Below, piece by piece: positions 1 to 64,000 of a DNA stretch of 64,000 nucleotides (positions are counted from its first letter, which is position 1; each line of letters begins with the position of its first letter). Both the position numbers and the translations under genes were made by a program. The notes below the pieces were generated by a model. That model searched no databases, was not told the origin of the DNA, and saw nothing but the letters and a program-made list of their open reading frames with translations. This DNA comes from an uncultured Candidatus Actinomarina sp. (GTDB lineage Bacteria; Actinomycetota; Acidimicrobiia; Actinomarinales; Actinomarinaceae): the NCBI GenBank assembly GCA_902596545.1, contig CACJUH010000002.1:91881-155880 (forward strand), given 5' to 3'.

Positions 1-386
1 GTACACCATTAATAAGAAAACAAAATACTAAAAAATCATTTTCTGCCTTTAACCTTTATAAGTTAATGAATAAATATAAATTAGTTGGTAATGAAAAGTT
101 GGATCAGATGAAAAATAAATATGGTTCTGAAGATTATAAAAATGCAAAAAAGCATTTAAAAGATACACTAGTAATGGCAGTCAATGATGACTTGAAAGGC
201 ATTCTTCCATATATAGACACTAAAGTCGAACTTGTGTGGGGAGAAGAAGACTTAGAAGTACCCCTTCAAGTAGGTTTGGACTCAAATGATATAATTCCTA
301 ATTCTGAATTAACGATAATCCCTGGTGGTGGCCACAATGTATTAATGAGTAGCTCAGAGATTATAATTGAAGTAATTAAAAAATGA
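1..386 (+). CDS. alpha/beta hydrolase, 5'-truncated by the window edge
   Basis: Frame is open from position 3 to the stop at 386. C-terminal LVWGEED..VP and GGGH motifs fit the acid/His of an alpha/beta hydrolase. Overlaps murF. Confidence 0.7.
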   Translation, partial: TPLIRKQNTKKSFSAFNLYKLMNKYKLVGNEKLDQMKNKYGSEDYKNAKKHLKDTLVMAVNDDLKGILPYIDTKVELVWGEEDLEVPLQVGLDSNDIIPNSELTIIPGGGHNVLMSSSEIIIEVIKK

Positions 387-1906
387 ATATTCTTTATACA
401 ACTGTTTTAATTTTACTCACATTAAGTTCATGCGTAAATTCTTTAAGATGGGGTAGGATTGCTCAGAGAGAACATTATATCCCTGGGTATGTAACAAAGT
501 TTTACTTTAGATGGGTTAGATTAGTACCTTTTAACAATCTTTATTATTTGTCTTGCATCATATTAGCTTTTTTAAGCCTCTGGACTCCATACACCGCAAT
601 TGGCCTAGCCATAATAAATCTTTTCCTACCAAGGGGCCTATTATTTAAAGACAGATCTTCAAAGGTTGAATTTACTGAAAGATTAAAACGTTTAAATATT
701 ATTTACTATATTTTAATTATTTCCATATCAGTCATATCAATAAACTCAGGATTTGGTTATTTTCTTGCACTTATTGCAAATGTTTTCTCACATTATGTAT
801 TTGATCAAGCTCTTAGAATCACAAAAGGTTATGAAAAAAATAAATCTCAAATTTATGTTGATGAAGCAGAAAAGAAGCTATCAACATTCAACGGCCCAAT
901 AATTGCAATTACTGGTTCATATTCTAAGACAACGACTAAAAATACTATTTCTCAAGTAATCTCAACCAAAAGCAATGTGTTTGCTACACCAGAAAGTTTT
1001 AATAATCGACTTGGAATATCTAAATCAATTAATGAAGATTTAAATTCTTCACATGAAATTGCTGTCTTTGAAATGGGAACTTATGGATTTGGGGAAATAC
1101 GTGAAATGTGTGCATGGGTTAAGCCTCATATTTCAGTTATAACTGGTATAGCACCTGTTCACTTAGAAAGAATGAAATCACTAGAAAATATTCTTGATGC
1201 AAAATCAGAGATTGTTGATCTTACAGGTACAGTCATAATTAACGGAGATGATGAGTTGCTACTTAATCAAGCTAGATTATGGACTGCACAAAAAATGGTG
1301 ATCGATTGTTCAGTAACATCAAAAAATGCTGCTGTCTTTGTTGATTATGAAAATTCACTACATTCAATTTACATATCAGGTAAATTCATAACCTCTGTAA
1401 AAGGTTCTAAAATATTACAACTCTCTATTGCATTGACGGTTGGTGTATTAATAGCTTTAGAGATGGACATAATAGAATATTTTCAAAAGATTGAAAATTT
1501 AGAGAAAACCTCTCATCGTCAGAATGTATTAAAAGGCAACATGGGCCAAACTATTATTGATAATTCTTTTAATTCAAACCCAATTTCAAATCTAACAAGT
1601 TTAGAACTATTGCATTCATATGAAACTAATGGTAAAAAATATTTAATTACCCCAGGAATGGTAGAACTAGGTTCCGAACAGTTTTCATATAATTATGAGT
1701 TTGCTTTTAATGCAAGTGAGATTATAGACGAAGCTCTTGTAGTAGGATTTACAAACAAAACATCACTTACACTGGCTTTTGAAGATAACAATGTTCCAGT
1801 TAAATTTTTTAAAAATAGAGATTTAGCTGTTTCTTATCTAAACTCTGTGGTGAAAGATAATGATGTTGTATTATTTGAAAATGATTTACCTGACCATCAC
1901 CCTTAA
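383..1906 (+). CDS. murF: Mur ligase (MurF-like UDP-MurNAc-tripeptide--D-Ala-D-Ala ligase) with N-terminal transmembrane region
   Basis: AITGSYSKTTTK P-loop, SFNN, FEMG, HLE and IIDNSFNSNP motifs; hydrophobic N-terminal ~140 aa; next to ddl. Confidence 0.8.
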   Translation: MNILYTTVLILLTLSSCVNSLRWGRIAQREHYIPGYVTKFYFRWVRLVPFNNLYYLSCIILAFLSLWTPYTAIGLAIINLFLPRGLLFKDRSSKVEFTERLKRLNIIYYILIISISVISINSGFGYFLALIANVFSHYVFDQALRITKGYEKNKSQIYVDEAEKKLSTFNGPIIAITGSYSKTTTKNTISQVISTKSNVFATPESFNNRLGISKSINEDLNSSHEIAVFEMGTYGFGEIREMCAWVKPHISVITGIAPVHLERMKSLENILDAKSEIVDLTGTVIINGDDELLLNQARLWTAQKMVIDCSVTSKNAAVFVDYENSLHSIYISGKFITSVKGSKILQLSIALTVGVLIALEMDIIEYFQKIENLEKTSHRQNVLKGNMGQTIIDNSFNSNPISNLTSLELLHSYETNGKKYLITPGMVELGSEQFSYNYEFAFNASEIIDEALVVGFTNKTSLTLAFEDNNVPVKFFKNRDLAVSYLNSVVKDNDVVLFENDLPDHHP

Positions 1907-1909
1907 ATT

Positions 1910-2992
1910 ATGAGTAACAAATTAGCAGTCATTTATGGAGGTCCATCTCCAGAACACGACATTTCAATATTGACTGGCTTACAAGCTGCAAAAATATTGT
2001 CTTCAAAATATGAAGTTTTGAACATCTATTGGTCTCGTGACAACAGATGGTTTTTAGTTGATAATGATCTTGAATCTAAGGATTTCATTGAAAATAAAAA
2101 TATTTTTAAGAAAGAGATAACAATTAAGTACGATTCAAATCCTGGTTTTTACATTAAAAAGAAAAAAATAGAAATAGATTTAATCGTAAATTCATGTCAT
2201 GGTGGTCCAGGTGAAGACGGAACATTACAGAGTTTATTAGCTTTATTAGGGTTAGATTTTACTGGTCCTTCATTGACCACATCTCAATTATGTATGGATA
2301 AGTATGCTTTTTTTGCCTTAATGAATAGTAATAACATACCAGTTCTGGAAAAACATTTAGTATCAGAAAAAGTTCTTCCAAAATTTGAGGGACCATATAT
2401 TCTAAAACCTAGATTTGGAGGATCTTCAATTGGTGTAGAAGTTGTAGACGATTATAAAACCGCAATAACCATTTCTTCAAATTCAGATTTGTATAACCAA
2501 GGTGCAACCATTGAAAAGTATCTTGAAAAATCCTCGGATTTGTTGGTTGCTGTAAGATCGTTTCCTCAAATTGATTATTCAGATATTGAAAAGCCAATTA
2601 GATCAAACAATTTTGAATTGTTTTCATACACTGACAAATATCTTGAAAATGGTGGATTAGAAGGTTCAAAAAGAGAACTGCCAGCAAATATATCGAAAGA
2701 AATTAAAGATGAAATTAATCGAATTTTAGATTTATTTATGTCAATTATTGATATTAGGGGAATAGCAAGGGTAGATTTTCTATTGAAAGATCAAGAATTA
2801 TATATAAATGAAGTTAATACAATACCCGGTAGCCATGCACTTTACTTATGGGAGTCAAAAGGGTTTAGTAAATTTGAGTTAATGAATGATATGATTTCTG
2901 AAGCCAGAAATTCTTTGTCATCTTGGTCCACAGAAGGATCTGATGGGACTGCATTGAAATCAGCAAAAGATATTAAAAGTAAGTTAGGTTAA
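1910..2992 (+). CDS. ddl: D-alanine--D-alanine ligase
   Basis: YGGPSPEHDIS, HGGPGEDG, KPRFGGSSIG, RVDF and NEVNTIPG ATP-grasp motifs. Confidence 0.9.
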   Translation: MSNKLAVIYGGPSPEHDISILTGLQAAKILSSKYEVLNIYWSRDNRWFLVDNDLESKDFIENKNIFKKEITIKYDSNPGFYIKKKKIEIDLIVNSCHGGPGEDGTLQSLLALLGLDFTGPSLTTSQLCMDKYAFFALMNSNNIPVLEKHLVSEKVLPKFEGPYILKPRFGGSSIGVEVVDDYKTAITISSNSDLYNQGATIEKYLEKSSDLLVAVRSFPQIDYSDIEKPIRSNNFELFSYTDKYLENGGLEGSKRELPANISKEIKDEINRILDLFMSIIDIRGIARVDFLLKDQELYINEVNTIPGSHALYLWESKGFSKFELMNDMISEARNSLSSWSTEGSDGTALKSAKDIKSKLG

Positions 2993-3627
2993 TGCTCGGT
3001 ATACATTGGGACTGTGATGGAACAATCATGGATACTGAGCGACTCTATGCCTATGCATGGCAGACACATTTAAAAGCATTTGGATTAAGTATCCCTGAAG
3101 ATGAAATAAAACAATTCATTGGAGTTGACGACAGGATAGTGCATTCGTTTTATTCGGATCAGGTAAATCTAGAAAATTTCGATCAAACGATGTCAAAGCT
3201 AGGTTCAATAATTGAAAACTCTCTAGATGAAAGAATAATATTTCAAGATTCAAAACAACTCCTTTATCAATTATCGCAACTAGAGCATAAACAGGCCTGT
3301 GTATCTGCAAGTCCATATGAGTTATTAAGTAAAAAACTTCAAAAGTTCAAGGTTGATTCTTATTTTGATTTTGTTATTGGAGGAGATCAGGTTAGTAGAA
3401 ACAAACCATATCCAGACATTTACAATAAGGCGATAGAACAATTGGGAACTTCTAATAATTTAGTTATCGAAGATAGTCCGACTGGCATTTCATCTGGTAA
3501 AGCTTCAGGCTCTTATGTTTTAGCTATAGACAGAGGTATGTTTTCTAAAGAACAACTGAGTGAAGCAGATCAAATAGTTGAAATGTTAGATATAGAAATA
3601 ATAAATCAGATTTTAAAAAGTCTATAA
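2992..3627 (+). CDS. HAD-superfamily phosphatase (beta-PGM/CbbY-like)
   Basis: DCDGT motif I, KPYPD, IEDSPTG. Confidence 0.85.
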   Translation: MLGIHWDCDGTIMDTERLYAYAWQTHLKAFGLSIPEDEIKQFIGVDDRIVHSFYSDQVNLENFDQTMSKLGSIIENSLDERIIFQDSKQLLYQLSQLEHKQACVSASPYELLSKKLQKFKVDSYFDFVIGGDQVSRNKPYPDIYNKAIEQLGTSNNLVIEDSPTGISSGKASGSYVLAIDRGMFSKEQLSEADQIVEMLDIEIINQILKSL

Positions 3628-3680
3628 ACAGGGGATATTTTTAAAATAAATTACAAAACTTTCTTAGGCGCATAATGTGA

Positions 3681-4103
3681 CTAAGAAATATTTAGTATTA
3701 ATACAGGAATTTTTCTTTCCGTTCTTCTTTGATAAGCAGAGTAGCCACCGTTATTCATATAATCCATTTTGTTCCACCACTCATTTTTTTCATCTTCAAA
3801 TATTTCTCTAGATACTGCTTTAAATTTTTCTCTTCCAATTTGGACTTCACACTCAGGATATTTTTTTAAATTGTGATACCAGCCTGGATTAGTATCACTT
3901 CCACCTTTTGAGGCTACAATGCAAATTTCATTATCCTCTTTAAGAAAAACTAAAACATTTTTTCTTTCCAGATTTGTTTTTGCCCCAGTTGTATGAAGTA
4001 TTAAACAAGGACGGTTATTTAAAAATTTACCGATTCTTCCGTTTGAGTAAATATAAATATAGTTATGAAAGAAAAGAAATAAAAATAATAAATATCTTTT
4101 CAT
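3681..4103 (-). CDS. deazaflavin (F420)-dependent nitroreductase family protein (Ddn-like)
   Basis: LHTTGAKT, VASKGG..NPGWYHNL, YQRRTERKIPV. Start placed at the ATG overlapping the upstream stop. Confidence 0.85.
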   Translation of the reverse strand: MKRYLLFLFLFFHNYIYIYSNGRIGKFLNNRPCLILHTTGAKTNLERKNVLVFLKEDNEICIVASKGGSDTNPGWYHNLKKYPECEVQIGREKFKAVSREIFEDEKNEWWNKMDYMNNGGYSAYQRRTERKIPVLILNIS

Positions 4104-5299
4104 ATATTCAATTCTATTCTTTTTTTCCAAGAACTATAACTCGATGGATAAAAATTAATAGGCTTTACTAATCTAACAGATGGGAATTCGGAAGTTGGAA
4201 TATTTACTCGAGTTATTTTTTTGTATTTTGGGACTGCCGCAAATGTGCATGCAAAATTTTTATTTTTAAGATATTCAATTGGATTATCTAAGTACACTTG
4301 AGTACTTCTCTTATTAGATAATTCTCTTAGACAATCCAATAAAAATATAATTCTTTTAGTTGAAAGTTGTAAATAATTTAATAAAGGCTTGTCAAAAATA
4401 AAAACAGCTGGAAGATTTGAATGATAATTCAATGCTGGATCATTGTCTCCTAGTGACTCAGCAGTCATCCAAACAAATTCAGGTTTTGAATCAATATTAT
4501 TTTTTATACTTTCAGGTCCAAAATTAGTTTCAAGATTCAAATCAACATCTATTGTTTTTTTAGTTATGTTGATTTCTTCAGGCCAATTTTGTATAGGACA
4601 ATTGTATTTGACCTCACAGTTGTCACAAAAACTTTTCGCTCTTTTGTCTACTTGGAATTTTGAAAAACCATACACTTTTCCAGTTTGAGAGCCCATAACC
4701 CAATGCCAACCTAATCTATTTGCAAATCTTGATCCATCAACTAGATGTTTAAACATGTAATCTTCATAATTTCTCCAGTTATCTCCAGTTCGCAATGAAA
4801 AATGGGATGCAAACCACATTCTTGTTTGATTAACCATGTATCCAGTACTTTCAAGCTCTGTTTTAATTGAATTAATACAATTCATGTTTTGATAGTTTTT
4901 TTCAATATTTTTATTTGATTTGATTGCATAATTTAAATAATCATTTGAATTTTTACCTACAATTGCGTATAAATGCCTCGAAAACTCTTGCCATAACAGC
5001 TCATCTCTGAATTTTGTTTTATCTTGGTATTCAAATTTTTCTACAAAATTCCATACTTCGGGTAACGAAATTAAACCATGTCGTATATAAGCAGATAAAT
5101 AAGACGAACCTCTTTTTTCAATTGGAAATACATTATTTCTTGTTTTTGCATAATTTTTAATATCTAGTGTGTTTAAAGCATTATCTGCATTGGATTGACC
5201 CCCTTTTATTGAAGGTTCTATGTACTTATCGCAGCATAAATCATTAAAATATTTGTTAATTATTTCTTCGTTGGATAAGTCTAAATTAATTAAGGACAT
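4100..5299 (-). CDS. DNA photolyase/cryptochrome family protein with inverted domain order
   Basis: FAD-domain motifs (SYLSAYIRHG, ELLWQEF, GYMVNQTRMWFAS, LVDG..ANRLGWHW) come first. Antenna-like motifs (VWMT..LGDNDPAL, PAVFIFD, RIIFLLDCL) come last. Confidence 0.8.
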   Translation of the reverse strand: MSLINLDLSNEEIINKYFNDLCCDKYIEPSIKGGQSNADNALNTLDIKNYAKTRNNVFPIEKRGSSYLSAYIRHGLISLPEVWNFVEKFEYQDKTKFRDELLWQEFSRHLYAIVGKNSNDYLNYAIKSNKNIEKNYQNMNCINSIKTELESTGYMVNQTRMWFASHFSLRTGDNWRNYEDYMFKHLVDGSRFANRLGWHWVMGSQTGKVYGFSKFQVDKRAKSFCDNCEVKYNCPIQNWPEEINITKKTIDVDLNLETNFGPESIKNNIDSKPEFVWMTAESLGDNDPALNYHSNLPAVFIFDKPLLNYLQLSTKRIIFLLDCLRELSNKRSTQVYLDNPIEYLKNKNFACTFAAVPKYKKITRVNIPTSEFPSVRLVKPINFYPSSYSSWKKRIELNI

Positions 5300-5307
5300 T
5301 AAGTTGT

Positions 5308-5523
5308 TTAGTACTTATCTTGTCCAATTCGGATATTTTTGACAACATTTACGTCATCTTGTGCTTCAATTTCGAAATTTATTCTCTGGCCCTGTCTTAA
5401 TGTTCTAAAAATAGATCCTTTAAGTGAACCTGGAATAATAAAAACTTCTGATTTGTCGGTATCTAATAAAATAATCCCGTTTCCGGTATTTGGGTCATAC
5501 GATTTAACAACACCTTGTGCCAT
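5308..5523 (-). CDS. cold-shock domain protein
   Basis: QGVVKSYD..GNG and LRQGQRINFEI OB-fold pattern; 71 aa. Confidence 0.75.
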   Translation of the reverse strand: MAQGVVKSYDPNTGNGIILLDTDKSEVFIIPGSLKGSIFRTLRQGQRINFEIEAQDDVNVVKNIRIGQDKY

Positions 5524-5759
5524 TAAACTTTTTCGCCTCTTTGTCTAATTTCCTTAACAACTGACTCTATTCCACGCTTATCAATAATTTTGTTTCCTCT
5601 TGTACTAACTTTAAGTTTTACCCATCTATTTTCGCTAGCAAGCCAATATTTTTTTGTTTGAATATTTGGTTTAAACCATCGAGGATTTCGTTTATGAGAA
5701 AAGGTAACGTTCTTCCCAGAGCGTGGTTCTCTTCCTGTAACTTGACATCTATTTGCCAT
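5523..5759 (-). CDS. rpmB: 50S ribosomal protein L28
   Basis: RCQVTG..SH..R.FKPNIQ..LKVSTRG; ATG at 5759 is preceded by GGAGG. Confidence 0.95.
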   Translation of the reverse strand: MANRCQVTGREPRSGKNVTFSHKRNPRWFKPNIQTKKYWLASENRWVKLKVSTRGNKIIDKRGIESVVKEIRQRGEKV

Positions 5760-5843
5760 AATATTTCCTCCAAAATACAATTCTAACTATAACTAATTTA
5801 TTAATTTGTAGGTACTTTCATTTTAAAACTTTTTAGGTAATGT

Positions 5844-7970
5844 TTGATTGTGGTTGAAAGAAGCTTTAAATATTTAGATGAAATAGAACTTAGTTTTGTT
5901 AGGGGAATAGGCGAAAAAAAGTTTGCAAGTTTAAAAAAAAGTAAATTAAAAACTGTTGCTGATTTAATTCGCTATTTTCCAAGAACACATATTGATAGAT
6001 CTAAGGTTAAGTTAATATCTGAAATCGATAAAAATGATGAAAATAATGAAGTAACTATCTTTGGAACTATTGATAAAGTATCCGTTTTTACTACTAAGAC
6101 AAGATTAAGAATTGCAACACTTAGTATTTCTGATGAATCAGGAAGTTTAAAAGCCAAATGGTTTGGTCCTCAATATATAGAGTCTAGATTTAAAGAAGGC
6201 GAAGTAGTTGCTGTATCAGGAAAGCCTGAAGTTAAAAAAACTGGAAGTGTTGATTTTAAAAATCCAGCTATTGAAAAATTTACAGATATTGAAGAATTAA
6301 ATGAGACGGGTTCTTTTATTCCTATTTACAAAAAAGTAGAAGGCATGACAAGTGCAAGCATTAGAAAAGGGTTAAAGGAAATTATCGCTATATTAGAGTC
6401 GACAAAAGATGATTTTACACCTGGATTATTTGATGTCTTACCTTCTGAAATCATAAAAGAACATTCTCTTGAAAATAGATTACAAAGTGTAAAAAAGATT
6501 CATTTTCCAAAAAACGAAGTTGATTATAAAAATGCAAGACGGAGATTAGTTTTAGATGAGTTTATTTATTTAAGGTCAATATTTGAAAATCTAAAGTCAA
6601 AATATAAGAATGAAAATAAAGGATTAGTTTACACATTTTCTAATTCAGACATAGATGAATTTATAGACCAACTCCCATTTCAGTTAACACAATCACAATT
6701 AAAAGCTGTAAACGAAATTTTAGAGGATTTTAGAAAAAATTATCCTATGAAAAGACTGCTGCAAGGCGATGTTGGTTCAGGAAAAACAGTCGTGGCTACT
6801 ATCGCATCTTATGCTGCAATTAAATCAGGCTATCAGGTTGCATTAATGGCTCCAACAGAGGTTTTAGCTGAGCAACACTTTGCCTCAATTAATCAATTTA
6901 TGAATAAAGATCAATGTGACATATACCTACTTACTTCATCAATTAAAGATAGAGAAAACATTTTAGACAACTTAAATAATGGTAAACCAGCCCTATATAT
7001 TGGTACTCACGCACTAATTCAGGAAAGTATTAAATTTTCAAATCTTGGATTTGCTATTATTGATGAACAACAGAGATTTGGTGTAGAGCAAAGAAAAAAG
7101 CTAATAAATGAAACTGGAGATATTCCTGACCAGTTAGTTATGACTGCTACACCAATTCCAAGAACTACAGCATTGTCAATTTATGGAGATTTAGAAATTT
7201 CTTCGATTAATGAATTACCACCTGGGAGAAAAGACATCACTTCACATCTAATAGAAGGATCAAAAAAAGATAACGAAACTATTTATGATATTTGTGAGTT
7301 TCATCTCCAGAAAAAATCACAAATATTTGTAGTCTGCCCATTTATTGAAGAAAGTGAATTGGTGGATATTCAAGCTGCTGAAAATGTTTTCATTGAGTAT
7401 AAAGAAAAGTTTAAAGATTACAATGTTTCGATTCTTCATGGAAAGATGTCTTTTGATGAAAAAGACCAAATAATGCAAGATATGAAGAATGGTAAAGTAG
7501 ATATCCTAGTTTCTACAGTCGTTATTGAAGTTGGAATAGATATACCGAATGCAACATTAATGATTATTGAAAGCGCTGAAAGATTTGGATTAAACCAACT
7601 ACACCAATTAAGAGGTAGGGTTGGGAGAAGTGACAAACAATCAGAATGTATTTTTCATGTTTCTAAGAAAAAAACATTAAATACAATCAGTGAAGATGGA
7701 AAGAGAAGATTAGAAGCGATTGTAAATATAAAAGATGGCTTTAAATTATCAGAAATTGATTTAGAGATTAGAGGTGAAGGTAAAGTTACTGGTACAAGCC
7801 AATCTGGGCAATCTGATTTAAAGATAGCCGATTTGAGATTCGATTATGAACTGCTTTTAGAATCAAAAAATATATTTGATAAAATTGAATCTGAAGATAT
7901 TAAAAAACTACTGTTCGAGGAAGCGCAAATTCTATTTCCAAATTATTTTAAAGCAAGTGGAACTACATGA
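5844..7970 (+). CDS. recG: ATP-dependent DNA helicase RecG
   Basis: RLLQGDVGSGKT, DEQQRFG, MTATPIPRT, QLHQLRGRVGR. Confidence 0.97.
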   Translation: MIVVERSFKYLDEIELSFVRGIGEKKFASLKKSKLKTVADLIRYFPRTHIDRSKVKLISEIDKNDENNEVTIFGTIDKVSVFTTKTRLRIATLSISDESGSLKAKWFGPQYIESRFKEGEVVAVSGKPEVKKTGSVDFKNPAIEKFTDIEELNETGSFIPIYKKVEGMTSASIRKGLKEIIAILESTKDDFTPGLFDVLPSEIIKEHSLENRLQSVKKIHFPKNEVDYKNARRRLVLDEFIYLRSIFENLKSKYKNENKGLVYTFSNSDIDEFIDQLPFQLTQSQLKAVNEILEDFRKNYPMKRLLQGDVGSGKTVVATIASYAAIKSGYQVALMAPTEVLAEQHFASINQFMNKDQCDIYLLTSSIKDRENILDNLNNGKPALYIGTHALIQESIKFSNLGFAIIDEQQRFGVEQRKKLINETGDIPDQLVMTATPIPRTTALSIYGDLEISSINELPPGRKDITSHLIEGSKKDNETIYDICEFHLQKKSQIFVVCPFIEESELVDIQAAENVFIEYKEKFKDYNVSILHGKMSFDEKDQIMQDMKNGKVDILVSTVVIEVGIDIPNATLMIIESAERFGLNQLHQLRGRVGRSDKQSECIFHVSKKKTLNTISEDGKRRLEAIVNIKDGFKLSEIDLEIRGEGKVTGTSQSGQSDLKIADLRFDYELLLESKNIFDKIESEDIKKLLFEEAQILFPNYFKASGTT

Positions 7971-8503
7971 GAGTTCTTGCTGGAAGATATAAGTCAAAAT
8001 TAATTCGAACAATTAATGATCCATTAACCAGACCTATGATGAGCAAAGTAAGGGAATCAATATTTAATTCTCTACAATTCAACATTGAAAATAAAGATAT
8101 TTTAGATCTTTATGCCGGTTCAGGAAGCTTAGGAATTGAATCTTTGAGTAGAGGTGCGAATTTTGTAACTTTTATTGAAAATTCAGATGATTGCATAACT
8201 ATTTTGAAGCAAAATTTAAAAGAATTTGAAAATAATTATAAAATCACTAAATCTAGTGTAGATAAGTTTTTAGAAACATCCTTGAGTACATACGATATTG
8301 TTTTTTATGACCCTCCTTTCAAAATAGAAACGGATGTTGTTAAAACCGAGGTCATGAAAATTTATAATATATTAAATACTGATGGATTTGTTGTAATACA
8401 CCGCCATACAGCATCAAAAGAACTTGATACTTTAAAAAATTATAAAATTCATAAAGAAAAAAACTATGGTCAAAGTAATATTCTTATATTGAGGAAATTA
8501 TGA
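7967..8503 (+). CDS. rsmD: 16S rRNA m2G966 methyltransferase
   Basis: TRPM..KVRESIFN, LDLYAGSG, DPPF; lies between recG and coaD. Confidence 0.92.
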   Translation: MRVLAGRYKSKLIRTINDPLTRPMMSKVRESIFNSLQFNIENKDILDLYAGSGSLGIESLSRGANFVTFIENSDDCITILKQNLKEFENNYKITKSSVDKFLETSLSTYDIVFYDPPFKIETDVVKTEVMKIYNILNTDGFVVIHRHTASKELDTLKNYKIHKEKNYGQSNILILRKL

Positions 8504-8964
8504 AAATTTTAATTCCAGGCTCTTTTGATCCACCAACAAATGGCCATATAGATGTAATAAAAAGATGTTCCAAAATCTTTACTGAAATCCTTGTTGGTGT
8601 TGTAGTTAATCCTTCAAAAGAATCATTATTTTCACGTGAAGAGAGATCATCAATGCTTGAGGAAATATTTAAAGACTACAAAAATATAAAAGTTATGAGT
8701 TTTGAAGGTCTTTTAGTTGACTTTGCCTCAAAAAATTCTGTAGATGCAATTGTTAAAGGATTAAGAGCAATGACAGATTTTGATTACGAGTTTCAAATGG
8801 CTCAGGCAAATTCTACACTTGCTGGATTTGAGACCATATTCATTCCTTCTTCACCAGAATTTGGTTATTTATCCAGTTCAATGGTTAAAGAAATACATTC
8901 TTTTGGTGGGGATGTTTCTTCTTTAGTTCCACCAGAGGTTTTAAAAAGGCTAAACAATGAATAA
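8500..8964 (+). CDS. coaD: phosphopantetheine adenylyltransferase
   Basis: PGSFDPPTNGH, KGLRAMTDFDYE, SSSMVKE. Confidence 0.97.
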   Translation: MKILIPGSFDPPTNGHIDVIKRCSKIFTEILVGVVVNPSKESLFSREERSSMLEEIFKDYKNIKVMSFEGLLVDFASKNSVDAIVKGLRAMTDFDYEFQMAQANSTLAGFETIFIPSSPEFGYLSSSMVKEIHSFGGDVSSLVPPEVLKRLNNE

Positions 8965-9460
8965 TTCTGAAACAAACTTTGAGGATGTTTTTAAAGGTGA
9001 AAGTAAAATCGAAATAGTAGACAAATTAGAAAATTTAAGAAATCAATTAAATTCAAATACTCTTAAGGGGAGAATTAATAAAAAAGATATATTAAAGAGT
9101 ATTGATGAAATAATTGACTCTATGCCAGTTGAGATGCGCACTGCAAGATGGATTGTTAGAGAACAAGAAAGTTTTATCAATCAAGCCAAAATTGAATCGA
9201 AAGCTCTTTTAGATGATGCCAAGGCAGAATCTGAAAAATTGATTGCAAATTCATATGTTATTCAGGAAGCTGTAATTGAAGCAAATGCAATAATAAAACA
9301 AGCTGAAGTTGAGATGCAAACATATAGAACAAATATAGAAGATACAATTGATCAGAGAATAGATGACATTCAGAATAAAATTGATCAACTTTCTAATTTT
9401 TTAGAAAATGAAAAAAATAAACTACGTGAGCCCAGAAACATAGAAAACCCAGAAAATTAA
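8957..9460 (+). CDS. coiled-coil protein (SepIVA/DivIVA-like)
   Basis: MPVEMRTARWIVREQE followed by coiled coil; occupies the conserved slot between coaD and yceD. Confidence 0.6.
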   Translation: MNNSETNFEDVFKGESKIEIVDKLENLRNQLNSNTLKGRINKKDILKSIDEIIDSMPVEMRTARWIVREQESFINQAKIESKALLDDAKAESEKLIANSYVIQEAVIEANAIIKQAEVEMQTYRTNIEDTIDQRIDDIQNKIDQLSNFLENEKNKLREPRNIENPEN

Positions 9461-9957
9461 TGAAGCTCAATTCAAAGATAAAAACCATTGATATAGTTAA
9501 TTCTCCTGTTCCTTTAGTTGTTAATCTTTCAGGGAAATTTGAAATTTCTTATGCAAATCATTTCACAGAAGATCAAGATTTAGTGAATTTAATTTCGGAA
9601 CTTTATATTGATGATTCAATATTAAATATTGATATCAATTTAGAACTTTCTTATAAATCAGAATGCGCAAGATGTCTCTCTAAAAAGGCAAATAAGATGA
9701 AAAATTCAAGATTATTTAAGCTAAATATCGATGTAGAAAATGATTATGAAATTAATTTTGATAGAGAATATGTAGATATAGAGCCATTTATTTCAGAAAT
9801 AATAATCGATAATTTAGATAGACTTTATATATGCAGTAATAAATGTAAAGGTTTATGCGGTATTTGCGGTAACAATATGAATAAAATTAAGTGTAATTGT
9901 GAAGAAAAAAACTTAAAAGAAAGTCCATTTTCTTCCCTAAGTCAGCTAGATTTGTAG
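9460..9957 (+). CDS. yceD: DUF177/YceD family protein
   Basis: CARCL and C..CKGLC..CG..CNC motifs; upstream of rpmF. Confidence 0.85.
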   Translation: MKLNSKIKTIDIVNSPVPLVVNLSGKFEISYANHFTEDQDLVNLISELYIDDSILNIDINLELSYKSECARCLSKKANKMKNSRLFKLNIDVENDYEINFDREYVDIEPFISEIIIDNLDRLYICSNKCKGLCGICGNNMNKIKCNCEEKNLKESPFSSLSQLDL

Positions 9958-9975
9958 TTTGAAAGGAATATAGCA

Positions 9976-10158
9976 ATGGCAGTACCAAAGAAGAAGATGT
10001 CTAAATCAAGAACTAGACGCAGAAAAGCTACGCATAAAATATCTAAACCTCATTTTGTAGTAGATCCTGAAACAGGTGTAGCAAAACAATCTCATAGAGT
10101 AAATCCTGCTGATGGTACTTATAACGGTCGTCAAGTAAAAGAACCTGAAGTAAGTTAA
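9976..10158 (+). CDS. rpmF: 50S ribosomal protein L32 (Cys-free form)
   Basis: MAVPKKKMSKSRTRRR, SHRV, GTYNGRQV. Confidence 0.96.
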   Translation: MAVPKKKMSKSRTRRRKATHKISKPHFVVDPETGVAKQSHRVNPADGTYNGRQVKEPEVS

Positions 10159-10165
10159 GTTTGCT

Positions 10166-11137
10166 ATGAATACTATTGCTGTTGATGCAATGGGTGGAGA
10201 CTCTGCTCCAATCGATATCGTTAAAGGAGCTATTAAAGCGAAAGATCAGGGTGTCGATGTTGTTTTATGTGGTGATAAAAATTTAATTAATCCATATTTA
10301 GAAAATCATGAAATACCTGTTTTTGATTTTCCCCAAGTTATTTCTATGGATGAAGATCCATTAAAAGCTATAAGAAATAAAAAGAATGCATCAATAGTTG
10401 GATGCATGCAATTACTTAAAGACAAAAAAGTACAGGCTGTATTTTCTGCAGGTTCTACAGGCGCAACATTAATAAGTGCAATTTCAATTCTTGGAAAACA
10501 TAAGGGAGTTATTAGGCCTGTCATAGCTTCTGTGTTGCCTTCGTTAAGTGGTAATACAATTCTTCTTGATTCAGGAGCTAGTTTAGATGTAAAGCCAAAA
10601 GTTCTTTTTCAATATGGAATAATGGGAGCAAAATTAGCTGAAGTAATAATGGATATCGACAATCCTAAAGTAGGTCTTCTAAATAACGGAGAAGAGGAAA
10701 CTAAAGGTCGAGATGTAGAAAAAGCAGCATATAAATTATTAAAGAATAGTAATTTAAACTTTGTTGGAAATATAGAAGGAAGAGATTTTTCAACAAAAAA
10801 AGCTGATGTGTTTGTTACTGACGGATTTACTGGAAATGTAGTATTAAAAACATTAGAAGGCACTGCAAAGTTACAGCAAAATCTAATTTCTTCAGCACTG
10901 TTAGATAATTTATTTAAACCTTTGTTAATTCCCGTAAAAAAAGCTTTGCAACCTGTTAAAGATCAGCTTAATCCAGATAAATCTGGTGCTTCATACTTAC
11001 TAGGTGTAAACGGAGTAGTCACAATAGGTCATGGTTCTTCTAATTCTGAAGCAGTCAAAAATGCAATTATATATACAGAAACTGCTGTAAAAAAAGATTT
11101 AATCAGTAAGTTTTCCTCCGCATTAAGTGAATTATGA
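10166..11137 (+). CDS. plsX: phosphate acyltransferase PlsX
   Basis: IAVDAMGGD, SAGSTGA, GNIEGRD, DGFTGNV.LK, GHGSS. Confidence 0.95.
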   Translation: MNTIAVDAMGGDSAPIDIVKGAIKAKDQGVDVVLCGDKNLINPYLENHEIPVFDFPQVISMDEDPLKAIRNKKNASIVGCMQLLKDKKVQAVFSAGSTGATLISAISILGKHKGVIRPVIASVLPSLSGNTILLDSGASLDVKPKVLFQYGIMGAKLAEVIMDIDNPKVGLLNNGEEETKGRDVEKAAYKLLKNSNLNFVGNIEGRDFSTKKADVFVTDGFTGNVVLKTLEGTAKLQQNLISSALLDNLFKPLLIPVKKALQPVKDQLNPDKSGASYLLGVNGVVTIGHGSSNSEAVKNAIIYTETAVKKDLISKFSSALSEL

Positions 11138-11811
11138 AAAGCATAGAAGATTTCGAGAAAACAATAGGGTATAGCTTTAAAGAAAAAAAACTTTTAAAAA
11201 TTGCTTTAACTCATAAATCTTATTTAGACGAAAACCCAGATCTAATATCAAATCAGCGCTATGAGTTCTTTGGAGATACTATTTTGGATTTTGATTTAAC
11301 TGAATACCTTTTTAAACATTTTCCAGATTTAGATGAAGGAAGTCTTACAAAGATAAGATCAAGTGCTGTTAATCAGACGAATTTAGTGAAATTAGGTAAT
11401 GAAATAAATATTGGATCTTTTATGTTTTTAAGTAAAGCAGAGGATTCTACCGGAGGTAGGAACAAATCATCCATAATTGAAGATGCAGTAGAAGCTTTAA
11501 TTGCAGCATTATATTTTGACGGGGGATTAACCGCAGTAAATGGCTTTGTTTCTAAATACATATATCCGAGCATAAAAGAGCTTTCTGAAAATCCTGGACA
11601 GAAAGATTATAAAACAAGACTTCAAGAGTATTATGCGAAAGTTGGGAAAAAAGTAAATTATATGGATTCATCTACTGGTCCGGATCATGATAAAAAATTT
11701 CAAACACAAGTTTTTTTGGATAAAGAAATTATCGGAGTTGGAGAAGGCAAGTCAAAGAAAAGTTCACAACAAGAAGCCGCGAAACAAGCATTAGAAAAAA
11801 TAAATGCCTGA
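11134..11811 (+). CDS. rnc: ribonuclease III
   Basis: ALTHKS, QRYEFFGD signature, DAVEA, C-terminal dsRBD (DYKTRLQE..GPDH..GKSKK). Confidence 0.95.
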   Translation: MKSIEDFEKTIGYSFKEKKLLKIALTHKSYLDENPDLISNQRYEFFGDTILDFDLTEYLFKHFPDLDEGSLTKIRSSAVNQTNLVKLGNEINIGSFMFLSKAEDSTGGRNKSSIIEDAVEALIAALYFDGGLTAVNGFVSKYIYPSIKELSENPGQKDYKTRLQEYYAKVGKKVNYMDSSTGPDHDKKFQTQVFLDKEIIGVGEGKSKKSSQQEAAKQALEKINA

Positions 11812-12607
11812 ACTGCCTGAAGTAGAGTCAATTAAACGTTCGTTATCTTCAAATATTGTTGGTCAGAAACTAGAGAATTATAAAATCTATGATCATAGAA
11901 CAAATAGATATAATACTAAAAAACCAACGATTAAAGAATCTTTATCAGGAATATCAAGAAAAGGTAAACTTTTAATTTTTGATTTTGAACATTATTCGAT
12001 CATTTTTCATTTAGGAATGAGCGGAAGAATCCAAGTAAACGATAAAAAAAATAAACATACAAGAGCCCGTTTTTATTTTGACAAAGATACAGTAAATTTT
12101 GATGATATTAGAAGATTTGGATTTATTAATATCATAAAAGCGGAATTTAAAATTGATTATTTGAATAAAATTGGTCCAGATGTGTTGGAGATTAGTACAA
12201 AACAATCAAGAATAATTATTGATAAAAGTAAGAAATCAAAATCATTGATAAAAGATTTTATACTTAACCAAAAATACATGAGTGGAGTAGGTAACATTTA
12301 TGCAAACGAAATATTGTTTGCCTCAAGAATTCACCCTGAAACAAAAGTAAATGCTTTAAGTAGCAATAATTGGGAAGATTTATTTAATAACACCAAAAAA
12401 ATTATGCGGTTAGCAATTAAAAACAATGGAACAACTTTAAGTGATATGACTTATTTTTTGCCTTATGGTGAATTTGGTTCAAATCAGAATTTTTTAAAAA
12501 TATATAGCAAAACAAATTGTTTTAATTGTGGACATATAATTGATAAAATATACATTAACCAAAGAGCTACATATTTTTGTAGGAAATGTCAAAAATTAAA
12601 AAATTAA
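11804..12607 (+). CDS. mutM: formamidopyrimidine-DNA glycosylase
   Basis: MPELPEVE, HLGMSG, GVGNIYANE, C-terminal C4 zinc finger. Confidence 0.95.
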   Translation: MPELPEVESIKRSLSSNIVGQKLENYKIYDHRTNRYNTKKPTIKESLSGISRKGKLLIFDFEHYSIIFHLGMSGRIQVNDKKNKHTRARFYFDKDTVNFDDIRRFGFINIIKAEFKIDYLNKIGPDVLEISTKQSRIIIDKSKKSKSLIKDFILNQKYMSGVGNIYANEILFASRIHPETKVNALSSNNWEDLFNNTKKIMRLAIKNNGTTLSDMTYFLPYGEFGSNQNFLKIYSKTNCFNCGHIIDKIYINQRATYFCRKCQKLKN

Positions 12608-13521
12608 AAGTTCAACTAAATAGAGACGGTTCTCTTGAATCGACTCACTTTGTTAACGTATATAAAAATGACCAAAATGAATATGATTATTTTTTTCCAA
12701 GATCAGCTGTTAAACCTTTTCAACTTATCCCTCTTCTTTATGAAGCCCAAAATCAAAATATATTATTAACAAGTGAAGAAATAGCTATATTTTCATCTTC
12801 TCATTCTGGTCAAGAAATTCATACAGAATTAATTAAAACAATTGCAAAAAAATATGATTTAGATCTTGAAAGATTAGTTTGTGGAAAACAAAGACCTTTT
12901 CATGAACCTACCGCTGATAAATTACTACAAAATAATAAAGAATATACAAAATTACACCATAACTGCTCAGGAAAGCACCTTGCCATGCTTTTATTTTCAA
13001 AAATTCTTAACGAGGATAACAAAATTTATCATACCTTTAAAAGTAAAACACAATCGATAGTTAAAGAGTTCTTTCAATTTATTTTCACTGATAATGATAT
13101 TGGTTTTGGCACAGACGGATGTGGTCTTCCAGCGATACATTTACGAACTGATAGTTTTTTAAAAGCGGTTAATAAGATAAAAACTACAGAATACTCTAAT
13201 AATTGGTCTGATATGTTTAATTCTTACCATACAAACCCATTACTTATTGGCGGTGAAAATCGAACAGATACAAATATCATTCTCAATTCAAGCAAAACAG
13301 TTTTAGCTAAATCTGGTGCAGAAGGTGTTCTATTTGTTACGAATAACGATGAATCATATTTGTTTAAATGTATTGATGGAAGTAAAAGGGGAGTAGATTT
13401 AGCTGCAACTAAATACTTAAACAAAATAGGAATGGTTAATGAAAAACCCTTTCAATATTTAAGCAATCTTTATAGTTTAAATACTCAAAACACTAAGGCA
13501 GTCACGATAACTGTTTCTTAA
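12586..13521 (+). CDS. asparaginase II family protein (Rhizobium etli type)
   Basis: RSAVKPFQ, SHSG, HNCSGKH, DGCG, KSGAEG. Confidence 0.85.
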   Translation: MSKIKKLKVQLNRDGSLESTHFVNVYKNDQNEYDYFFPRSAVKPFQLIPLLYEAQNQNILLTSEEIAIFSSSHSGQEIHTELIKTIAKKYDLDLERLVCGKQRPFHEPTADKLLQNNKEYTKLHHNCSGKHLAMLLFSKILNEDNKIYHTFKSKTQSIVKEFFQFIFTDNDIGFGTDGCGLPAIHLRTDSFLKAVNKIKTTEYSNNWSDMFNSYHTNPLLIGGENRTDTNIILNSSKTVLAKSGAEGVLFVTNNDESYLFKCIDGSKRGVDLAATKYLNKIGMVNEKPFQYLSNLYSLNTQNTKAVTITVS

Positions 13522-13586
13522 ATTTTTTCAATTTAAAGCAAATTATTCTATTTTTTACTATTATTAAGTTAACAACAGGGTAAATA

Positions 13587-16238
13587 ATGTATTTAAAATC
13601 TTTAGATATTAATGGCTTTAAGTCATTCTATGAAAAAACTTCTGTTGACTTTTCTAATAAAGTCAATGTAATAGTTGGACCGAATGGTTCTGGTAAATCC
13701 AATGTCGTTGATGCAATTTCTTGGGTATTAGGTACTCAAAGTCCAGCAACCTTAAGAACTAATAAGATGGAAGATGTTATATTTGCTGGTACTGAAAAGT
13801 TGTCTCAAAAAGGTTTTGCAGAAGTTTACTTGAATTTTGAAGTGGATGAAAAATTATTCAATGGAAATTCTGAAATATCTATTGGGAGAAAATTGTTTAG
13901 GGATGGTACATCAGAATATTTTATGAACGGATTAAATTGCCGTTTGTTAGATATTCAAGAATTTTTAAATGATGTTGGGATTGGAAAGCAGCAACATATC
14001 ATTATTTCACAGGGGCAAATAGCTGAAATTTTGAATTCTAAACCTGAAGATCACAGAACAACCATTGAAGAGGCAGCCGGAATTCTTCCACTTAGAGTTA
14101 AGAAAGAAAAATCATTAAAAAGAATTGAATCTGGCGAGAAAGAAATTAAGAGAGCAAAAGATGTTCTTCGTGAGATTAAAAAACAACTTAAACCTCTGCA
14201 AGATCAAGCAGAAAAAGCAAAAATACATGAAGAGAGTACAAAGCTCCTAAAGAGTAAAGTTATTGAACTGAATGTCATGATGTTCAGAAAATTTGATGAT
14301 AAATATAAAAGTTTTGTAATTGAAGAAAATTCCTTAGATCAAAACTTAGAAGATATTGATAAAAAATTAAATACATTAAAAGATCAAAAAGGTCAGATAA
14401 ATAATGAACTTGGTGATGGATACTCAATAGGTTCAACATTTAAAGATTACTCTGGAAAATTTTTAAATCTATCTGAGCAACTTAGGTCTTTAGCTCAAGT
14501 TGCATATGAGAGAAAAGATAATCTAGAACGTGAAGAAATTAAAGCTTCCGAAGAGCTAAATAAAACTATTAATAAAATAAATGAAAATAATAATCAAATA
14601 TCAATGCTCACCTCTCAGTTGATGGATAAAAAGCAAAGCCTAACTAATTTAGAAAATCAAAGTGTAGACATTAAGTATCAAATTGAAGAGATTATTAAAA
14701 AACTATCTGCTTCTACAGAGGTAAATGAAGCAGTTTTAGAAAGTGAAATCAAACAAATTAGACAATCAATTGATATTACAAATAAAGATTTACAACTTTT
14801 TGAAAAGGAATTTTCAAAGTGGGAAGAAGATCTACAAATTTCAGAATCTTTGTTAAATGATTTAAACATAAAATTAGAATCGTATCAAATTCCAAAAGAT
14901 TTAGTTGAAGAATTTCCGGCTCATACAAAAAAAATAATACGAAGAGAATTAGACATTAATAAAAATAATATTCTAAAAATTAATTTTGATTCTGAAAATT
15001 TAAATTCTGAACTTCTTAAGAAAGAAGAGCTCCTCTCAAATATTTTTCATAAAGAAGAATTTAAATCTGATATAAACAAACAAAAAGATGAATTAGAAAA
15101 TAAACTTAAACAATTAGAACAAGATATAAGTCTTATTAGCAATCAACTTATTACATCTCAAGAAAGAATAAAAAATCTTTCTAATCAGAATACTGAATTA
15201 AATATTGTAAAAAAGAATCTTGAGGGAATTGATAGATTACATCAGAAGTCACAGTTATCTGAAATAATCAATTCTGCAAAAACTTTTATAGAGTTTACAA
15301 ACTCAACTTCTAATAAATTAGAAATAGAATCTGAAAAATTTGACCAAAAATATGGAAATTCTAATAAGAAAATTGAAAGAATAGATGAACAAATTGAAAA
15401 TTTAAATAATGAGCTTTTCAATACAAAAGATATGTTAACTAACGTAGCAATCAAAAAATCTGAAATGGAGAGTTCTAAGAGCAATCATTACTCTAATTTA
15501 GTAAATATATATGGTTTGAATATTGATCAAATTAATCAATATGGAATTATTGCTGCAAATCAAAGTGAATTAGAAAATGAAATTAAACTTCTTGAAAACA
15601 AGTTAGAAGAGATAGGTACTGTCAATTACCTAGCAAAAGAAGACTTTGATTCTTTAAATCTCAGATATGAAGAAATACAGTCTACCATTGATGATTTACA
15701 GCTTTCAAAAAAAGAGTTGTTGTTAAACATTAAAGAAGTAGAAACTGAAATAGAATTCAGAATAGAATCATCATTTAATTCTATATCTGTACATTTTTCT
15801 GAAATATTTGAAACATTATTTCCAGGGGGTAAAGGATCACTTTCCTTCACTGATAAAACAAATATTTTAGAGACTGGCATAGAGATATCAGTACAACCAA
15901 GAGGCAAGAAAGTCAAAAAACTTTCATTATTATCTGGTGGAGAGAGATCATTGGCTGCAATTGCATTTCTATTTTCAATATTTAAATCTTTTCCGAGTCC
16001 ATTTTATATTTTAGATGAAGTTGAAGCAGCTCTTGATGATGCAAATCTTCATAGAATGATTAATTTGCTCGATAAAATAAAAGAAGATGCACAATACATA
16101 ATTGTTACACATCAACAACAAACCATGCATGCTGGAGATGTGTTATATGGTGTAACTATGGAGCCAGGTTCTGGATCTAGAGTGTTCACAAAGACAAAAG
16201 AAGATTTTGAAAGTTTAATAGGTACTAATGAAAAATAG
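13587..16238 (+). CDS. smc: SMC chromosome segregation ATPase, short form
   Basis: GFKSF, GPNGSGKSN, LSGGE, LDEVEAALDDAN, IVTH; long coiled coil. Confidence 0.9.
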   Translation: MYLKSLDINGFKSFYEKTSVDFSNKVNVIVGPNGSGKSNVVDAISWVLGTQSPATLRTNKMEDVIFAGTEKLSQKGFAEVYLNFEVDEKLFNGNSEISIGRKLFRDGTSEYFMNGLNCRLLDIQEFLNDVGIGKQQHIIISQGQIAEILNSKPEDHRTTIEEAAGILPLRVKKEKSLKRIESGEKEIKRAKDVLREIKKQLKPLQDQAEKAKIHEESTKLLKSKVIELNVMMFRKFDDKYKSFVIEENSLDQNLEDIDKKLNTLKDQKGQINNELGDGYSIGSTFKDYSGKFLNLSEQLRSLAQVAYERKDNLEREEIKASEELNKTINKINENNNQISMLTSQLMDKKQSLTNLENQSVDIKYQIEEIIKKLSASTEVNEAVLESEIKQIRQSIDITNKDLQLFEKEFSKWEEDLQISESLLNDLNIKLESYQIPKDLVEEFPAHTKKIIRRELDINKNNILKINFDSENLNSELLKKEELLSNIFHKEEFKSDINKQKDELENKLKQLEQDISLISNQLITSQERIKNLSNQNTELNIVKKNLEGIDRLHQKSQLSEIINSAKTFIEFTNSTSNKLEIESEKFDQKYGNSNKKIERIDEQIENLNNELFNTKDMLTNVAIKKSEMESSKSNHYSNLVNIYGLNIDQINQYGIIAANQSELENEIKLLENKLEEIGTVNYLAKEDFDSLNLRYEEIQSTIDDLQLSKKELLLNIKEVETEIEFRIESSFNSISVHFSEIFETLFPGGKGSLSFTDKTNILETGIEISVQPRGKKVKKLSLLSGGERSLAAIAFLFSIFKSFPSPFYILDEVEAALDDANLHRMINLLDKIKEDAQYIIVTHQQQTMHAGDVLYGVTMEPGSGSRVFTKTKEDFESLIGTNEK

Positions 16239-16611
16239 CGACTTAGCTGATTTAGCTAGAAATATTGCTGAAAAAGCATATGCACCATATTCAAATTTTA
16301 GAGTTGGTGCAGCACTGATTACTGATTCTGGAAATATATATACTGGTTGCAATATTGAAAACGCATCATATCCAGCAACAGTTTGTGCGGAAGATGTTGC
16401 AGTTGTTAAGGCTATATCAGAAGGTGAAAAGAGTATTGACACAATTGCGGTTGCATGTATTGATGCTGAATCAGACACTGCAATATTTCCATGTGGAATT
16501 TCTCGTCAGAGATTAGCTGAATTTGATACAAAGAAAGTGATTGTTGTTGAGAAAGACGGTTACAAAGAATATACCTTTGACGAAATACTTCCTTATAATT
16601 TTAAATTTTAA
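16228..16611 (+). CDS. cdd: cytidine deaminase (homotetrameric type)
   Basis: AYAPYSNFRVGAAL, GCNIENASY, CAE, PCG.SRQ. Confidence 0.88.
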   Translation: MKNSDLADLARNIAEKAYAPYSNFRVGAALITDSGNIYTGCNIENASYPATVCAEDVAVVKAISEGEKSIDTIAVACIDAESDTAIFPCGISRQRLAEFDTKKVIVVEKDGYKEYTFDEILPYNFKF

Positions 16612-17525
16612 AGATTTTGATTAATTTTTGGAATAACACTTAAAGTATCGCCAACAATACCTAAATCAGCTAATTGAAATATTGGTGCCTCTTCATCTTT
16701 ATTAATTGCAATAATGAATTTTGAATCTTTCATGCCAACCTGGTGTTGCGTAGCTCCAGATATTCCACAGGCAATATAAACATCTGGTTTCACTGTTTTA
16801 CCTGTTTGACCTACCTGCTGAGAATATGGCATCCATCCTGCATCTACAATTGCTCTAGTTCCGCCAATAGCTGCGTTCAATTTTGCTGCTAATTCTTCAA
16901 CAATAACTAAATTTTCTTTATCTACCATTCCTCTTCCAGCTGAAATCACCACTTTTGAATCTTCCAATTGTGGTCCAGTTTTTTCTTCTTTATAAATGTC
17001 AAAAATGGCAACGTCAGAATTTTCAACTTCAATAGTTTCAAAATTATTATTTAATTCAACATCAGCGGGTTCAAAAGATTTCGGTCTTACTAATAAAAGC
17101 GAATGATTAGATGCAATCTTTGATTTATATAAACTTTCACCGCCATTTATGGAATTGATTGTTGAAACCGCATCTCCATTAATTTCAAAATCGATAACAT
17201 TTGATACAGGACTTGAATTTAAGTCTACAGAGATAAAAGAAATCAGATCTCTACAAAGGTATGTGGATGACCCTAAGATCAAGTTAATACCTTCATCATT
17301 CACAATTTTTGTAATCAAATCTGTAACTTTACTGAATTGTAAAGATTCACTGCTTCTTTTGATATAGGTTTGTTTAAAAGATTCAGAACCAATTGTTGGG
17401 TCATCGTCACTTCCTATTGTTACAACTTGATAATCGAGACTTTCATCTTGTGCTTTTTTAATTATCTCTAATGTTCCACTGCTAAGCGTTCCATTTAAAA
17501 TTTCACCTAATATTAATGTTTTCAT
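16608..17525 (-). CDS. etfA: electron transfer flavoprotein alpha subunit
   Basis: QVGQTGKTVKP, GISGATQH.VGM, AINKDEEAPIF. Confidence 0.95.
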   Translation of the reverse strand: MKTLILGEILNGTLSSGTLEIIKKAQDESLDYQVVTIGSDDDPTIGSESFKQTYIKRSSESLQFSKVTDLITKIVNDEGINLILGSSTYLCRDLISFISVDLNSSPVSNVIDFEINGDAVSTINSINGGESLYKSKIASNHSLLLVRPKSFEPADVELNNNFETIEVENSDVAIFDIYKEEKTGPQLEDSKVVISAGRGMVDKENLVIVEELAAKLNAAIGGTRAIVDAGWMPYSQQVGQTGKTVKPDVYIACGISGATQHQVGMKDSKFIIAINKDEEAPIFQLADLGIVGDTLSVIPKINQNL

Positions 17526-18271
17526 ATAACCTTAAGTTCCTTAAGTTTGTCTACAATAACTTGGAAAGCTTCTCCTTCATCAATAATTTTTTCACCATTT
17601 TTTGAATTTTCAAGTGCTTCAATGCTGATAAATTCTAAGTTTTGATCTGTTGTGATGTTTAGCGTGCTTAATTCGACTTTTTCTATTGGTTTCGACTTTG
17701 CAGCCATAATATCTTTAAAATTTGGATATCTAGGTTCTACACCTCCAGCAGTTACTGATATAACACAATTTTGTGGCATTTTTACTTTTTCGGATCCCTC
17801 TGATGTTTGCCTAGTAAGTGATACATCTTCACCAATTTCTATAGCTTTAACATAAGATATACAATCTAAGTTCAAAAATCTTGAAACTTGTTGTGGTACC
17901 GTTCCTGAATAACCATCAGTAGATTCGGTACCAAAAATAACAATATCTGCGTTGGTTGTTTTTGCGAGTTCACTTAAAACATTAGCTGTCATTAAAGAAT
18001 TAGCGCCTTTTAAAGAGTCATCATCTACATATAAGGCTTTATCTGCACCCATCTGTAATGCTTGTTGTAAGCCTTTCATAGTTCCTGCGGGACCCATAGA
18101 AATAATCGTAACTTCAGCATCATACTTTTCTTTTAACTGAAGTGCTATTTCAATACCATACCTGTCAGTATCGTCTAAAACTTGTTCTTCAGGCCTGACG
18201 ATTATCCCATTGTCATATGATGTTTCGTTTGCTGGATCCGGAATCTGTTTAGCGCATACAGTGATGTTCAT
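17522..18271 (-). CDS. etfB: electron transfer flavoprotein beta subunit
   Basis: VCAKQIPD, ALQMGAD, G.ESTDG, EPRYP; adjacent to etfA. Confidence 0.95.
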   Translation of the reverse strand: MNITVCAKQIPDPANETSYDNGIIVRPEEQVLDDTDRYGIEIALQLKEKYDAEVTIISMGPAGTMKGLQQALQMGADKALYVDDDSLKGANSLMTANVLSELAKTTNADIVIFGTESTDGYSGTVPQQVSRFLNLDCISYVKAIEIGEDVSLTRQTSEGSEKVKMPQNCVISVTAGGVEPRYPNFKDIMAAKSKPIEKVELSTLNITTDQNLEFISIEALENSKNGEKIIDEGEAFQVIVDKLKELKVI

Positions 18272-18291
18272 AGATTTTATATTAATTAGAA

Positions 18292-19119
18292 TTAATTATT
18301 ACCGATATTTATTTCAGACAAAAATTCTTTCATAAAGTTTTGAAGTTTTACTTTAGATTTCTCAGCAATTTCAATTACTTCATTATGATCTAATGGATTC
18401 TGGCTTATTCCAGCGGCTAAATTAGTAACTAATGAAAAAGCTACAGTTTTTATACCTGCATGCTTGGCTACAATTGCTTCAGGAACTGTTGACATTCCAA
18501 CAAGATCAGCTCCTATATTTTTAGCAAAATTTACCTCTGCAGGTGTTTCATAAGAAGGACCAGTAAACCAGGCATATACACCAGTTTTAAACTCAAAATG
18601 ATTTTTCGCTACTTTTTCTGCTAACGTCAACAATTCAGAATTGTACACTTCAGACATATCTGGAAATCTTGGTCCAAATTCTTCTAAGTTTTTACCAATT
18701 AATGGATTATCACCAGTTAAATTAATATGGTCAGTAATCGCAACAATATCACCAGGGATATACTCTGAAGAAATCCCTCCAGCGGCATTTGTAAGTATTA
18801 GAGTTTTTGCACCTAGCATTATAAATGTTCTTATTGGGATAACTAATTCTTGAATAGGGTAACCTTCATAAAAATGAGCACGACCAGACAGAATTGCAGT
18901 TATTTTTCCCTCAATATTTACAATACTTAATTTCCCAGAATGACCTTCGATAGAAGGCTGTAAAAAATTGGGTATTTCAGAATAATTTAATTGATATAAG
19001 GGTTTGTAGTTCTCTTCAAAACCACTCATACCAGATCCTAATACAATTACAGATTCTATAGTTTTTCCTTCAATGATTTCTGAGATAAAGGCTTTAGACT
19101 CTGTTATTTTTTCGATCAT
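18292..19119 (-). CDS. punA: purine nucleoside phosphorylase (trimeric type)
   Basis: VLGSG, GRAHFYEG, TNAAGG, GPSYETPAE, VGMSTVPE. Confidence 0.93.
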   Translation of the reverse strand: MIEKITESKAFISEIIEGKTIESVIVLGSGMSGFEENYKPLYQLNYSEIPNFLQPSIEGHSGKLSIVNIEGKITAILSGRAHFYEGYPIQELVIPIRTFIMLGAKTLILTNAAGGISSEYIPGDIVAITDHINLTGDNPLIGKNLEEFGPRFPDMSEVYNSELLTLAEKVAKNHFEFKTGVYAWFTGPSYETPAEVNFAKNIGADLVGMSTVPEAIVAKHAGIKTVAFSLVTNLAAGISQNPLDHNEVIEIAEKSKVKLQNFMKEFLSEINIGNN

Positions 19120-19138
19120 TTGATATTAGGTTAATAAG

Positions 19139-20290
19139 TTAAATTCGATTTAAAAAGCTTTTACCTGGAAATATATTATTTAACTCAAAAAAATCACAGA
19201 TTGTTGAAGCTACATTATAGAAACCTTCAAGATCACCAATATATTCTGCTTTACCATTTTTTTTATAAGCAACCATCGGAACATATTCTCTTGAATGATC
19301 TGTTTTACCATCTGTTGGATCTGTACCATGATCACCTGTAAAAATTATTAGGTCGTTTTCACTCATGATATCTAAAATTCCTTGAATTTTCCTATCAATA
19401 AGTTTTAATCCTTCATAATATCCTTGTGGATCTTCTCTGTGGCCATACAGCATATCTAAATCAACTAAATTAACAAAAATAAAATCATGGTTACCATTTT
19501 TGGCTTCATTATGTAGGTATTCAAGTCCATTTGAGTCACCCTCAGTATGTACAGCAGTTGTCAAAAACATTTCTCCAAATAAATCGCTAATCTTACCTAT
19601 TCCATATGTAGATAGATTATTTTTATATAAATAACTTAAAATTGTTTCGCCTGGAGGATTCATGCCAAAATCTTTTCTATCATAAGTTCTAACAAAATTG
19701 TCATATTCTCCAATAAATGGTCTCGCTATTACTCGTCCAATATTGTATTCATCACAATATTTTCTTGAAATCTCGCATATTTTGTAAAGTTCCTCAACAG
19801 AACAAACATTTTCGTGAGCGGCAATTTGAAAAACTGAATCTCCAGAAGTATATAAAATTAATTTTCCCGATGATAGATGCTCTCTTCCCAATTCTTTTAA
19901 TATTTCAGTACCTGATGCATGTTTGTTGCCTATGAATTCAATATTTGCTTCTTTTTGAATTGAGTGAATTAACTCCTGAGGGAATCCTTGAGGATAAGTT
20001 GAAAAATCTTGTTCAGTTATTAAACCTGCGAGCTCCCAATGTCCAGTAGTAGAATCATTTCCAATTGACTTTTCTGAAAGTCTGCCAACAGTAGCAATAT
20101 GGTTAGTATCCATATTTTTTACTTCAGTAATTTTTCCAAAACCTAACTTTTCCATAGTTGGTAAATTGACACCACCTACAGCATTCGCAACATTTGAAAG
20201 AGTATTTGTTCCTAAATCACCATATTTATCCGCATCAGGTGCTTCACCAACACCTAAAGAATCAATAACGACAAGAAAACATCTTTTCAT
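19139..20290 (-). CDS. deoB: phosphopentomutase
   Basis: VIDSLGVG..PDA, DSTTGHWE, YTSGDSVFQIAAHE, GRVIARPF, GDHG.DPT..TDHSRE. Confidence 0.95.
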   Translation of the reverse strand: MKRCFLVVIDSLGVGEAPDADKYGDLGTNTLSNVANAVGGVNLPTMEKLGFGKITEVKNMDTNHIATVGRLSEKSIGNDSTTGHWELAGLITEQDFSTYPQGFPQELIHSIQKEANIEFIGNKHASGTEILKELGREHLSSGKLILYTSGDSVFQIAAHENVCSVEELYKICEISRKYCDEYNIGRVIARPFIGEYDNFVRTYDRKDFGMNPPGETILSYLYKNNLSTYGIGKISDLFGEMFLTTAVHTEGDSNGLEYLHNEAKNGNHDFIFVNLVDLDMLYGHREDPQGYYEGLKLIDRKIQGILDIMSENDLIIFTGDHGTDPTDGKTDHSREYVPMVAYKKNGKAEYIGDLEGFYNVASTICDFFELNNIFPGKSFLNRI

Positions 20291-20910
20291 TAAGTTGTAC
20301 CAAAAAGCCTATCTCCCATATCTCCAAGGCCTGGAACTATATACCAACTTTCGTTAAGTTTTTCGTCTATATTACCTGTTATCAATGTAATATCTGGATG
20401 CTCTTTTTCTAACCGTTCAATACCCTCAGGGGCAGAAATAACAGTTAGAGCAATAATTTCTTTTGGTTTTTGTTCCTTTACTTTATCAATGGCAAAAGAT
20501 AGAGAACCTCCAGTAGCAAGCATAGGTTCTAATATAAAAATGTTTTTGTTATTTAAATCAGGTAAATTTTCATAATAATATTCAGGTTCTGCAGTTTCTT
20601 CATTTCTTTGAACACCAATATACCCAAATGAAACATTTGGTAAAAGCTCTTTAACTCCATCCATTAAACCTAGTCCAGCTCTTAGTACGGAAATAGCAAC
20701 ACTGTCGTTTTCTACTTCATAACCCTTAGTATCTACTAATGGTGTAGTTATATTTTTTTCTTTTAATGAAATATTTTTAGTACCTTCAATAAAAAGTAAA
20801 TATGAAAGCTTGGTTGCGTATGCTCTAAATTCTTCACTGTTGGTATTTTCGTTTCTGAGTATTGTTAAATAGTGACTTTTAAGTGGATGAGATAATTCAA
20901 TTACTTGCAT
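20290..20910 (-). CDS. upp: uracil phosphoribosyltransferase
   Basis: VLRAGLG, PMLATGGS, YIVPGLGDMGDRLFGT. Confidence 0.96.
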   Translation of the reverse strand: MQVIELSHPLKSHYLTILRNENTNSEEFRAYATKLSYLLFIEGTKNISLKEKNITTPLVDTKGYEVENDSVAISVLRAGLGLMDGVKELLPNVSFGYIGVQRNEETAEPEYYYENLPDLNNKNIFILEPMLATGGSLSFAIDKVKEQKPKEIIALTVISAPEGIERLEKEHPDITLITGNIDEKLNESWYIVPGLGDMGDRLFGTT

Positions 20911-21005
20911 TAAAAATTAGGTTAGCAAAACATTAAATCTTTTCTAGTTATTTTTGATAAGAAGTTAATCTAATAAAAGTACATTTTATGCTCTACTTAA
21001 TGTAA

Positions 21006-21011
21006 TATAAT
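21006..21011 (+). promoter_or_regulatory. putative -10 box of the rpsP operon
   Basis: TATAAT 26 nt upstream of the rpsP ATG, followed by an AAGGA ribosome-binding site. Confidence 0.5.
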
Positions 21012-21037
21012 GTATTGCTATTTAAAAAAGGAAATTA

Positions 21038-21430
21038 ATGCCTGTAAAGATAAGACTTGCACAAAGAGGTAAGAAAAAGAATAGAACATACAGAGTAGTT
21101 GTTGCCGATTCTCGCTCACCAAGAGATGGAAAGTTTATTGAGGACTTGGGTTACTATGATCCACATCATAACCCTTCAAAAGTCGAAATTAATGTTGATA
21201 AAGCTGTGTCATGGTTAGACAAGGGAGCTCAGCCATCAGAGCGTGCACAAAAATTATTAGAAATTTCTGGGGCATGGGCTCAGTGGAGATCATCAAAAGG
21301 AGAAGTTGTTTCTATTCCTACTGCTCCTGCAGAAAAAGTTAAAAGCAGTTCAAAGGCAAATAAAAAGAAAGAAGAAGCTACTCAAGAAGAAACTTCTGAA
21401 GAATCTTCAGAAGATACAGAAGAGGAATAA
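21038..21430 (+). CDS. rpsP: 30S ribosomal protein S16
   Basis: VKIRL..YRVVVADSRSPRDG..GAQPS; acidic C-terminal tail. Confidence 0.97.
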   Translation: MPVKIRLAQRGKKKNRTYRVVVADSRSPRDGKFIEDLGYYDPHHNPSKVEINVDKAVSWLDKGAQPSERAQKLLEISGAWAQWRSSKGEVVSIPTAPAEKVKSSSKANKKKEEATQEETSEESSEDTEEE

Positions 21431-21433
21431 TTT

Positions 21434-21685
21434 ATGGCCGCAGGTTCAATTGTAAAAAACGTAGTTGAATATATTGTTACGCAAATTGTGGAGGACACAA
21501 AGTCTGTGAAAGTCGACATTGCAGATTCAGACGATGAAAATGTAACAATTGAAGTTAGAACTTCTCCAGATGATATGGGAAGAGTTATTGGTAAAAGAGG
21601 AAGAGTTGCTAGAGCGATTCGTACAGTAGCTCAAGCAGCAGCAGATGAAGAAGGTCTTCAATCTAGCGTAGAATTTATTGACTAA
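21434..21685 (+). CDS. khpA: KH-domain RNA-binding protein KhpA
   Basis: DMGRVIGKRGRVARAIRT; lies between rpsP and rimM. Confidence 0.9.
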   Translation: MAAGSIVKNVVEYIVTQIVEDTKSVKVDIADSDDENVTIEVRTSPDDMGRVIGKRGRVARAIRTVAQAAADEEGLQSSVEFID

Positions 21686-22160
21686 TAATAATTTATATCA
21701 AGTTGCTAAATTAGGTAAACCTCACTCACTTAGGGGATTTCAATATATAAACATAGACAATTTTTTTAGAAGGTTTGACTTAAGCAATATATCAATGCAA
21801 GTTGGTAATGAAGAATTAATAGTTGAGAATTTTAAAACCCACTTAAAAGATAGAAATCTAATTAAATTTAAAGATTTTGATACTATTGAGTCAATTGAGA
21901 GATTAAGGGATGAGGTTGTCTCTATTTCAGATAAATATAAAAATGATTTTCTAAATGATAGTAAATTACCTTGGCCTGGTTTTTTTATAAATAAAAACTT
22001 AGGTAAATCAGATTTAGTTTTACTTGGGTTTAATTTTTCTCAAAACTTTACATTTTGCGAAGTTTCTAATTTAACTGATTTTCCAATTCCTTATAATGAT
22101 AAGTTTTTTTCATATCAGAATAATCAACTTATTTTAATTAATGACAACCTAACTGTTTAA
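21678..22160 (+). CDS. rimM: ribosome maturation factor RimM, divergent
   Basis: VAKLGKPHSLRG, LIKFKDFDTIE..ERLR; syntenic position. Confidence 0.7.
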   Translation: MTNNNLYQVAKLGKPHSLRGFQYINIDNFFRRFDLSNISMQVGNEELIVENFKTHLKDRNLIKFKDFDTIESIERLRDEVVSISDKYKNDFLNDSKLPWPGFFINKNLGKSDLVLLGFNFSQNFTFCEVSNLTDFPIPYNDKFFSYQNNQLILINDNLTV

Positions 22161-22853
22161 CCAGTCAAAAATTAAATTACTATATTTATCTTTTACCATA
22201 TTTTCTGGATGCCATTGAATACCAATAGCATTCCATTCATTAGTAGTTTCAATTCCTTCAATCACACCATCATTTGATTTTGCAGTTATTTTTAAATCTT
22301 CACCTAATTTATCAATACCTTGATGATGTATAGAATTTACCATTATGTTTTTTTCTTTAATTATTTCAAATAGTTTTGATTCTTCATAAACTTCAATATC
22401 ATGAATGTGAGATCGAGCATCTTCGAATGGTTTATCGTGCTCAATTTCTTTAAAACCTGAATCATTAAGATCTTGATATAAAGTACCGTTTTTATAGACA
22501 TTCAATAATTGATGTCCTCTACATATTGCAAGAGTTTTAACATTGTTTTCTTCTGCAGATTTGAGTAGATTTAATTCAGTAAAATCTCTATTGTCTGATA
22601 TTCGAATTGTTTTAGAATCAATTTTTTGGTTATACCTTTCTGGGTTTATATCTCCACCTCCAGAAATTATCAAAGCATCAAATTTTGAAGCATCAATTGC
22701 AAGATTATTATTTTGTGGACCAATAACTATTGCAGTATTCCCAAATTTGTTACATAAGTTTATAAAATCATTGTTTATTACAACACATGGAATATTTCCA
22801 GGTGCCATTTGAACATCTTTTATTCCAGTTGAGATTCCAATTAATTTATTCAT
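22149..22853 (-). CDS. gamma-glutamyl-GABA hydrolase-like class I glutamine amidotransferase (peptidase C26)
   Basis: SGGGDINP, AICRGHQ, VNSIHHQ, QWHPE. Start placed at the ATG overlapping the RidA stop. Confidence 0.88.
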   Translation of the reverse strand: MNKLIGISTGIKDVQMAPGNIPCVVINNDFINLCNKFGNTAIVIGPQNNNLAIDASKFDALIISGGGDINPERYNQKIDSKTIRISDNRDFTELNLLKSAEENNVKTLAICRGHQLLNVYKNGTLYQDLNDSGFKEIEHDKPFEDARSHIHDIEVYEESKLFEIIKEKNIMVNSIHHQGIDKLGEDLKITAKSNDGVIEGIETTNEWNAIGIQWHPENMVKDKYSNLIFDWLNS

Positions 22854-23262
22854 ATACAAAAATACATTGAACTTCCACTGACACATTCAGTGGTAAGCTG
22901 GAAACTCCAACAGCAGACCGTGTTGACTTTTCGTCAAAATATTCTGCAAGCTTATCCGTAAAACCATTCAATACTTTTGCGTGATCTTGAAAATCATTAT
23001 CAGCATTTACGAATCCCAATACATTTACAGGCTGTAGATTTTCAATTTCACCATTTGCTAAAAGTGTAGATATAGTTAATTCAGCACATAGGGAAGCAGC
23101 CTCATAACCATCTTCTATTGATACCTCAGAAGGTATCTTTCCTTGATATTTTTTCTTTTCAGTAAATGGAACGTGGCCAGATGTATATATGTAATTTCCA
23201 ACTTTTTTATATGTTACATAATTTCCAATAGCCGATGGTGCAACTGGTAATTCTTTATCCAT
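22846..23262 (-). CDS. RidA/YjgF family protein
   Basis: GNY..YTSGH.P, NGF.D, RSAVGVSSLP...VEV. Confidence 0.88.
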   Translation of the reverse strand: MDKELPVAPSAIGNYVTYKKVGNYIYTSGHVPFTEKKKYQGKIPSEVSIEDGYEAASLCAELTISTLLANGEIENLQPVNVLGFVNADNDFQDHAKVLNGFTDKLAEYFDEKSTRSAVGVSSLPLNVSVEVQCIFVYE

Positions 23263-24259
23263 TATCTAGTAAGTTTCCAATTAAATCTACAACTCTATTT
23301 GAATATCCCCACTCATTGTCGTACCAGCAAACTACTTTTACATGATTTCCTTCTAGTAACTGAGTAGACGAAGCATCGTATATACTTGAATGCGGATTGT
23401 TCAAAATATCAGTAGATACAAGAGGAACTTCTGAATACTCTAATATTCCATTTAACTCATTTTCTGCAGCATTCTTAACTGCCTTATTGATATCATCTAT
23501 AGAGACTTTTTTTTCTAATTCAACGACAAGATCAACTACGCTTCCATCAGGAACTGGTACTCTCATAGCCATTCCATCTAATTTACCATTAAGTTCTGGA
23601 AGAACCATACCAACAGCTTTTGCTGCACCTGTTGATGTAGGGATAATATTTTGAGTTGCACTACGTCCTCGTCTAAAGTCACTATGGGTAGTTTCAGCTA
23701 ATGCTTGATCATTAGTATATGCATGTACAGTTGTCATCAATCCGGATATAATTCCAAAGTTATCATCTAAAACTTTTGCTATAGGAGCTAAACAGTTTGT
23801 AGTGCAAGATGCATTTGATACTATTTTATCTTCAGGCTTAAGATCACCATCATTGACACCGAGGACTATAGTCGCATCTATATCGTCTTTTGGAGGTACA
23901 GTTAGTAATACTTTTTTAGCTCCAGCATCAAGATGCTTATTTAATGATTCACTATCTCTAAATATTCCAGTTGATTCAACAACAACATCAACATCCATTT
24001 CTTTCCAAGGAAGCTCCGCAGGGTCTTTAATTGAAGTTAATTGTATAGTTCTATCATCTACAATTAATTTGTCCCCAGCAACGCTTACCTTTCTATCTAA
24101 TATTCCCATTACTGAGTCATGTTTAAGCAGATATGCAAGATTTTCATAGTTCCCTAAATCATTTATTGCCACAACATTTATATCAGAATCATTTTCTACA
24201 ATAATCCTTAGAATTGATCTACCAATTCTTCCAAAACCATTTATAGCAACGTTACCCAT
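23255..24259 (-). CDS. gap: glyceraldehyde-3-phosphate dehydrogenase (type I)
   Basis: INGFGRIGR, SNASCTTNCLAP, TTVHAYT, STGAAKA, MRVP, WYDNEWGYS. Confidence 0.97.
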   Translation of the reverse strand: MGNVAINGFGRIGRSILRIIVENDSDINVVAINDLGNYENLAYLLKHDSVMGILDRKVSVAGDKLIVDDRTIQLTSIKDPAELPWKEMDVDVVVESTGIFRDSESLNKHLDAGAKKVLLTVPPKDDIDATIVLGVNDGDLKPEDKIVSNASCTTNCLAPIAKVLDDNFGIISGLMTTVHAYTNDQALAETTHSDFRRGRSATQNIIPTSTGAAKAVGMVLPELNGKLDGMAMRVPVPDGSVVDLVVELEKKVSIDDINKAVKNAAENELNGILEYSEVPLVSTDILNNPHSSIYDASSTQLLEGNHVKVVCWYDNEWGYSNRVVDLIGNLLDNG

Positions 24260-25264
24260 TTAAAGTTCCTGTCCCAATCGTTTGATAGTGTCTATTATTC
24301 TTGCAGCGTAACCCCAGCCGTTATCAAACCAAATTATTAATTTTATTTTCTTATTATTAATACCCATTGTAGCAAGACCATCTATCAGTCCAGAAAATGT
24401 GCTTCTGACTACATCAGACGAAACAATTGGGTCGTATGTAATTCCGATTATATTTTTTAAATCATTTTCTGAATAGTTTTTTAGCAGATTGTTAATTTCT
24501 TCAATAGTCGTTTCTTTTTTAATATCTATTGTTAGGTCTACTGTACTTCCATCAGGAATTGGAACTGTCATTGATGAGGATGCTATTTTATTTTTTAAAA
24601 AAGGAAGTACATTTACAATTACTTCTGATGATTTAGTAATACTAGGTATTATATTTTCGCCAGCGGCCCTATTTAGTCTAAAACCTTCACCAGCTACATC
24701 AGCTAATCTGTTTGAGTTCGAATATCCATGCACAGTTGTCAAAAAAGCTCTTTCTACGCCTACGTCTTTATTTAAAGCTTTTAGTATTGGTGCAACAGCA
24801 TTTGCAGTATTTGATCCTAGAGAAAACACATTTGATTTAAAATCAATATTTTCATCGTTTGCACCAGGTACAAAAATTTGGATATCTTTAAAATTTTCTG
24901 GTGTAGAGGCAACTATTACTTTTTTACAGCCTTTTGATAAATGTACATCAACTTCTTCTTTTGTTTTTGGTTTACCAGTTGCAAGTACTACAACATCTGT
25001 CCCAATTTTTACCCAATCAGCTTCATCTCCATCTTTCCAAGAGTTAAATATAATTTCTTTTCCATCTACAACAATACCTGTTTCTGTCTCATGGATTTCA
25101 GCATTCAATTTTCCGTATATAGAATCATATTTGAGTAAATAAATTAAGTTTTTTTTATCAGCAGTATCAGATATTGAGACTATGTTAATGTCTTTGTCTC
25201 CCAATGTCTGTCTAAATAGATCTCTACCTATTCTTCCAAAACCAACAAGTGATACATTTGTCAT
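24260..25264 (-). CDS. GAPDH-like paralogue lacking the catalytic cysteine
   Basis: GFGRIGR, LLKYDSIYG, TTVHGY and WFDNGWGY are kept. The active-site motif reads SLGSNTANAVAP. Confidence 0.85.
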   Translation of the reverse strand: MTNVSLVGFGRIGRDLFRQTLGDKDINIVSISDTADKKNLIYLLKYDSIYGKLNAEIHETETGIVVDGKEIIFNSWKDGDEADWVKIGTDVVVLATGKPKTKEEVDVHLSKGCKKVIVASTPENFKDIQIFVPGANDENIDFKSNVFSLGSNTANAVAPILKALNKDVGVERAFLTTVHGYSNSNRLADVAGEGFRLNRAAGENIIPSITKSSEVIVNVLPFLKNKIASSSMTVPIPDGSTVDLTIDIKKETTIEEINNLLKNYSENDLKNIIGITYDPIVSSDVVRSTFSGLIDGLATMGINNKKIKLIIWFDNGWGYAARIIDTIKRLGQEL

Positions 25265-25333
25265 TAACCCTCACAAAACTATTGATTAATTGTTGTTACA
25301 ATCAACTAATAATATACCTTAAAAACACTAAGT

Positions 25334-26452
25334 ATGAGAGAATTAAGAAGAAATATTCACGATTCAATTTTTGGATCTGAACCAACTGAAGATTTGCTTA
25401 CTAAAGCATTTGATAGAAAAAAAAACTATTTCGGGAATACAATAACCTACAGTCCAAAAGTATTCATACCACTTACGACAATGTGTAGAGATAGTTGTGG
25501 ATATTGTACTTTTGTTAAATCACCAAATGAAGGCGGAACATATTTAAACGAAGAAGAAGTTTTAAGTATTGCAAGTGCTGGTGATGAAGCCGGTTGTTAT
25601 GAGGCTTTATTTACATTAGGGGATAAGCCTGAATTAAGATGGGACTTTGCATTGACTCAACTCGAGCAACTTGGATTTTCTTCAACTCATGATTACTTAA
25701 TCAATTCAATGCAAAAAGTAAACGAAACGTCTAAGCTATTTCCACATGCAAATCCTGGATTGATGAGTTTTGAAGAAATAAAAGAGCTAAAAAAATATTC
25801 ACCATCTGGTGGTTTAATGATTGAAACATTTTCAAAAAATATTTATGATAAGGGACAAGCTCATTACAAAACTCAAACAAAATTTATCGATCTTAGAATT
25901 GAATCTTTAGAAAATGCTTTACAAGCAATGTACCCTGTAACAACAGGGCTTCTTTTAGGGCTTACTTCTACCAAAGATGAAGTGATAGATGATATAACAA
26001 ACCTCATTTTATTGATTCAAAATAATATGGCTATTCAAGAGGTCATCCTTCAAAATTTTAGAGCTAAAAAAAATACGATTATGAAAAATAATTCTGAAAT
26101 TACAAATGACTTATTTTTAAGAATAATTGCGACTACTAGAATTTATTCTCCTTCTCATATTTCGATACAAGTTCCTCCTAATTTGTCGCCAGACATAAAT
26201 TTGTTTCTTAAAAGTGGAATAAATGATCTTGGTGGTATTTCGCCATTGACTATAGATTGGGTAAATCCAGATCACCTCTGGCCAAATATTAATAAATTAA
26301 AAAATGATACTTTATTAACTGGTCAAGTACTTAAAAAAAGACTCCCAATATATCCAGAATTTATAAAAAAAGAATGGTTAAACGACGAAATTTTTGAAAA
26401 AGTTAATAATATTATTGATACAGATGGATATCCAAAAGACTCACATGAATAA
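25334..26452 (+). CDS. cofG: FO synthase subunit 1 (radical SAM)
   Basis: TYSPKVFIPLT..CRDSCGYC, EALFTLGDKPE, PHANPG, QVPPNL, GINDLGGISP.T.D.VNP..WP. Confidence 0.92.
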   Translation: MRELRRNIHDSIFGSEPTEDLLTKAFDRKKNYFGNTITYSPKVFIPLTTMCRDSCGYCTFVKSPNEGGTYLNEEEVLSIASAGDEAGCYEALFTLGDKPELRWDFALTQLEQLGFSSTHDYLINSMQKVNETSKLFPHANPGLMSFEEIKELKKYSPSGGLMIETFSKNIYDKGQAHYKTQTKFIDLRIESLENALQAMYPVTTGLLLGLTSTKDEVIDDITNLILLIQNNMAIQEVILQNFRAKKNTIMKNNSEITNDLFLRIIATTRIYSPSHISIQVPPNLSPDINLFLKSGINDLGGISPLTIDWVNPDHLWPNINKLKNDTLLTGQVLKKRLPIYPEFIKKEWLNDEIFEKVNNIIDTDGYPKDSHE

Positions 26453-28280
26453 AAACATTTCTTTTTTAAGAATAAGACCATGCGATAACAATAATGAAAT
26501 TTATCTAAATTCTAGAAGAAAAGAGGGTACATCTGCTTTTTTAATTAAAAGTGAATTAGATCTTGATATTATGGAAATTCATAAAAAAGATTTTCAAACC
26601 TTATCTAATGATGCATCAGTAGATTCAGATTGTTGGATAATTAATGACAACAATTGGAAAAATTTTAAGGATATAAATCCCAAAAGAATTGTTTATGATT
26701 TTAAAAACAATAAAGAAACTTCTCTTGAGGTTATCGATAGATTGAAGCCCTACACTGTATTGGTTTCAAACTCATTAGATATTGAATTTTTAAAAGCAAT
26801 AAACACAAAAACTAAATTTATAACAACAGCATACGTTGACACTATTGACGAAGCACTTGACTACATTAAAAAAGGAATAACTGATTTATTGCTGAGAGAT
26901 TGGAGTTCAGCACAAATTCATGAATTACAAAATATTGATGGTTTTAATTTTTATGAGAGAACATTGCTATCACCAGTTTTTTCAATTGATGAAGCAAGGA
27001 ATGAATTTACTAAAGAACGTTTTTTTAGATATTTAAGTACAAGAAATGTAAGAGGATTTAGAAGAGAGAAAACTGAATGGTTTCCTGGTAGTGGAAAAGA
27101 CATACCTCAGTTAAACAATTTTGTCTATAACAATAAAAGCCAAATTAAACATTTTGAAATAGATGAGATTTTAAATAATGTGCTAAATGGTTATCAGATT
27201 AATGATGAAGAATTAAACCTACTTTTTAATACTGCTGGTGAAAAAATAAATGATATCGCTGATGTTGCAAATCAATTAAATTTCCTAAAAAATGGTAATA
27301 AAGTATCTTTTGTTAAAAACAGAAATATCAACTATACAAATCAATGCTATTACAAATGTGGTTTCTGTGGATTTTCAAAAGGTCCAAAAAGTTTTAATCT
27401 TAAAGAAAAACCGTACTCTATTGATATCCAAGAAGTAGTGGATAGAACCGCTGAAGCTTTTGAAATGGGAGCTTCAGAAGTATGTTTGCAAGGGGGAATA
27501 CATCCTGATTACACTGGTGAATTTTATTTGAATATGGTGAAAGAAATAAAACAAACTGTTCCAGAAATGCACATTCATGGCTTTACGCCTTTAGAAATAT
27601 GGCAAGGTGCTGAGACAATAAATTTGAGTATTGAAGATTATTTAAAACTTCTTTTAGATGCTGGTCTGAATACCCTACCTGGAACTGCAGCTGAAATATT
27701 AGATGATAGAGTCCGAAAATATTTGTGTCCGGACAAAATAACATCATCTCAATGGGCGTATGTGATGGAAGTAGCACACAGTTTAGGAATGAAATCTACA
27801 GCAACAATCATGTTTGGACATATAGATGATATAGACTCGTGGGTTAATCATTTCTCACTAATAAAGAATATCCAATTAAAAACTGGAGGCTTTACAGAAG
27901 TTGTACCCCTGCCTTTTGTACATATGGGATCTCCAATTTATCTGCAAGGAAAAAGCATGCCAGGTCCTACGTGGGATGAAGTTGTCTTAATTCATTCACT
28001 TGCTCGAATATATTTTTCAAATGTAATAAATAATATACAGGCAAGTTGGGTCAAGCTTGGACATGATGGAGCTGGTAAATTATTAGATGCAGGTGTCAAT
28101 GATTTAGGAGGTACATTAATTAATGAAAATATTAGTAGAGCTTCCGGAGCCGACCATGGTCAAGAAACTACAGATCAGCAATTTATAGATATAATTGAAA
28201 ATTGCAACAAAACACCTATATTAAGAAATACTCTTTACACAGAATTTAAAAATCCTAAAACTTTAATCCCATATTCATGA
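26445..28280 (+). CDS. cofH: FO synthase subunit 2 (radical SAM) with a long N-terminal extension
   Basis: NRNINYTNQCYYKCGFC, EVCLQGGIHP, PGTAAEIL, IQASWVKLG, NDLGGTL.NENISR. Start placed at ATG 26445 overlapping the cofG end. Confidence 0.9.
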   Translation: MNKNISFLRIRPCDNNNEIYLNSRRKEGTSAFLIKSELDLDIMEIHKKDFQTLSNDASVDSDCWIINDNNWKNFKDINPKRIVYDFKNNKETSLEVIDRLKPYTVLVSNSLDIEFLKAINTKTKFITTAYVDTIDEALDYIKKGITDLLLRDWSSAQIHELQNIDGFNFYERTLLSPVFSIDEARNEFTKERFFRYLSTRNVRGFRREKTEWFPGSGKDIPQLNNFVYNNKSQIKHFEIDEILNNVLNGYQINDEELNLLFNTAGEKINDIADVANQLNFLKNGNKVSFVKNRNINYTNQCYYKCGFCGFSKGPKSFNLKEKPYSIDIQEVVDRTAEAFEMGASEVCLQGGIHPDYTGEFYLNMVKEIKQTVPEMHIHGFTPLEIWQGAETINLSIEDYLKLLLDAGLNTLPGTAAEILDDRVRKYLCPDKITSSQWAYVMEVAHSLGMKSTATIMFGHIDDIDSWVNHFSLIKNIQLKTGGFTEVVPLPFVHMGSPIYLQGKSMPGPTWDEVVLIHSLARIYFSNVINNIQASWVKLGHDGAGKLLDAGVNDLGGTLINENISRASGADHGQETTDQQFIDIIENCNKTPILRNTLYTEFKNPKTLIPYS

Positions 28281-28912
28281 ATACATATAATGTCATTACA
28301 CTCTTCCCTAACTTAATTGAGGAGTGGAAAAATATAGGCATTGTGAGACAAGCTATTAAAAATCAGTTAGTAAATATTCAAACTACAAACTTAAGGGAAT
28401 TTGGAATTGGAGAATATAAACAAGTAGATGATGCTCCATATGGTGGGGGACCTGGAATGGTATTAATGCCTGAGCCATTAGATAATGCGATTAACTCTTC
28501 AAATTCAGAGGTTAATGTTTTTCTAACACCATCAGGAGAGCAGTTGGATGAAACTCTATTAATTAAATTATTATCATTTAAGTCCATAAATCTAATTGCA
28601 GGAAGATATGAAGGTTTTGATCAAAGAATCTTGGATATGCATGCAGATTATAAAGTTTCTATTGGACACACAGTCATTTCTGGAGGTGAAGTTCCAGCGA
28701 TGTATATGCTCGAAGCTTTAATAAGAAGGATTCCAGGAGTATTAGGCAATCCAGATTCATTAAAGTATGAAACATTTAATGACAATAAATATGATTTTCC
28801 TGTTTATACAAGGCCGGAAACATTTAAAAATCTGTCTGTACCTGAAGTTTTACTTTCTGGTAACCATAAAGATATCGAAGAGTGGAAAAAGAATAATTTA
28901 AAAGACATATAA
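28277..28912 (+). CDS. trmD: tRNA (guanine37-N1)-methyltransferase
   Basis: VDDAPYGGGPGMVL, GRYEGFDQR, SGGE, YTRP, LLSGNH. Confidence 0.96.
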   Translation: MNTYNVITLFPNLIEEWKNIGIVRQAIKNQLVNIQTTNLREFGIGEYKQVDDAPYGGGPGMVLMPEPLDNAINSSNSEVNVFLTPSGEQLDETLLIKLLSFKSINLIAGRYEGFDQRILDMHADYKVSIGHTVISGGEVPAMYMLEALIRRIPGVLGNPDSLKYETFNDNKYDFPVYTRPETFKNLSVPEVLLSGNHKDIEEWKKNNLKDI

Positions 28913-28943
28913 AGTCTATTTACTTATATAATTCATTTCTGGA

Positions 28944-29294
28944 GTGATTATGGATCTAATCGAAAACATTGAAAAAGAGTATTTAAAAGAAGATTTACCA
29001 GAATTCAAATCGGGGGACACTGTAAAGGTTAATGTTAAAGTCTCTGAAGGAAATAGAGAGAGAATTCAAACATTTGAAGGAGTTATTATAGCCGTCAACG
29101 GTGTTGGCATTAACAAGACTATTACAGTTCGAAAATTATCATTTGGAGTTGGTGTAGAAAGAATATTTCCTGTACATGCACCAATTGTTGATTCCTTAGA
29201 AGTTGTTAGAAAAGGTAAAGTAAGACGCTCAAAACTTTATTATCTTCGGGATCGAGTAGGTAAATCTGCAAAAATTAAAGAAGATCGTAATTAA
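28944..29294 (+). CDS. rplS: 50S ribosomal protein L19
   Basis: [34 protein letters not shown]. The start may be ATG 28950. Confidence 0.97.
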
Positions 29295-29308
29295 CTAATT
29301 ATTATTAA

Positions 29309-29899
29309 ATTATTATCAAAAAACTATTTAAATTAATTTCAACAATTGTTTTAGCTGTTCTTGTAGCTACATTAGTTAGGACATTGTTAATTCAGATATA
29401 TTATATTCCTTCAACATCAATGGAACCTACATTAAAAATAGATGACCGAGTCCTTGTTGTAAAAGATACAATTGTGCAATTAGATATCGCTAGTGGCGAT
29501 ATTGTAGTTTTTTATAATAATGACTCTGAACGCTCTATCAGTTTCTTTCAAGAATATATAGATGGGTTACAAATCTGGAAAATAAGTGATATAAATTCTC
29601 AAGAAAATACTGCAATTATTAAAAGAGTGGTTGGAGTAGGAGGCGATACAGTTGAAATATTAGAAAATGGGGAAGTGTTCGTCAATAATTCAAAATTCAC
29701 AATATTTAATATTGATGAAGGAGTGAACTTCAAGAGAGAAACATTTTTAATTCCTGAAAACGAGATTTTTGTATTGGGAGACAATAGACCAAACAGTCAA
29801 GACTCCAGATATATTGGAACTATTCCTATGAGAAATATTATTGGCAAAGCTACTCATTTGATTTATCCATTAGAAAACTTTAAGAAATTAGATGATTGA
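29309..29899 (+). CDS. lepB: signal peptidase I
   Basis: IPSTSMEPTL (Ser), IKRVVG (Lys), GDNRPNSQDSR. The membrane anchor lies in-frame upstream of the TTG at 29384, so the start is uncertain. Confidence 0.9.
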   Translation: MIIKKLFKLISTIVLAVLVATLVRTLLIQIYYIPSTSMEPTLKIDDRVLVVKDTIVQLDIASGDIVVFYNNDSERSISFFQEYIDGLQIWKISDINSQENTAIIKRVVGVGGDTVEILENGEVFVNNSKFTIFNIDEGVNFKRETFLIPENEIFVLGDNRPNSQDSRYIGTIPMRNIIGKATHLIYPLENFKKLDD

Positions 29900-30479
29900 A
29901 GATAAAATTTGGAGCTCCAATCCAAGTACATACATCATTGGAAGTGATGAAGTTGGGAGGGGTTCTTTTGCTGGACCAATTGGAGCAGCTTCTGTAAGAA
30001 TCAATTACGAACATATAGATTTATTACTTGACGTTAAAGATTCAAAAAAGTTATCTCCAAAAAAAAGAAATCAAATTTTTGAATTAGTCCAAGAAAGTGA
30101 AATTGAATATTCCTATATAGAACGTGATAATGAATTTATTGATCTATATGGAATTAAGCTTGCAAATGAAAAAGTCTTAGAAGATTCTATTTCTTCAATA
30201 TTTCAAGATGGAGATATTGTATATGTTGATCATTTTAAGATCTCTAAGTTTAATGCCATCTCACTTATTAGGGGTGAAGATAATTGCAGGCCAATTGCTC
30301 TAGCAAGTATTATCGCAAAAGTTCTTAGAGATAATTTCATGATTGAGATATCAAATAAATACAGTAGATATGCATTTGATAAAAATAAAGGTTATGGAAC
30401 TAAAGAGCATAGATTAGCTATTAAAAAATATGGACTTACAGATGTCCATCGCAAATCTTTTAATTTAATGCCCAAATAA
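29892..30479 (+). CDS. rnhB: ribonuclease HII
   Basis: GSDEVGRG..AGP, DSKKL, ASIIAKV.RD, KGYGT..H, HRKSF. Confidence 0.95.
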   Translation: MIEDKIWSSNPSTYIIGSDEVGRGSFAGPIGAASVRINYEHIDLLLDVKDSKKLSPKKRNQIFELVQESEIEYSYIERDNEFIDLYGIKLANEKVLEDSISSIFQDGDIVYVDHFKISKFNAISLIRGEDNCRPIALASIIAKVLRDNFMIEISNKYSRYAFDKNKGYGTKEHRLAIKKYGLTDVHRKSFNLMPK

Positions 30480-30567
30480 CAACAATTATTGTTAGAAGAA
30501 GAGCTGAAATTATATTTAGATAATCTGTTTTATTTGCTTTGTAAGGTTTATTCGGATCAAATCCCAT
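30460..30567 (-). CDS. small single-pass membrane protein, 35 aa, not in the ORF track (MGFDPNKPYKANKTDYLNIISALLLTIIVVIWALN)
   Basis: Manual translation. It fills the rnhB-ECH gap, has a hydrophobic C-terminal helix, and has TAGAAT 6 nt before the ATG. Confidence 0.6.
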   Translation of the reverse strand: MGFDPNKPYKANKTDYLNIISALLLTIIVVIWALN

Positions 30568-30605
30568 ACATACATTCTAAATAGATTTGTATTAAACTTT
30601 AAAAT

Positions 30606-31361
30606 ATGACACTTGAATCAAATATTGTAAATGAGATTAAATTCTTGCAATTTAATGATGAAAAAGCAATGAATGCTATTAGTGCTGATGATTGGATAAA
30701 ACTGCAAGAAGAGATTGATTCATTTGAAAATAGTGATCAAAAGTATTTGGTAATCAAACACATCAATGGTAATTATTCTGCTGGAGCTCAATTAGGTGAG
30801 ACAGTTAATGCTCTTATGGATGATGTTTCGAAAGCAGCCATAAAAATGTGGAATTGCAAAAAACCAATAATTTCTCTTGTTGATGGAATTGCTGCAGGTG
30901 CAGGAGCAAACATGATGCTTCTAAGCGATTTTATTATTGCTACTCCACAGACAAGATTTATTGAAGTTTTCGTTAGAAGGGGATTAGTTGTTGATTTTGG
31001 AGGCTCATGGGTATTACCAAGAATAATAGGTATTCAAAAGGCTAAAGAATTAATGATGACATCTAATGAAATCAATGGTGAAGAATTAGATAGATTAGGT
31101 GTCCTTTACAAGCTAACAAATGCAGAAAATATGGATACAGAATTTAAAAATTTAATTGAGAATTTAAACAAACAAAGTTTCATATCTATATGTATGGTTA
31201 AACAACAAATCAAAGATGGTCTAGATTTAACATTTGAAAAATCGATAGGAAATGAAACTATTAATCAAAATAGTAGATTTCAGCATTCAGACGTAGCTGA
31301 GGGTATGTCTGCCTTTTTTGAAAAAAGACAACCAGATTATAAAAATACATTGGATGAATAA
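30606..31361 (+). CDS. enoyl-CoA hydratase/isomerase family protein (PaaG-like, Asp-type active site)
   Basis: MNAIS, YSAGAQL, KPII..VDG.AAGAG, F..RGLVVDFGG, EGMSAFFEKR. Confidence 0.85.
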   Translation: MTLESNIVNEIKFLQFNDEKAMNAISADDWIKLQEEIDSFENSDQKYLVIKHINGNYSAGAQLGETVNALMDDVSKAAIKMWNCKKPIISLVDGIAAGAGANMMLLSDFIIATPQTRFIEVFVRRGLVVDFGGSWVLPRIIGIQKAKELMMTSNEINGEELDRLGVLYKLTNAENMDTEFKNLIENLNKQSFISICMVKQQIKDGLDLTFEKSIGNETINQNSRFQHSDVAEGMSAFFEKRQPDYKNTLDE

Positions 31362-31435
31362 AATAATTGTATAAATATTCATTTAAGTGTATTTTTATGC
31401 AATAATTTGTACTTAAGAAATTGGAGGTTTACTAA

Positions 31436-32320
31436 GTGAAAACTAGAAAATCACTCCTTTTAATTTTTGTTCTAGCATTGGTAGCTGCTGCTTGTTCAAC
31501 CGCTGCAACTCCATGTGATGAAGTAGAAATTACAACAGGAGAAAACGGATTACCTGATTTAGGTGGTTGTGAATTTACATTTGCTGTAGAGAATGCATAT
31601 TTACCATTCAACTATATTGATGCAGCTGATGGTGAAGCTAAAGGCTGGGACTATGATGTATTTAATCATATGGGCGAACTTATGAATTTCGTTCCTGTTT
31701 ATGTACCAGCAGCTTGGGATGGAATGATACAAGCTGTAGCTGATGGACAATTTATGATTGCTGGTGACGGTATCACAATCACAGCAGAGAGAGATGAAAT
31801 TATTGACTTTTCTAATGGTTACATCAATCTTGCCCAAAGAGTACTTGTAGCAGTCGGTAACGATGAAATTACAAGTATTGATGATCTTAAAAATGGAGAC
31901 TATACAGTTGCAACTCAAAAAGGAACTACAAACTATGAGTTTGCTGTTGCTGAATTAGGTGAAGACAAAGTTAAAGCATTTGATGATTTTAACTTTGCTA
32001 TCCAAGCTGTTATCTCTGGCGATGCAGATGCGTCTATTATTGACGAAACTGCTGGTTTAGGATATATGGGTGCAAATAAAGATCAAGTTAAATTGGTTGG
32101 TGGAGATTTAACATCTGAACAACTAGGTTTCGCATTTCCTAATGGAAGCCCGTTAGTAGATGTTGTTAATCAAGGCCTTGCAGCTATGGAAAAAAGTGGA
32201 AAACTTGCAGAAATAAATGCAAAGTTCTTTTCACCAGATTTTACAGTTACTTATGATGATATAGCAGAGTGTGATGAAGACATTCCAGCTGAATATCTTC
32301 CTGAGGATTGTGACGTATAA
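31436..32320 (+). CDS. polar amino-acid ABC transporter substrate-binding lipoprotein
   Basis: Lipobox VAAAC, ENAYLPF, WDGMI, ITITAER...DFS, QKGTT. Confidence 0.9.
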   Translation: MKTRKSLLLIFVLALVAAACSTAATPCDEVEITTGENGLPDLGGCEFTFAVENAYLPFNYIDAADGEAKGWDYDVFNHMGELMNFVPVYVPAAWDGMIQAVADGQFMIAGDGITITAERDEIIDFSNGYINLAQRVLVAVGNDEITSIDDLKNGDYTVATQKGTTNYEFAVAELGEDKVKAFDDFNFAIQAVISGDADASIIDETAGLGYMGANKDQVKLVGGDLTSEQLGFAFPNGSPLVDVVNQGLAAMEKSGKLAEINAKFFSPDFTVTYDDIAECDEDIPAEYLPEDCDV

Positions 32321-32349
32321 ATAAATAATTTATTTATATATAAATTTGT

Positions 32350-32384
32350 AATAGGCACGGAAAACCGTGCCTATTGCTTTATTA
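32350..32384 (+). terminator. hairpin between the SBP and permease genes (terminator or mRNA stabiliser)
   Basis: Perfect 11-bp stem AATAGGCACGG-AAAA-CCGTGCCTATT followed by T-rich sequence. Confidence 0.75.
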
Positions 32385-32396
32385 TTAGAAAAATAG

Positions 32397-33152
32397 ATGA
32401 AAATTAAAAATTTATTCAAACCTGATAATTGGTGGTTACTGATATTGATTGGGATCATTTCTTGGATGATTTATGTCATCTTTTCTAATCCAGAATATAA
32501 CAAAGCCTTCAATTTTATTCTTCCTGGTCTTTCCATAACTTTTTTATCAACAATTATTTCATTTGTAATTGCATTATTTTTGGGCTTGATATCAGGAATT
32601 GGGCGTATTTCTAAAAATAAAATTGCAAGTACGATTTCCAGAACTTATATAGAATTTATAAGAGGCGTACCTGTTCTGATTTTAATTTTTACTATTGCAT
32701 TTGTTGTAGTTGTAAGAGGTGCTGAATTCTTCAACATTAATAATGGGAATGTACCTATGCTTGTAAGAGCAATAATTGCCTTATCAGTATTTTACGGTGC
32801 ATATATTGCTGAAGTCTTTAGAGCTGGTATAGAATCTGTACCTGTAGGTCAGAGAGAGGGTGGGGCATCTCTAGGTTTAACAGACAGGCAAGTTATGAGA
32901 TTTATAGTCTTACCTCAAGCTTTTAGAAATATGCTTCCAGCTTTAGGAAATGATTTCATATCAATGATGAAAGACTCTTCTTTGTTATCAGTTCTAGCTG
33001 TTGAAGATTTAACTTACAGAGGAAGATTGTATTCAGGAAGTACATTTAGATTTGCAGAGACATATCTTGTACTTACTGTTTTATATTTGATAATAACTTT
33101 GATACTATCAGGACTACAGAGAAGGCTTGAGAAAAGACTTGAATCTAAATAA
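32397..33152 (+). CDS. polar amino-acid ABC transporter permease
   Basis: [27 protein letters not shown]...SLG, ILPQA-like VLPQA, KDSSL. Confidence 0.92.
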
Positions 33153-33996
33153 TCAATCAGATAGAAACAAAGTACTTGAAGAATATTTAATCTATATCAA
33201 TAATGTGAAAAATTATTCACAAAATACAATCAAATCATACAACTCTGACATAAAACATTATTTTGAAAATACAGAAAGTGTTGGAGAATTCTCGAGTTAT
33301 CTAAAACATTTAAACAAGAATAAATATTCAAAGACTTCTATTAATCGTAAAATCACTTCAATCAGGACTTTCTTATCTTGGGCTGTTGACAATAATTACT
33401 TTAATCAAAACCAAATAAAAATTGTAAACAATTTAAAAGTTGAGAAAAAACTGCCAAATGTTTTAACTTCATCATATATAAATAGACTCCTAGACAATCT
33501 TCCTGAATCTTCTGAAAAAGATATAAGAGATAAAGCAATTTTAGAATTAATGTATTCATCTGGTCTGAGAGTCAGTGAAGTTTCAAATTTAACTTCAAAC
33601 AGTATTAACAAAAATAATTCTATAAGAGTTTTAGGTAAGGGGAGTAAAGAAAGAGTTTTACCTATGACCAAAAGAGCATATGTTAGTACAAAAAAATATA
33701 TTGAGACTTCAAGGCCAAAATTTGAGAATGATAAGTCAAAAAATTATCTTTTTCTTGGTGTAAGAGGAGGTCAATTAAGCGACAGAGAAATTAGAAGGAT
33801 CGTTAAATTTAGAACTGGAACATTTCCACATAGCATTAGGCATACTTTTGCAACACATTTATTAGAGGGCGGTGCTGATTTGAGAATAGTTCAAGAACTA
33901 CTTGGTCACAACGACCCTAGTACAACACAAATTTATACTCATGTATCTAAAAAGCAACTCCAAAAAAAATACAAACAATCTCATCCGAGGGGTTGA
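33127..33996 (+). CDS. xerC: tyrosine recombinase (XerC/XerD family)
   Basis: [47 protein letters not shown]; upstream of rpsB as in Actinobacteria. Confidence 0.85.
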
Positions 33997-34034
33997 ATAA
34001 TATCTTTTTGATATTAGAATTCAAATGAAAATAG

Positions 34035-34103
34035 ACACCATATTTGCAAGTTTCCTTGGTGAACGAAAGTTTGGAAACCGCTTAGGCAAGGAATATGGGA
34101 TGT
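34035..34103 (+). promoter_or_regulatory. structured rpsB 5' leader (S2 autoregulatory RNA-like)
   Basis: Outer stem CCATATTT/GAATATGG, inner GTTTCC/GGAAAC, and GAAC-GAAA-GTTT tetraloop hairpin. Preceded by TTGAAT-16-TAGAAT (33993-34020). Confidence 0.55.
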
Positions 34104-34122
34104 ATTAACCAAAGGAGAAATA

Positions 34123-34833
34123 TTGAGTACAACAATGAAAGACCTGCTTGAAGCGGGCGTACATTTTGGTCATCAAACACAAAGATGGAATCCCAAAATG
34201 GATAAATTTATCTACGGAGCTAAAAGTGGTATTCACATTTTAGATCTCAGAATCACTTATGACGCTATTGAACAAGCTCAGGAATATGTACAAAAGTTAG
34301 TTGCAAATAGTGGAAAAGTTTTATTTGTAGGAACTAAACCACAGGCTCAACAAGTAATTGAAGATCAAGCAATTCGAGCTGGCATGCCTTATGTGAATTT
34401 TAGATGGTTGGGTGGTATGCTCACAAATTTTAAAACAATTATAAAACGGGTAGTTTATCTAAAGGAATTAAAATCTTTAGAGTCTTCAGGTGAAATAAAC
34501 GCATATACAAAATCTGAAAGATTAAGGATTAAAAGAGAAATCGAAAAACTTACTAAATCAATTGGAGGAATTGTAAATTTAAACAAACTTCCGGATGCAA
34601 TTTTTGTCGTAGATCTCTCAAATGAATCTACAGCAATTACTGAAGCTCAAAAATTAGGCATTCCAGTTATTGGTTTAGCAGACTCAAATGTAAATCCTGA
34701 AGGAGTTGAAATTGTTATACCTGGTAATGACGATGCAATTAGATCAATCGAGTTAATTGCTTCAGCAATTGCTGACGCTTGTCTTAAAGGTTCAGGAAAA
34801 AGAAGTGAAGTTGAGAATAAGGAGAAAGAATAA
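34123..34833 (+). CDS. rpsB: 30S ribosomal protein S2
   Basis: LLEAGVHFGHQT.RWNPKM, RWLGGMLTNF, PGNDDA. Confidence 0.98.
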   Translation: MSTTMKDLLEAGVHFGHQTQRWNPKMDKFIYGAKSGIHILDLRITYDAIEQAQEYVQKLVANSGKVLFVGTKPQAQQVIEDQAIRAGMPYVNFRWLGGMLTNFKTIIKRVVYLKELKSLESSGEINAYTKSERLRIKREIEKLTKSIGGIVNLNKLPDAIFVVDLSNESTAITEAQKLGIPVIGLADSNVNPEGVEIVIPGNDDAIRSIELIASAIADACLKGSGKRSEVENKEKE

Positions 34834-35441
34834 TGTCAATTTCAGCAGCTGATGTAAAAAAACTACGTGATATGACTGGTGCTGGAATGATGGATGCCAA
34901 AAAAGCTCTGTCTGAAAGCAATGGAGATTTTGATAATGCAGTTAAGTATCTTAGAGAAAAAGGCTTAGCAGACTCGAAAAAAAGAGCTGATAAAGAAGCC
35001 AACCAAGGAACTATTGGTGACTATATACACTTTCAACAGGATAGAGCTGTTGCTGGTGTACTAGTCGAACTTGCATGTGAAACAGATTTTGTTGCTAAAT
35101 CAGATGAATTTAAAAACGTTGCTAAGCAAGTAGCTATGCATATAGCAGCTCTAAAACCTGAATTTTTAGATGTTGAAGATGTTCCATCAGAAAGAATTGA
35201 GGAAGAAAAAGAAATTATTAAAAAGCAATCCGAAAATGAAGGAAAGCCAGCAGATGTTATAACAAAGATTGTTGATGGAAAAATTTCATCTTTTTACAAA
35301 GATTATGTTTTGAATGAACAAACATTTTGCAATCCAGAATTTTATGAGGGTCAAGTTGGTACAATGATTGAAGAGCTATCTGGAAAATTAGGTGAAAAAA
35401 TTTACATTAAGAAATTTTCGAGAATTGAGGTTGGTACTTAA
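34833..35441 (+). CDS. tsf: elongation factor Ts (short form)
   Basis: VKKLRDMTGAGMMDAKKAL, ELACETDFVA, AMHIAA. Confidence 0.96.
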   Translation: MSISAADVKKLRDMTGAGMMDAKKALSESNGDFDNAVKYLREKGLADSKKRADKEANQGTIGDYIHFQQDRAVAGVLVELACETDFVAKSDEFKNVAKQVAMHIAALKPEFLDVEDVPSERIEEEKEIIKKQSENEGKPADVITKIVDGKISSFYKDYVLNEQTFCNPEFYEGQVGTMIEELSGKLGEKIYIKKFSRIEVGT

Positions 35442-35443
35442 TA

Positions 35444-36145
35444 ATGATTAGGGTTCTACTAAAACTTTCTGGAGAATCCTTTTCTAATCCTGAAACTAAT
35501 TTTGGAATTGAACCAAAGGTAATTGAAAGAATCGCTTCTGAGATAACAGCAGCTAATAATGAGAATATTCAAATAGGTGTTGTTGTAGGCGGTGGTAACT
35601 TTTTTAGAGGCGTACAAGAATCTGCAAAAAACATGGCACAAGCAAATGCAGATTACATGGGAATGTTAGCAACAGTTATAAATGCTGTTGCTTTAAAAGA
35701 TGCTTTAGACAAGAACGGTACACAAACGCGAGTCCAATCCGCTATAACCATGACAGCTGTTGCAGAACCTTATATTAGACTTCGAGCAATAAGGCATCTT
35801 GAAAAAGGTAGAGTTGTTATTTTTGCAGCAGGTACAGGTAACCCATATTTTACAACTGACACAGCGGCTTCACTTCGAGCAGCAGAAATAGATGCGGATT
35901 TAATGTTGAAATCAACCAGAGTTGAAGGTGTTTTCGATAAAGATCCAGAAGTTGAAGAGCAAGCTGAGCTTTATAATGAAATTTCATATAAAGATGTGGT
36001 CTCAAGCAAATTAAAAGTTATGGATTTAACTGCTATAACACTATGTGAAGAAAACGAAATGCCCATAAGAGTATTTGATGGTACTAAAGAACAAAATATT
36101 TACAAAGCCCTTACAGGTGAGAAACTGGGAACTTTAATACAATAA
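35444..36145 (+). CDS. pyrH: uridylate kinase
   Basis: LLKLSGE, VGGGNFFRG, ADYMGMLAT, GNPYFTTDTAA. Confidence 0.97.
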   Translation: MIRVLLKLSGESFSNPETNFGIEPKVIERIASEITAANNENIQIGVVVGGGNFFRGVQESAKNMAQANADYMGMLATVINAVALKDALDKNGTQTRVQSAITMTAVAEPYIRLRAIRHLEKGRVVIFAAGTGNPYFTTDTAASLRAAEIDADLMLKSTRVEGVFDKDPEVEEQAELYNEISYKDVVSSKLKVMDLTAITLCEENEMPIRVFDGTKEQNIYKALTGEKLGTLIQ

Positions 36146-36696
36146 TGAGCGAAATACTAATAAAAGATATTGAGCAAAAGATGATTAATTCAATAAATCA
36201 CTTGGTAGATGAATTTTCAACGATCAGAACCGGCAGAGCAAATCCATCACTAGTCGATAAATTAAATGTAGAATACTACGGAACTAAGACACCACTTCAG
36301 CAATTAGCAACTATATCAGTACCAGATCCAAAGTTATTAGTCATACAACCTTTTGACAAAACAGCTCTAGAAGAAATTGAAAAATCAGTTTTAAATGCAG
36401 ATATTGGTTTAAATCCAACAAATGATGGAGAAGTAATTCGTATACCAATACCACCTTTATCAGAAGAAAGAAGAAAAGAACTTGGTAAAGTAGCTTCTAA
36501 ATCATCAGAAGATGCAAAAGTTTCAATACGATCACACAGAAGATTTGGCATAGATGAAATTTCCAAATTAAAAGATGAAAATTCTGCTGATGAGATAAAA
36601 AGACTGGAATCAAAAGTACAAGAGTTAACTGATAAGTATGTAAATAAAATTGATGAATTACTTTTGGTAAAGCAAAATGAATTACTTGAGGTTTAA
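36145..36696 (+). CDS. frr: ribosome recycling factor
   Basis: IRTGRANP, YYG..TPL.Q, PPLSEERRKEL. Confidence 0.97.
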   Translation: MSEILIKDIEQKMINSINHLVDEFSTIRTGRANPSLVDKLNVEYYGTKTPLQQLATISVPDPKLLVIQPFDKTALEEIEKSVLNADIGLNPTNDGEVIRIPIPPLSEERRKELGKVASKSSEDAKVSIRSHRRFGIDEISKLKDENSADEIKRLESKVQELTDKYVNKIDELLLVKQNELLEV

Positions 36697-37594
36697 AAAA
36701 TTATTTCAATCAGATAATGATGGTACGTTTTGGCCTGGATACATTGAGCTTCCCGATGAAAATGATTCATCTCAGATAAGCAAAGACCAAGAAAATCCTT
36801 CATTTTTCTCATCGAATCCAAGAGTTGTGACTGGTTTAGCATTGATAATTATTGTTGCTGCAATGTTTATCAATAAAACTTCAGCACTAATTTTGTTGGT
36901 TATCGTTGGTCTTCTTGCTACTAAAGAATGGTTTGATATGTTCGAATATGAAACAATACTTCCCTATCCGTTACTACTATATGCAGCTCTTGCTCCATTG
37001 TTTGTGGCATATTTTTTTGGTTTAAACAATTTTCACATTCCATATTTAATTTTTCCTATAGGTGTGATTGTTTATACAGGAACTTTTGTAAATTATGAAG
37101 TCTATGATAAATTCGGAAGCTCATTTTTGTTTCTTATTTGGTTTGGAACAGGTTTAGCTTCAATTGGCTATTTTTTAAATAATTTTGGGCCATTATTTAC
37201 TTTTCTTTTATTAATTTCAATATCAATTAATGATGTTGCTGCTTATGAGTTTGGTAGGCGATATGGTAAAAGAAAGCTTTCAGAAAGCATATCACCTAAC
37301 AAAACAGTAGAGGGCTTTGCAGCTGGATTATTTGTTGGATCTATTTTTGTTTTCTTTGTTTTAAATTATTTTTTAACTGTTACCTTAACGCAAAAAATTT
37401 TAATTTCTATTTTATTTGTTTTATTTGGAACTTTAGGAGATTTGTTCGAATCAAAAATTAAACGATCTATTGAACTTAAAGACACAAGCTCTTTGTTGCC
37501 TGGTCATGGTGGTGTACTTGATAGAATTGATTCACAATTATTAAGTTTTCCTACGCTTGTTCTATTCGTCCATTTTTTAGATTTAATCCAATAA
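36677..37594 (+). CDS. cdsA: phosphatidate cytidylyltransferase
   Basis: ISPNKTVEG, GDLFESKIKR..KD...LPGHGGVLDRIDS; multi-pass membrane protein. Confidence 0.93.
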   Translation: MNYLRFKKLFQSDNDGTFWPGYIELPDENDSSQISKDQENPSFFSSNPRVVTGLALIIIVAAMFINKTSALILLVIVGLLATKEWFDMFEYETILPYPLLLYAALAPLFVAYFFGLNNFHIPYLIFPIGVIVYTGTFVNYEVYDKFGSSFLFLIWFGTGLASIGYFLNNFGPLFTFLLLISISINDVAAYEFGRRYGKRKLSESISPNKTVEGFAAGLFVGSIFVFFVLNYFLTVTLTQKILISILFVLFGTLGDLFESKIKRSIELKDTSSLLPGHGGVLDRIDSQLLSFPTLVLFVHFLDLIQ

Positions 37595-37610
37595 GTGTAA
37601 TAATTAATAT

Positions 37611-38714
37611 ATGAACGCTATTTTAACTATATTATTACTTACTTTGTTTGTAGTACTTCATGAGTTTGGTCATTACATATCAGCAAGAAGATCTAAAATT
37701 GCAGTATCTGAATTTTTTGTTGGTTTTGGACCAAAACTATTCTCTTTCAAAAGAAACAATACTGAATATGGCTTAAAGGCTATTTTGCTGGGTGGATACG
37801 TAAAGATACCAGGAATGGATGAAAACGAACCTGTATCAGATTATAAAAGTGACGAATTGTTTCATACTGCATCTTGGACTAAAAAGCTTTATATTGCCTC
37901 TTCTGGAATATTGGTCAATTTTTTTCTTGCTTGGATAATTTTATTTTCTATATTTGCTTTTTATGGGATAGATCAACCAACATTAAAAATAGCTACCATT
38001 GGAGATTCGATAACTGACCCAAATGATGATGCACCATCTAAAAAAGCAGGTTTGTTGCCAGGAGACATAATTTATTCATTTAATGGTTCAGAAGTCCAAA
38101 GTTGGGAAGAGTTAGTTTCAATTATCGAGGTGAATCCTGAAAAAAATGTTTCTATAGGATATATTCGTAATTCCCAAATGTACTTAACTACAACTACATT
38201 AGAGTCAAGGATTTTTAACAATGAACCCACAGGTTACTTAGGGGTCTCACCGGTACTAGAAAGGCAAACTCTAGGTTTGCTACAAGCTATACCTGCAACA
38301 ACACTTATTGAGATTGATATGACTAAAGCAGCAATAAAAGGAATATTTACTTTATTCAATCCATCAACTCTTGAAGCTTTACTTGGTACTTATACTGGTG
38401 AAGAGGTTCCTGATGAAGTAAGACCATTGAGTCCAATTGGTTTAGCTCAAGCAGGAAATCAAATTGCTGAGGGAGGCTACGTAAATTTATTTAGCTTACT
38501 CGCTTTTGTTAATATCTTTTTAGCTGTTTTTAATTCGATACCGTTAGTTCCATTAGATGGTGGAAGAATTGTCTTAGCATTATATGAAGGAATAACAGGT
38601 AAAAAAATAGAGGATAAAAAATTATATCCAATAGCTGCTGTTGTAATTTTTATCTTTGTATTCTTAGGGATAACAGCATTTTATCTTGATATTACGCAGC
38701 CAATAAGATTATGA
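37611..38714 (+). CDS. rseP: RIP metalloprotease (M50 family, PDZ domain)
   Basis: HEFGH, VGFGP, GGYVKI.GM, NSIPLVPLDGG. Confidence 0.92.
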   Translation: MNAILTILLLTLFVVLHEFGHYISARRSKIAVSEFFVGFGPKLFSFKRNNTEYGLKAILLGGYVKIPGMDENEPVSDYKSDELFHTASWTKKLYIASSGILVNFFLAWIILFSIFAFYGIDQPTLKIATIGDSITDPNDDAPSKKAGLLPGDIIYSFNGSEVQSWEELVSIIEVNPEKNVSIGYIRNSQMYLTTTTLESRIFNNEPTGYLGVSPVLERQTLGLLQAIPATTLIEIDMTKAAIKGIFTLFNPSTLEALLGTYTGEEVPDEVRPLSPIGLAQAGNQIAEGGYVNLFSLLAFVNIFLAVFNSIPLVPLDGGRIVLALYEGITGKKIEDKKLYPIAAVVIFIFVFLGITAFYLDITQPIRL

Positions 38715-39934
38715 AATTTAATAGAAGAAAAACTCGGCAAATTCAAATAGGTAAAGTTGGTATTGGATCAGATTTCCCTGTATCTGTTCAATCTATGACT
38801 ACAACAAAAACCAAAGATGTAGAATCTACGCTTTCACAGATTTATGAACTAGCAGCTAATGGTGCAGATATAGTAAGAGTAACATGTAATGAAGTAGATG
38901 CTGCTACAGGGTTGGTTGAAATCACACAAAGAAGCCCAGTTCCAATAGTTGCTGATGTACACTTTCAATACAAACTCGCACTTGCAGCTATTGATGCTGG
39001 TGTCAATGGCTTAAGACTTAACCCAGGAAATATTAGAAAAGAACAACAGATTAAAGAAGTAGCCAAGGAAGCTTTGTCAGCTAACATACCAATAAGGATT
39101 GGTGTTAATGGTGGTTCTCTTGACAAAGATTTGCTTGAGAAATATGGTGATGCTACACCTGAAGCTCTAGTTGAATCTGCATTAAAAGAATTAAAGTACT
39201 TAGAAGATGTTGGGTTCTATGATATAAAAATATCAGTAAAGCACTCAAATGTACCATTGATGATTGAGTCCTATCGTTTATTAGCTGAAAAAGTTGATTA
39301 TCCTCTACATCTTGGTGTTACAGAAGCTGGACCGCTACCTGGCGGATTAATAAAATCAACTGCAGGAATTGGAACATTATTAAGTGAAGGTATCGGTGAT
39401 ACGATTCGTTATTCCTTGACGACTGATCCAGTTGAAGAAGCAAAAAGTGGCCGAGCATTATTAGAGTATCTTGGCCTAAGGGAAAGAAACTCATTAGATC
39501 TTATTGCATGTCCAAGTTGTGGTAGAGCAGAGGTTGATGTAATTAAAGTTGCTGAAGAGGCTCAAAATGTTCTAGATAATGAAAACATTCCATTACAAGT
39601 TGCTGTTATGGGTTGTGTTGTAAATGGTCCTGGTGAAGCTAGATCTGCAGATTTAGGTATTGCAGCTGGCAAAAATAAAGGGCACTTATTTATAAAAGGT
39701 GAAGTTGTAAGAGTTGTTAATGAAAAAGAAATGGTCGATGCTCTTCTAAAAGAAGCCAGGTTAATAGTTGAAGAGGGTATAGAAGCTAGGCTTGCAGCTG
39801 CAGATAAAAATGCACCTGAAATAGCCCAAAAAGATGTAAATGAGCTTATAAATTCTCAAGGAGATATAAACAACTTCTTGGAAAGAAAAAAATCAGTTGT
39901 CGAGATATCTTCAAATACTGATATTGAAAATTAA
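38711..39934 (+). CDS. ispG: HMBPP synthase
   Basis: VQSMTTT, ADVHF, RLNPGN, LHLGVTEAG, CPSCGR, MGCVVNGPGE. Confidence 0.97.
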   Translation: MKFNRRKTRQIQIGKVGIGSDFPVSVQSMTTTKTKDVESTLSQIYELAANGADIVRVTCNEVDAATGLVEITQRSPVPIVADVHFQYKLALAAIDAGVNGLRLNPGNIRKEQQIKEVAKEALSANIPIRIGVNGGSLDKDLLEKYGDATPEALVESALKELKYLEDVGFYDIKISVKHSNVPLMIESYRLLAEKVDYPLHLGVTEAGPLPGGLIKSTAGIGTLLSEGIGDTIRYSLTTDPVEEAKSGRALLEYLGLRERNSLDLIACPSCGRAEVDVIKVAEEAQNVLDNENIPLQVAVMGCVVNGPGEARSADLGIAAGKNKGHLFIKGEVVRVVNEKEMVDALLKEARLIVEEGIEARLAAADKNAPEIAQKDVNELINSQGDINNFLERKKSVVEISSNTDIEN

Positions 39935-39952
39935 AACCTTTAATATATAGTC

Positions 39953-41383
39953 ATGGTTGAAAAAATAACACCTATGTCGAAAGACTTCAACGAGTGGTAC
40001 ACTGACATAATTCAACAAGCACAATTAGCTGACTATTCTCCTGTAAAAGGAACGATGGTAATAAGACCATATGGTTACTCTCTTTGGGAAGGAGTTCAAG
40101 CCTACCTAGATAAAAAATTTAAAGAAACAGGTCATGAAAATGCATATTTCCCACTTTTTATTCCCAATTCCTTTATTCAAAAAGAGGCAGAGCATGTTGA
40201 AGGTTTTTCTCCTGAATTAGCTACGGTCACACATGCTGGCGGAAAAGAGCTTGAAGAACCTTTAGTCGTAAGACCAACATCTGAGACAATTATTAATCAT
40301 ATGTTTGCAAAATGGATTAAAAGCCATAGAGATTTACCAATGTTAATTAACCAGTGGGCAAATGTTGTTAGATGGGAAATGAGAACGCGATTATTCCTAA
40401 GAACTTCAGAGTTTCTCTGGCAAGAAGGTCATACTGCACACAAAACTCAAGAAGAAGCAACAAGTGAAGCTTTGCAAATGTTAGACATATATGCTGAATT
40501 TGCAGAAAATGCAGCCGGCGTTTCTGTTGTTAAAGGTATCAAGTCTGCTAATGAAAGATTTGCTGGTGCTACTACTACTTATTCGATCGAAGCAATGATG
40601 AAAGATAAGAAAGCATTGCAAGCAGGTACATCACATGAGTTAGGACAGAATTTTTCAAAGGCTTTTGAAATTCAATATTCTGATGAAAACAATGAGTTAC
40701 AACATCCATTTCAAACTAGCTGGGGTGTTAGTACTCGTTTAATAGGTATGATTATTATGGCTCATGGTGATGATAAAGGATTACAACTCCCACCCAAATT
40801 AGCACCTACTCAATCAGTCCTTATTCCAATAATTCCTAATGAGGATAGTAAATCAGTTGTATTAGAAACTGTTAATAAATTACACGAAGAATTGCGTGAA
40901 AGTTATCGAATAAAAATTGATGATAGAGATAATATTTCACCAGGTTTTAAGTTCAATGAATGGGAATTAAAAGGAGTACCATTAAGAATTGAAATTGGGC
41001 CTAAAGATATAGAAAAAAATTCTGTAGTTTTCTCTAGAAGAGATGGTGTTGATGGCAAGAACTCCGTATCAATAAATGAAGTATCTCAGAAATTAAAAGA
41101 CAATTTAGACGACATCCAATCTAACTTACTAGAGACCTCAAAGAATTTTAGAAAAGACAATACAATCCATGTAGACAGTAAAGCTGAACTAATTGATACT
41201 TTGAATTCAACTCCAGGTTTTGTTACATGTTATTGGGATGAAAATACTTCTGATGAGATTGAAATTAAAGATTTAACCAAAGCTACACTCAGATGCTATC
41301 TCTTGGATAATGAAGGTTCTGCCAAAGCTGTAAACAATGAGTCTGTTGAGGGTAAAAAGGCAATTTTTTCTAAAGCATATTAA
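39953..41383 (+). CDS. proS: proline--tRNA ligase (archaeal/eukaryal type)
   Basis: HVEGFSPE, RPTSET, NQWANVVRWE, EFLWQEGHTAH, QAGTSH.LGQNF, C-terminal KAY. Confidence 0.97.
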   Translation: MVEKITPMSKDFNEWYTDIIQQAQLADYSPVKGTMVIRPYGYSLWEGVQAYLDKKFKETGHENAYFPLFIPNSFIQKEAEHVEGFSPELATVTHAGGKELEEPLVVRPTSETIINHMFAKWIKSHRDLPMLINQWANVVRWEMRTRLFLRTSEFLWQEGHTAHKTQEEATSEALQMLDIYAEFAENAAGVSVVKGIKSANERFAGATTTYSIEAMMKDKKALQAGTSHELGQNFSKAFEIQYSDENNELQHPFQTSWGVSTRLIGMIIMAHGDDKGLQLPPKLAPTQSVLIPIIPNEDSKSVVLETVNKLHEELRESYRIKIDDRDNISPGFKFNEWELKGVPLRIEIGPKDIEKNSVVFSRRDGVDGKNSVSINEVSQKLKDNLDDIQSNLLETSKNFRKDNTIHVDSKAELIDTLNSTPGFVTCYWDENTSDEIEIKDLTKATLRCYLLDNEGSAKAVNNESVEGKKAIFSKAY

Positions 41384-41410
41384 AAAAGGCTTTAAATAAA
41401 CTCCAATGTT

Positions 41411-41470
41411 TGTTACAATTACTTAGAGACAATTTAACTATGTATAGTGGGTTTCAAGCCCGCTTTTTTT
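41411..41470 (+). promoter_or_regulatory. extended -10 promoter plus rimP-leader attenuator-like hairpin
   Basis: TGtTACAAT at 41411-41419. Stem AGTGGGTT-TCA-AGCCCGCT (41446-41464) followed by a T-run upstream of rimP-nusA-infB. Confidence 0.6.
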
Positions 41471-41486
41471 ATGAATGGAGGTTTAT

Positions 41487-41960
41487 ATGGTTTCTGAAAA
41501 AGAAATCTTAGAGGCTTTCGATTTATATCTAAGTGAAGAAAATCTTGAACTTTATGACCTAAATATTGTAGATTATCCTTCTATTTCAAGAGTTGAAGTT
41601 TATATAGTTAGTGATAATGAAATTGACATTGATTTAACTTCAAGATTAAATAAACAATTTCAAAGACTTCTCGAAAATATGGGTATTGAAAAAGGTTCAT
41701 ATGAAATGATTGTTTCAAGTCCAGGGATTGAAAGAAAACTAAAAACAAACAGGCATTTTGAATTAGCTCTGGGTGAATTAGTAAAAATTAAATTATTTGA
41801 ACCTATAGAAGATGAATATGTATTAGAAGGTTATATAGAATCGTCTAACGAACAAGACATCAAATTAATTGTTAACTCAGTAGGGGTAGTAATCAATTTT
41901 TCTAATATTAAAAGTGCAAAAATTGAATTTAAGCAATTTAAAGAAAAAGTAAAAGGATAA
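41487..41960 (+). CDS. rimP: ribosome maturation factor RimP
   Basis: YEMIVSSPGIERKL...HF; GGAGG precedes ATG 41487; upstream of nusA. Confidence 0.9.
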   Translation: MVSEKEILEAFDLYLSEENLELYDLNIVDYPSISRVEVYIVSDNEIDIDLTSRLNKQFQRLLENMGIEKGSYEMIVSSPGIERKLKTNRHFELALGELVKIKLFEPIEDEYVLEGYIESSNEQDIKLIVNSVGVVINFSNIKSAKIEFKQFKEKVKG

Positions 41961-41962
41961 AA

Positions 41963-42994
41963 ATGAAATTAGGTAATGAGAGCAAACAAGCAATAGAGGC
42001 ATTAGCACTAGAAAAAGGTGTAGCTGTTGAAAGCATGTATGAAGCATTAGTTTCAGCATTTAGGTCAGCTTATATGAGAATACCTGGAGCTGCTGAAGAA
42101 GCTCGAGTTACATTAAATCCAGATTCAGGAGAAGTTCTTATTTATGCACAAGAATTAGACAATGAAGGAAATGTCATTGAAGAGTGGAAAGTTGAGTTAG
42201 ATGAAGACGAGTTTGGGAGAATTGCCGCACAATCCTTTAAGCAAATGATGACAACAAAAATTAGAGATGCAAAACGAGCTACAGTCCTTGATGCTTATAT
42301 TGGAAGAGAAGGAGAACTTGTCACTGGTATAGTAACTCAATTTGATCCAAGATTTAATCAGACAATACTCGATCTTCAAGATGCTGAAGCAGTAATACCT
42401 GCTGGTGAAAGGGTGCCCTTCGAGAGACTTGAAAGAGGCAATAGGGTCAAAGCACTGATTACAGAGGTAAGAGAAGATGCCAAAGGAGTACCTATCATTG
42501 TTAGTAGGAGTAGAGCAGAATTTGTACAAAGAATGCTTGAACTGGAAGTTCCTGAATTGACAGATGGAACAGTTGAATTAAGAGCAATTGCTAGAGAACC
42601 AGGTAGTCGAACAAAAATTGCTGTATTTTCTAATGATCCAAATGTTGATCCTAAAGGAGCTTGTGTGGGATCAAGAGGTAATAGAGTTAGACAAATTGTA
42701 AACGAGTTAAGAGGAGAGAAACTTGATGTTGTTGAATGGAGAGAAGATAAAGTTCGATTTATAAAGGAAGCATTAGGTCCAGCAGATATTGATGAAGTTG
42801 AAATTGATGAAGATTTAAAGTCAGCGAGAGTTGTTGTCAAAGACAGCCAACTTTCACTTGCTATTGGTAAAGAAGGCCAGAATGCAAGATTAGCTGCAAA
42901 ATTAACGGGTTATAAAATTGACATAGAAGGCTTAGGAGATTCACCCCAAGAAGACATAGAGGAAACAGAAGAAGCTAAAAACGAGGAAGAGTAA
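41963..42994 (+). CDS. nusA: transcription termination factor NusA
   Basis: FGRIAAQ, VSRS, AREPGSRTKIAV, GACVGSRG, LSLAIGKEGQNARLA. Confidence 0.97.
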   Translation: MKLGNESKQAIEALALEKGVAVESMYEALVSAFRSAYMRIPGAAEEARVTLNPDSGEVLIYAQELDNEGNVIEEWKVELDEDEFGRIAAQSFKQMMTTKIRDAKRATVLDAYIGREGELVTGIVTQFDPRFNQTILDLQDAEAVIPAGERVPFERLERGNRVKALITEVREDAKGVPIIVSRSRAEFVQRMLELEVPELTDGTVELRAIAREPGSRTKIAVFSNDPNVDPKGACVGSRGNRVRQIVNELRGEKLDVVEWREDKVRFIKEALGPADIDEVEIDEDLKSARVVVKDSQLSLAIGKEGQNARLAAKLTGYKIDIEGLGDSPQEDIEETEEAKNEEE

Positions 42995-45004
42995 ATGGCA
43001 AAAAAGCGAATTCATCAAATCGCCAAGGAGTTGGATATTGCTTCAGCAGATGTACTTTTTCATGCAAAAGAGTTAGGTTTTGAGGTTAAAACAGCATCAT
43101 CTGGTTTAACTGAGGAAGAAGAGGAACTACTTAAGTTAGCTTTATTACCAGAAGATGAACCTGAGTCTGAGTCTGAAGTTGTCCAAGAACAAGAAGAGAC
43201 AATTCAGGATGCGCCAAAAACAGAAGTTGAAGAAGTTCCTGAAGATGATGTTCAAATTATAGAGATTTCTAGGAATTCATCCCCAGAAAAAATTAGTTCT
43301 CTTATAGATGTTGATGCTACACAAATTGTCGGTGATTTGATGGGATTGGGAATTATGAAAGCTATTGATACACCATTAGAAGATAGCGATATAGAAAAGC
43401 TTTTTGAAAAATACAATCTTATTCCTGATTTAATAGATGAAATAACAATTTCAAGAGAAGATATTATTGAATTTCAAGAATTTGAAGACGATCCAGATAA
43501 ATTAAATTTAAGAGCGCCAATAATTACTGTTATGGGTCATGTTGACCATGGAAAAACTAGCTTATTGGATTATATAAGAAATGAAAAAGTTGCAGACGGT
43601 GAAGCAGGAGGTATTACACAGCACGTAGGTGCTTACAAAGTAGACGTAGGAGAATCAGGAATAACTTTTATTGATACACCTGGTCACGAAGCATTTACAC
43701 AAATGAGAGCTAGAGGAGCAAACGTTACGGATATAGTTGTCTTGGTTGTTGCTGCAGATGATGGAGTAATGCCACAAACAATTGAAGCAATTAACCACTC
43801 AAAAGCTGCAAACGTACCAATAGTTGTTGCCATAAATAAGTGTGACCTACCTGAGGCCAATCCGTCAATGATTAAAGCTGAGCTTACAAAATATGAAGTA
43901 ATTTCTGAAGATTTAGGTGGAGACATACCAGTAGTTGAAGTATCTGCACTTAAAGGTGATGGAGTTGATGATTTGCTTGAAACACTTGCACTTGTAGCAG
44001 AAATAGAAGAACTAAAAGCAAATTTTAATACAAATGCTTCTGGATATATTGTTGAATCACGAATGGAAGTTGGTAGAGGAAATGTAGCCACAGTCATAGT
44101 CACAAGAGGCACTCTAAAACAGGGTGATTTTCTTTATGCTGGACAAGCATTCTGCAGAGTGAAATCAATGTTTGATCACAATAATAAAACAGTAAAGTCT
44201 ATAGAGCCGGGATCTCCAATAGATATTATAGGATGGGATGAATCACCAACTGCTGGTGACCAATTTGTTGCTGTTAAAAATCAAAAAGATGCCAAGGCAA
44301 AAGCTGAAGAAAACAAAACTAAATTAAAAGAACATGACAACTCATCATTTTCAGTTGAGACTCGAGTTAGCGATATGATGAAGCTCTTGCAGGAAGGCGA
44401 GTTAAATACAGTAAATGTAATATTAAAAGCTGACACTAATGGTTCAGTTGAAGCTATTAAAGATGGTATAAACAAGTTAGCAACTGATGATGTAAACATC
44501 CAAGTTGTTCATTCAGCTGTAGGGGGAATTGTTTTATCCGACGTAGATTTAGCTAGTGCTACAGAGTCTTTAATTATTGGTTTTAATGTAAGACCTGATA
44601 GTCAGGCCAGGAATATGGCTCAAAGTAAGGGAATAGACGTAAGAACGTACAATATCATTTATGAATTGTTAGATGATATCGCTGAAGCAGTACTTGGCCA
44701 AATGACTATTAAAACTGAAGAAGCAATTATTGGAATGGTTGATGTTAAAACTACTTTCCGTGCTCCGAAAGTTGGCGTGGTTGCCGGTTCAATAGTTTCT
44801 GAAGGCAAAGTAGAACTTGATGCAAAAGCACGCTTGCTTAGAGATGGTGTTGTTATATATGAAGGAACCATAGTCTCACTTAGAAGGTTTAAAGACAATG
44901 TTGAAGTTGTCAACGAAGGTCTTGAATGTGGTATTGGTTTATCTGATTATAAAGATATAAAAGAAGGCGATACAATTGAGATACTTGGAGAAGTAGAAGT
45001 CTAG
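42995..45004 (+). CDS. infB: translation initiation factor IF-2
   Basis: MGHVDHGKT, GGITQH, DTPGHEAF, NKCD, SLRRFKD, ECGI. Confidence 0.98.
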   Translation: MAKKRIHQIAKELDIASADVLFHAKELGFEVKTASSGLTEEEEELLKLALLPEDEPESESEVVQEQEETIQDAPKTEVEEVPEDDVQIIEISRNSSPEKISSLIDVDATQIVGDLMGLGIMKAIDTPLEDSDIEKLFEKYNLIPDLIDEITISREDIIEFQEFEDDPDKLNLRAPIITVMGHVDHGKTSLLDYIRNEKVADGEAGGITQHVGAYKVDVGESGITFIDTPGHEAFTQMRARGANVTDIVVLVVAADDGVMPQTIEAINHSKAANVPIVVAINKCDLPEANPSMIKAELTKYEVISEDLGGDIPVVEVSALKGDGVDDLLETLALVAEIEELKANFNTNASGYIVESRMEVGRGNVATVIVTRGTLKQGDFLYAGQAFCRVKSMFDHNNKTVKSIEPGSPIDIIGWDESPTAGDQFVAVKNQKDAKAKAEENKTKLKEHDNSSFSVETRVSDMMKLLQEGELNTVNVILKADTNGSVEAIKDGINKLATDDVNIQVVHSAVGGIVLSDVDLASATESLIIGFNVRPDSQARNMAQSKGIDVRTYNIIYELLDDIAEAVLGQMTIKTEEAIIGMVDVKTTFRAPKVGVVAGSIVSEGKVELDAKARLLRDGVVIYEGTIVSLRRFKDNVEVVNEGLECGIGLSDYKDIKEGDTIEILGEVEV

Positions 45005-45013
45005 AAGCAAACA

Positions 45014-45364
45014 ATGAGTAATCAAACACGTGGTGGAAGAATAAACAGAATCAATCCTCTCATTCAAAAAATCATCTCAAGTGCACTCTTAAGAAGTTCT
45101 GATCCAATACTTAATAAAGCAACAATCACACATGTTTCAACATCTCCAGATCTTAAGAAATCAATGGTTTTTGTTTCTACATTAGATGGAAATGAAGGAT
45201 CATTAAAAAATTCACTCGAAAAAAATAGAATAAAGATTCAGAAAGTATTGGGAAGAGAAATGACAACAAGAAATGTTCCTAAAATTATTTTTGAAGTAGA
45301 TAATACATTTAATAATGTACAAAGAATAAACGAACTAATTGATAGGACTAAAGATAATGAGTAA
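45014..45364 (+). CDS. rbfA: ribosome-binding factor A
   Basis: DP....TITHV.TSPDL, R.VPKIIFE.D; follows infB. Confidence 0.85.
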   Translation: MSNQTRGGRINRINPLIQKIISSALLRSSDPILNKATITHVSTSPDLKKSMVFVSTLDGNEGSLKNSLEKNRIKIQKVLGREMTTRNVPKIIFEVDNTFNNVQRINELIDRTKDNE

Positions 45365-46298
45365 TCTTTTTAAAGATTTAAAAAATTCTTCTAATTTAAT
45401 TACAGGTCACATCAATCCTGATGGTGATGCTTTAGGTTCTGCTTTAGCATTCAAATTGATACTTGATAGTAAGGGGGTAGAATCAGACGTTTCTTTTGAT
45501 ATGAAAGGTAATGTGCCTTCTAATTTAAATCATTTACCTATTGATTTAATTCTTGATAGTCCAAAAAAAAATTATGAAAACGTTTATGTTTTTGATTGTG
45601 GAAATTCTGAAAGGCTTGGGGATTTAGAAGAGATAGCATTAAATTCTACGAGAGTCATTGTAGTAGATCATCACATCAATCCATCTTTTGGTGATATTCA
45701 AGTCATTGACTCTAATGCTGCTAGCACTACACAAGTACTTTTCAGAGAAATTCTGTCTGCAAAGATAGCTATTGATAAGAATATAGCTAACTGTCTTATG
45801 ACTGGATTAATTACAGATACAGGTAGATTTCAATATTCAAATACAGACAATGAAGTATTTGAAATTGCCTCAAAACTAATGTTAAGTGGTGCTGAACTTA
45901 CCAGTATTAGTGATAATATTTACGGGTCTATTCCATTGAATGCAATAAAGCTACAAAGTGAAGTGTTAAACAGGATTGAATTATATGAAGATGAAGAATT
46001 GGTTGTATCGTACGTTTTACAAGAAGATTATCAAAATTACAATATTGATTCCTCTGAAACAGACTTTTTAATTGACTCTATTAGATTGGTAAAAGAATCA
46101 AATATAGCTTTATTACTAAAAGAACAACAAGATAAATCATTTAAAGGGAGTTTAAGGTCTCGCAATGAATTAGATGTTCAGCAGATCGCTTCTTTATTTG
46201 GTGGTGGAGGACACAAAGCAGCTTCTGGATTTTCTACAAATTTAAGTATGGAAGAAATAAAAAATAAAGTAAAGAATGCAATTAATTCACAAATCTAA
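45357..46298 (+). CDS. nrnA: DHH-family oligoribonuclease/PAP phosphatase
   Basis: HINPDGDALGS, DHH, TDTGRF, SLRS, GGGGHKAASG. Start placed at ATG 45357. Confidence 0.88.
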   Translation: MSNLFKDLKNSSNLITGHINPDGDALGSALAFKLILDSKGVESDVSFDMKGNVPSNLNHLPIDLILDSPKKNYENVYVFDCGNSERLGDLEEIALNSTRVIVVDHHINPSFGDIQVIDSNAASTTQVLFREILSAKIAIDKNIANCLMTGLITDTGRFQYSNTDNEVFEIASKLMLSGAELTSISDNIYGSIPLNAIKLQSEVLNRIELYEDEELVVSYVLQEDYQNYNIDSSETDFLIDSIRLVKESNIALLLKEQQDKSFKGSLRSRNELDVQQIASLFGGGGHKAASGFSTNLSMEEIKNKVKNAINSQI

Positions 46299-47157
46299 CT
46301 TTTATTTACTAGTCAAACCAAAAACATGGACCTCTCAGGATCTGTGTACCAAATTAAAAAAAAATTTTAAATTTAAAAAAGTAGGCCATTCAGGCACCTT
46401 AGATCCAAACGCTGACGGTTTAATGCTTCTTGCTACCAATGGTTATACAAAATTATTTGATTACATAAGCAATACAAATAAAACATATAAAGTAATTGCA
46501 ATGTTGGGCTACTCTTCTCCAACTCTTGACGTAGACTCAGAAATTACAAAACATGATGATATAAATGCACACCAGCTACAGACTCAAATACAAGAATTTC
46601 TTACCAATTTGGTTGGTGAGTCTACCCAGACTCCACCAATTTATTCAGCAATAAAAGTAAAAGGGAAACGATTATACAAATATGCACGTCAAAATCAAGA
46701 TGTAGAAATCCCTGATAGAACAATATTTGTTGAAAGTACTGAATTGTTAGAAGTAAATGAAAATAAAGTTACTTTTGAGATAACAGTAAGTAAGGGAACA
46801 TATATCAGAAGTATTGTTCAACAATTAGGTGAATACGTAAATACTCATGCAATAGTAGAAACTCTCACAAGAACAGCTATTGGCAGTTTAAATATTAATC
46901 ATAAAAGTCTAAATACAAATGTTGAATCATTAAATCATAATTCAACAATAATGTCATTAGATTGGGCAGAGGTTATAAATTTACCCAAAATTGATCTAGA
47001 TGTTGAAATGATTGAAACAATAAGGAATGGTCAACTTCTACCTAGAAATATGTTTTCAAATGAAGAAAATTATATAATATCTATCGAGAACAATATTGTG
47101 GCAATTTATAAACCTTTTAATGAGAAATATTACAAACCAGATAAAGTACTCGTATGA
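46276..47157 (+). CDS. truB: tRNA pseudouridine(55) synthase
   Basis: KVGHSGTLDP, QTPPIYSAIKVKGKRLY, SKGTYIRS. Confidence 0.95.
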   Translation: MQLIHKSNFYLLVKPKTWTSQDLCTKLKKNFKFKKVGHSGTLDPNADGLMLLATNGYTKLFDYISNTNKTYKVIAMLGYSSPTLDVDSEITKHDDINAHQLQTQIQEFLTNLVGESTQTPPIYSAIKVKGKRLYKYARQNQDVEIPDRTIFVESTELLEVNENKVTFEITVSKGTYIRSIVQQLGEYVNTHAIVETLTRTAIGSLNINHKSLNTNVESLNHNSTIMSLDWAEVINLPKIDLDVEMIETIRNGQLLPRNMFSNEENYIISIENNIVAIYKPFNEKYYKPDKVLV

Positions 47158-48047
47158 GAATATATGAAAATTTTACTTCCGACAATTATATTGATGATGA
47201 TATTCCAGCTGTGTGTATTGGTGGATTTGATGGGGTACATTTAGGTCATCAGGAATTATTAAAATATACAAAAGAATCAAGTAATTTATTTCAAATAGTT
47301 ACTTTTGATACACTTCCAAAAAAATACTTCAATAATGAACATATGTTACTTACAACCAATAATGAGAAGATTGAATTATTCAAAAAATTTGAACCTAGTA
47401 ATTTAGTTTTTATTAATTTTGAACATGTAATGAAGTTTTCACCTAAAACTTTTTGCGAGATGTTACAAAACAATATGAAAGCTAAAAATATTTATGTAGG
47501 TAATGATTTTAAATTTGGTGCAAACCGTGAGGGTGACGTAGATTACTTAATCAAATATTTTGGTGAAGATTCTGTACATACTATTGAAGATTATGAGCAC
47601 AACAATGAAAAAATATCTTCAACCTTAATTAAGTCATTTTTGAGTGAAGGTTTTGTTGAACAGGCTAATGAAGCTTTGGGTTATGAATATTCATTAAGCG
47701 GTACCGTTATCAAAGGCGATCAAAGAGGTTCTCAGATTGGATTTCCTACTGCAAATTTGAACATCGATAAGAATATTCAAATACCTAAAAATGGGGTATA
47801 CAAAGTAGACGTGCTCTTAAATGGCAATCTTTATCAAGGAATTATGAATATTGGATATAAACCTACTGTATCTGAAGGTGCCACGCAAAGTTTAGAAGTA
47901 CATATTTTTGATTTTAATGAAGATATTTACGGTGCTGATTTAACTGTACATTTTAAAAAATTTATAAGAGATGAAATAAAATTCTCAAGTATTGATGAAT
48001 TAACTCAACAAATATCAAAAGATATTGAAGATATTAATAAAAATTAA
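47154..48047 (+). CDS. ribF: bifunctional riboflavin kinase/FAD synthetase
   Basis: GGFDGVHLGHQ, ISST, GFPTAN, NIGYKPT, EVHIFDF. Confidence 0.96.
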   Translation: MRIYENFTSDNYIDDDIPAVCIGGFDGVHLGHQELLKYTKESSNLFQIVTFDTLPKKYFNNEHMLLTTNNEKIELFKKFEPSNLVFINFEHVMKFSPKTFCEMLQNNMKAKNIYVGNDFKFGANREGDVDYLIKYFGEDSVHTIEDYEHNNEKISSTLIKSFLSEGFVEQANEALGYEYSLSGTVIKGDQRGSQIGFPTANLNIDKNIQIPKNGVYKVDVLLNGNLYQGIMNIGYKPTVSEGATQSLEVHIFDFNEDIYGADLTVHFKKFIRDEIKFSSIDELTQQISKDIEDINKN

Positions 48048-48089
48048 ATAATCTCACATTAGATATAGCAGCTACTATTATTATCTCGA

Positions 48090-48347
48090 ATGAAAACAAA
48101 GCAAGAAATTATAAAAGAATACGGTAAATCCGATACAGATACTGGTTCTGCTGAAGTTCAGGTTGCTTTATTGAGTAATAGAATTGATCATTTAACAGAT
48201 CATTTGAAAACACATAAAAAAGACCACCACACAAGAAGAGGATTATTAATGCTTGTTGGTAAAAGAAAAAGACTTCTTCAATATTTACAAAACCAGGATG
48301 TTCAAAGATATCGTGATATTATAGAAAAACTTGGCTTAAGAAGATAA
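48090..48347 (+). CDS. rpsO: 30S ribosomal protein S15
   Basis: [24 protein letters not shown]. Confidence 0.98.
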
Positions 48348-48353
48348 AAAATA

Positions 48354-48411
48354 GACCTTGCGTTGTTAATTGAGAGCTTTTATTGAAAGCTGACAATTAA
48401 TAACCTTGGTC
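48354..48411 (+). promoter_or_regulatory. long bulged hairpin in the rpsO-pnp spacer (RNase III processing-stem candidate)
   Basis: GACC..TTGTTAATTG..AGCTTT-loop-AAAGCT..CAATTAATAA..GGTC nested pairing. Confidence 0.6.
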
Positions 48412-48425
48412 AAGAAAGAGGTTAT

Positions 48426-50732
48426 ATGTCGATTGATAATGTAAAAGTTGATATTGGTAAAGCAGAGATTGGATTTGAAACAGGTAAATTAGCTCTGCAA
48501 GCACCTGGTTCAGTAGTAGTTACTTCAGGTAACACAACAGTTTTAGTCACAACAGTTGCTAATAAAAGTGTTAGAGATGGAATTGATTTTTTTCCTTTGA
48601 CAGTAGATGTAGAAGAGAGAATGTATTCCGCTGGAAAAATTCCTGGAGGATTTTTCAGAAGAGAGGGAAGGCAAACAGAGAAAGCTATATTAGCATGTCG
48701 TCTAATAGACAGACCACTTCGACCTTCCTTTAAAGATGGATTTAGATGTGAAACCCAAATTATCGCAACAGTTTTGAGTGTTGATAATGAAAATGAATAC
48801 GATATTTTAGCGCTTAATGCTGCATCATTAGGTCTACAACTTGCAGGAGTTCCACTTGAGTCAGCAGTTGGAGCAGTAAGAATGTCTTTAATCAATGACA
48901 ACTGGGTAGTTCAGGCTACAAATTCTGAATTGGAAGATTCAGTATTCGATATGGTTGTCGCAGGAAGTTTAAATCCTAAAGGTGAAATAGATATTGTAAT
49001 GGTTGAAGCAGGTGCAACAGACAATGCCTTTGCCAAAATTGATGAAGGCAGTGCAGCACCTTCAGAAAATATTGTTGCAGATGGTATTGATATGTCTAAG
49101 GAATTTATTTCGAAATTAATAGAAGCTCAAAAAGAATTAGTTGCTAAGAGAGATGTACCTGAGATCGAATGGCCTATTATTGAAGATTACTCAGAAGAAC
49201 TAAAGTCACAAATTAGTGAAGCTTTTGGCTCAGATATTGAAACAGCAATGGCTATAACAGATAGAGCTGAAAGAAGTGAAAAACAAAGTGAGCTTCAAGA
49301 GCAAGCTGTAGAGAAGTTCTTAGATGAAGAAGATGACAATACTAAAGCAATTAAATTAGCTTTTAAGTCAATCGTTAAAAACACAGTTAGAGATAGAGTT
49401 TTAAGTGGTGGTGCTAGATTAGATGGAAGAACCCCAACTGATATTAGAAATATATCTGCTGAGATAAACTTACTCCCAACTGTTCATGGTTCTTCATTAT
49501 TTTTAAGAGGAGAAACACAGGTTTTGAATGTTACAACTTTAGGTATGTCAAGGCTTGAACAAATGCTAGATACTATTGATACAGTAACATCAAAAAGATA
49601 TATGCATCATTATAATTTCCCTCCATATTCAACTGGAGAAGCTTATCCAATGAGAGGTCCAAAGAGGAGAGAGATTGGACACGGTGCATTAGCCGAGAAA
49701 GCATTAGTACCTGTTGTTCCACCAAAAGTTGACTTTCCATACACCATTAGAGTTGTAAGTGAAGCAATTTCATCCAATGGATCTACTTCTCAAGCTTCTG
49801 TGTGTGCATCTAGCTTGTCGCTAATGGCTGCAGGTGTTCCTATCAGAGAACATGTTGCAGGTATTGCTATGGGATTAATTTCTAAAGATGACACCTACGT
49901 TACACTTACGGATATATTGGGTGCGGAAGATGCTCTTGGAGATATGGACTTTAAAGTTGCAGGAACAAGAAATGTGATAACTGCATTGCAATTAGATATG
50001 AAAATTGAAGGTCTTCCTGCAGATGTATTAAGAAAAGCATTAAATCAAGCTATGGATGCGAGACATCATATTCTTGACATTATGGAGGATACAATTGCTG
50101 AACCTGCAGAAAGTCTTTCTGGTAATGCACCAAGACTTGAAACTATTGAATTACCAAAAGATAAAATTGGTGAAGTTATCGGTCCAAAGGGAAAGAATAT
50201 CAAGAAAATTGAAGAAGAAACAGGATGTTCTGTAGAAATTGATGATGATGGTATTTTAACTTTAGGTTCAACAGAAGAGGGAGCTATAGCTGCTGGTAAA
50301 GAAATGGTAATGATGATTATTGATCCTCCAGAAGCTGAAGTTGGTGCTGAATACGATGGTGAAATAGTTAGCGTTGCTACTTATGGTGCTTTTGTAAATA
50401 TATTGCCAGGTAGAGATGGTCTATTACATGTGTCAAAATTTCATTCATCAAAACGTGTAAATAATACAGAAGCTGTTGTTTCAGTAGGAGATAAGGTAAA
50501 AGTCAAAGTAGATTCCATTGAAAATGGTAAAGTAAGTCTTTCACCTGTCGAAGATCTTGAAGTACCTGATGATGCTGTAGGCGATGGGAATAATAAATCT
50601 AATGATCGAAGGCCTCCAAGAAACAAATCCAATAATAGAAATAACAGAGGCGAGAGAAAACCTAAAAATGGTGGCAAGTCTTCAAATCGAAAAAGAGTTT
50701 CATTTGAGGATGAATTTGAAAAGGGGATTTAA
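48426..50732 (+). CDS. pnp: polyribonucleotide nucleotidyltransferase
   Basis: FFPLTVD, RLIDRPLRP, RREIGHG, SNGSTS, GDMDFKVAG, KH and S1 domains. Confidence 0.98.
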   Translation: MSIDNVKVDIGKAEIGFETGKLALQAPGSVVVTSGNTTVLVTTVANKSVRDGIDFFPLTVDVEERMYSAGKIPGGFFRREGRQTEKAILACRLIDRPLRPSFKDGFRCETQIIATVLSVDNENEYDILALNAASLGLQLAGVPLESAVGAVRMSLINDNWVVQATNSELEDSVFDMVVAGSLNPKGEIDIVMVEAGATDNAFAKIDEGSAAPSENIVADGIDMSKEFISKLIEAQKELVAKRDVPEIEWPIIEDYSEELKSQISEAFGSDIETAMAITDRAERSEKQSELQEQAVEKFLDEEDDNTKAIKLAFKSIVKNTVRDRVLSGGARLDGRTPTDIRNISAEINLLPTVHGSSLFLRGETQVLNVTTLGMSRLEQMLDTIDTVTSKRYMHHYNFPPYSTGEAYPMRGPKRREIGHGALAEKALVPVVPPKVDFPYTIRVVSEAISSNGSTSQASVCASSLSLMAAGVPIREHVAGIAMGLISKDDTYVTLTDILGAEDALGDMDFKVAGTRNVITALQLDMKIEGLPADVLRKALNQAMDARHHILDIMEDTIAEPAESLSGNAPRLETIELPKDKIGEVIGPKGKNIKKIEEETGCSVEIDDDGILTLGSTEEGAIAAGKEMVMMIIDPPEAEVGAEYDGEIVSVATYGAFVNILPGRDGLLHVSKFHSSKRVNNTEAVVSVGDKVKVKVDSIENGKVSLSPVEDLEVPDDAVGDGNNKSNDRRPPRNKSNNRNNRGERKPKNGGKSSNRKRVSFEDEFEKGI

Positions 50733-50733
50733 G

Positions 50734-51249
50734 CTACTTTCTATTTCCAGTTAATTTTGTCGGACTTGTAGGTTCTGTTGTTAGGTATGCTTCTGGGCAA
50801 ACTTTTTCAACTAAATTAATAACTTTTTTAAGTTTTTTTCTAGGTGTAACGCACCACAATATAGAAACTTCACCTTGCATTCCTTCTCCATTAATTACTG
50901 TTACGCCAAAACCAGCATCTCTTAATTCATTAGATAATTTCACACTTTCATCTGTTTCGGAAGTGAATATTCTTACGACTACATCACCAATAGCTATTGA
51001 TGATTCTATGTAAGATCCCACAATAGTTCCTGCAGCAAACCCTAGTGCATAACCAAAAATTAAAAGTGGATCATTTAGATCTTGAATAACTCTTGAAATT
51101 GCAACAACCCAAATTGCTGATTCAACAAACCCTAGAATTGCACCTAAACCTGGCCTACCTTTATTGACATATAGCAACCTAAGAGTTCCCAGTGTTTGGT
51201 CTAATAATCTAAGTAAAAAGATTGATAATGCAGCAATGATAATGTTCAT
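50734..51249 (-). CDS. DUF5698/DUF2179 (YebE-like) membrane protein
   Basis: LGTLR, GFVE..IW, YALGFAAG..VG, GFGVTVINGEG. Confidence 0.8.
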   Translation of the reverse strand: MNIIIAALSIFLLRLLDQTLGTLRLLYVNKGRPGLGAILGFVESAIWVVAISRVIQDLNDPLLIFGYALGFAAGTIVGSYIESSIAIGDVVVRIFTSETDESVKLSNELRDAGFGVTVINGEGMQGEVSILWCVTPRKKLKKVINLVEKVCPEAYLTTEPTSPTKLTGNRK

Positions 51250-51270
51250 AATTTTATTGTAAGTTTTTAA

Positions 51271-52002
51271 TTATTTTATCGAAGCAGTTAATTCTTTATA
51301 TACTTTTGACATTCTCTCTTGAGTATCAAATACTAATTGATCAATTGATTCTTTTGAATATTGTGAAACATCAATTGGTTCTAAAGTATTGATGATAGCT
51401 TTACCGCTTTTCATGAACTTACTACCTCTTGGCCATATGTCGCCTGTTCCTGCAATTACAACTGGGAGTATTGGTATATTGTTATCTAGAGCTATATGGA
51501 ATGCACCACTTTTAAATGGTAAAAAATTATCTGCTTTGGCTCTAGTGCCTTGCGGATAAACCATCAGAGACCAACCATTTTTAAATAGCACTTTTGCTTG
51601 TTCATTTATGCTTTTACGATCATTTTTGTCTGATCTGTCAACCTTAATAAAATTAAATGATTTTGCTGCAGTCCTAAAGAAGGGGAGTTTATACACTTCT
51701 TTTTTAGCCATAAACACCCACTTAATTTTAAGATATCTGAATTGCATCATTGGGTCTAAATTAGATAAGTGATTTGATATCACGACATATGGTTGATTTT
51801 TTTTATAGTCGTAATTTTTAATCAATGTTACTTTCGATCTTGCAGCCCACATCCAAGGAATCGTCCAGCTTTGAGCTATATAGTATTTAGCTTTTGTAAA
51901 TTTATTAAAAAGACCTACAAACCAAATTGAGTAGGCAACCGGAATTGTGTAAATACCCATGATTAATAAATTGAACCATGTAAGTAATTTGTTCTTCAAC
52001 AT
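51271..52002 (-). CDS. plsC: 1-acyl-sn-glycerol-3-phosphate acyltransferase
   Basis: NHLSNLD, AKKE, YPQGTR, FKSGAF. Confidence 0.88.
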   Translation of the reverse strand: MLKNKLLTWFNLLIMGIYTIPVAYSIWFVGLFNKFTKAKYYIAQSWTIPWMWAARSKVTLIKNYDYKKNQPYVVISNHLSNLDPMMQFRYLKIKWVFMAKKEVYKLPFFRTAAKSFNFIKVDRSDKNDRKSINEQAKVLFKNGWSLMVYPQGTRAKADNFLPFKSGAFHIALDNNIPILPVVIAGTGDIWPRGSKFMKSGKAIINTLEPIDVSQYSKESIDQLVFDTQERMSKVYKELTASIK

Positions 52003-52040
52003 GTTGTAAGTGTAATGTAGAACTATCTAGATAATAAATT

Positions 52041-52553
52041 ATGTTAGAAAAAAGTGAATTAAGAACGAAACTAAAAAAAATTTCAATGGTCAATGCTGAT
52101 TATTCTCAGATGGTTATTGATAACCTACAAAATGTAATCAAAGATAAGGTTGTCTGTACTTATATACCTCTTGAAAATGAGCTTAACATAAATATGCATC
52201 TGAAGGGTCAGTCAGTTTTAGCAACTACATGCCATCAAGAAGGGGAAATGCAAATATGCATTTATAATGGTCCACTCGAGAAAAACATCTTTAATGTTTT
52301 TCAGCCTATTAATTTAAAAATAATTGATAAAGTAGATATTTTTCTAGTTCCTGGAATAGGTTTTGATAAAAAAGGTACTAGGCTTGGCAGGGGTAGGGGT
52401 ATATATGATCAGTTTTTATCTCGACATTTAAATGCAACATTTATTGGTATTACAGATAAAAATCATTTAGTAAATGAAATTCCATCTGAAAGTCATGATA
52501 TTAAAATGCACATTTTGATAACTCATGATGAATTTATTCAAGTAGATTTATAG
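52041..52553 (+). CDS. 5-formyltetrahydrofolate cyclo-ligase
   Basis: KSELR, VPGIGFD..G.RLGRGRGIYD, HDI. Confidence 0.88.
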   Translation: MLEKSELRTKLKKISMVNADYSQMVIDNLQNVIKDKVVCTYIPLENELNINMHLKGQSVLATTCHQEGEMQICIYNGPLEKNIFNVFQPINLKIIDKVDIFLVPGIGFDKKGTRLGRGRGIYDQFLSRHLNATFIGITDKNHLVNEIPSESHDIKMHILITHDEFIQVDL

Positions 52554-52565
52554 TATCCTATAAAT

Positions 52566-53606
52566 ATGGAAGTAAGTGTAAATGTTGGGTATTTTGGACC
52601 TCATATATCGAGTGAAAAATCCTTAATTAAAGAATTAGATGAAATAGGGATATCTTGCATCTGGACAGCTGAAGCTTATGGTTATGATGCAGTCACCCCA
52701 CTTTCATATTTTGCTGCATTAACAGAAAAAATAAACCTAGGTTCTGGCATCATGCAAATTCCTGGTAGGTCTCCTGCAATGACTGCAATGACAGCAGCTA
52801 CTTTAGATAAACTCTCAGGTGGAAGGTTTAGACTGGGGATTGGGGTCTCAGGTCCTCAAGTTGTTGAAGGTTGGCATGGTGTCGCTTATGGTAAACCATT
52901 AAAGAAGACAAGAGAATATGTTCAAATAGTTAGGGATATATTACGAAGAGAAGGTAAAACATCTTTTGAAGGAGAGTATTACAACTTACCATACAATGGA
53001 GATGATGCTTCTGGCTTAGGAAAGCCATTAAAGCTGATTGAGCAACCTTTAAGAAACGTCATTCCAATATATCTTGCAGCTATTGGCCCAAAAAATATTG
53101 AACTAACAGCTGAGATTGCAGATGGGTGGCTTCCTTTCATGTATTCACCAACCCTTGGGGATAAATTTTTTAATCAATTTTTAGAAAAAGGTTTTGAAAA
53201 ATCAGGTGATGCAAACAAAAAAGAAAAATTTCAAATATCAGCTCCAGTATTTGCAAAAGTTTGTGATGAATCCGAAAGGGATGCATATCTCGCACCTGCA
53301 AGAAACAATTACACACTGTATGTTGGTGGTATGGGAGCAAAAGATAAAAACTTTTATTTTAATTTGATGTGTGAATATGGCTATGAGGAAATCGCTACAC
53401 AGATTCAGGAATTGTATCTAAAAGGTGAAAAAGCAGAAGCAGAATCAATTTTTCCTGATGAATTGCTTGATGACTTAACCCTTGTTGGTTCTAAAGAACG
53501 AATAAAAGAAAAGCTTGAAGACTGGAAGAACTGTAACGTTACTGAACTGTCTATAGCAATACCGTTAGATATAGAAACTATAAAATTTATTAAAAGTTGT
53601 TTTTAA
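52566..53606 (+). CDS. LLM-class F420-dependent oxidoreductase
   Basis: WTAEAYG.DA, LSGGRFRLGIGVSGPQVVEGWHG, IYLAAIGPKN, YVGGMGA. Confidence 0.9.
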   Translation: MEVSVNVGYFGPHISSEKSLIKELDEIGISCIWTAEAYGYDAVTPLSYFAALTEKINLGSGIMQIPGRSPAMTAMTAATLDKLSGGRFRLGIGVSGPQVVEGWHGVAYGKPLKKTREYVQIVRDILRREGKTSFEGEYYNLPYNGDDASGLGKPLKLIEQPLRNVIPIYLAAIGPKNIELTAEIADGWLPFMYSPTLGDKFFNQFLEKGFEKSGDANKKEKFQISAPVFAKVCDESERDAYLAPARNNYTLYVGGMGAKDKNFYFNLMCEYGYEEIATQIQELYLKGEKAEAESIFPDELLDDLTLVGSKERIKEKLEDWKNCNVTELSIAIPLDIETIKFIKSCF

Positions 53607-54116
53607 ATGGATGATCTGACACCAGAAAGTATTAATGTAGCAACTTGGAAGATTCCTAGTCCATTAGGCATAATTGGAAGTCACGCTAATGGAGAGTTCA
53701 ATGGTATGACTGCAAGTTGGATAACCCAAGTTAGTATGGACCCACCATTGATCGGTGTAGGTATAGATAATAAAAGTGTTACTTTTAATTTAATGAATCA
53801 AAGTGATTTTTTTACCATCAACATGTTTTCACCTGAGTACACAAAAGTTTTTGTAAAATTTTCTAAACCTGCAGAATATTCAGAAGGCTATTTAAATAAA
53901 GAGCCAATTACTTTAACTGAAAATTCAGTTCCAATATTTGATAATGCAACTGTTTGGTTAGAACTTAAAACCGAGCAAAAAATAGATTTTGGCACCCATA
54001 CGTTGTTTGTTGGTGAAATCATTAATTGTAAAACATTAACACCTGAAGAAAGAGTAGCGTACATGGGGGATACACGCATGAAGTACGGGGGAGTTCCTCG
54101 AGGAGGGCACGAATAA
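53607..54116 (+). CDS. flavin reductase family protein
   Basis: NGMTASW.TQVSMDPP, GTHTLFVGEI. Confidence 0.88.
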   Translation: MDDLTPESINVATWKIPSPLGIIGSHANGEFNGMTASWITQVSMDPPLIGVGIDNKSVTFNLMNQSDFFTINMFSPEYTKVFVKFSKPAEYSEGYLNKEPITLTENSVPIFDNATVWLELKTEQKIDFGTHTLFVGEIINCKTLTPEERVAYMGDTRMKYGGVPRGGHE

Positions 54117-54120
54117 GTAG

Positions 54121-54819
54121 GTGAAGAAATATATCTACTTATTGATTTCAAATATTTCTTTATTTATTGTATTTCCTCTTATTCGATTAATAAGTAAATC
54201 ATTCTATGAAAAAAAGATACTGCCTTATGTTCTCAACTTAACATGCAATTCAAGGCCGATAGACTACCAAAGAAAAAAGGTTATTCCTGAAGCAAGCGGT
54301 AAAGTCTTAGAGATAGGAATAGGGCCTGGATCAAATCTAAAACATTATGATAATCAAAAAGTAATAAGTATCTTAGGCATTGATCCGTCAGAAGAACTAA
54401 ATCAAATTGCACAAAAACGAGCAAAGAAGAATAACTTAAATGTTGAATTCTTAATTGAATCTGCAAGTAGTTTATCAGTAGAAAGTGATTCTATTGATAC
54501 TGTAGTAAGCACTTATGCATTATGTTCTATTCCAGAACCGCAAAAAACTCTTCATGAAATTAAAAGAGTTTTAAAGGATGACGGTGTATTTATATTTAGT
54601 GAACATGGATTATCGCCCAACAAAAGAGTTTCATTTATACAAAATATAACTGACTTCTTTTATCCTAAAATAGCTGGCGGTTGCCACACTAACAGAAATA
54701 TTGAACAATTAATTTCAGATAGTGGTTTTCAATTTCTTGATTTAAATAATATATATCTTCCTGGAACTCAAAAATTTCTTGGTTACAACTACTGGGGCAA
54801 GGCAAAGGTTAGTTCTTAG
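54121..54819 (+). CDS. class I SAM-dependent methyltransferase
   Basis: VLEIGIGPGSN, DTVVSTYALCSI, EHG, GGCH.NR. Confidence 0.88.
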   Translation: MKKYIYLLISNISLFIVFPLIRLISKSFYEKKILPYVLNLTCNSRPIDYQRKKVIPEASGKVLEIGIGPGSNLKHYDNQKVISILGIDPSEELNQIAQKRAKKNNLNVEFLIESASSLSVESDSIDTVVSTYALCSIPEPQKTLHEIKRVLKDDGVFIFSEHGLSPNKRVSFIQNITDFFYPKIAGGCHTNRNIEQLISDSGFQFLDLNNIYLPGTQKFLGYNYWGKAKVSS

Positions 54820-55708
54820 CAACAGTCAATATTGCTTCAATACAGTCTTCTGGGTTATCTTCTTGGACAAAATGTCCACCTTGAATAGTCTTGTGCGGTT
54901 GATTTTCACAACCGGGAACATTTTTAGTAAATGCTTTATCAACACCTTTGAATACATGATCTTGTTCACTAAAAACACATAAAAAAGGTTTGTCCCATTT
55001 TTTTAATTCTTTCCATGCGTTTCTGTTAATTTCTGAACTTGGATCATCTGGTGTAACAGGTACTAACATTGGAAACTGTCTTGCAGCTTCTTTATATGAC
55101 TCATCTGGAAACGGTGCGTTATAAGCATCGATTACATATTGCTCTAGACCGTTGACGGTACCACCTTTTACAATTCCTCCAGCATGGAAATTTTCTACTG
55201 TCTGGGAGTAACTTTTCCAGCTTTCAAATGCTTCACCCGGTGGTACATCACCTGTTGGTAGTCCAGTATTACTTAAAACTACACTATCAAATTTATCTTG
55301 ATTTTCTACAACAAGTCTTAAGCCGATTAATCCACCCCAGTCTTGTCCAAACAGAGTTATATTGTTTAGATTTAAATCCCGTAGCCAAGCATTCATCCAC
55401 GCTACATATTTTTCATATGTGTAAGCCGTTCTTTCAGATAGTTTGTCTGACTTACCAAAACCAGGAAGATCTGGAACAATAACCCTTAAATTATTCTCAA
55501 CTAAAGGATCAATAAATTTTCTATAGATATAACCCCAGTCAGGTTCTCCATGAAGTAATAGTACGGTTTTATCATTTTCTGATCCCTCATCTATATAATG
55601 AATTCTTAAATCTCCGTACTCAGTATTTAATGTGTAGAAATATTCTTTATAATCCCATTCTTTAATGTCTTCAAAATCTGAAGGGCTGTTTTGTAGTATA
55701 TTTACCAT
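54809..55708 (-). CDS. haloalkane dehalogenase
   Basis: LLHGEPDW, PDLPGFGKSDK, GQDWGGLIG, AYNAPFP, GHFVQED. Confidence 0.85.
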   Translation of the reverse strand: MVNILQNSPSDFEDIKEWDYKEYFYTLNTEYGDLRIHYIDEGSENDKTVLLLHGEPDWGYIYRKFIDPLVENNLRVIVPDLPGFGKSDKLSERTAYTYEKYVAWMNAWLRDLNLNNITLFGQDWGGLIGLRLVVENQDKFDSVVLSNTGLPTGDVPPGEAFESWKSYSQTVENFHAGGIVKGGTVNGLEQYVIDAYNAPFPDESYKEAARQFPMLVPVTPDDPSSEINRNAWKELKKWDKPFLCVFSEQDHVFKGVDKAFTKNVPGCENQPHKTIQGGHFVQEDNPEDCIEAILTVAKN

Positions 55709-55717
55709 ACTTTTATT

Positions 55718-56233
55718 TTACAGATTATGAATGACGTTTGTTACAACACCCCAAACAAATGCTTCACTTTCATCTGCAATGATAATTGGATCAAACGCTT
55801 CATTTTCTGGTTCTAAAATGATTCTTTTACCTTTTTTACGATATCTTTTCACTGTAAGTTCATTATCTACAACAGCAATAACTACTTTTCCATCTTCAGC
55901 TTTTAAGCTTCTATCTACAACTAAGATATCGTCTGGAAATATTCCAGCATTGATCATTGATTCTCCAGAAGCTCTTACTAAAAATGTTGATGCAGGATGC
56001 TTTACTAAATATTGATTTAAATCTATTTTGTCTTCTAAATAGTCGTCTGCAGGGGATGGGAATCCAGCTGCAACTTTATTACTATACATTGGTACTTCAT
56101 ACAGCCCTTTGTTGATGACCTCAGAGATATACTTAACCTTGCTTACAGGAATACGAACAGCTTTTGTCTGCTCTCCATACTTGCCTTGACCTTTTGGTCT
56201 ACCGGCTCCTTTTCTTGCTCCACCTCGTGGCAT
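55718..56233 (-). CDS. umuD: UmuD/LexA-family S24 self-cleaving protein with a UmuDAb-like N-terminal extension
   Basis: VAAGFPSPA cleavage site, GESM (Ser), TVKR (Lys), WGVV; N-terminus GGARKGAGRPK..TKAVRIP. Confidence 0.9.
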   Translation of the reverse strand: MPRGGARKGAGRPKGQGKYGEQTKAVRIPVSKVKYISEVINKGLYEVPMYSNKVAAGFPSPADDYLEDKIDLNQYLVKHPASTFLVRASGESMINAGIFPDDILVVDRSLKAEDGKVVIAVVDNELTVKRYRKKGKRIILEPENEAFDPIIIADESEAFVWGVVTNVIHNL

Positions 56234-56256
56234 AAAAATGTCTTTCTTTTTTCTTA

Positions 56257-56274
56257 GAATAGTGTACAGTATTC
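56257..56274. promoter_or_regulatory. 18-bp near-palindrome between divergent umuD and umuC (putative operator)
   Basis: GAATAGTGTACAGTATTC; 8 of 9 symmetric pairs match. It overlaps TAGAAT (+) and TACACT (-) -10-like hexamers. Confidence 0.6.
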
Positions 56275-56288
56275 AAAGGAGTAAGTAA

Positions 56289-57554
56289 GTGAATAATAAA
56301 ATTTTTGCCCTAGTGGACTGTAATAACTTTTATGCGTCTTGTGAGAGAGTATTCAACCCAAAGCTAGAAGGAAAGCCCATTGTTGTTTTGTCTAACAATG
56401 ATGGATGTGTTGTTGCTAGATCAAACGAAGCAAAAGCTTTAGGCATACCGATGGGAGCCCCGTACTTTAAATACAAACAACTTATCAATAGAAACAAAGT
56501 TCATGTATTTTCATCAAACTACACTTTTTATGGTGATATGTCGGCCAGAGTGATGACTTCACTGAAATCTCTTGCCAGCGATATAGAGATTTACTCTATT
56601 GATGAAGCGTTTCTCGATATCAGTAGCTTTTACTACTGTGACTTAGAAGAGACAGCTCAAGAGATACGAAGATTAATCAAACAGTGGACAGGGATTCCAG
56701 TTTCAATAGGCATAGGCCCAACAAAGACATTGGCAAAAGTAGCAAACAGACAAGCTAAAAAATACACACCATCTAATGTCTTCGACATACGAGATCAGAG
56801 TGTAAGAGATGAGATTTTAAAAGACCTACCACTTGAAGAGATTTGGGGAATCTCAACAAGATGGGGAAGAAGACTTCGAAGAATTGGAGTAGATACCGCT
56901 TATGATTTAACACAGGCAAATGCTCGTCATGTCAGAAAAACAATCAGCATTGTAGGGGAGAGGATACATCATGAGCTAAATGGGATTTCCTGTATTGGCA
57001 TAGAAGAGGTGAAGAATAAGAAAAACATCATATCCTCTAAGTCATTTGGTAGAAAAGTAATGCTAGTAAGTGAGTTAGAGGAAGCTGTTTCTAACTATGT
57101 TGCTAGAGCGTGTGAGAAGTTGAGAGCACAGGGTTCTAGAACACAAGGATTGTATGTATTTTTAAGAACCAGTCCATTTGTCGATCCAGAGAAAAGATAT
57201 AGCAACGGTATGAGTACATTTTTTTCAATACCAACAAGCAATACATCAAAGATTGTCAAAGAAGCAAAACATCTAACACGAAAACTCTTTGTCTACGGAT
57301 ATGAATACCAGAAAATTGGTGTAATGCTGTTAGATATTACTGACGCAGAGAACGAACAGTATAGTTTTTATGAATATGAGAATTACGATCAATCAGACCG
57401 TGTTATGAAGGTACTAGATGGCGTTAACAGCAGGTATGGATCAAGCACATTGACATTGGGAGCACAGGGTATAAAAAAAGACTGGAGAATGAAGTCGGAA
57501 AGAAAGTCTGCTGCTTACACAACAAATATGCTTCAAATACCAGTTGTGAAGTAA
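56289..57554 (+). CDS. umuC: Y-family DNA polymerase V catalytic subunit
   Basis: [37 protein letters not shown]-terminal W.MK....S..YTT. Confidence 0.93.
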
Positions 57555-57588
57555 GAAAAGTGTGAAGTAATCTGTTTAAATTAAAGTT

Positions 57589-58455
57589 ATGGTTTTAGAG
57601 AATCCATATGCACACTCACTAGATGGTCTTGCAATAGAGGACCCAGTACAAAGCTTTTTTGATTACTGCAAGAAACGTGAGGCTGTGCGTGTAAAAAGAG
57701 AGTCAGGAGAAGCATATCCTTGGAGTGATGACCCGATTTTACAAAAAGGGCGTTTTTTAAATGTTTTTAGAGAGGATGACAAAGTAAGTAAATCCATTAT
57801 TAAATTTGCTGAACCAGTCAAAGAGGACTTACCTTTGTTAATCCAAGCTCTATTTTTTAGTCGGTGGTGCAACAGAGATTTAACTATTGATCAGTTAACG
57901 ATAAATGATTTAGATAATCCAGAAGCTTTAAAAGAGAGACTTCTTGGATTAGAGCAGTGGGATAATATCACAGCATACCCGGTAGAAGATTCCCATTGGA
58001 ATCAAAATTTATATAGCCGAATAGATGCAGCCACATACAAATTTTATGAAAAAAAAGATGAGTTAGCTGAAATAGTTTTAAATTCTAATAGAGATGTAAT
58101 TACTGCTACAAACAATGTAAATAAGCAATTTAGGATGAAAAATGACTTCCCAATATTCATGGCTTTGATAGATATTGCCTGGTTTAGAGAAGATGTTATA
58201 CCAATTACCACTGATGTTCCAACTGGCATTGGTGCAGAACCATATTTAGATAGGCTCCAAAATTTTCTTAATTTAAATACCCACCAAGATGTAGGCCTTA
58301 AAATGATAGAACTTCAAAAAGAATATTGGCCTGAAGCTAAAAGAGAGTTTTATCCTATTGACATAGAGTATCAATCTTGTGAATGCAGAAAGTACTTTAG
58401 CTATGTGAATGGTACAAAAAAATTTGAAGGAAAAAATCTTTTCTCCATGGAATGA
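57589..58455 (+). CDS. aGPT-Pplase / 5-hmdU DNA kinase helical-domain-like protein
   Basis: R....KRESG..YPWSDDPIL..RFLNVFREDDKVS and C-terminal DIEY..CE.RKY, recalled as signatures of this family. Confidence 0.6.
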   Translation: MVLENPYAHSLDGLAIEDPVQSFFDYCKKREAVRVKRESGEAYPWSDDPILQKGRFLNVFREDDKVSKSIIKFAEPVKEDLPLLIQALFFSRWCNRDLTIDQLTINDLDNPEALKERLLGLEQWDNITAYPVEDSHWNQNLYSRIDAATYKFYEKKDELAEIVLNSNRDVITATNNVNKQFRMKNDFPIFMALIDIAWFREDVIPITTDVPTGIGAEPYLDRLQNFLNLNTHQDVGLKMIELQKEYWPEAKREFYPIDIEYQSCECRKYFSYVNGTKKFEGKNLFSME

Positions 58456-58461
58456 AATTAT

Positions 58462-59700
58462 TTAGGATTTATCTAAATTCTTCCAAATATTTTTTGTGGA
58501 TAAATACCAGACAAATCCGAATAAAAATCCTATCACTGGAAACAGTTTAAAGACAAAAAGTACACCATATACACTTGCAAGGTATCCAATCATTAGAGTT
58601 GATATTGTATTCATTAGAAAATAAAGTGAGTAATCAATCCCAGCAATTCTTCCCCTGAGTCTATCTGGAGTGAGAACTTGTAGTCCATATGTTGAAAATG
58701 CCCACTGAGATCCACCACCAGAGTGTCCAAGGATTAATAACAACACTGTTAGGTATAGAGATATTGAGAACGGTATAAAGAAATAAAACAAACCCCAGGC
58801 CATGATAGTTATGCCGATTGTATTCAGCAGTTTTCCATCTGTGCTTCCAAAAAAATATCTAATGGCAATTGGTCCAATAAGCGCACCAACGCCTCTTGCA
58901 CCAAACATAAGGCCTGTACCAAAATCACCGGTTTTATATATATCATATGAAAGAACAGTAAACAAAGAGAGTAAACCGCTAGCTGAGATACTAAATGTTG
59001 CTTTTGTAATAATTAAGGAAAAAATTTCTCTCTTAGATGCAGCATATTTAAGACCTTCTTTATAACTTATGTCCTCTTCTTCATCTTTATCTTGTGATTT
59101 TTCGCTCAAATTTTTATTTATCGAGAAGACTATTAAAGCTGAAAGAACAAAGGTTAGACTATCGATTGCGAATAACATATTTCTACTGATTACTGTCGTT
59201 AAGTATCCTCCAAGACCAGCACCTAGACCAGCCATCACACCCCAACTTGAAAAAAATATAACATTTGCCTCAGCTAAATTTTCCTTTTTGACAACATTTG
59301 GCAAAGCTGCATCAGAAGTTGGCATGTATGGAGAACCAACAACGGAAAGCAATCCAAATGAAAACAAAATAAATGTGACATCTTCAGTTGTTACTGCGTA
59401 AAGAATTAACAACACTGTCATTCCTGATAGGAACTCTGAAATTGCGATTATTTTTTTTCTATCAAATCTATCTGCTAAGTAACCACCAAAGCTTCCAAGC
59501 ATAAATAACGGTGCACTCTGAACGACTAAAACGAGTGAGGTGATAAATGGATTTTCAGTTAACTCATAAATTATACCTAATAGAGGTACGGTTAATAACC
59601 AGTCTCCACCTAATGTTATTAAACGGGCAGCAAAAAGTTTACGGAAGTTTTGATTTTGCGTGAGTAAAACTCTGTATTTTTGAAAATTTTCCATTTGCAT
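58462..59700 (-). CDS. MFS transporter (MefA/EntS-like)
   Basis: About 12 TM helices; GYLADRFDRK motif A; PDRLRGRI. Confidence 0.88.
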   Translation of the reverse strand: MQMENFQKYRVLLTQNQNFRKLFAARLITLGGDWLLTVPLLGIIYELTENPFITSLVLVVQSAPLFMLGSFGGYLADRFDRKKIIAISEFLSGMTVLLILYAVTTEDVTFILFSFGLLSVVGSPYMPTSDAALPNVVKKENLAEANVIFFSSWGVMAGLGAGLGGYLTTVISRNMLFAIDSLTFVLSALIVFSINKNLSEKSQDKDEEEDISYKEGLKYAASKREIFSLIITKATFSISASGLLSLFTVLSYDIYKTGDFGTGLMFGARGVGALIGPIAIRYFFGSTDGKLLNTIGITIMAWGLFYFFIPFSISLYLTVLLLILGHSGGGSQWAFSTYGLQVLTPDRLRGRIAGIDYSLYFLMNTISTLMIGYLASVYGVLFVFKLFPVIGFLFGFVWYLSTKNIWKNLDKS

Positions 59701-59746
59701 TTCAACTGTAACTGAATTGAGAAATAACTACTATACTTTAACAATA

Positions 59747-60454
59747 ATGAAAACTGCATTAGTAACTGGGGGAACAAGAGGTATAGGTCTTTCCACTGCT
59801 CAAAAATTTATTGATCAAGGATGGAATGTTTACATCACATCTAGAAAAGAAGAAAACCTAGAAGCAGTACTTTCTGAAAATTCACAATTAAAGGGTTTTG
59901 TTGCAAGAGCTGATGATCTTGCTGCTGCAACTGAGACTTGTGAAAAAATTCTTGATGAAACAGGTTCTTTAGATGTTTTAATTAACAATGCTGGTACAAA
60001 TCCTTCCGGTGGTAGTTTGCTTGATGTTGATTTGTCTGCAGTGCAGAAAACATGGGATGTTAATTTAATGGGTCCTTTAATGTGGACAAGAGAAGCTGTA
60101 AAAGCTGGATTAAAAGAATCAGTTCTGAATGTTTGTTCTGTTGGTGGAATAAAACCAGCACACTTTATGGGAGCTTACAATATTTCAAAAGCAGGATTAA
60201 TTTACATGACAAAACAATTAGCAATGGAACTTGCTCCTGACATTAGAGTCAATGGCATTGCTCCAGCTGTGGTTAAAACTAAGCTTTCAGAAATGCTTTG
60301 GGCAGGGGATGAACAGGGAAGTGCAGACCTTCATGCTCTTAAAAAATTAGGAGAACCAGAAGATATAGCTAGTTTGATTTACTTTCTTTCAAGTGATGAT
60401 GCATCTTGGATTACGGGTGAAGTTGTAACCATTGATGGTGGATTTCTCCTCTAA
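59747..60454 (+). CDS. short-chain dehydrogenase/reductase
   Basis: TGGTRGIG, NNAG, YNISK, RVNGIAP. Start placed at ATG 59747. Confidence 0.92.
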   Translation: MKTALVTGGTRGIGLSTAQKFIDQGWNVYITSRKEENLEAVLSENSQLKGFVARADDLAAATETCEKILDETGSLDVLINNAGTNPSGGSLLDVDLSAVQKTWDVNLMGPLMWTREAVKAGLKESVLNVCSVGGIKPAHFMGAYNISKAGLIYMTKQLAMELAPDIRVNGIAPAVVKTKLSEMLWAGDEQGSADLHALKKLGEPEDIASLIYFLSSDDASWITGEVVTIDGGFLL

Positions 60455-61393
60455 TTAGCCAATAAAGTATTTAGCTAATTCGTTATACAAAGGAATTCCA
60501 ACAATGATATTAAATGGAAAGGTGACACCTAAACTGAGTCCAAGGTATATAGCTGGATTTGCATTAGGTATAGCATCTTTTACAACCGCTGGTACTGCAA
60601 TATAGCTTGCGCTTGCAGTCAACACCATAAGTAATGTTGCATTGCCTACAGAAAAATTAAAGTTTACGGATGCCAGCAGAGCGATGAGTGAACCCATTAA
60701 TGGTGTGAATAAAGCAAAAGCAATTAGGCTAGCTCCTTTACCTTTAAGCTCTCCAATTCTTTTAGCAACTCTTGTTCCCATAACAAATAAAAATACGTAC
60801 AAAACGTAGTCGAATATTTCAACAATTATGAAATCTAAATTAGATAAAAGTGTTTTATTGAGAAAGTATCCAAGAAACAATGATGAGATCAAAATAATAT
60901 TTGGTATTTCTAAAAATGCTGTTTTAATAGTCTCTAAATTATTGCCTTTATTTTGCTTATTATGCGTAACTAAATAGAGTGCCATAAATATTGCCGGAAA
61001 CTCCATTACAACTAAAACAGCAGACATGTAGTTATCAAACTCTTGATTAGTAGTTGATAGATATGCAATGGCTGTTACAAAAGTAACGGCACTTACTGAT
61101 CCATAAGTACCAGAGAGTGCGGCAGCATCATCGTTATTAAGTAAATTTTTAAGATAAAAATAAGCAATAAATGGAATTAAAAGAGCAAATACTACTCCTA
61201 GTGTTAATGCACTTATAACTTCATTTATAAAGCCATTTTCTTGAAGGCTTGAACCACCTTTAAGTCCTAACGAAAGAAGTAAATAATAACCTAAGTATTT
61301 AGAAATAGAGTTAGGAAGGATTAATTTAAATAAAATTCCAATCAGAATTCCTGAAAGGAATAATAGTAGTGCTGGATTAAGTATGACTTCCAT
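60455..61393 (-). CDS. sbtA: sodium-dependent bicarbonate transport family permease (SbtA/DUF897)
   Basis: YLLLSLGLKGG, YGSVSAVTF, MEFPAI, ASASYIAVPA, SLGVTFPFNI. Confidence 0.85.
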   Translation of the reverse strand: MEVILNPALLLFLSGILIGILFKLILPNSISKYLGYYLLLSLGLKGGSSLQENGFINEVISALTLGVVFALLIPFIAYFYLKNLLNNDDAAALSGTYGSVSAVTFVTAIAYLSTTNQEFDNYMSAVLVVMEFPAIFMALYLVTHNKQNKGNNLETIKTAFLEIPNIILISSLFLGYFLNKTLLSNLDFIIVEIFDYVLYVFLFVMGTRVAKRIGELKGKGASLIAFALFTPLMGSLIALLASVNFNFSVGNATLLMVLTASASYIAVPAVVKDAIPNANPAIYLGLSLGVTFPFNIIVGIPLYNELAKYFIG

Positions 61394-61443
61394 TCAAATA
61401 AAAATGATAGTTAGGTAATAGATTTGTATTGTAGTAATAAAAA

Positions 61444-62205
61444 TTATTTTATTTTTCTTACTAACTCTTCAACTCTGTTGATGTCAACTTTTTTAGCAAC
61501 ATCATTATCAAATTTAAAACTTGTACCCACAATCAGTATGTCTGCCAAATCTTGGTAAGCATCAACATTTGTTGAAGTTACCCCAGATCCAATAGCTAGT
61601 TTTCCAGTTGGAACTATGTTTCTTACTTTTTGTAAATCATCAAGATTTATTTCATGTCCAGTTCCGTCTCCAGTAACAATCACTACATCTGCACCAGCTC
61701 TATGAATCAACTCATCTGCATGGTTTTCAATTTTTGAACCGGGAGGAGGTACGGCATGTTTTACAAATACATCAGCATAAATTTCTACATAGCTATTAAG
61801 GCTTGATTTAAACTGATTAACTCCGTGAGCATCACCTTCTATAACGCCTTGATCGGTAAACATAGTATTATTTAAAACATTAATTCTTACAAACTGAGAT
61901 TTAGTCGCTTCGGCAATTGCAAGAGCTGCTAAACCGTCATTTCTTAAAACATTTATTCCAACTTTGATATCTCGTTCTATTGATAGATTTTCTACAACTG
62001 TAGTGAAGCTTGCAAGTGTACGTTTAGAAATATCATTCTTTACAAATGGTGTATCTCCAAAATTTTCGATTATGATTCCATCAACACCACCATAAACCAA
62101 GCTATTTACATCCTCTTGAGCAGCGTCAATAATTTCATCGATAGATAATCTATTAGAAGGGGAGCCAGGAAGACTTTTTAAGTGAACTACCCCATAAACT
62201 TTCAT
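61444..62205 (-). CDS. BtpA/SgcQ family protein
   Basis: GVVHL..LPGSP, IENFGD.PF, GINVLRND, ADVFVKH, VTG..TG, GSGV. Confidence 0.88.
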   Translation of the reverse strand: MKVYGVVHLKSLPGSPSNRLSIDEIIDAAQEDVNSLVYGGVDGIIIENFGDTPFVKNDISKRTLASFTTVVENLSIERDIKVGINVLRNDGLAALAIAEATKSQFVRINVLNNTMFTDQGVIEGDAHGVNQFKSSLNSYVEIYADVFVKHAVPPPGSKIENHADELIHRAGADVVIVTGDGTGHEINLDDLQKVRNIVPTGKLAIGSGVTSTNVDAYQDLADILIVGTSFKFDNDVAKKVDINRVEELVRKIK

Positions 62206-62945
62206 TATATTTTTACGTGATCAAATTTAACGAATTTTTTGGCAAAATCACCTTCAGTTGAAAGTGTAAGTTTATGACCTCTAGGGACTCTACCAGTGAC
62301 AACCCTACACCAGTCACTTGCATTTCCTTTTATACTGTTTTCACTTTGCTCGTCTCCAAATTGCCAAGCTTTGTATTCAGGTCCGATTAGTTCTATTCTT
62401 AGATCTTGATATTTAGTTTTATTAACTTTACTTGCTTGTTCTGCATTTAACCATCCAAAAAGAGCTACATGTTCAACTCGTACAGTGTCTTCGTAATCTT
62501 TTTTCATTGCATCATAAACATCTAAACTGTGCGCCCATGTTTCGGCTAATTTTGTAACTGCGAACGTTCTACAATCGATTTCATTTTTCCACCAAGTTAA
62601 TTTCTTGCCAGGAGAAGATTTAGCTAATATTTCGATAACAGAAGCTCTAGACATTCTCCACCATTCAATAACATCTTGAGGTCTCATATCGCTGCCTTTA
62701 TTGATTGCTTCTTTTTCAAATTTCTCTAAACCTTTAGGTCCTCTATATTTATTAAATTCAGTACCTTTTTTCTTTAGAGCATTGTTAGCAAGATCTTCAA
62801 GGGCTGCAAGATAACTAACATGTGCTGTAATATCCCAATTTTTATATGTAGTTTTTGTATTCCAATTTCTAACAGGAATACTCTGAAGATATTGATCTAA
62901 TAATTGCTGTTCAGCGACGAGGTTACTTAATATTTCTTGCATCAT
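62205..62945 (-). CDS. maleylpyruvate isomerase (MDMPI)/DinB-superfamily mycothiol-dependent protein
   Basis: L.AEQ..LD, W...T...WDI..HVS.L, ETWAH.LD, RIELIGP...WQFG. The start codon is uncertain. Confidence 0.75.
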   Translation of the reverse strand: MMQEILSNLVAEQQLLDQYLQSIPVRNWNTKTTYKNWDITAHVSYLAALEDLANNALKKKGTEFNKYRGPKGLEKFEKEAINKGSDMRPQDVIEWWRMSRASVIEILAKSSPGKKLTWWKNEIDCRTFAVTKLAETWAHSLDVYDAMKKDYEDTVRVEHVALFGWLNAEQASKVNKTKYQDLRIELIGPEYKAWQFGDEQSENSIKGNASDWCRVVTGRVPRGHKLTLSTEGDFAKKFVKFDHVKI

Positions 62946-63037
62946 TATAAGTTTACTTGAGGTAAACAATTAACTCCAGTGTCAATTTGAGCAAAAAACC
63001 CCTTTTTTTAAATTAAGTTTGTATTTATGATGCATTT

Positions 63038-63253
63038 ATGAAGAAAATCTTAAAATTTGTTGTAGTAATACTTGGCTTCAGGTACGTTTTAAAACTTATG
63101 GATGAAAATGTTGATATCAAGATTCAAATTAAGAAACTTAGAAATGAATTAGCTAATTTAGAAACTGAAGATTTAGAAAACAAAATTAAAGATTTTTTTA
63201 AAAAGTACGACCCAAAATTTAAAGATCAAGAAGAAAATCAGGAAGACTTTTAA
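63038..63253 (+). CDS. hypothetical protein (N-terminal hydrophobic anchor plus coiled coil)
   Basis: 71-aa ORF; TATGAT lies 6 nt before the ATG. Confidence 0.6.
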   Translation: MKKILKFVVVILGFRYVLKLMDENVDIKIQIKKLRNELANLETEDLENKIKDFFKKYDPKFKDQEENQEDF

Positions 63254-63265
63254 AGTAAATAATCA

Positions 63266-63724
63266 ATGTGGAGATTACTAGGGAAGTCAGCACATCTCTG
63301 GCCAGAGTGGCTTTATAAGTTAGTTTCAAAAATCCACTCTAAAATTATAAAATTTAATCACTCCTTTTTAGGTGAAAAAATAATAGGTGATCACATTCTT
63401 TTACTTGAAACTATAGGTAGTAAAACAAATCAACTTAGAAAGACACCTTTAACTTATGCTAATTGTGAAAATGACTATATAGTTGCAGCTTCTTACAGTG
63501 GTAATGATAAAACACCAGATTGGTTTTATAATCTATCTTCTTCAAATCCATTTATAACAATTAATAATGAAAGATTTGAAGCTACTTATGAATTAATAGA
63601 ATCCTCTGATAAAAAATATTACTGGAGTTTATTGGATGAAGTCTACCCAACTTTTCAAATGTATAGAAAAAGAACTGATAGAGACATACCTCTAATTAAA
63701 TTTTCTAAAGTTGAGGCTTTATAG
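63266..63724 (+). CDS. deazaflavin (F420)-dependent nitroreductase family protein (Ddn-like)
   Basis: LLLETIGSKT...RKTPL, VAASYSG..PDWFYNL, YPTF..YRKRTDRDIP. Confidence 0.85.
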   Translation: MWRLLGKSAHLWPEWLYKLVSKIHSKIIKFNHSFLGEKIIGDHILLLETIGSKTNQLRKTPLTYANCENDYIVAASYSGNDKTPDWFYNLSSSNPFITINNERFEATYELIESSDKKYYWSLLDEVYPTFQMYRKRTDRDIPLIKFSKVEAL

Positions 63725-64000
63725 ACGGCCCTTTTCTAACTATTGTGTTCCATAAAGTTTTGTAATGATCTAAGTCTTCTTTATTAACATGAGGTAGTAC
63801 AAAGTTTTCCCAAGTGTCTTTTAGGGGGTCCGATGATTCTGCATAAACATCTAAGCCTATGGGGATTCTCTCTACAATTGTTCTTAAACTCATAGGTGTT
63901 TCTATATTGATACTTATATCATCTGACATAAATGAGTTATTAATTTCTGTTGCTAGTTTAATTATTAAATCTCTATATTCTTTTTGAAGCTTCGGATATC
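63705..64000 (-). CDS. C-terminal part of a gene running off the window; possibly an AAA+ ATPase lid region
   Basis: Frame stays open from 63998 (YPKLQKEYRDLIIKLATEINNSFMSDD...). PMSLRT resembles a sensor-II motif, which is weak evidence. Confidence 0.4.
   Translation of the reverse strand, partial: YPKLQKEYRDLIIKLATEINNSFMSDDISINIETPMSLRTIVERIPIGLDVYAESSDPLKDTWENFVLPHVNKEDLDHYKTLWNTIVRKGPSIKPQL

Follow-up and report, generated by a model that had tools for sequence, protein, structure and literature searches.

Does the umuD/umuC pair of an actinobacterium answer to the LexA repressor of its host, or does it carry its own control? We considered this question for a locus of Candidatus Actinomarina, an uncultured organism with a genome of 1.1 Mb, in a window of 64,000 nucleotides (the whole stretch of DNA that was analysed). 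The initial annotation had placed umuD (minus strand) and umuC (plus strand) head to head, and the coordinates agree with this layout (Table 1). The pair comprises the sole UmuD and the sole Y-family polymerase of the genome, which gives a single IMS match genome-wide; no dnaE2, dinB, imuB or DdrR gene was found in the genome. umuD adjoins umuC, but the two genes are divergent, whereas the relatives are mostly umuD-umuC operons. We conclude that umuD/umuC is probably a LexA-independent, RecA-triggered and self-repressing module, in which UmuD would become UmuD' upon cleavage.

Table 1. Features of the umuD/umuC locus, with positions in the window
Feature	Position	Strand	Description
umuD	55718-56233	minus	ORF, 171 aa, first residues MPRGGARKGAGRPKGQGKYGEQTKAVRIP; UmuDAb-type UmuD
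N-terminal part of UmuD	56066-56233	minus	codons 1-56, up to the predicted Ala56-Gly57 cleavage bond
S24 catalytic dyad stretch	55847-55960	minus	Ser92 codon 55958-55960, Lys129 codon 55847-55849
Shared spacer of the divergent pair	56234-56288		55 bp
Operator candidate, UmuDAb-type	56255-56276		22 bp, TAGAATAGTGTACAGTATTCAA
Imperfect palindrome	56257-56274		GAATAGTGTACAGTATTC, inside the 22-bp operator candidate
AGGAG, likely umuC ribosome-binding site	56277-56281	plus	7 nt before GTG; read from the sequence
umuC	56289-57554	plus	ORF, 421 aa, GTG start

Profile searches place the body of UmuD with the polymerase V subunits. Peptidase_S24 (residues 48-164) is its only Pfam domain, and the protein scores 163.1 bits against NCBIfam NF007621, the Pol V autoproteolytic subunit (cut-off 110, profile positions 1-115 of 115), but stays below the cut-off of the LexA model TIGR00498 (104.6 versus 110.95 bits), of which it covers positions 74-201 only. 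Among solved chains, E. coli UmuD comes first (8gmt_B, 7e-32), with LexA behind at 8e-20. E. coli UmuD' aligns over its full length with the last 115 residues of the protein. No LexA-type winged helix-turn-helix (LexA_DNA_bind) was found in UmuD, for which Pfam gives S24 alone and the structural model a single helix. UmuC matches IMS, IMS_C and DUF4113 of Pfam, all three common to it and E. coli UmuC, and reaches 421.8 bits against NCBIfam NF002955 over profile positions 1-422, just below the cut-off of 431. By analogy with E. coli UmuD/UmuC, RecA-stimulated cleavage presumably yields an active accessory subunit in Actinomarina too. Several residues are well kept. G11, R12, P29, A56, G57 and K129 are unchanged in 26 diverse relatives, at least 90% of which also have S92, and A56, G57, S92 and K129 are all invariant among 12 closer relatives.

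Ahead of the predicted cleavage bond, UmuD has 56 residues where E. coli UmuD has 24, the extra 32 forming a conserved head. These 56 residues consist of a basic Gly/Arg arm, GGARKGAGRPKG, an extended TKAVRIP segment and a helix (30-42). The extra N-terminus had been likened earlier to the GGAR..AGR extension of UmuDAb (A. baumannii A1S_1389, A. baylyi ACIAD2729), and BLASTP turned this likeness into homology: taken over the whole protein, UmuD and UmuDAb are 39% identical (E 4e-45) in an alignment that starts at residue 3 and spans GGAR..AGR, E.TK.[IV]R[IV]P.S.V and the helix. By this sequence comparison, the 32 extra residues are a homologue of the UmuDAb N-terminal domain. The UmuDAb gene used as reference came from a contig retrieved via a published EMSA probe; its identity to the named A. 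baumannii records is 93.6%. The two proteins share the GG.R..AGR arm, the E.TK.[IV]R[IV]P strand, one helix, the Ala-Gly cleavage bond and the Ser/Lys dyad; UmuDAb is longer (203 aa), with an extra 24-residue linker that is missing in Actinomarina, and its cleavage bond is accordingly numbered Ala83-Gly84. In the published accounts of UmuDAb, deletion of residues 2-59, or mutation of E24 or of K40/R41, derepresses its targets (PMC4807011, PMC11332147). E24 of UmuDAb pairs with the nearly invariant E21 of Actinomarina UmuD. The arm motif is common to 72 of 80 related loci, and among 150 representative clusters it was found in 68 with a strict and in 84 with a relaxed pattern.

The fold of this head is not one that we could recognise. 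AlphaFold2 gave a disordered arm and, with moderate confidence, a single helix at 30-42, with no helix-turn-helix in the model of the head. A Pfam scan of residues 1-54 at E values up to 10 returned no family. Complex prediction with two copies of residues 1-52, which examined a ribbon-helix-helix-like pairing, scored 0.16 against a mark of 0.42, a value that speaks neither for nor against it; an ESM Atlas search with residues 1-46 gave best values of 0.80-0.84, which is below a meaningful level, and the fragments retrieved apparently belong to the same family. A helix-turn-helix head as modelled for UmuDAb was dropped as a candidate, the shared part of the shorter UmuD having one predicted helix.

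The spacer between the two genes holds an imperfect palindrome, which is self-complementary at 16 of 18 positions, or 8 of 9 arm pairs; the mismatch is G against G, at positions 6 and 13. When the spacer was shuffled with its dinucleotides preserved, 53 of 5000 shuffles attained 8/9 arm pairs, and the palindrome by itself is thus only modestly unlikely by chance. A repeat search extends the dyad to 27-nt arms with 78% complementarity, which take in both ribosome-binding regions; the AGGAG of umuC is kept in most loci of the order. The -10-like hexamers said to overlap the palindrome on both strands are there, TAGAAT and TACAGT on the plus strand and TATTCT and TACACT on the minus strand (TAnnnT). 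A sigma-70 scan of positions 55600-57700 reported two sites, both outside the spacer, and no full two-hexamer promoter within it, and the overlap of the operator candidate with both promoters is therefore assumed.

Read on the umuD strand, the 22-bp site around the palindrome, TTGAATACTGTACACTATTCTA, is composed of a TTGA arm, N5, a GTAC core, N5 and a TCTA arm, and agrees with the operator model at 11 of 12 positions. The UmuDAb operator is published as TTGA-N4-GTWAC-N4-TCAA, 21 bp (PMC11332147). The Actinomarina site departs from it by its N5 spacers and 4-bp core instead of N4 and 5 bp, and by one arm that is TCTA instead of TCAA. TTGA/TCAA arms around a GTAC-type core also make up the UmuDAb operator, which likewise lies in a shared divergent promoter according to the accounts cited (PMC11332147, PMC4807011), and these common elements support the reading of the 22-bp site as a UmuDAb-type operator candidate.

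Conservation of the palindrome in homologous divergent pairs had been proposed as a check, and within the order the site is kept across all 49 loci that hold both genes. The genes are divergent in 49/49 of these loci, with spacers of 54-59 bp, and the 22-bp site is identical in 48 of them, the exception having a single change in an N5 position. In the spacer alignment of the order (47 distinct sequences), 42 of 60 columns are invariant, as compared with 1/60 third codon positions in umuD and 7/60 in umuC, and the identity of the pair's proteins within the order goes down to 75%.

Beyond the order, we scored upstream regions with a relaxed operator model (N4-5 spacers, a core of 4-5 bp, 12 scored positions, threshold at least 11). 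Of 72 arm-bearing umuD genes, which come from many phyla, 53 have an upstream site at or above the threshold, as against none of 8 arm-less genes; the other 19 arm-bearing loci score at most 10, and shuffled upstream regions attain the threshold in 4 of 2600 cases. These counts are to be read with a model that was shaped partly on loci later counted and with many loci that are mutually related; grouping at 70% identity leaves 40 clusters, 26 of which have such a site. In 26 representative sites, the spacing is N5 with a 5-bp core (13), N5 with a 4-bp core (11) or N4 with a 4-bp core (2). Since the published geometry is not that of the Actinomarina site and the spacing differs among these 26, the family varies in spacing. 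The half-site consensus from 24 representative sites of other lineages is TTGAWTWnTGT, and positions that had not been selected for are biased as well: positions 5 and 6 are solely A or T, and 39 of 48 half-sites have T at position 9. Position 8 is free. The arm-bearing umuD genes belong to Pseudomonadota, Verrucomicrobiota, Planctomycetota, Cyanobacteriota, Margulisiibacteriota and Actinomarina, and are also found on Legionella, Acinetobacter and cyanobacterial plasmids. The counts for arm-bearing and arm-less genes support the view that the type of site tracks the UmuD head across phyla and not the host.

The dyad could instead be read as promoter or leader architecture (two -10 boxes back to back together with ribosome sites, or else a hairpin in each of the two mRNAs), with a head serving for RecA-filament contact, turnover or clamp binding. 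Such a reading would account for a dyad that reaches over both ribosome-binding regions and has TAnnnT hexamers inside it, for the conservation of the whole spacer beyond the site alone and for a head without a known DNA-binding fold. We nevertheless hold it to be very unlikely, because the motif is also present in co-directional umuD-umuC operons, 0-81 bp from the start codon, where there is no divergent promoter; because arms and core are kept as sequence, whereas pairing at the free position 8 is not maintained in most sites (9 of 24 are symmetric there), which speaks against a hairpin; and because, in the work reported on UmuDAb, the purified protein was seen to bind the corresponding site in vitro, and the site is derepressed when the head is lost (PMC11332147, PMC4807011).

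Whether lexA and dnaE2 are present had been raised in the initial annotation: dnaE2 is absent, and lexA is present with a canonical box. The host LexA is a canonical protein of 196 aa (genome G000, contig C2, positions 171975-172565) encoded beside its own box, TAGAACAAATGTTCGA, and recA has a box, GAACATATGTTC, about 95 bp upstream. Both boxes are exact GAAC-N4-GTTC, and lexA and recA lie about 20-24 kb from umuD/umuC. No GAAC-N4-GTTC box was found in the 55-bp spacer or in the 49 spacers of the order, and the earlier remark that the palindrome is unlike the actinobacterial LexA box was thus correct. It is extremely unlikely, in our judgement, that the palindrome is an unusual, wide-spaced box of the host LexA and umuDC an ordinary SOS pair. 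The half-sites are alike (TAGAAT/ATTCAA at the spacer, TAGAAC/GTTCGA at lexA) and LexA and RecA are both at hand in the genome, but the arms are 10 bp apart and not 4, the lexA and recA boxes fit the canonical motif exactly, and the same type of site stands upstream of arm-bearing umuD in Legionella, cyanobacteria, Verrucomicrobiota and others, in which LexA motifs differ or are lacking, so that it follows the UmuD head rather than the host. In E. coli, umuDC is an operon under LexA, whereas the Actinomarina pair is head to head and has no LexA box. Canonical LexA, including that of the host, resembles Actinomarina UmuD in its self-cleaving S24 domain for dimerisation and, as proposed here, in an N-terminal part that binds DNA and in the logic of a repression relieved by RecA, but it has a winged helix-turn-helix and another binding motif, neither of which is seen in UmuD or its site.

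For the self-repressing module, we propose the following mechanism. Full-length UmuD would be a dimer held by the S24 domain, and would bind the 22-bp site with its head, in which a basic arm resembling an AT-hook is joined to a short strand and a single helix. This site occupies the middle of the 55-bp spacer, and UmuD sitting on it would therefore obstruct the umuD promoter as well as that of umuC. Upon DNA damage, RecA filaments would stimulate self-cleavage at Ala56-Gly57 via Ser92/Lys129; cleavage would separate the head from the dimerising body and lift the repression, and the 115-residue product, UmuD', would join UmuC to make polymerase V. That UmuD binds DNA, represses both genes, is cleaved in dependence on RecA and acts as an accessory subunit, we infer from experiments in Acinetobacter. 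Contigs from four metatranscriptome runs on ambient seawater cover both genes, some bridging the spacer; they carry no information on strand, start or level and may include DNA carry-over. If these contigs are real RNA, repression is at most partial.

A dual role of UmuD as repressor and accessory subunit is plausible, because sole UmuD and sole Y-family polymerase stand together, the body is nearer to E. coli UmuD and UmuDAb itself supports mutagenesis: the full-length protein is reported to do so with a UmuC, UmuC2015, in E. coli (PMC13062779). That UmuD has one role only, being either purely a repressor, with a cleaved body of no use to UmuC, or a normal UmuD with a cleavage-tuning head next to an unnamed repressing factor, we consider unlikely. 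UmuDAb was long regarded as a regulator alone, and in about 20 cases an arm-bearing umuD lacks a umuC inside the flank fetched; most relatives, on the other hand, are in umuD-umuC operons, the body exceeds the NCBIfam cut-off for the Pol V subunit, and a streamlined 1.1-Mb genome keeps its only UmuD beside its only UmuC.

The proposed dual-role module would differ from the Acinetobacter system in several respects. In the accounts available, UmuDAb controls a narrow regulon made of error-prone polymerase genes and itself (PMC11332147, PMC4807011), as we propose here, and full repression in Acinetobacter is described as requiring DdrR. The divergent partner is umuC in Actinomarina and ddrR for UmuDAb, and the DdrR co-repressor, present in Acinetobacter, has no homologue in Actinomarina by tblastn of one DdrR ORF (locus L137) against the whole genome (best E 0.51). 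Acinetobacter has no LexA, whereas the Actinomarina host has a working-looking LexA/RecA pair. The operator occurs at several polymerase loci in Acinetobacter but once in the Actinomarina genome: the scan for further copies that had been suggested returned the strict motif, like the palindrome, as a single copy. A loose scan gave 24 matches at 11/12 or better, which is roughly chance level, and there was no sign of a wider regulon in 8 other loose matches that were checked, all of which lie within ORFs. S24 peptidases likewise control error-prone polymerases or a small damage regulon in HdiR of Streptococcaceae, the non-canonical LexA of Bacteroidetes and FddR of Francisella; as they are described, these have phage CI-type helix-turn-helix heads and group with phage repressors (PMC8565304, PMC13148647), while Actinomarina UmuD is a UmuD by its body with a short arm-type head.

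How did the pair reach this lineage? The umuD gene is present in 58 of 65 genomes of the order. The initial annotation had inferred horizontal acquisition, in part from an impression that the region is less AT-rich. That impression is weak: the cassette has a GC content of 0.369, the genome mean being 0.325 (sd 0.033), and 7.3% of stretches of the same size equal or exceed the cassette value, for which reason we rejected GC content as a signal of transfer. What stands of the claim is one old acquisition by the family; a recent island and the support from base composition do not. The pair was probably acquired once, long ago.

LexA boxes vary between phyla, and activated RecA is universal. A umuDC cassette with its own repressor would therefore, if our reading of the module is right, remain damage-inducible in any host, which would favour its spread and is a possible reason for the ease with which umuDC travels between phyla and on plasmids. 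We see an even balance for and against the broader proposal that arm-bearing UmuD and its operator are a portable mutagenesis module independent of host LexA, in which the dual role would be ancestral and widespread and Acinetobacter UmuDAb/DdrR a derived offshoot, not a genus-specific invention. In the literature at hand, UmuDAb figures as something peculiar to Acinetobacter, which lacks LexA. Its type of head and operator now appears in an actinobacterium with a normal LexA and a streamlined genome, where the pair makes up the entire translesion polymerase complement and is retained across most of the order. This suggests that error-prone synthesis can be wired apart from the main SOS regulon, that the basic design does not need DdrR, and that it is common in abundant ocean bacteria. 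With 171 residues and a 22-bp site, the pair also offers a small model for a putative DNA-binding head of unrecognised fold.

Reading of the window sequence and its open reading frames bore out the layout described in the initial annotation, in which umuD and umuC lie head to head across a short spacer holding a palindrome. UmuD matches Peptidase_S24 and, above cut-off, the NCBIfam Pol V autoproteolytic subunit, while UmuC carries IMS, IMS_C and DUF4113 domains. The palindrome is imperfect (self-complementary at 16 of 18 positions), and a repeat search extends the dyad across both ribosome-binding regions at 78% complementarity; taken alone it is not rare, being equalled in 53 of 5000 spacer shuffles.

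Features of the umuD/umuC region and of the loci compared with it (window positions unless a source is named; G000 C2 is a contig of the host genome, L-numbers are fetched contigs)
Feature	Position	Strand	Description
umuD	55718-56233	minus	171 aa
umuC	56289-57554	plus	421 aa, GTG start, AGGAG 7 nt upstream
umuD/umuC spacer			55 bp, contains GAATAGTGTACAGTATTC at 56257-56274
Operator candidate	56255-56276		22-bp site in the spacer
ATGTCTTTCTTTT	56234-56254		beside umuD start
288-aa gene	57589-58455	plus	starts 34 bp downstream of umuC
lexA	G000 C2:171975-172565		196 aa
lexA, LysM-domain gene and nrdR	G000 C2:171975-173400		outside the window
Hydrogenovibrio halophilus umuC/umuD	L113 2340-2480		spacer ~109 bp
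L. pneumophila Lens pLPL operon	L161 451-3025		arm-bearing umuD-umuC
Synechococcus elongatus UTEX 3055 plasmid umuD	L162 1450-2887		arm-bearing, without umuC

Full-length UmuD (170-171 residues, 75-100% identity) was found in 58 of 65 genomes of the order Actinomarinales, including 12 of the 12 rated at least 90% complete; the seven UmuD-less genomes are 66-85% complete. We inspected 50 loci of the order, one of which is a short contig carrying umuD alone. The genes are divergent in all 49 loci having both, with a spacer of 54-59 bp, and TAGAATAGTGTACAGTATTCAAAG is identical in 48 of them and bears a single G-to-T change in the remaining one, so that the palindrome is kept in homologous divergent pairs, a check proposed at the outset. 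An alignment of 47 distinct sequences shows no change in 42 of 60 spacer columns, against 1 of 60 third codon positions in umuD and 7 of 60 in umuC, which argues for strong selection on the spacer, including the flanking ribosome-site regions. Throughout the order, the stretch beside the umuD start (AAAAGAAAGACAT in the umuD orientation) matches the operator candidate in invariance. It mirrors the AAAGGAG region of umuC, and a role as ribosome site or leader of umuD is possible. Downstream of umuC, the product of the 288-aa gene has a Pfam HMUDK_hel (5-hmdU DNA kinase) match limited to its helical N-terminal part (residues 20-72, E 6e-18) and no NCBIfam match. This gene lies 3' of umuC in close relatives, and also in some at 62-66% identity; among the fetched loci of the order, the most divergent ones gave no tblastn match to it, so it does not belong to the cassette as a constant component.

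The initial annotation had pointed to a likeness of the UmuD N terminus to UmuDAb, the UmuD-type repressor of Acinetobacter. To obtain a UmuDAb reference, we took 27 nt from the published EMSA probe (PMC11332147) as query against metagenome contigs and retrieved 24 of them. One of these (L137) carries a 203-aa protein gene beside the operator and, at the operator's other side, an 82-aa ORF for the co-repressor DdrR; the 203-aa protein has E24, K40 and A83-G84 at the positions given in the UmuDAb papers and shares 93.6% identity with three records bearing the name A. baumannii. Actinomarina UmuD aligns with it from residue 3 onward (39% identity, E 4e-45), indicating that the resemblance is real homology; the two differ chiefly by an additional 24-residue linker in UmuDAb. 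The start motif M-x-[RKH]-GG-x-R-x-GAGRPKGQGK[FY]GE-x-TK-x-[IV]R[IV]P is retained in relatives at 58-64% identity. Among the best 150 50%-identity clusters from a 1.8-billion-protein library, the arm, a basic Gly/Arg stretch within the head that precedes the cleavage bond, is present in strict form in 68 and in relaxed form in 84, with lengths of 98 to 263 residues and a variable linker ahead of the S24 body. Across 26 relatives, K129 and the predicted cleavage bond A56-G57 do not vary and S92 hardly does, and the solved chain closest to the body is E. coli UmuD (7e-32; best LexA, 8e-20). In the AlphaFold2 model (mean pLDDT 79), the arm (1-20) is disordered and is followed by a brief extended segment and a helix (30-42); with this single helix, the shared head is predicted not to be a helix-turn-helix.

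The published UmuDAb site is TTGA-N4-GTWAC-N4-TCAA, with a core more important than either arm of the site (PMC11332147). Its Actinomarina counterpart, taken on the umuD strand, is TTGA-ATACT-GTAC-ACTAT-TCTA. We collected 80 related umuD loci of many phyla from a public genome collection (PS1 and OCS116 clades, Legionella, Thioglobus, Methylococcaceae, Aquitalea, Opitutales, Planctomycetes, cyanobacteria, Margulisiibacteriota), and reading of the 140 bp upstream revealed a similar site nearly everywhere. A relaxed model (N4-5 spacers, core of 4-5 bp, 12 fixed positions), set after sight of the scored loci, many of them interrelated, reached at least 11 in 46 of 65 loci whose alignment begins no later than residue 5 and in 4 of 2600 dinucleotide shuffles. 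Arm-bearing loci (n=72) scored at least 11 in 53 cases, 10 in 11 and 9 or less in eight, and none of the arm-less loci, few as these controls are (n=8), reached 11; clustered at 70% identity, the arm-bearing proteins form 40 groups, divided 26, 7 and 7 over the same classes. The half-site in 24 representative sites is TTGAWTWnTGT. Positions outside the model are biased, 5 and 6 being exclusively A or T and 9 being T in 39 of 48 half-sites. Position 8 is unconstrained, with symmetry in only 9 of 24 sites, a pattern that points to a protein site and not to an RNA hairpin. We regard the palindrome as a putative UmuDAb-type operator. Some relatives have long basic tails ahead of the head (P0135, P0138, P0140 and the 400-aa P0168, whose tail holds five or six KRPVGRPKGSGKK repeats, AT-hook-like in appearance); together with the arm's GRP core, such repeats suggest AT-hook-like minor-groove contacts, presumably with the AT-rich N5 stretches. 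A genome scan for further copies found the order-specific motif at umuDC alone; under the loose model, 24 sites scored at least 11, roughly as many as expected by chance, and among nine checked the umuDC site was the sole intergenic one.

Outside Actinomarina, arm-bearing umuD is mostly the first gene of a co-directional umuD-umuC operon, which suggests that the head-to-head layout is a local rearrangement retaining the operator between the genes; at about 20 loci with arm-bearing umuD, umuC was not found within the fetched flank. The sole other divergent pair in the related-locus set, in Hydrogenovibrio halophilus, is independent; in its spacer, ATAATTTGTGTAACTTTTTTCAA scores 10 of 12, and a second element, TTGATTATTGTTAC, resembles a half-site. 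The conjugative plasmid pLPL carries ATGATATTTGTACGTAAATCAA 13 bp before an arm-bearing umuD; an SOS-response-associated peptidase (SRAP) gene lies directly upstream of this operon and its operator-like site. Arm-bearing umuD genes with the site also occur on Acinetobacter plasmids and on the Synechococcus elongatus plasmid, where GAATTCTGTACAGAAATT abuts the umuD start codon and DUF433 and DUF2281 genes and a PemK/MazF toxin gene follow.

The host genome (1.10 Mb, 17 contigs, GC 0.325, rated 94.65% complete) encodes a second S24 protein, LexA. Its gene is transcribed away from a LysM-domain gene and nrdR, an arrangement typical of actinobacteria, and 22 bp ahead of the lexA start lies a perfect GAAC-N4-GTTC box, TAGAACAAATGTTCGA. 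The single-copy recA lies 4 kb from lexA; a box, GAACATATGTTC, precedes its Pfam match by ~95 bp. GAAC-N4-GTTC occurs ten times genome-wide and is absent from the umuDC spacer, in agreement with the earlier statement that the palindrome differs from the actinobacterial LexA box. Genome-wide polymerase family matches comprise one Y-family and one Pol III alpha protein, so dinB, imuB and dnaE2 were not found; of lexA and dnaE2, whose presence was to be checked, the genome thus yielded the former. UmuDC is the sole translesion system found in the genome and lies outside the visible LexA boxes.

Within the class, umuD occurs in 58 of 301 sampled genomes, all of one family, and is absent from the 236 searched genomes of 48 other families. 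The lexA-umuD distance of ~24 kb, retained in many genomes of the order, fits vertical descent within it. A quick 49-row UmuC tree, unrooted and with rows chosen by likeness to the query, shows Actinomarina as a clade with 100% support inside a 16-row group (SH-aLRT 90, not starred) whose other members are Pseudomonadota (Rickettsiales, PS1/OCS116, Puniceispirillales). Of the case for horizontal acquisition, the phylogenetic part stands, the tree fitting, though not proving, one old acquisition from marine proteobacteria; the compositional part does not, as the supposedly less AT-rich region has a GC of 0.369 against 0.325 (sd 0.033), equalled or exceeded in 7.3% of windows.

According to the UmuDAb papers, the purified protein binds its site, repression requires the head and dimer interface, a non-cleavable form gives no induction, and full-length UmuDAb with UmuC2015 supports mutagenesis (PMC4807011, PMC11332147, PMC13062779). 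Among the listed papers that name UmuDAb, titles and abstracts deal with Acinetobacter or Moraxellaceae or cite the protein in passing. In the open literature searched, we found no report of the arm-bearing UmuD family beyond Acinetobacter. Contigs from four metatranscriptome runs of four studies, which show neither strand nor level, span both genes with a likeness of at least 92%, some bridging the spacer. In the best-supported model for the Actinomarina pair, a UmuD dimer at the 22-bp site would repress both promoters, and RecA-stimulated cleavage at A56-G57 would lift repression and simultaneously yield UmuD'. The original observation is confirmed, and comparative evidence backs its interpretation as a probable UmuDAb-type module, which differs from that of Acinetobacter in its lack of DdrR, its short linker, its 22-bp site, its head-to-head umuC and its LexA-bearing host.
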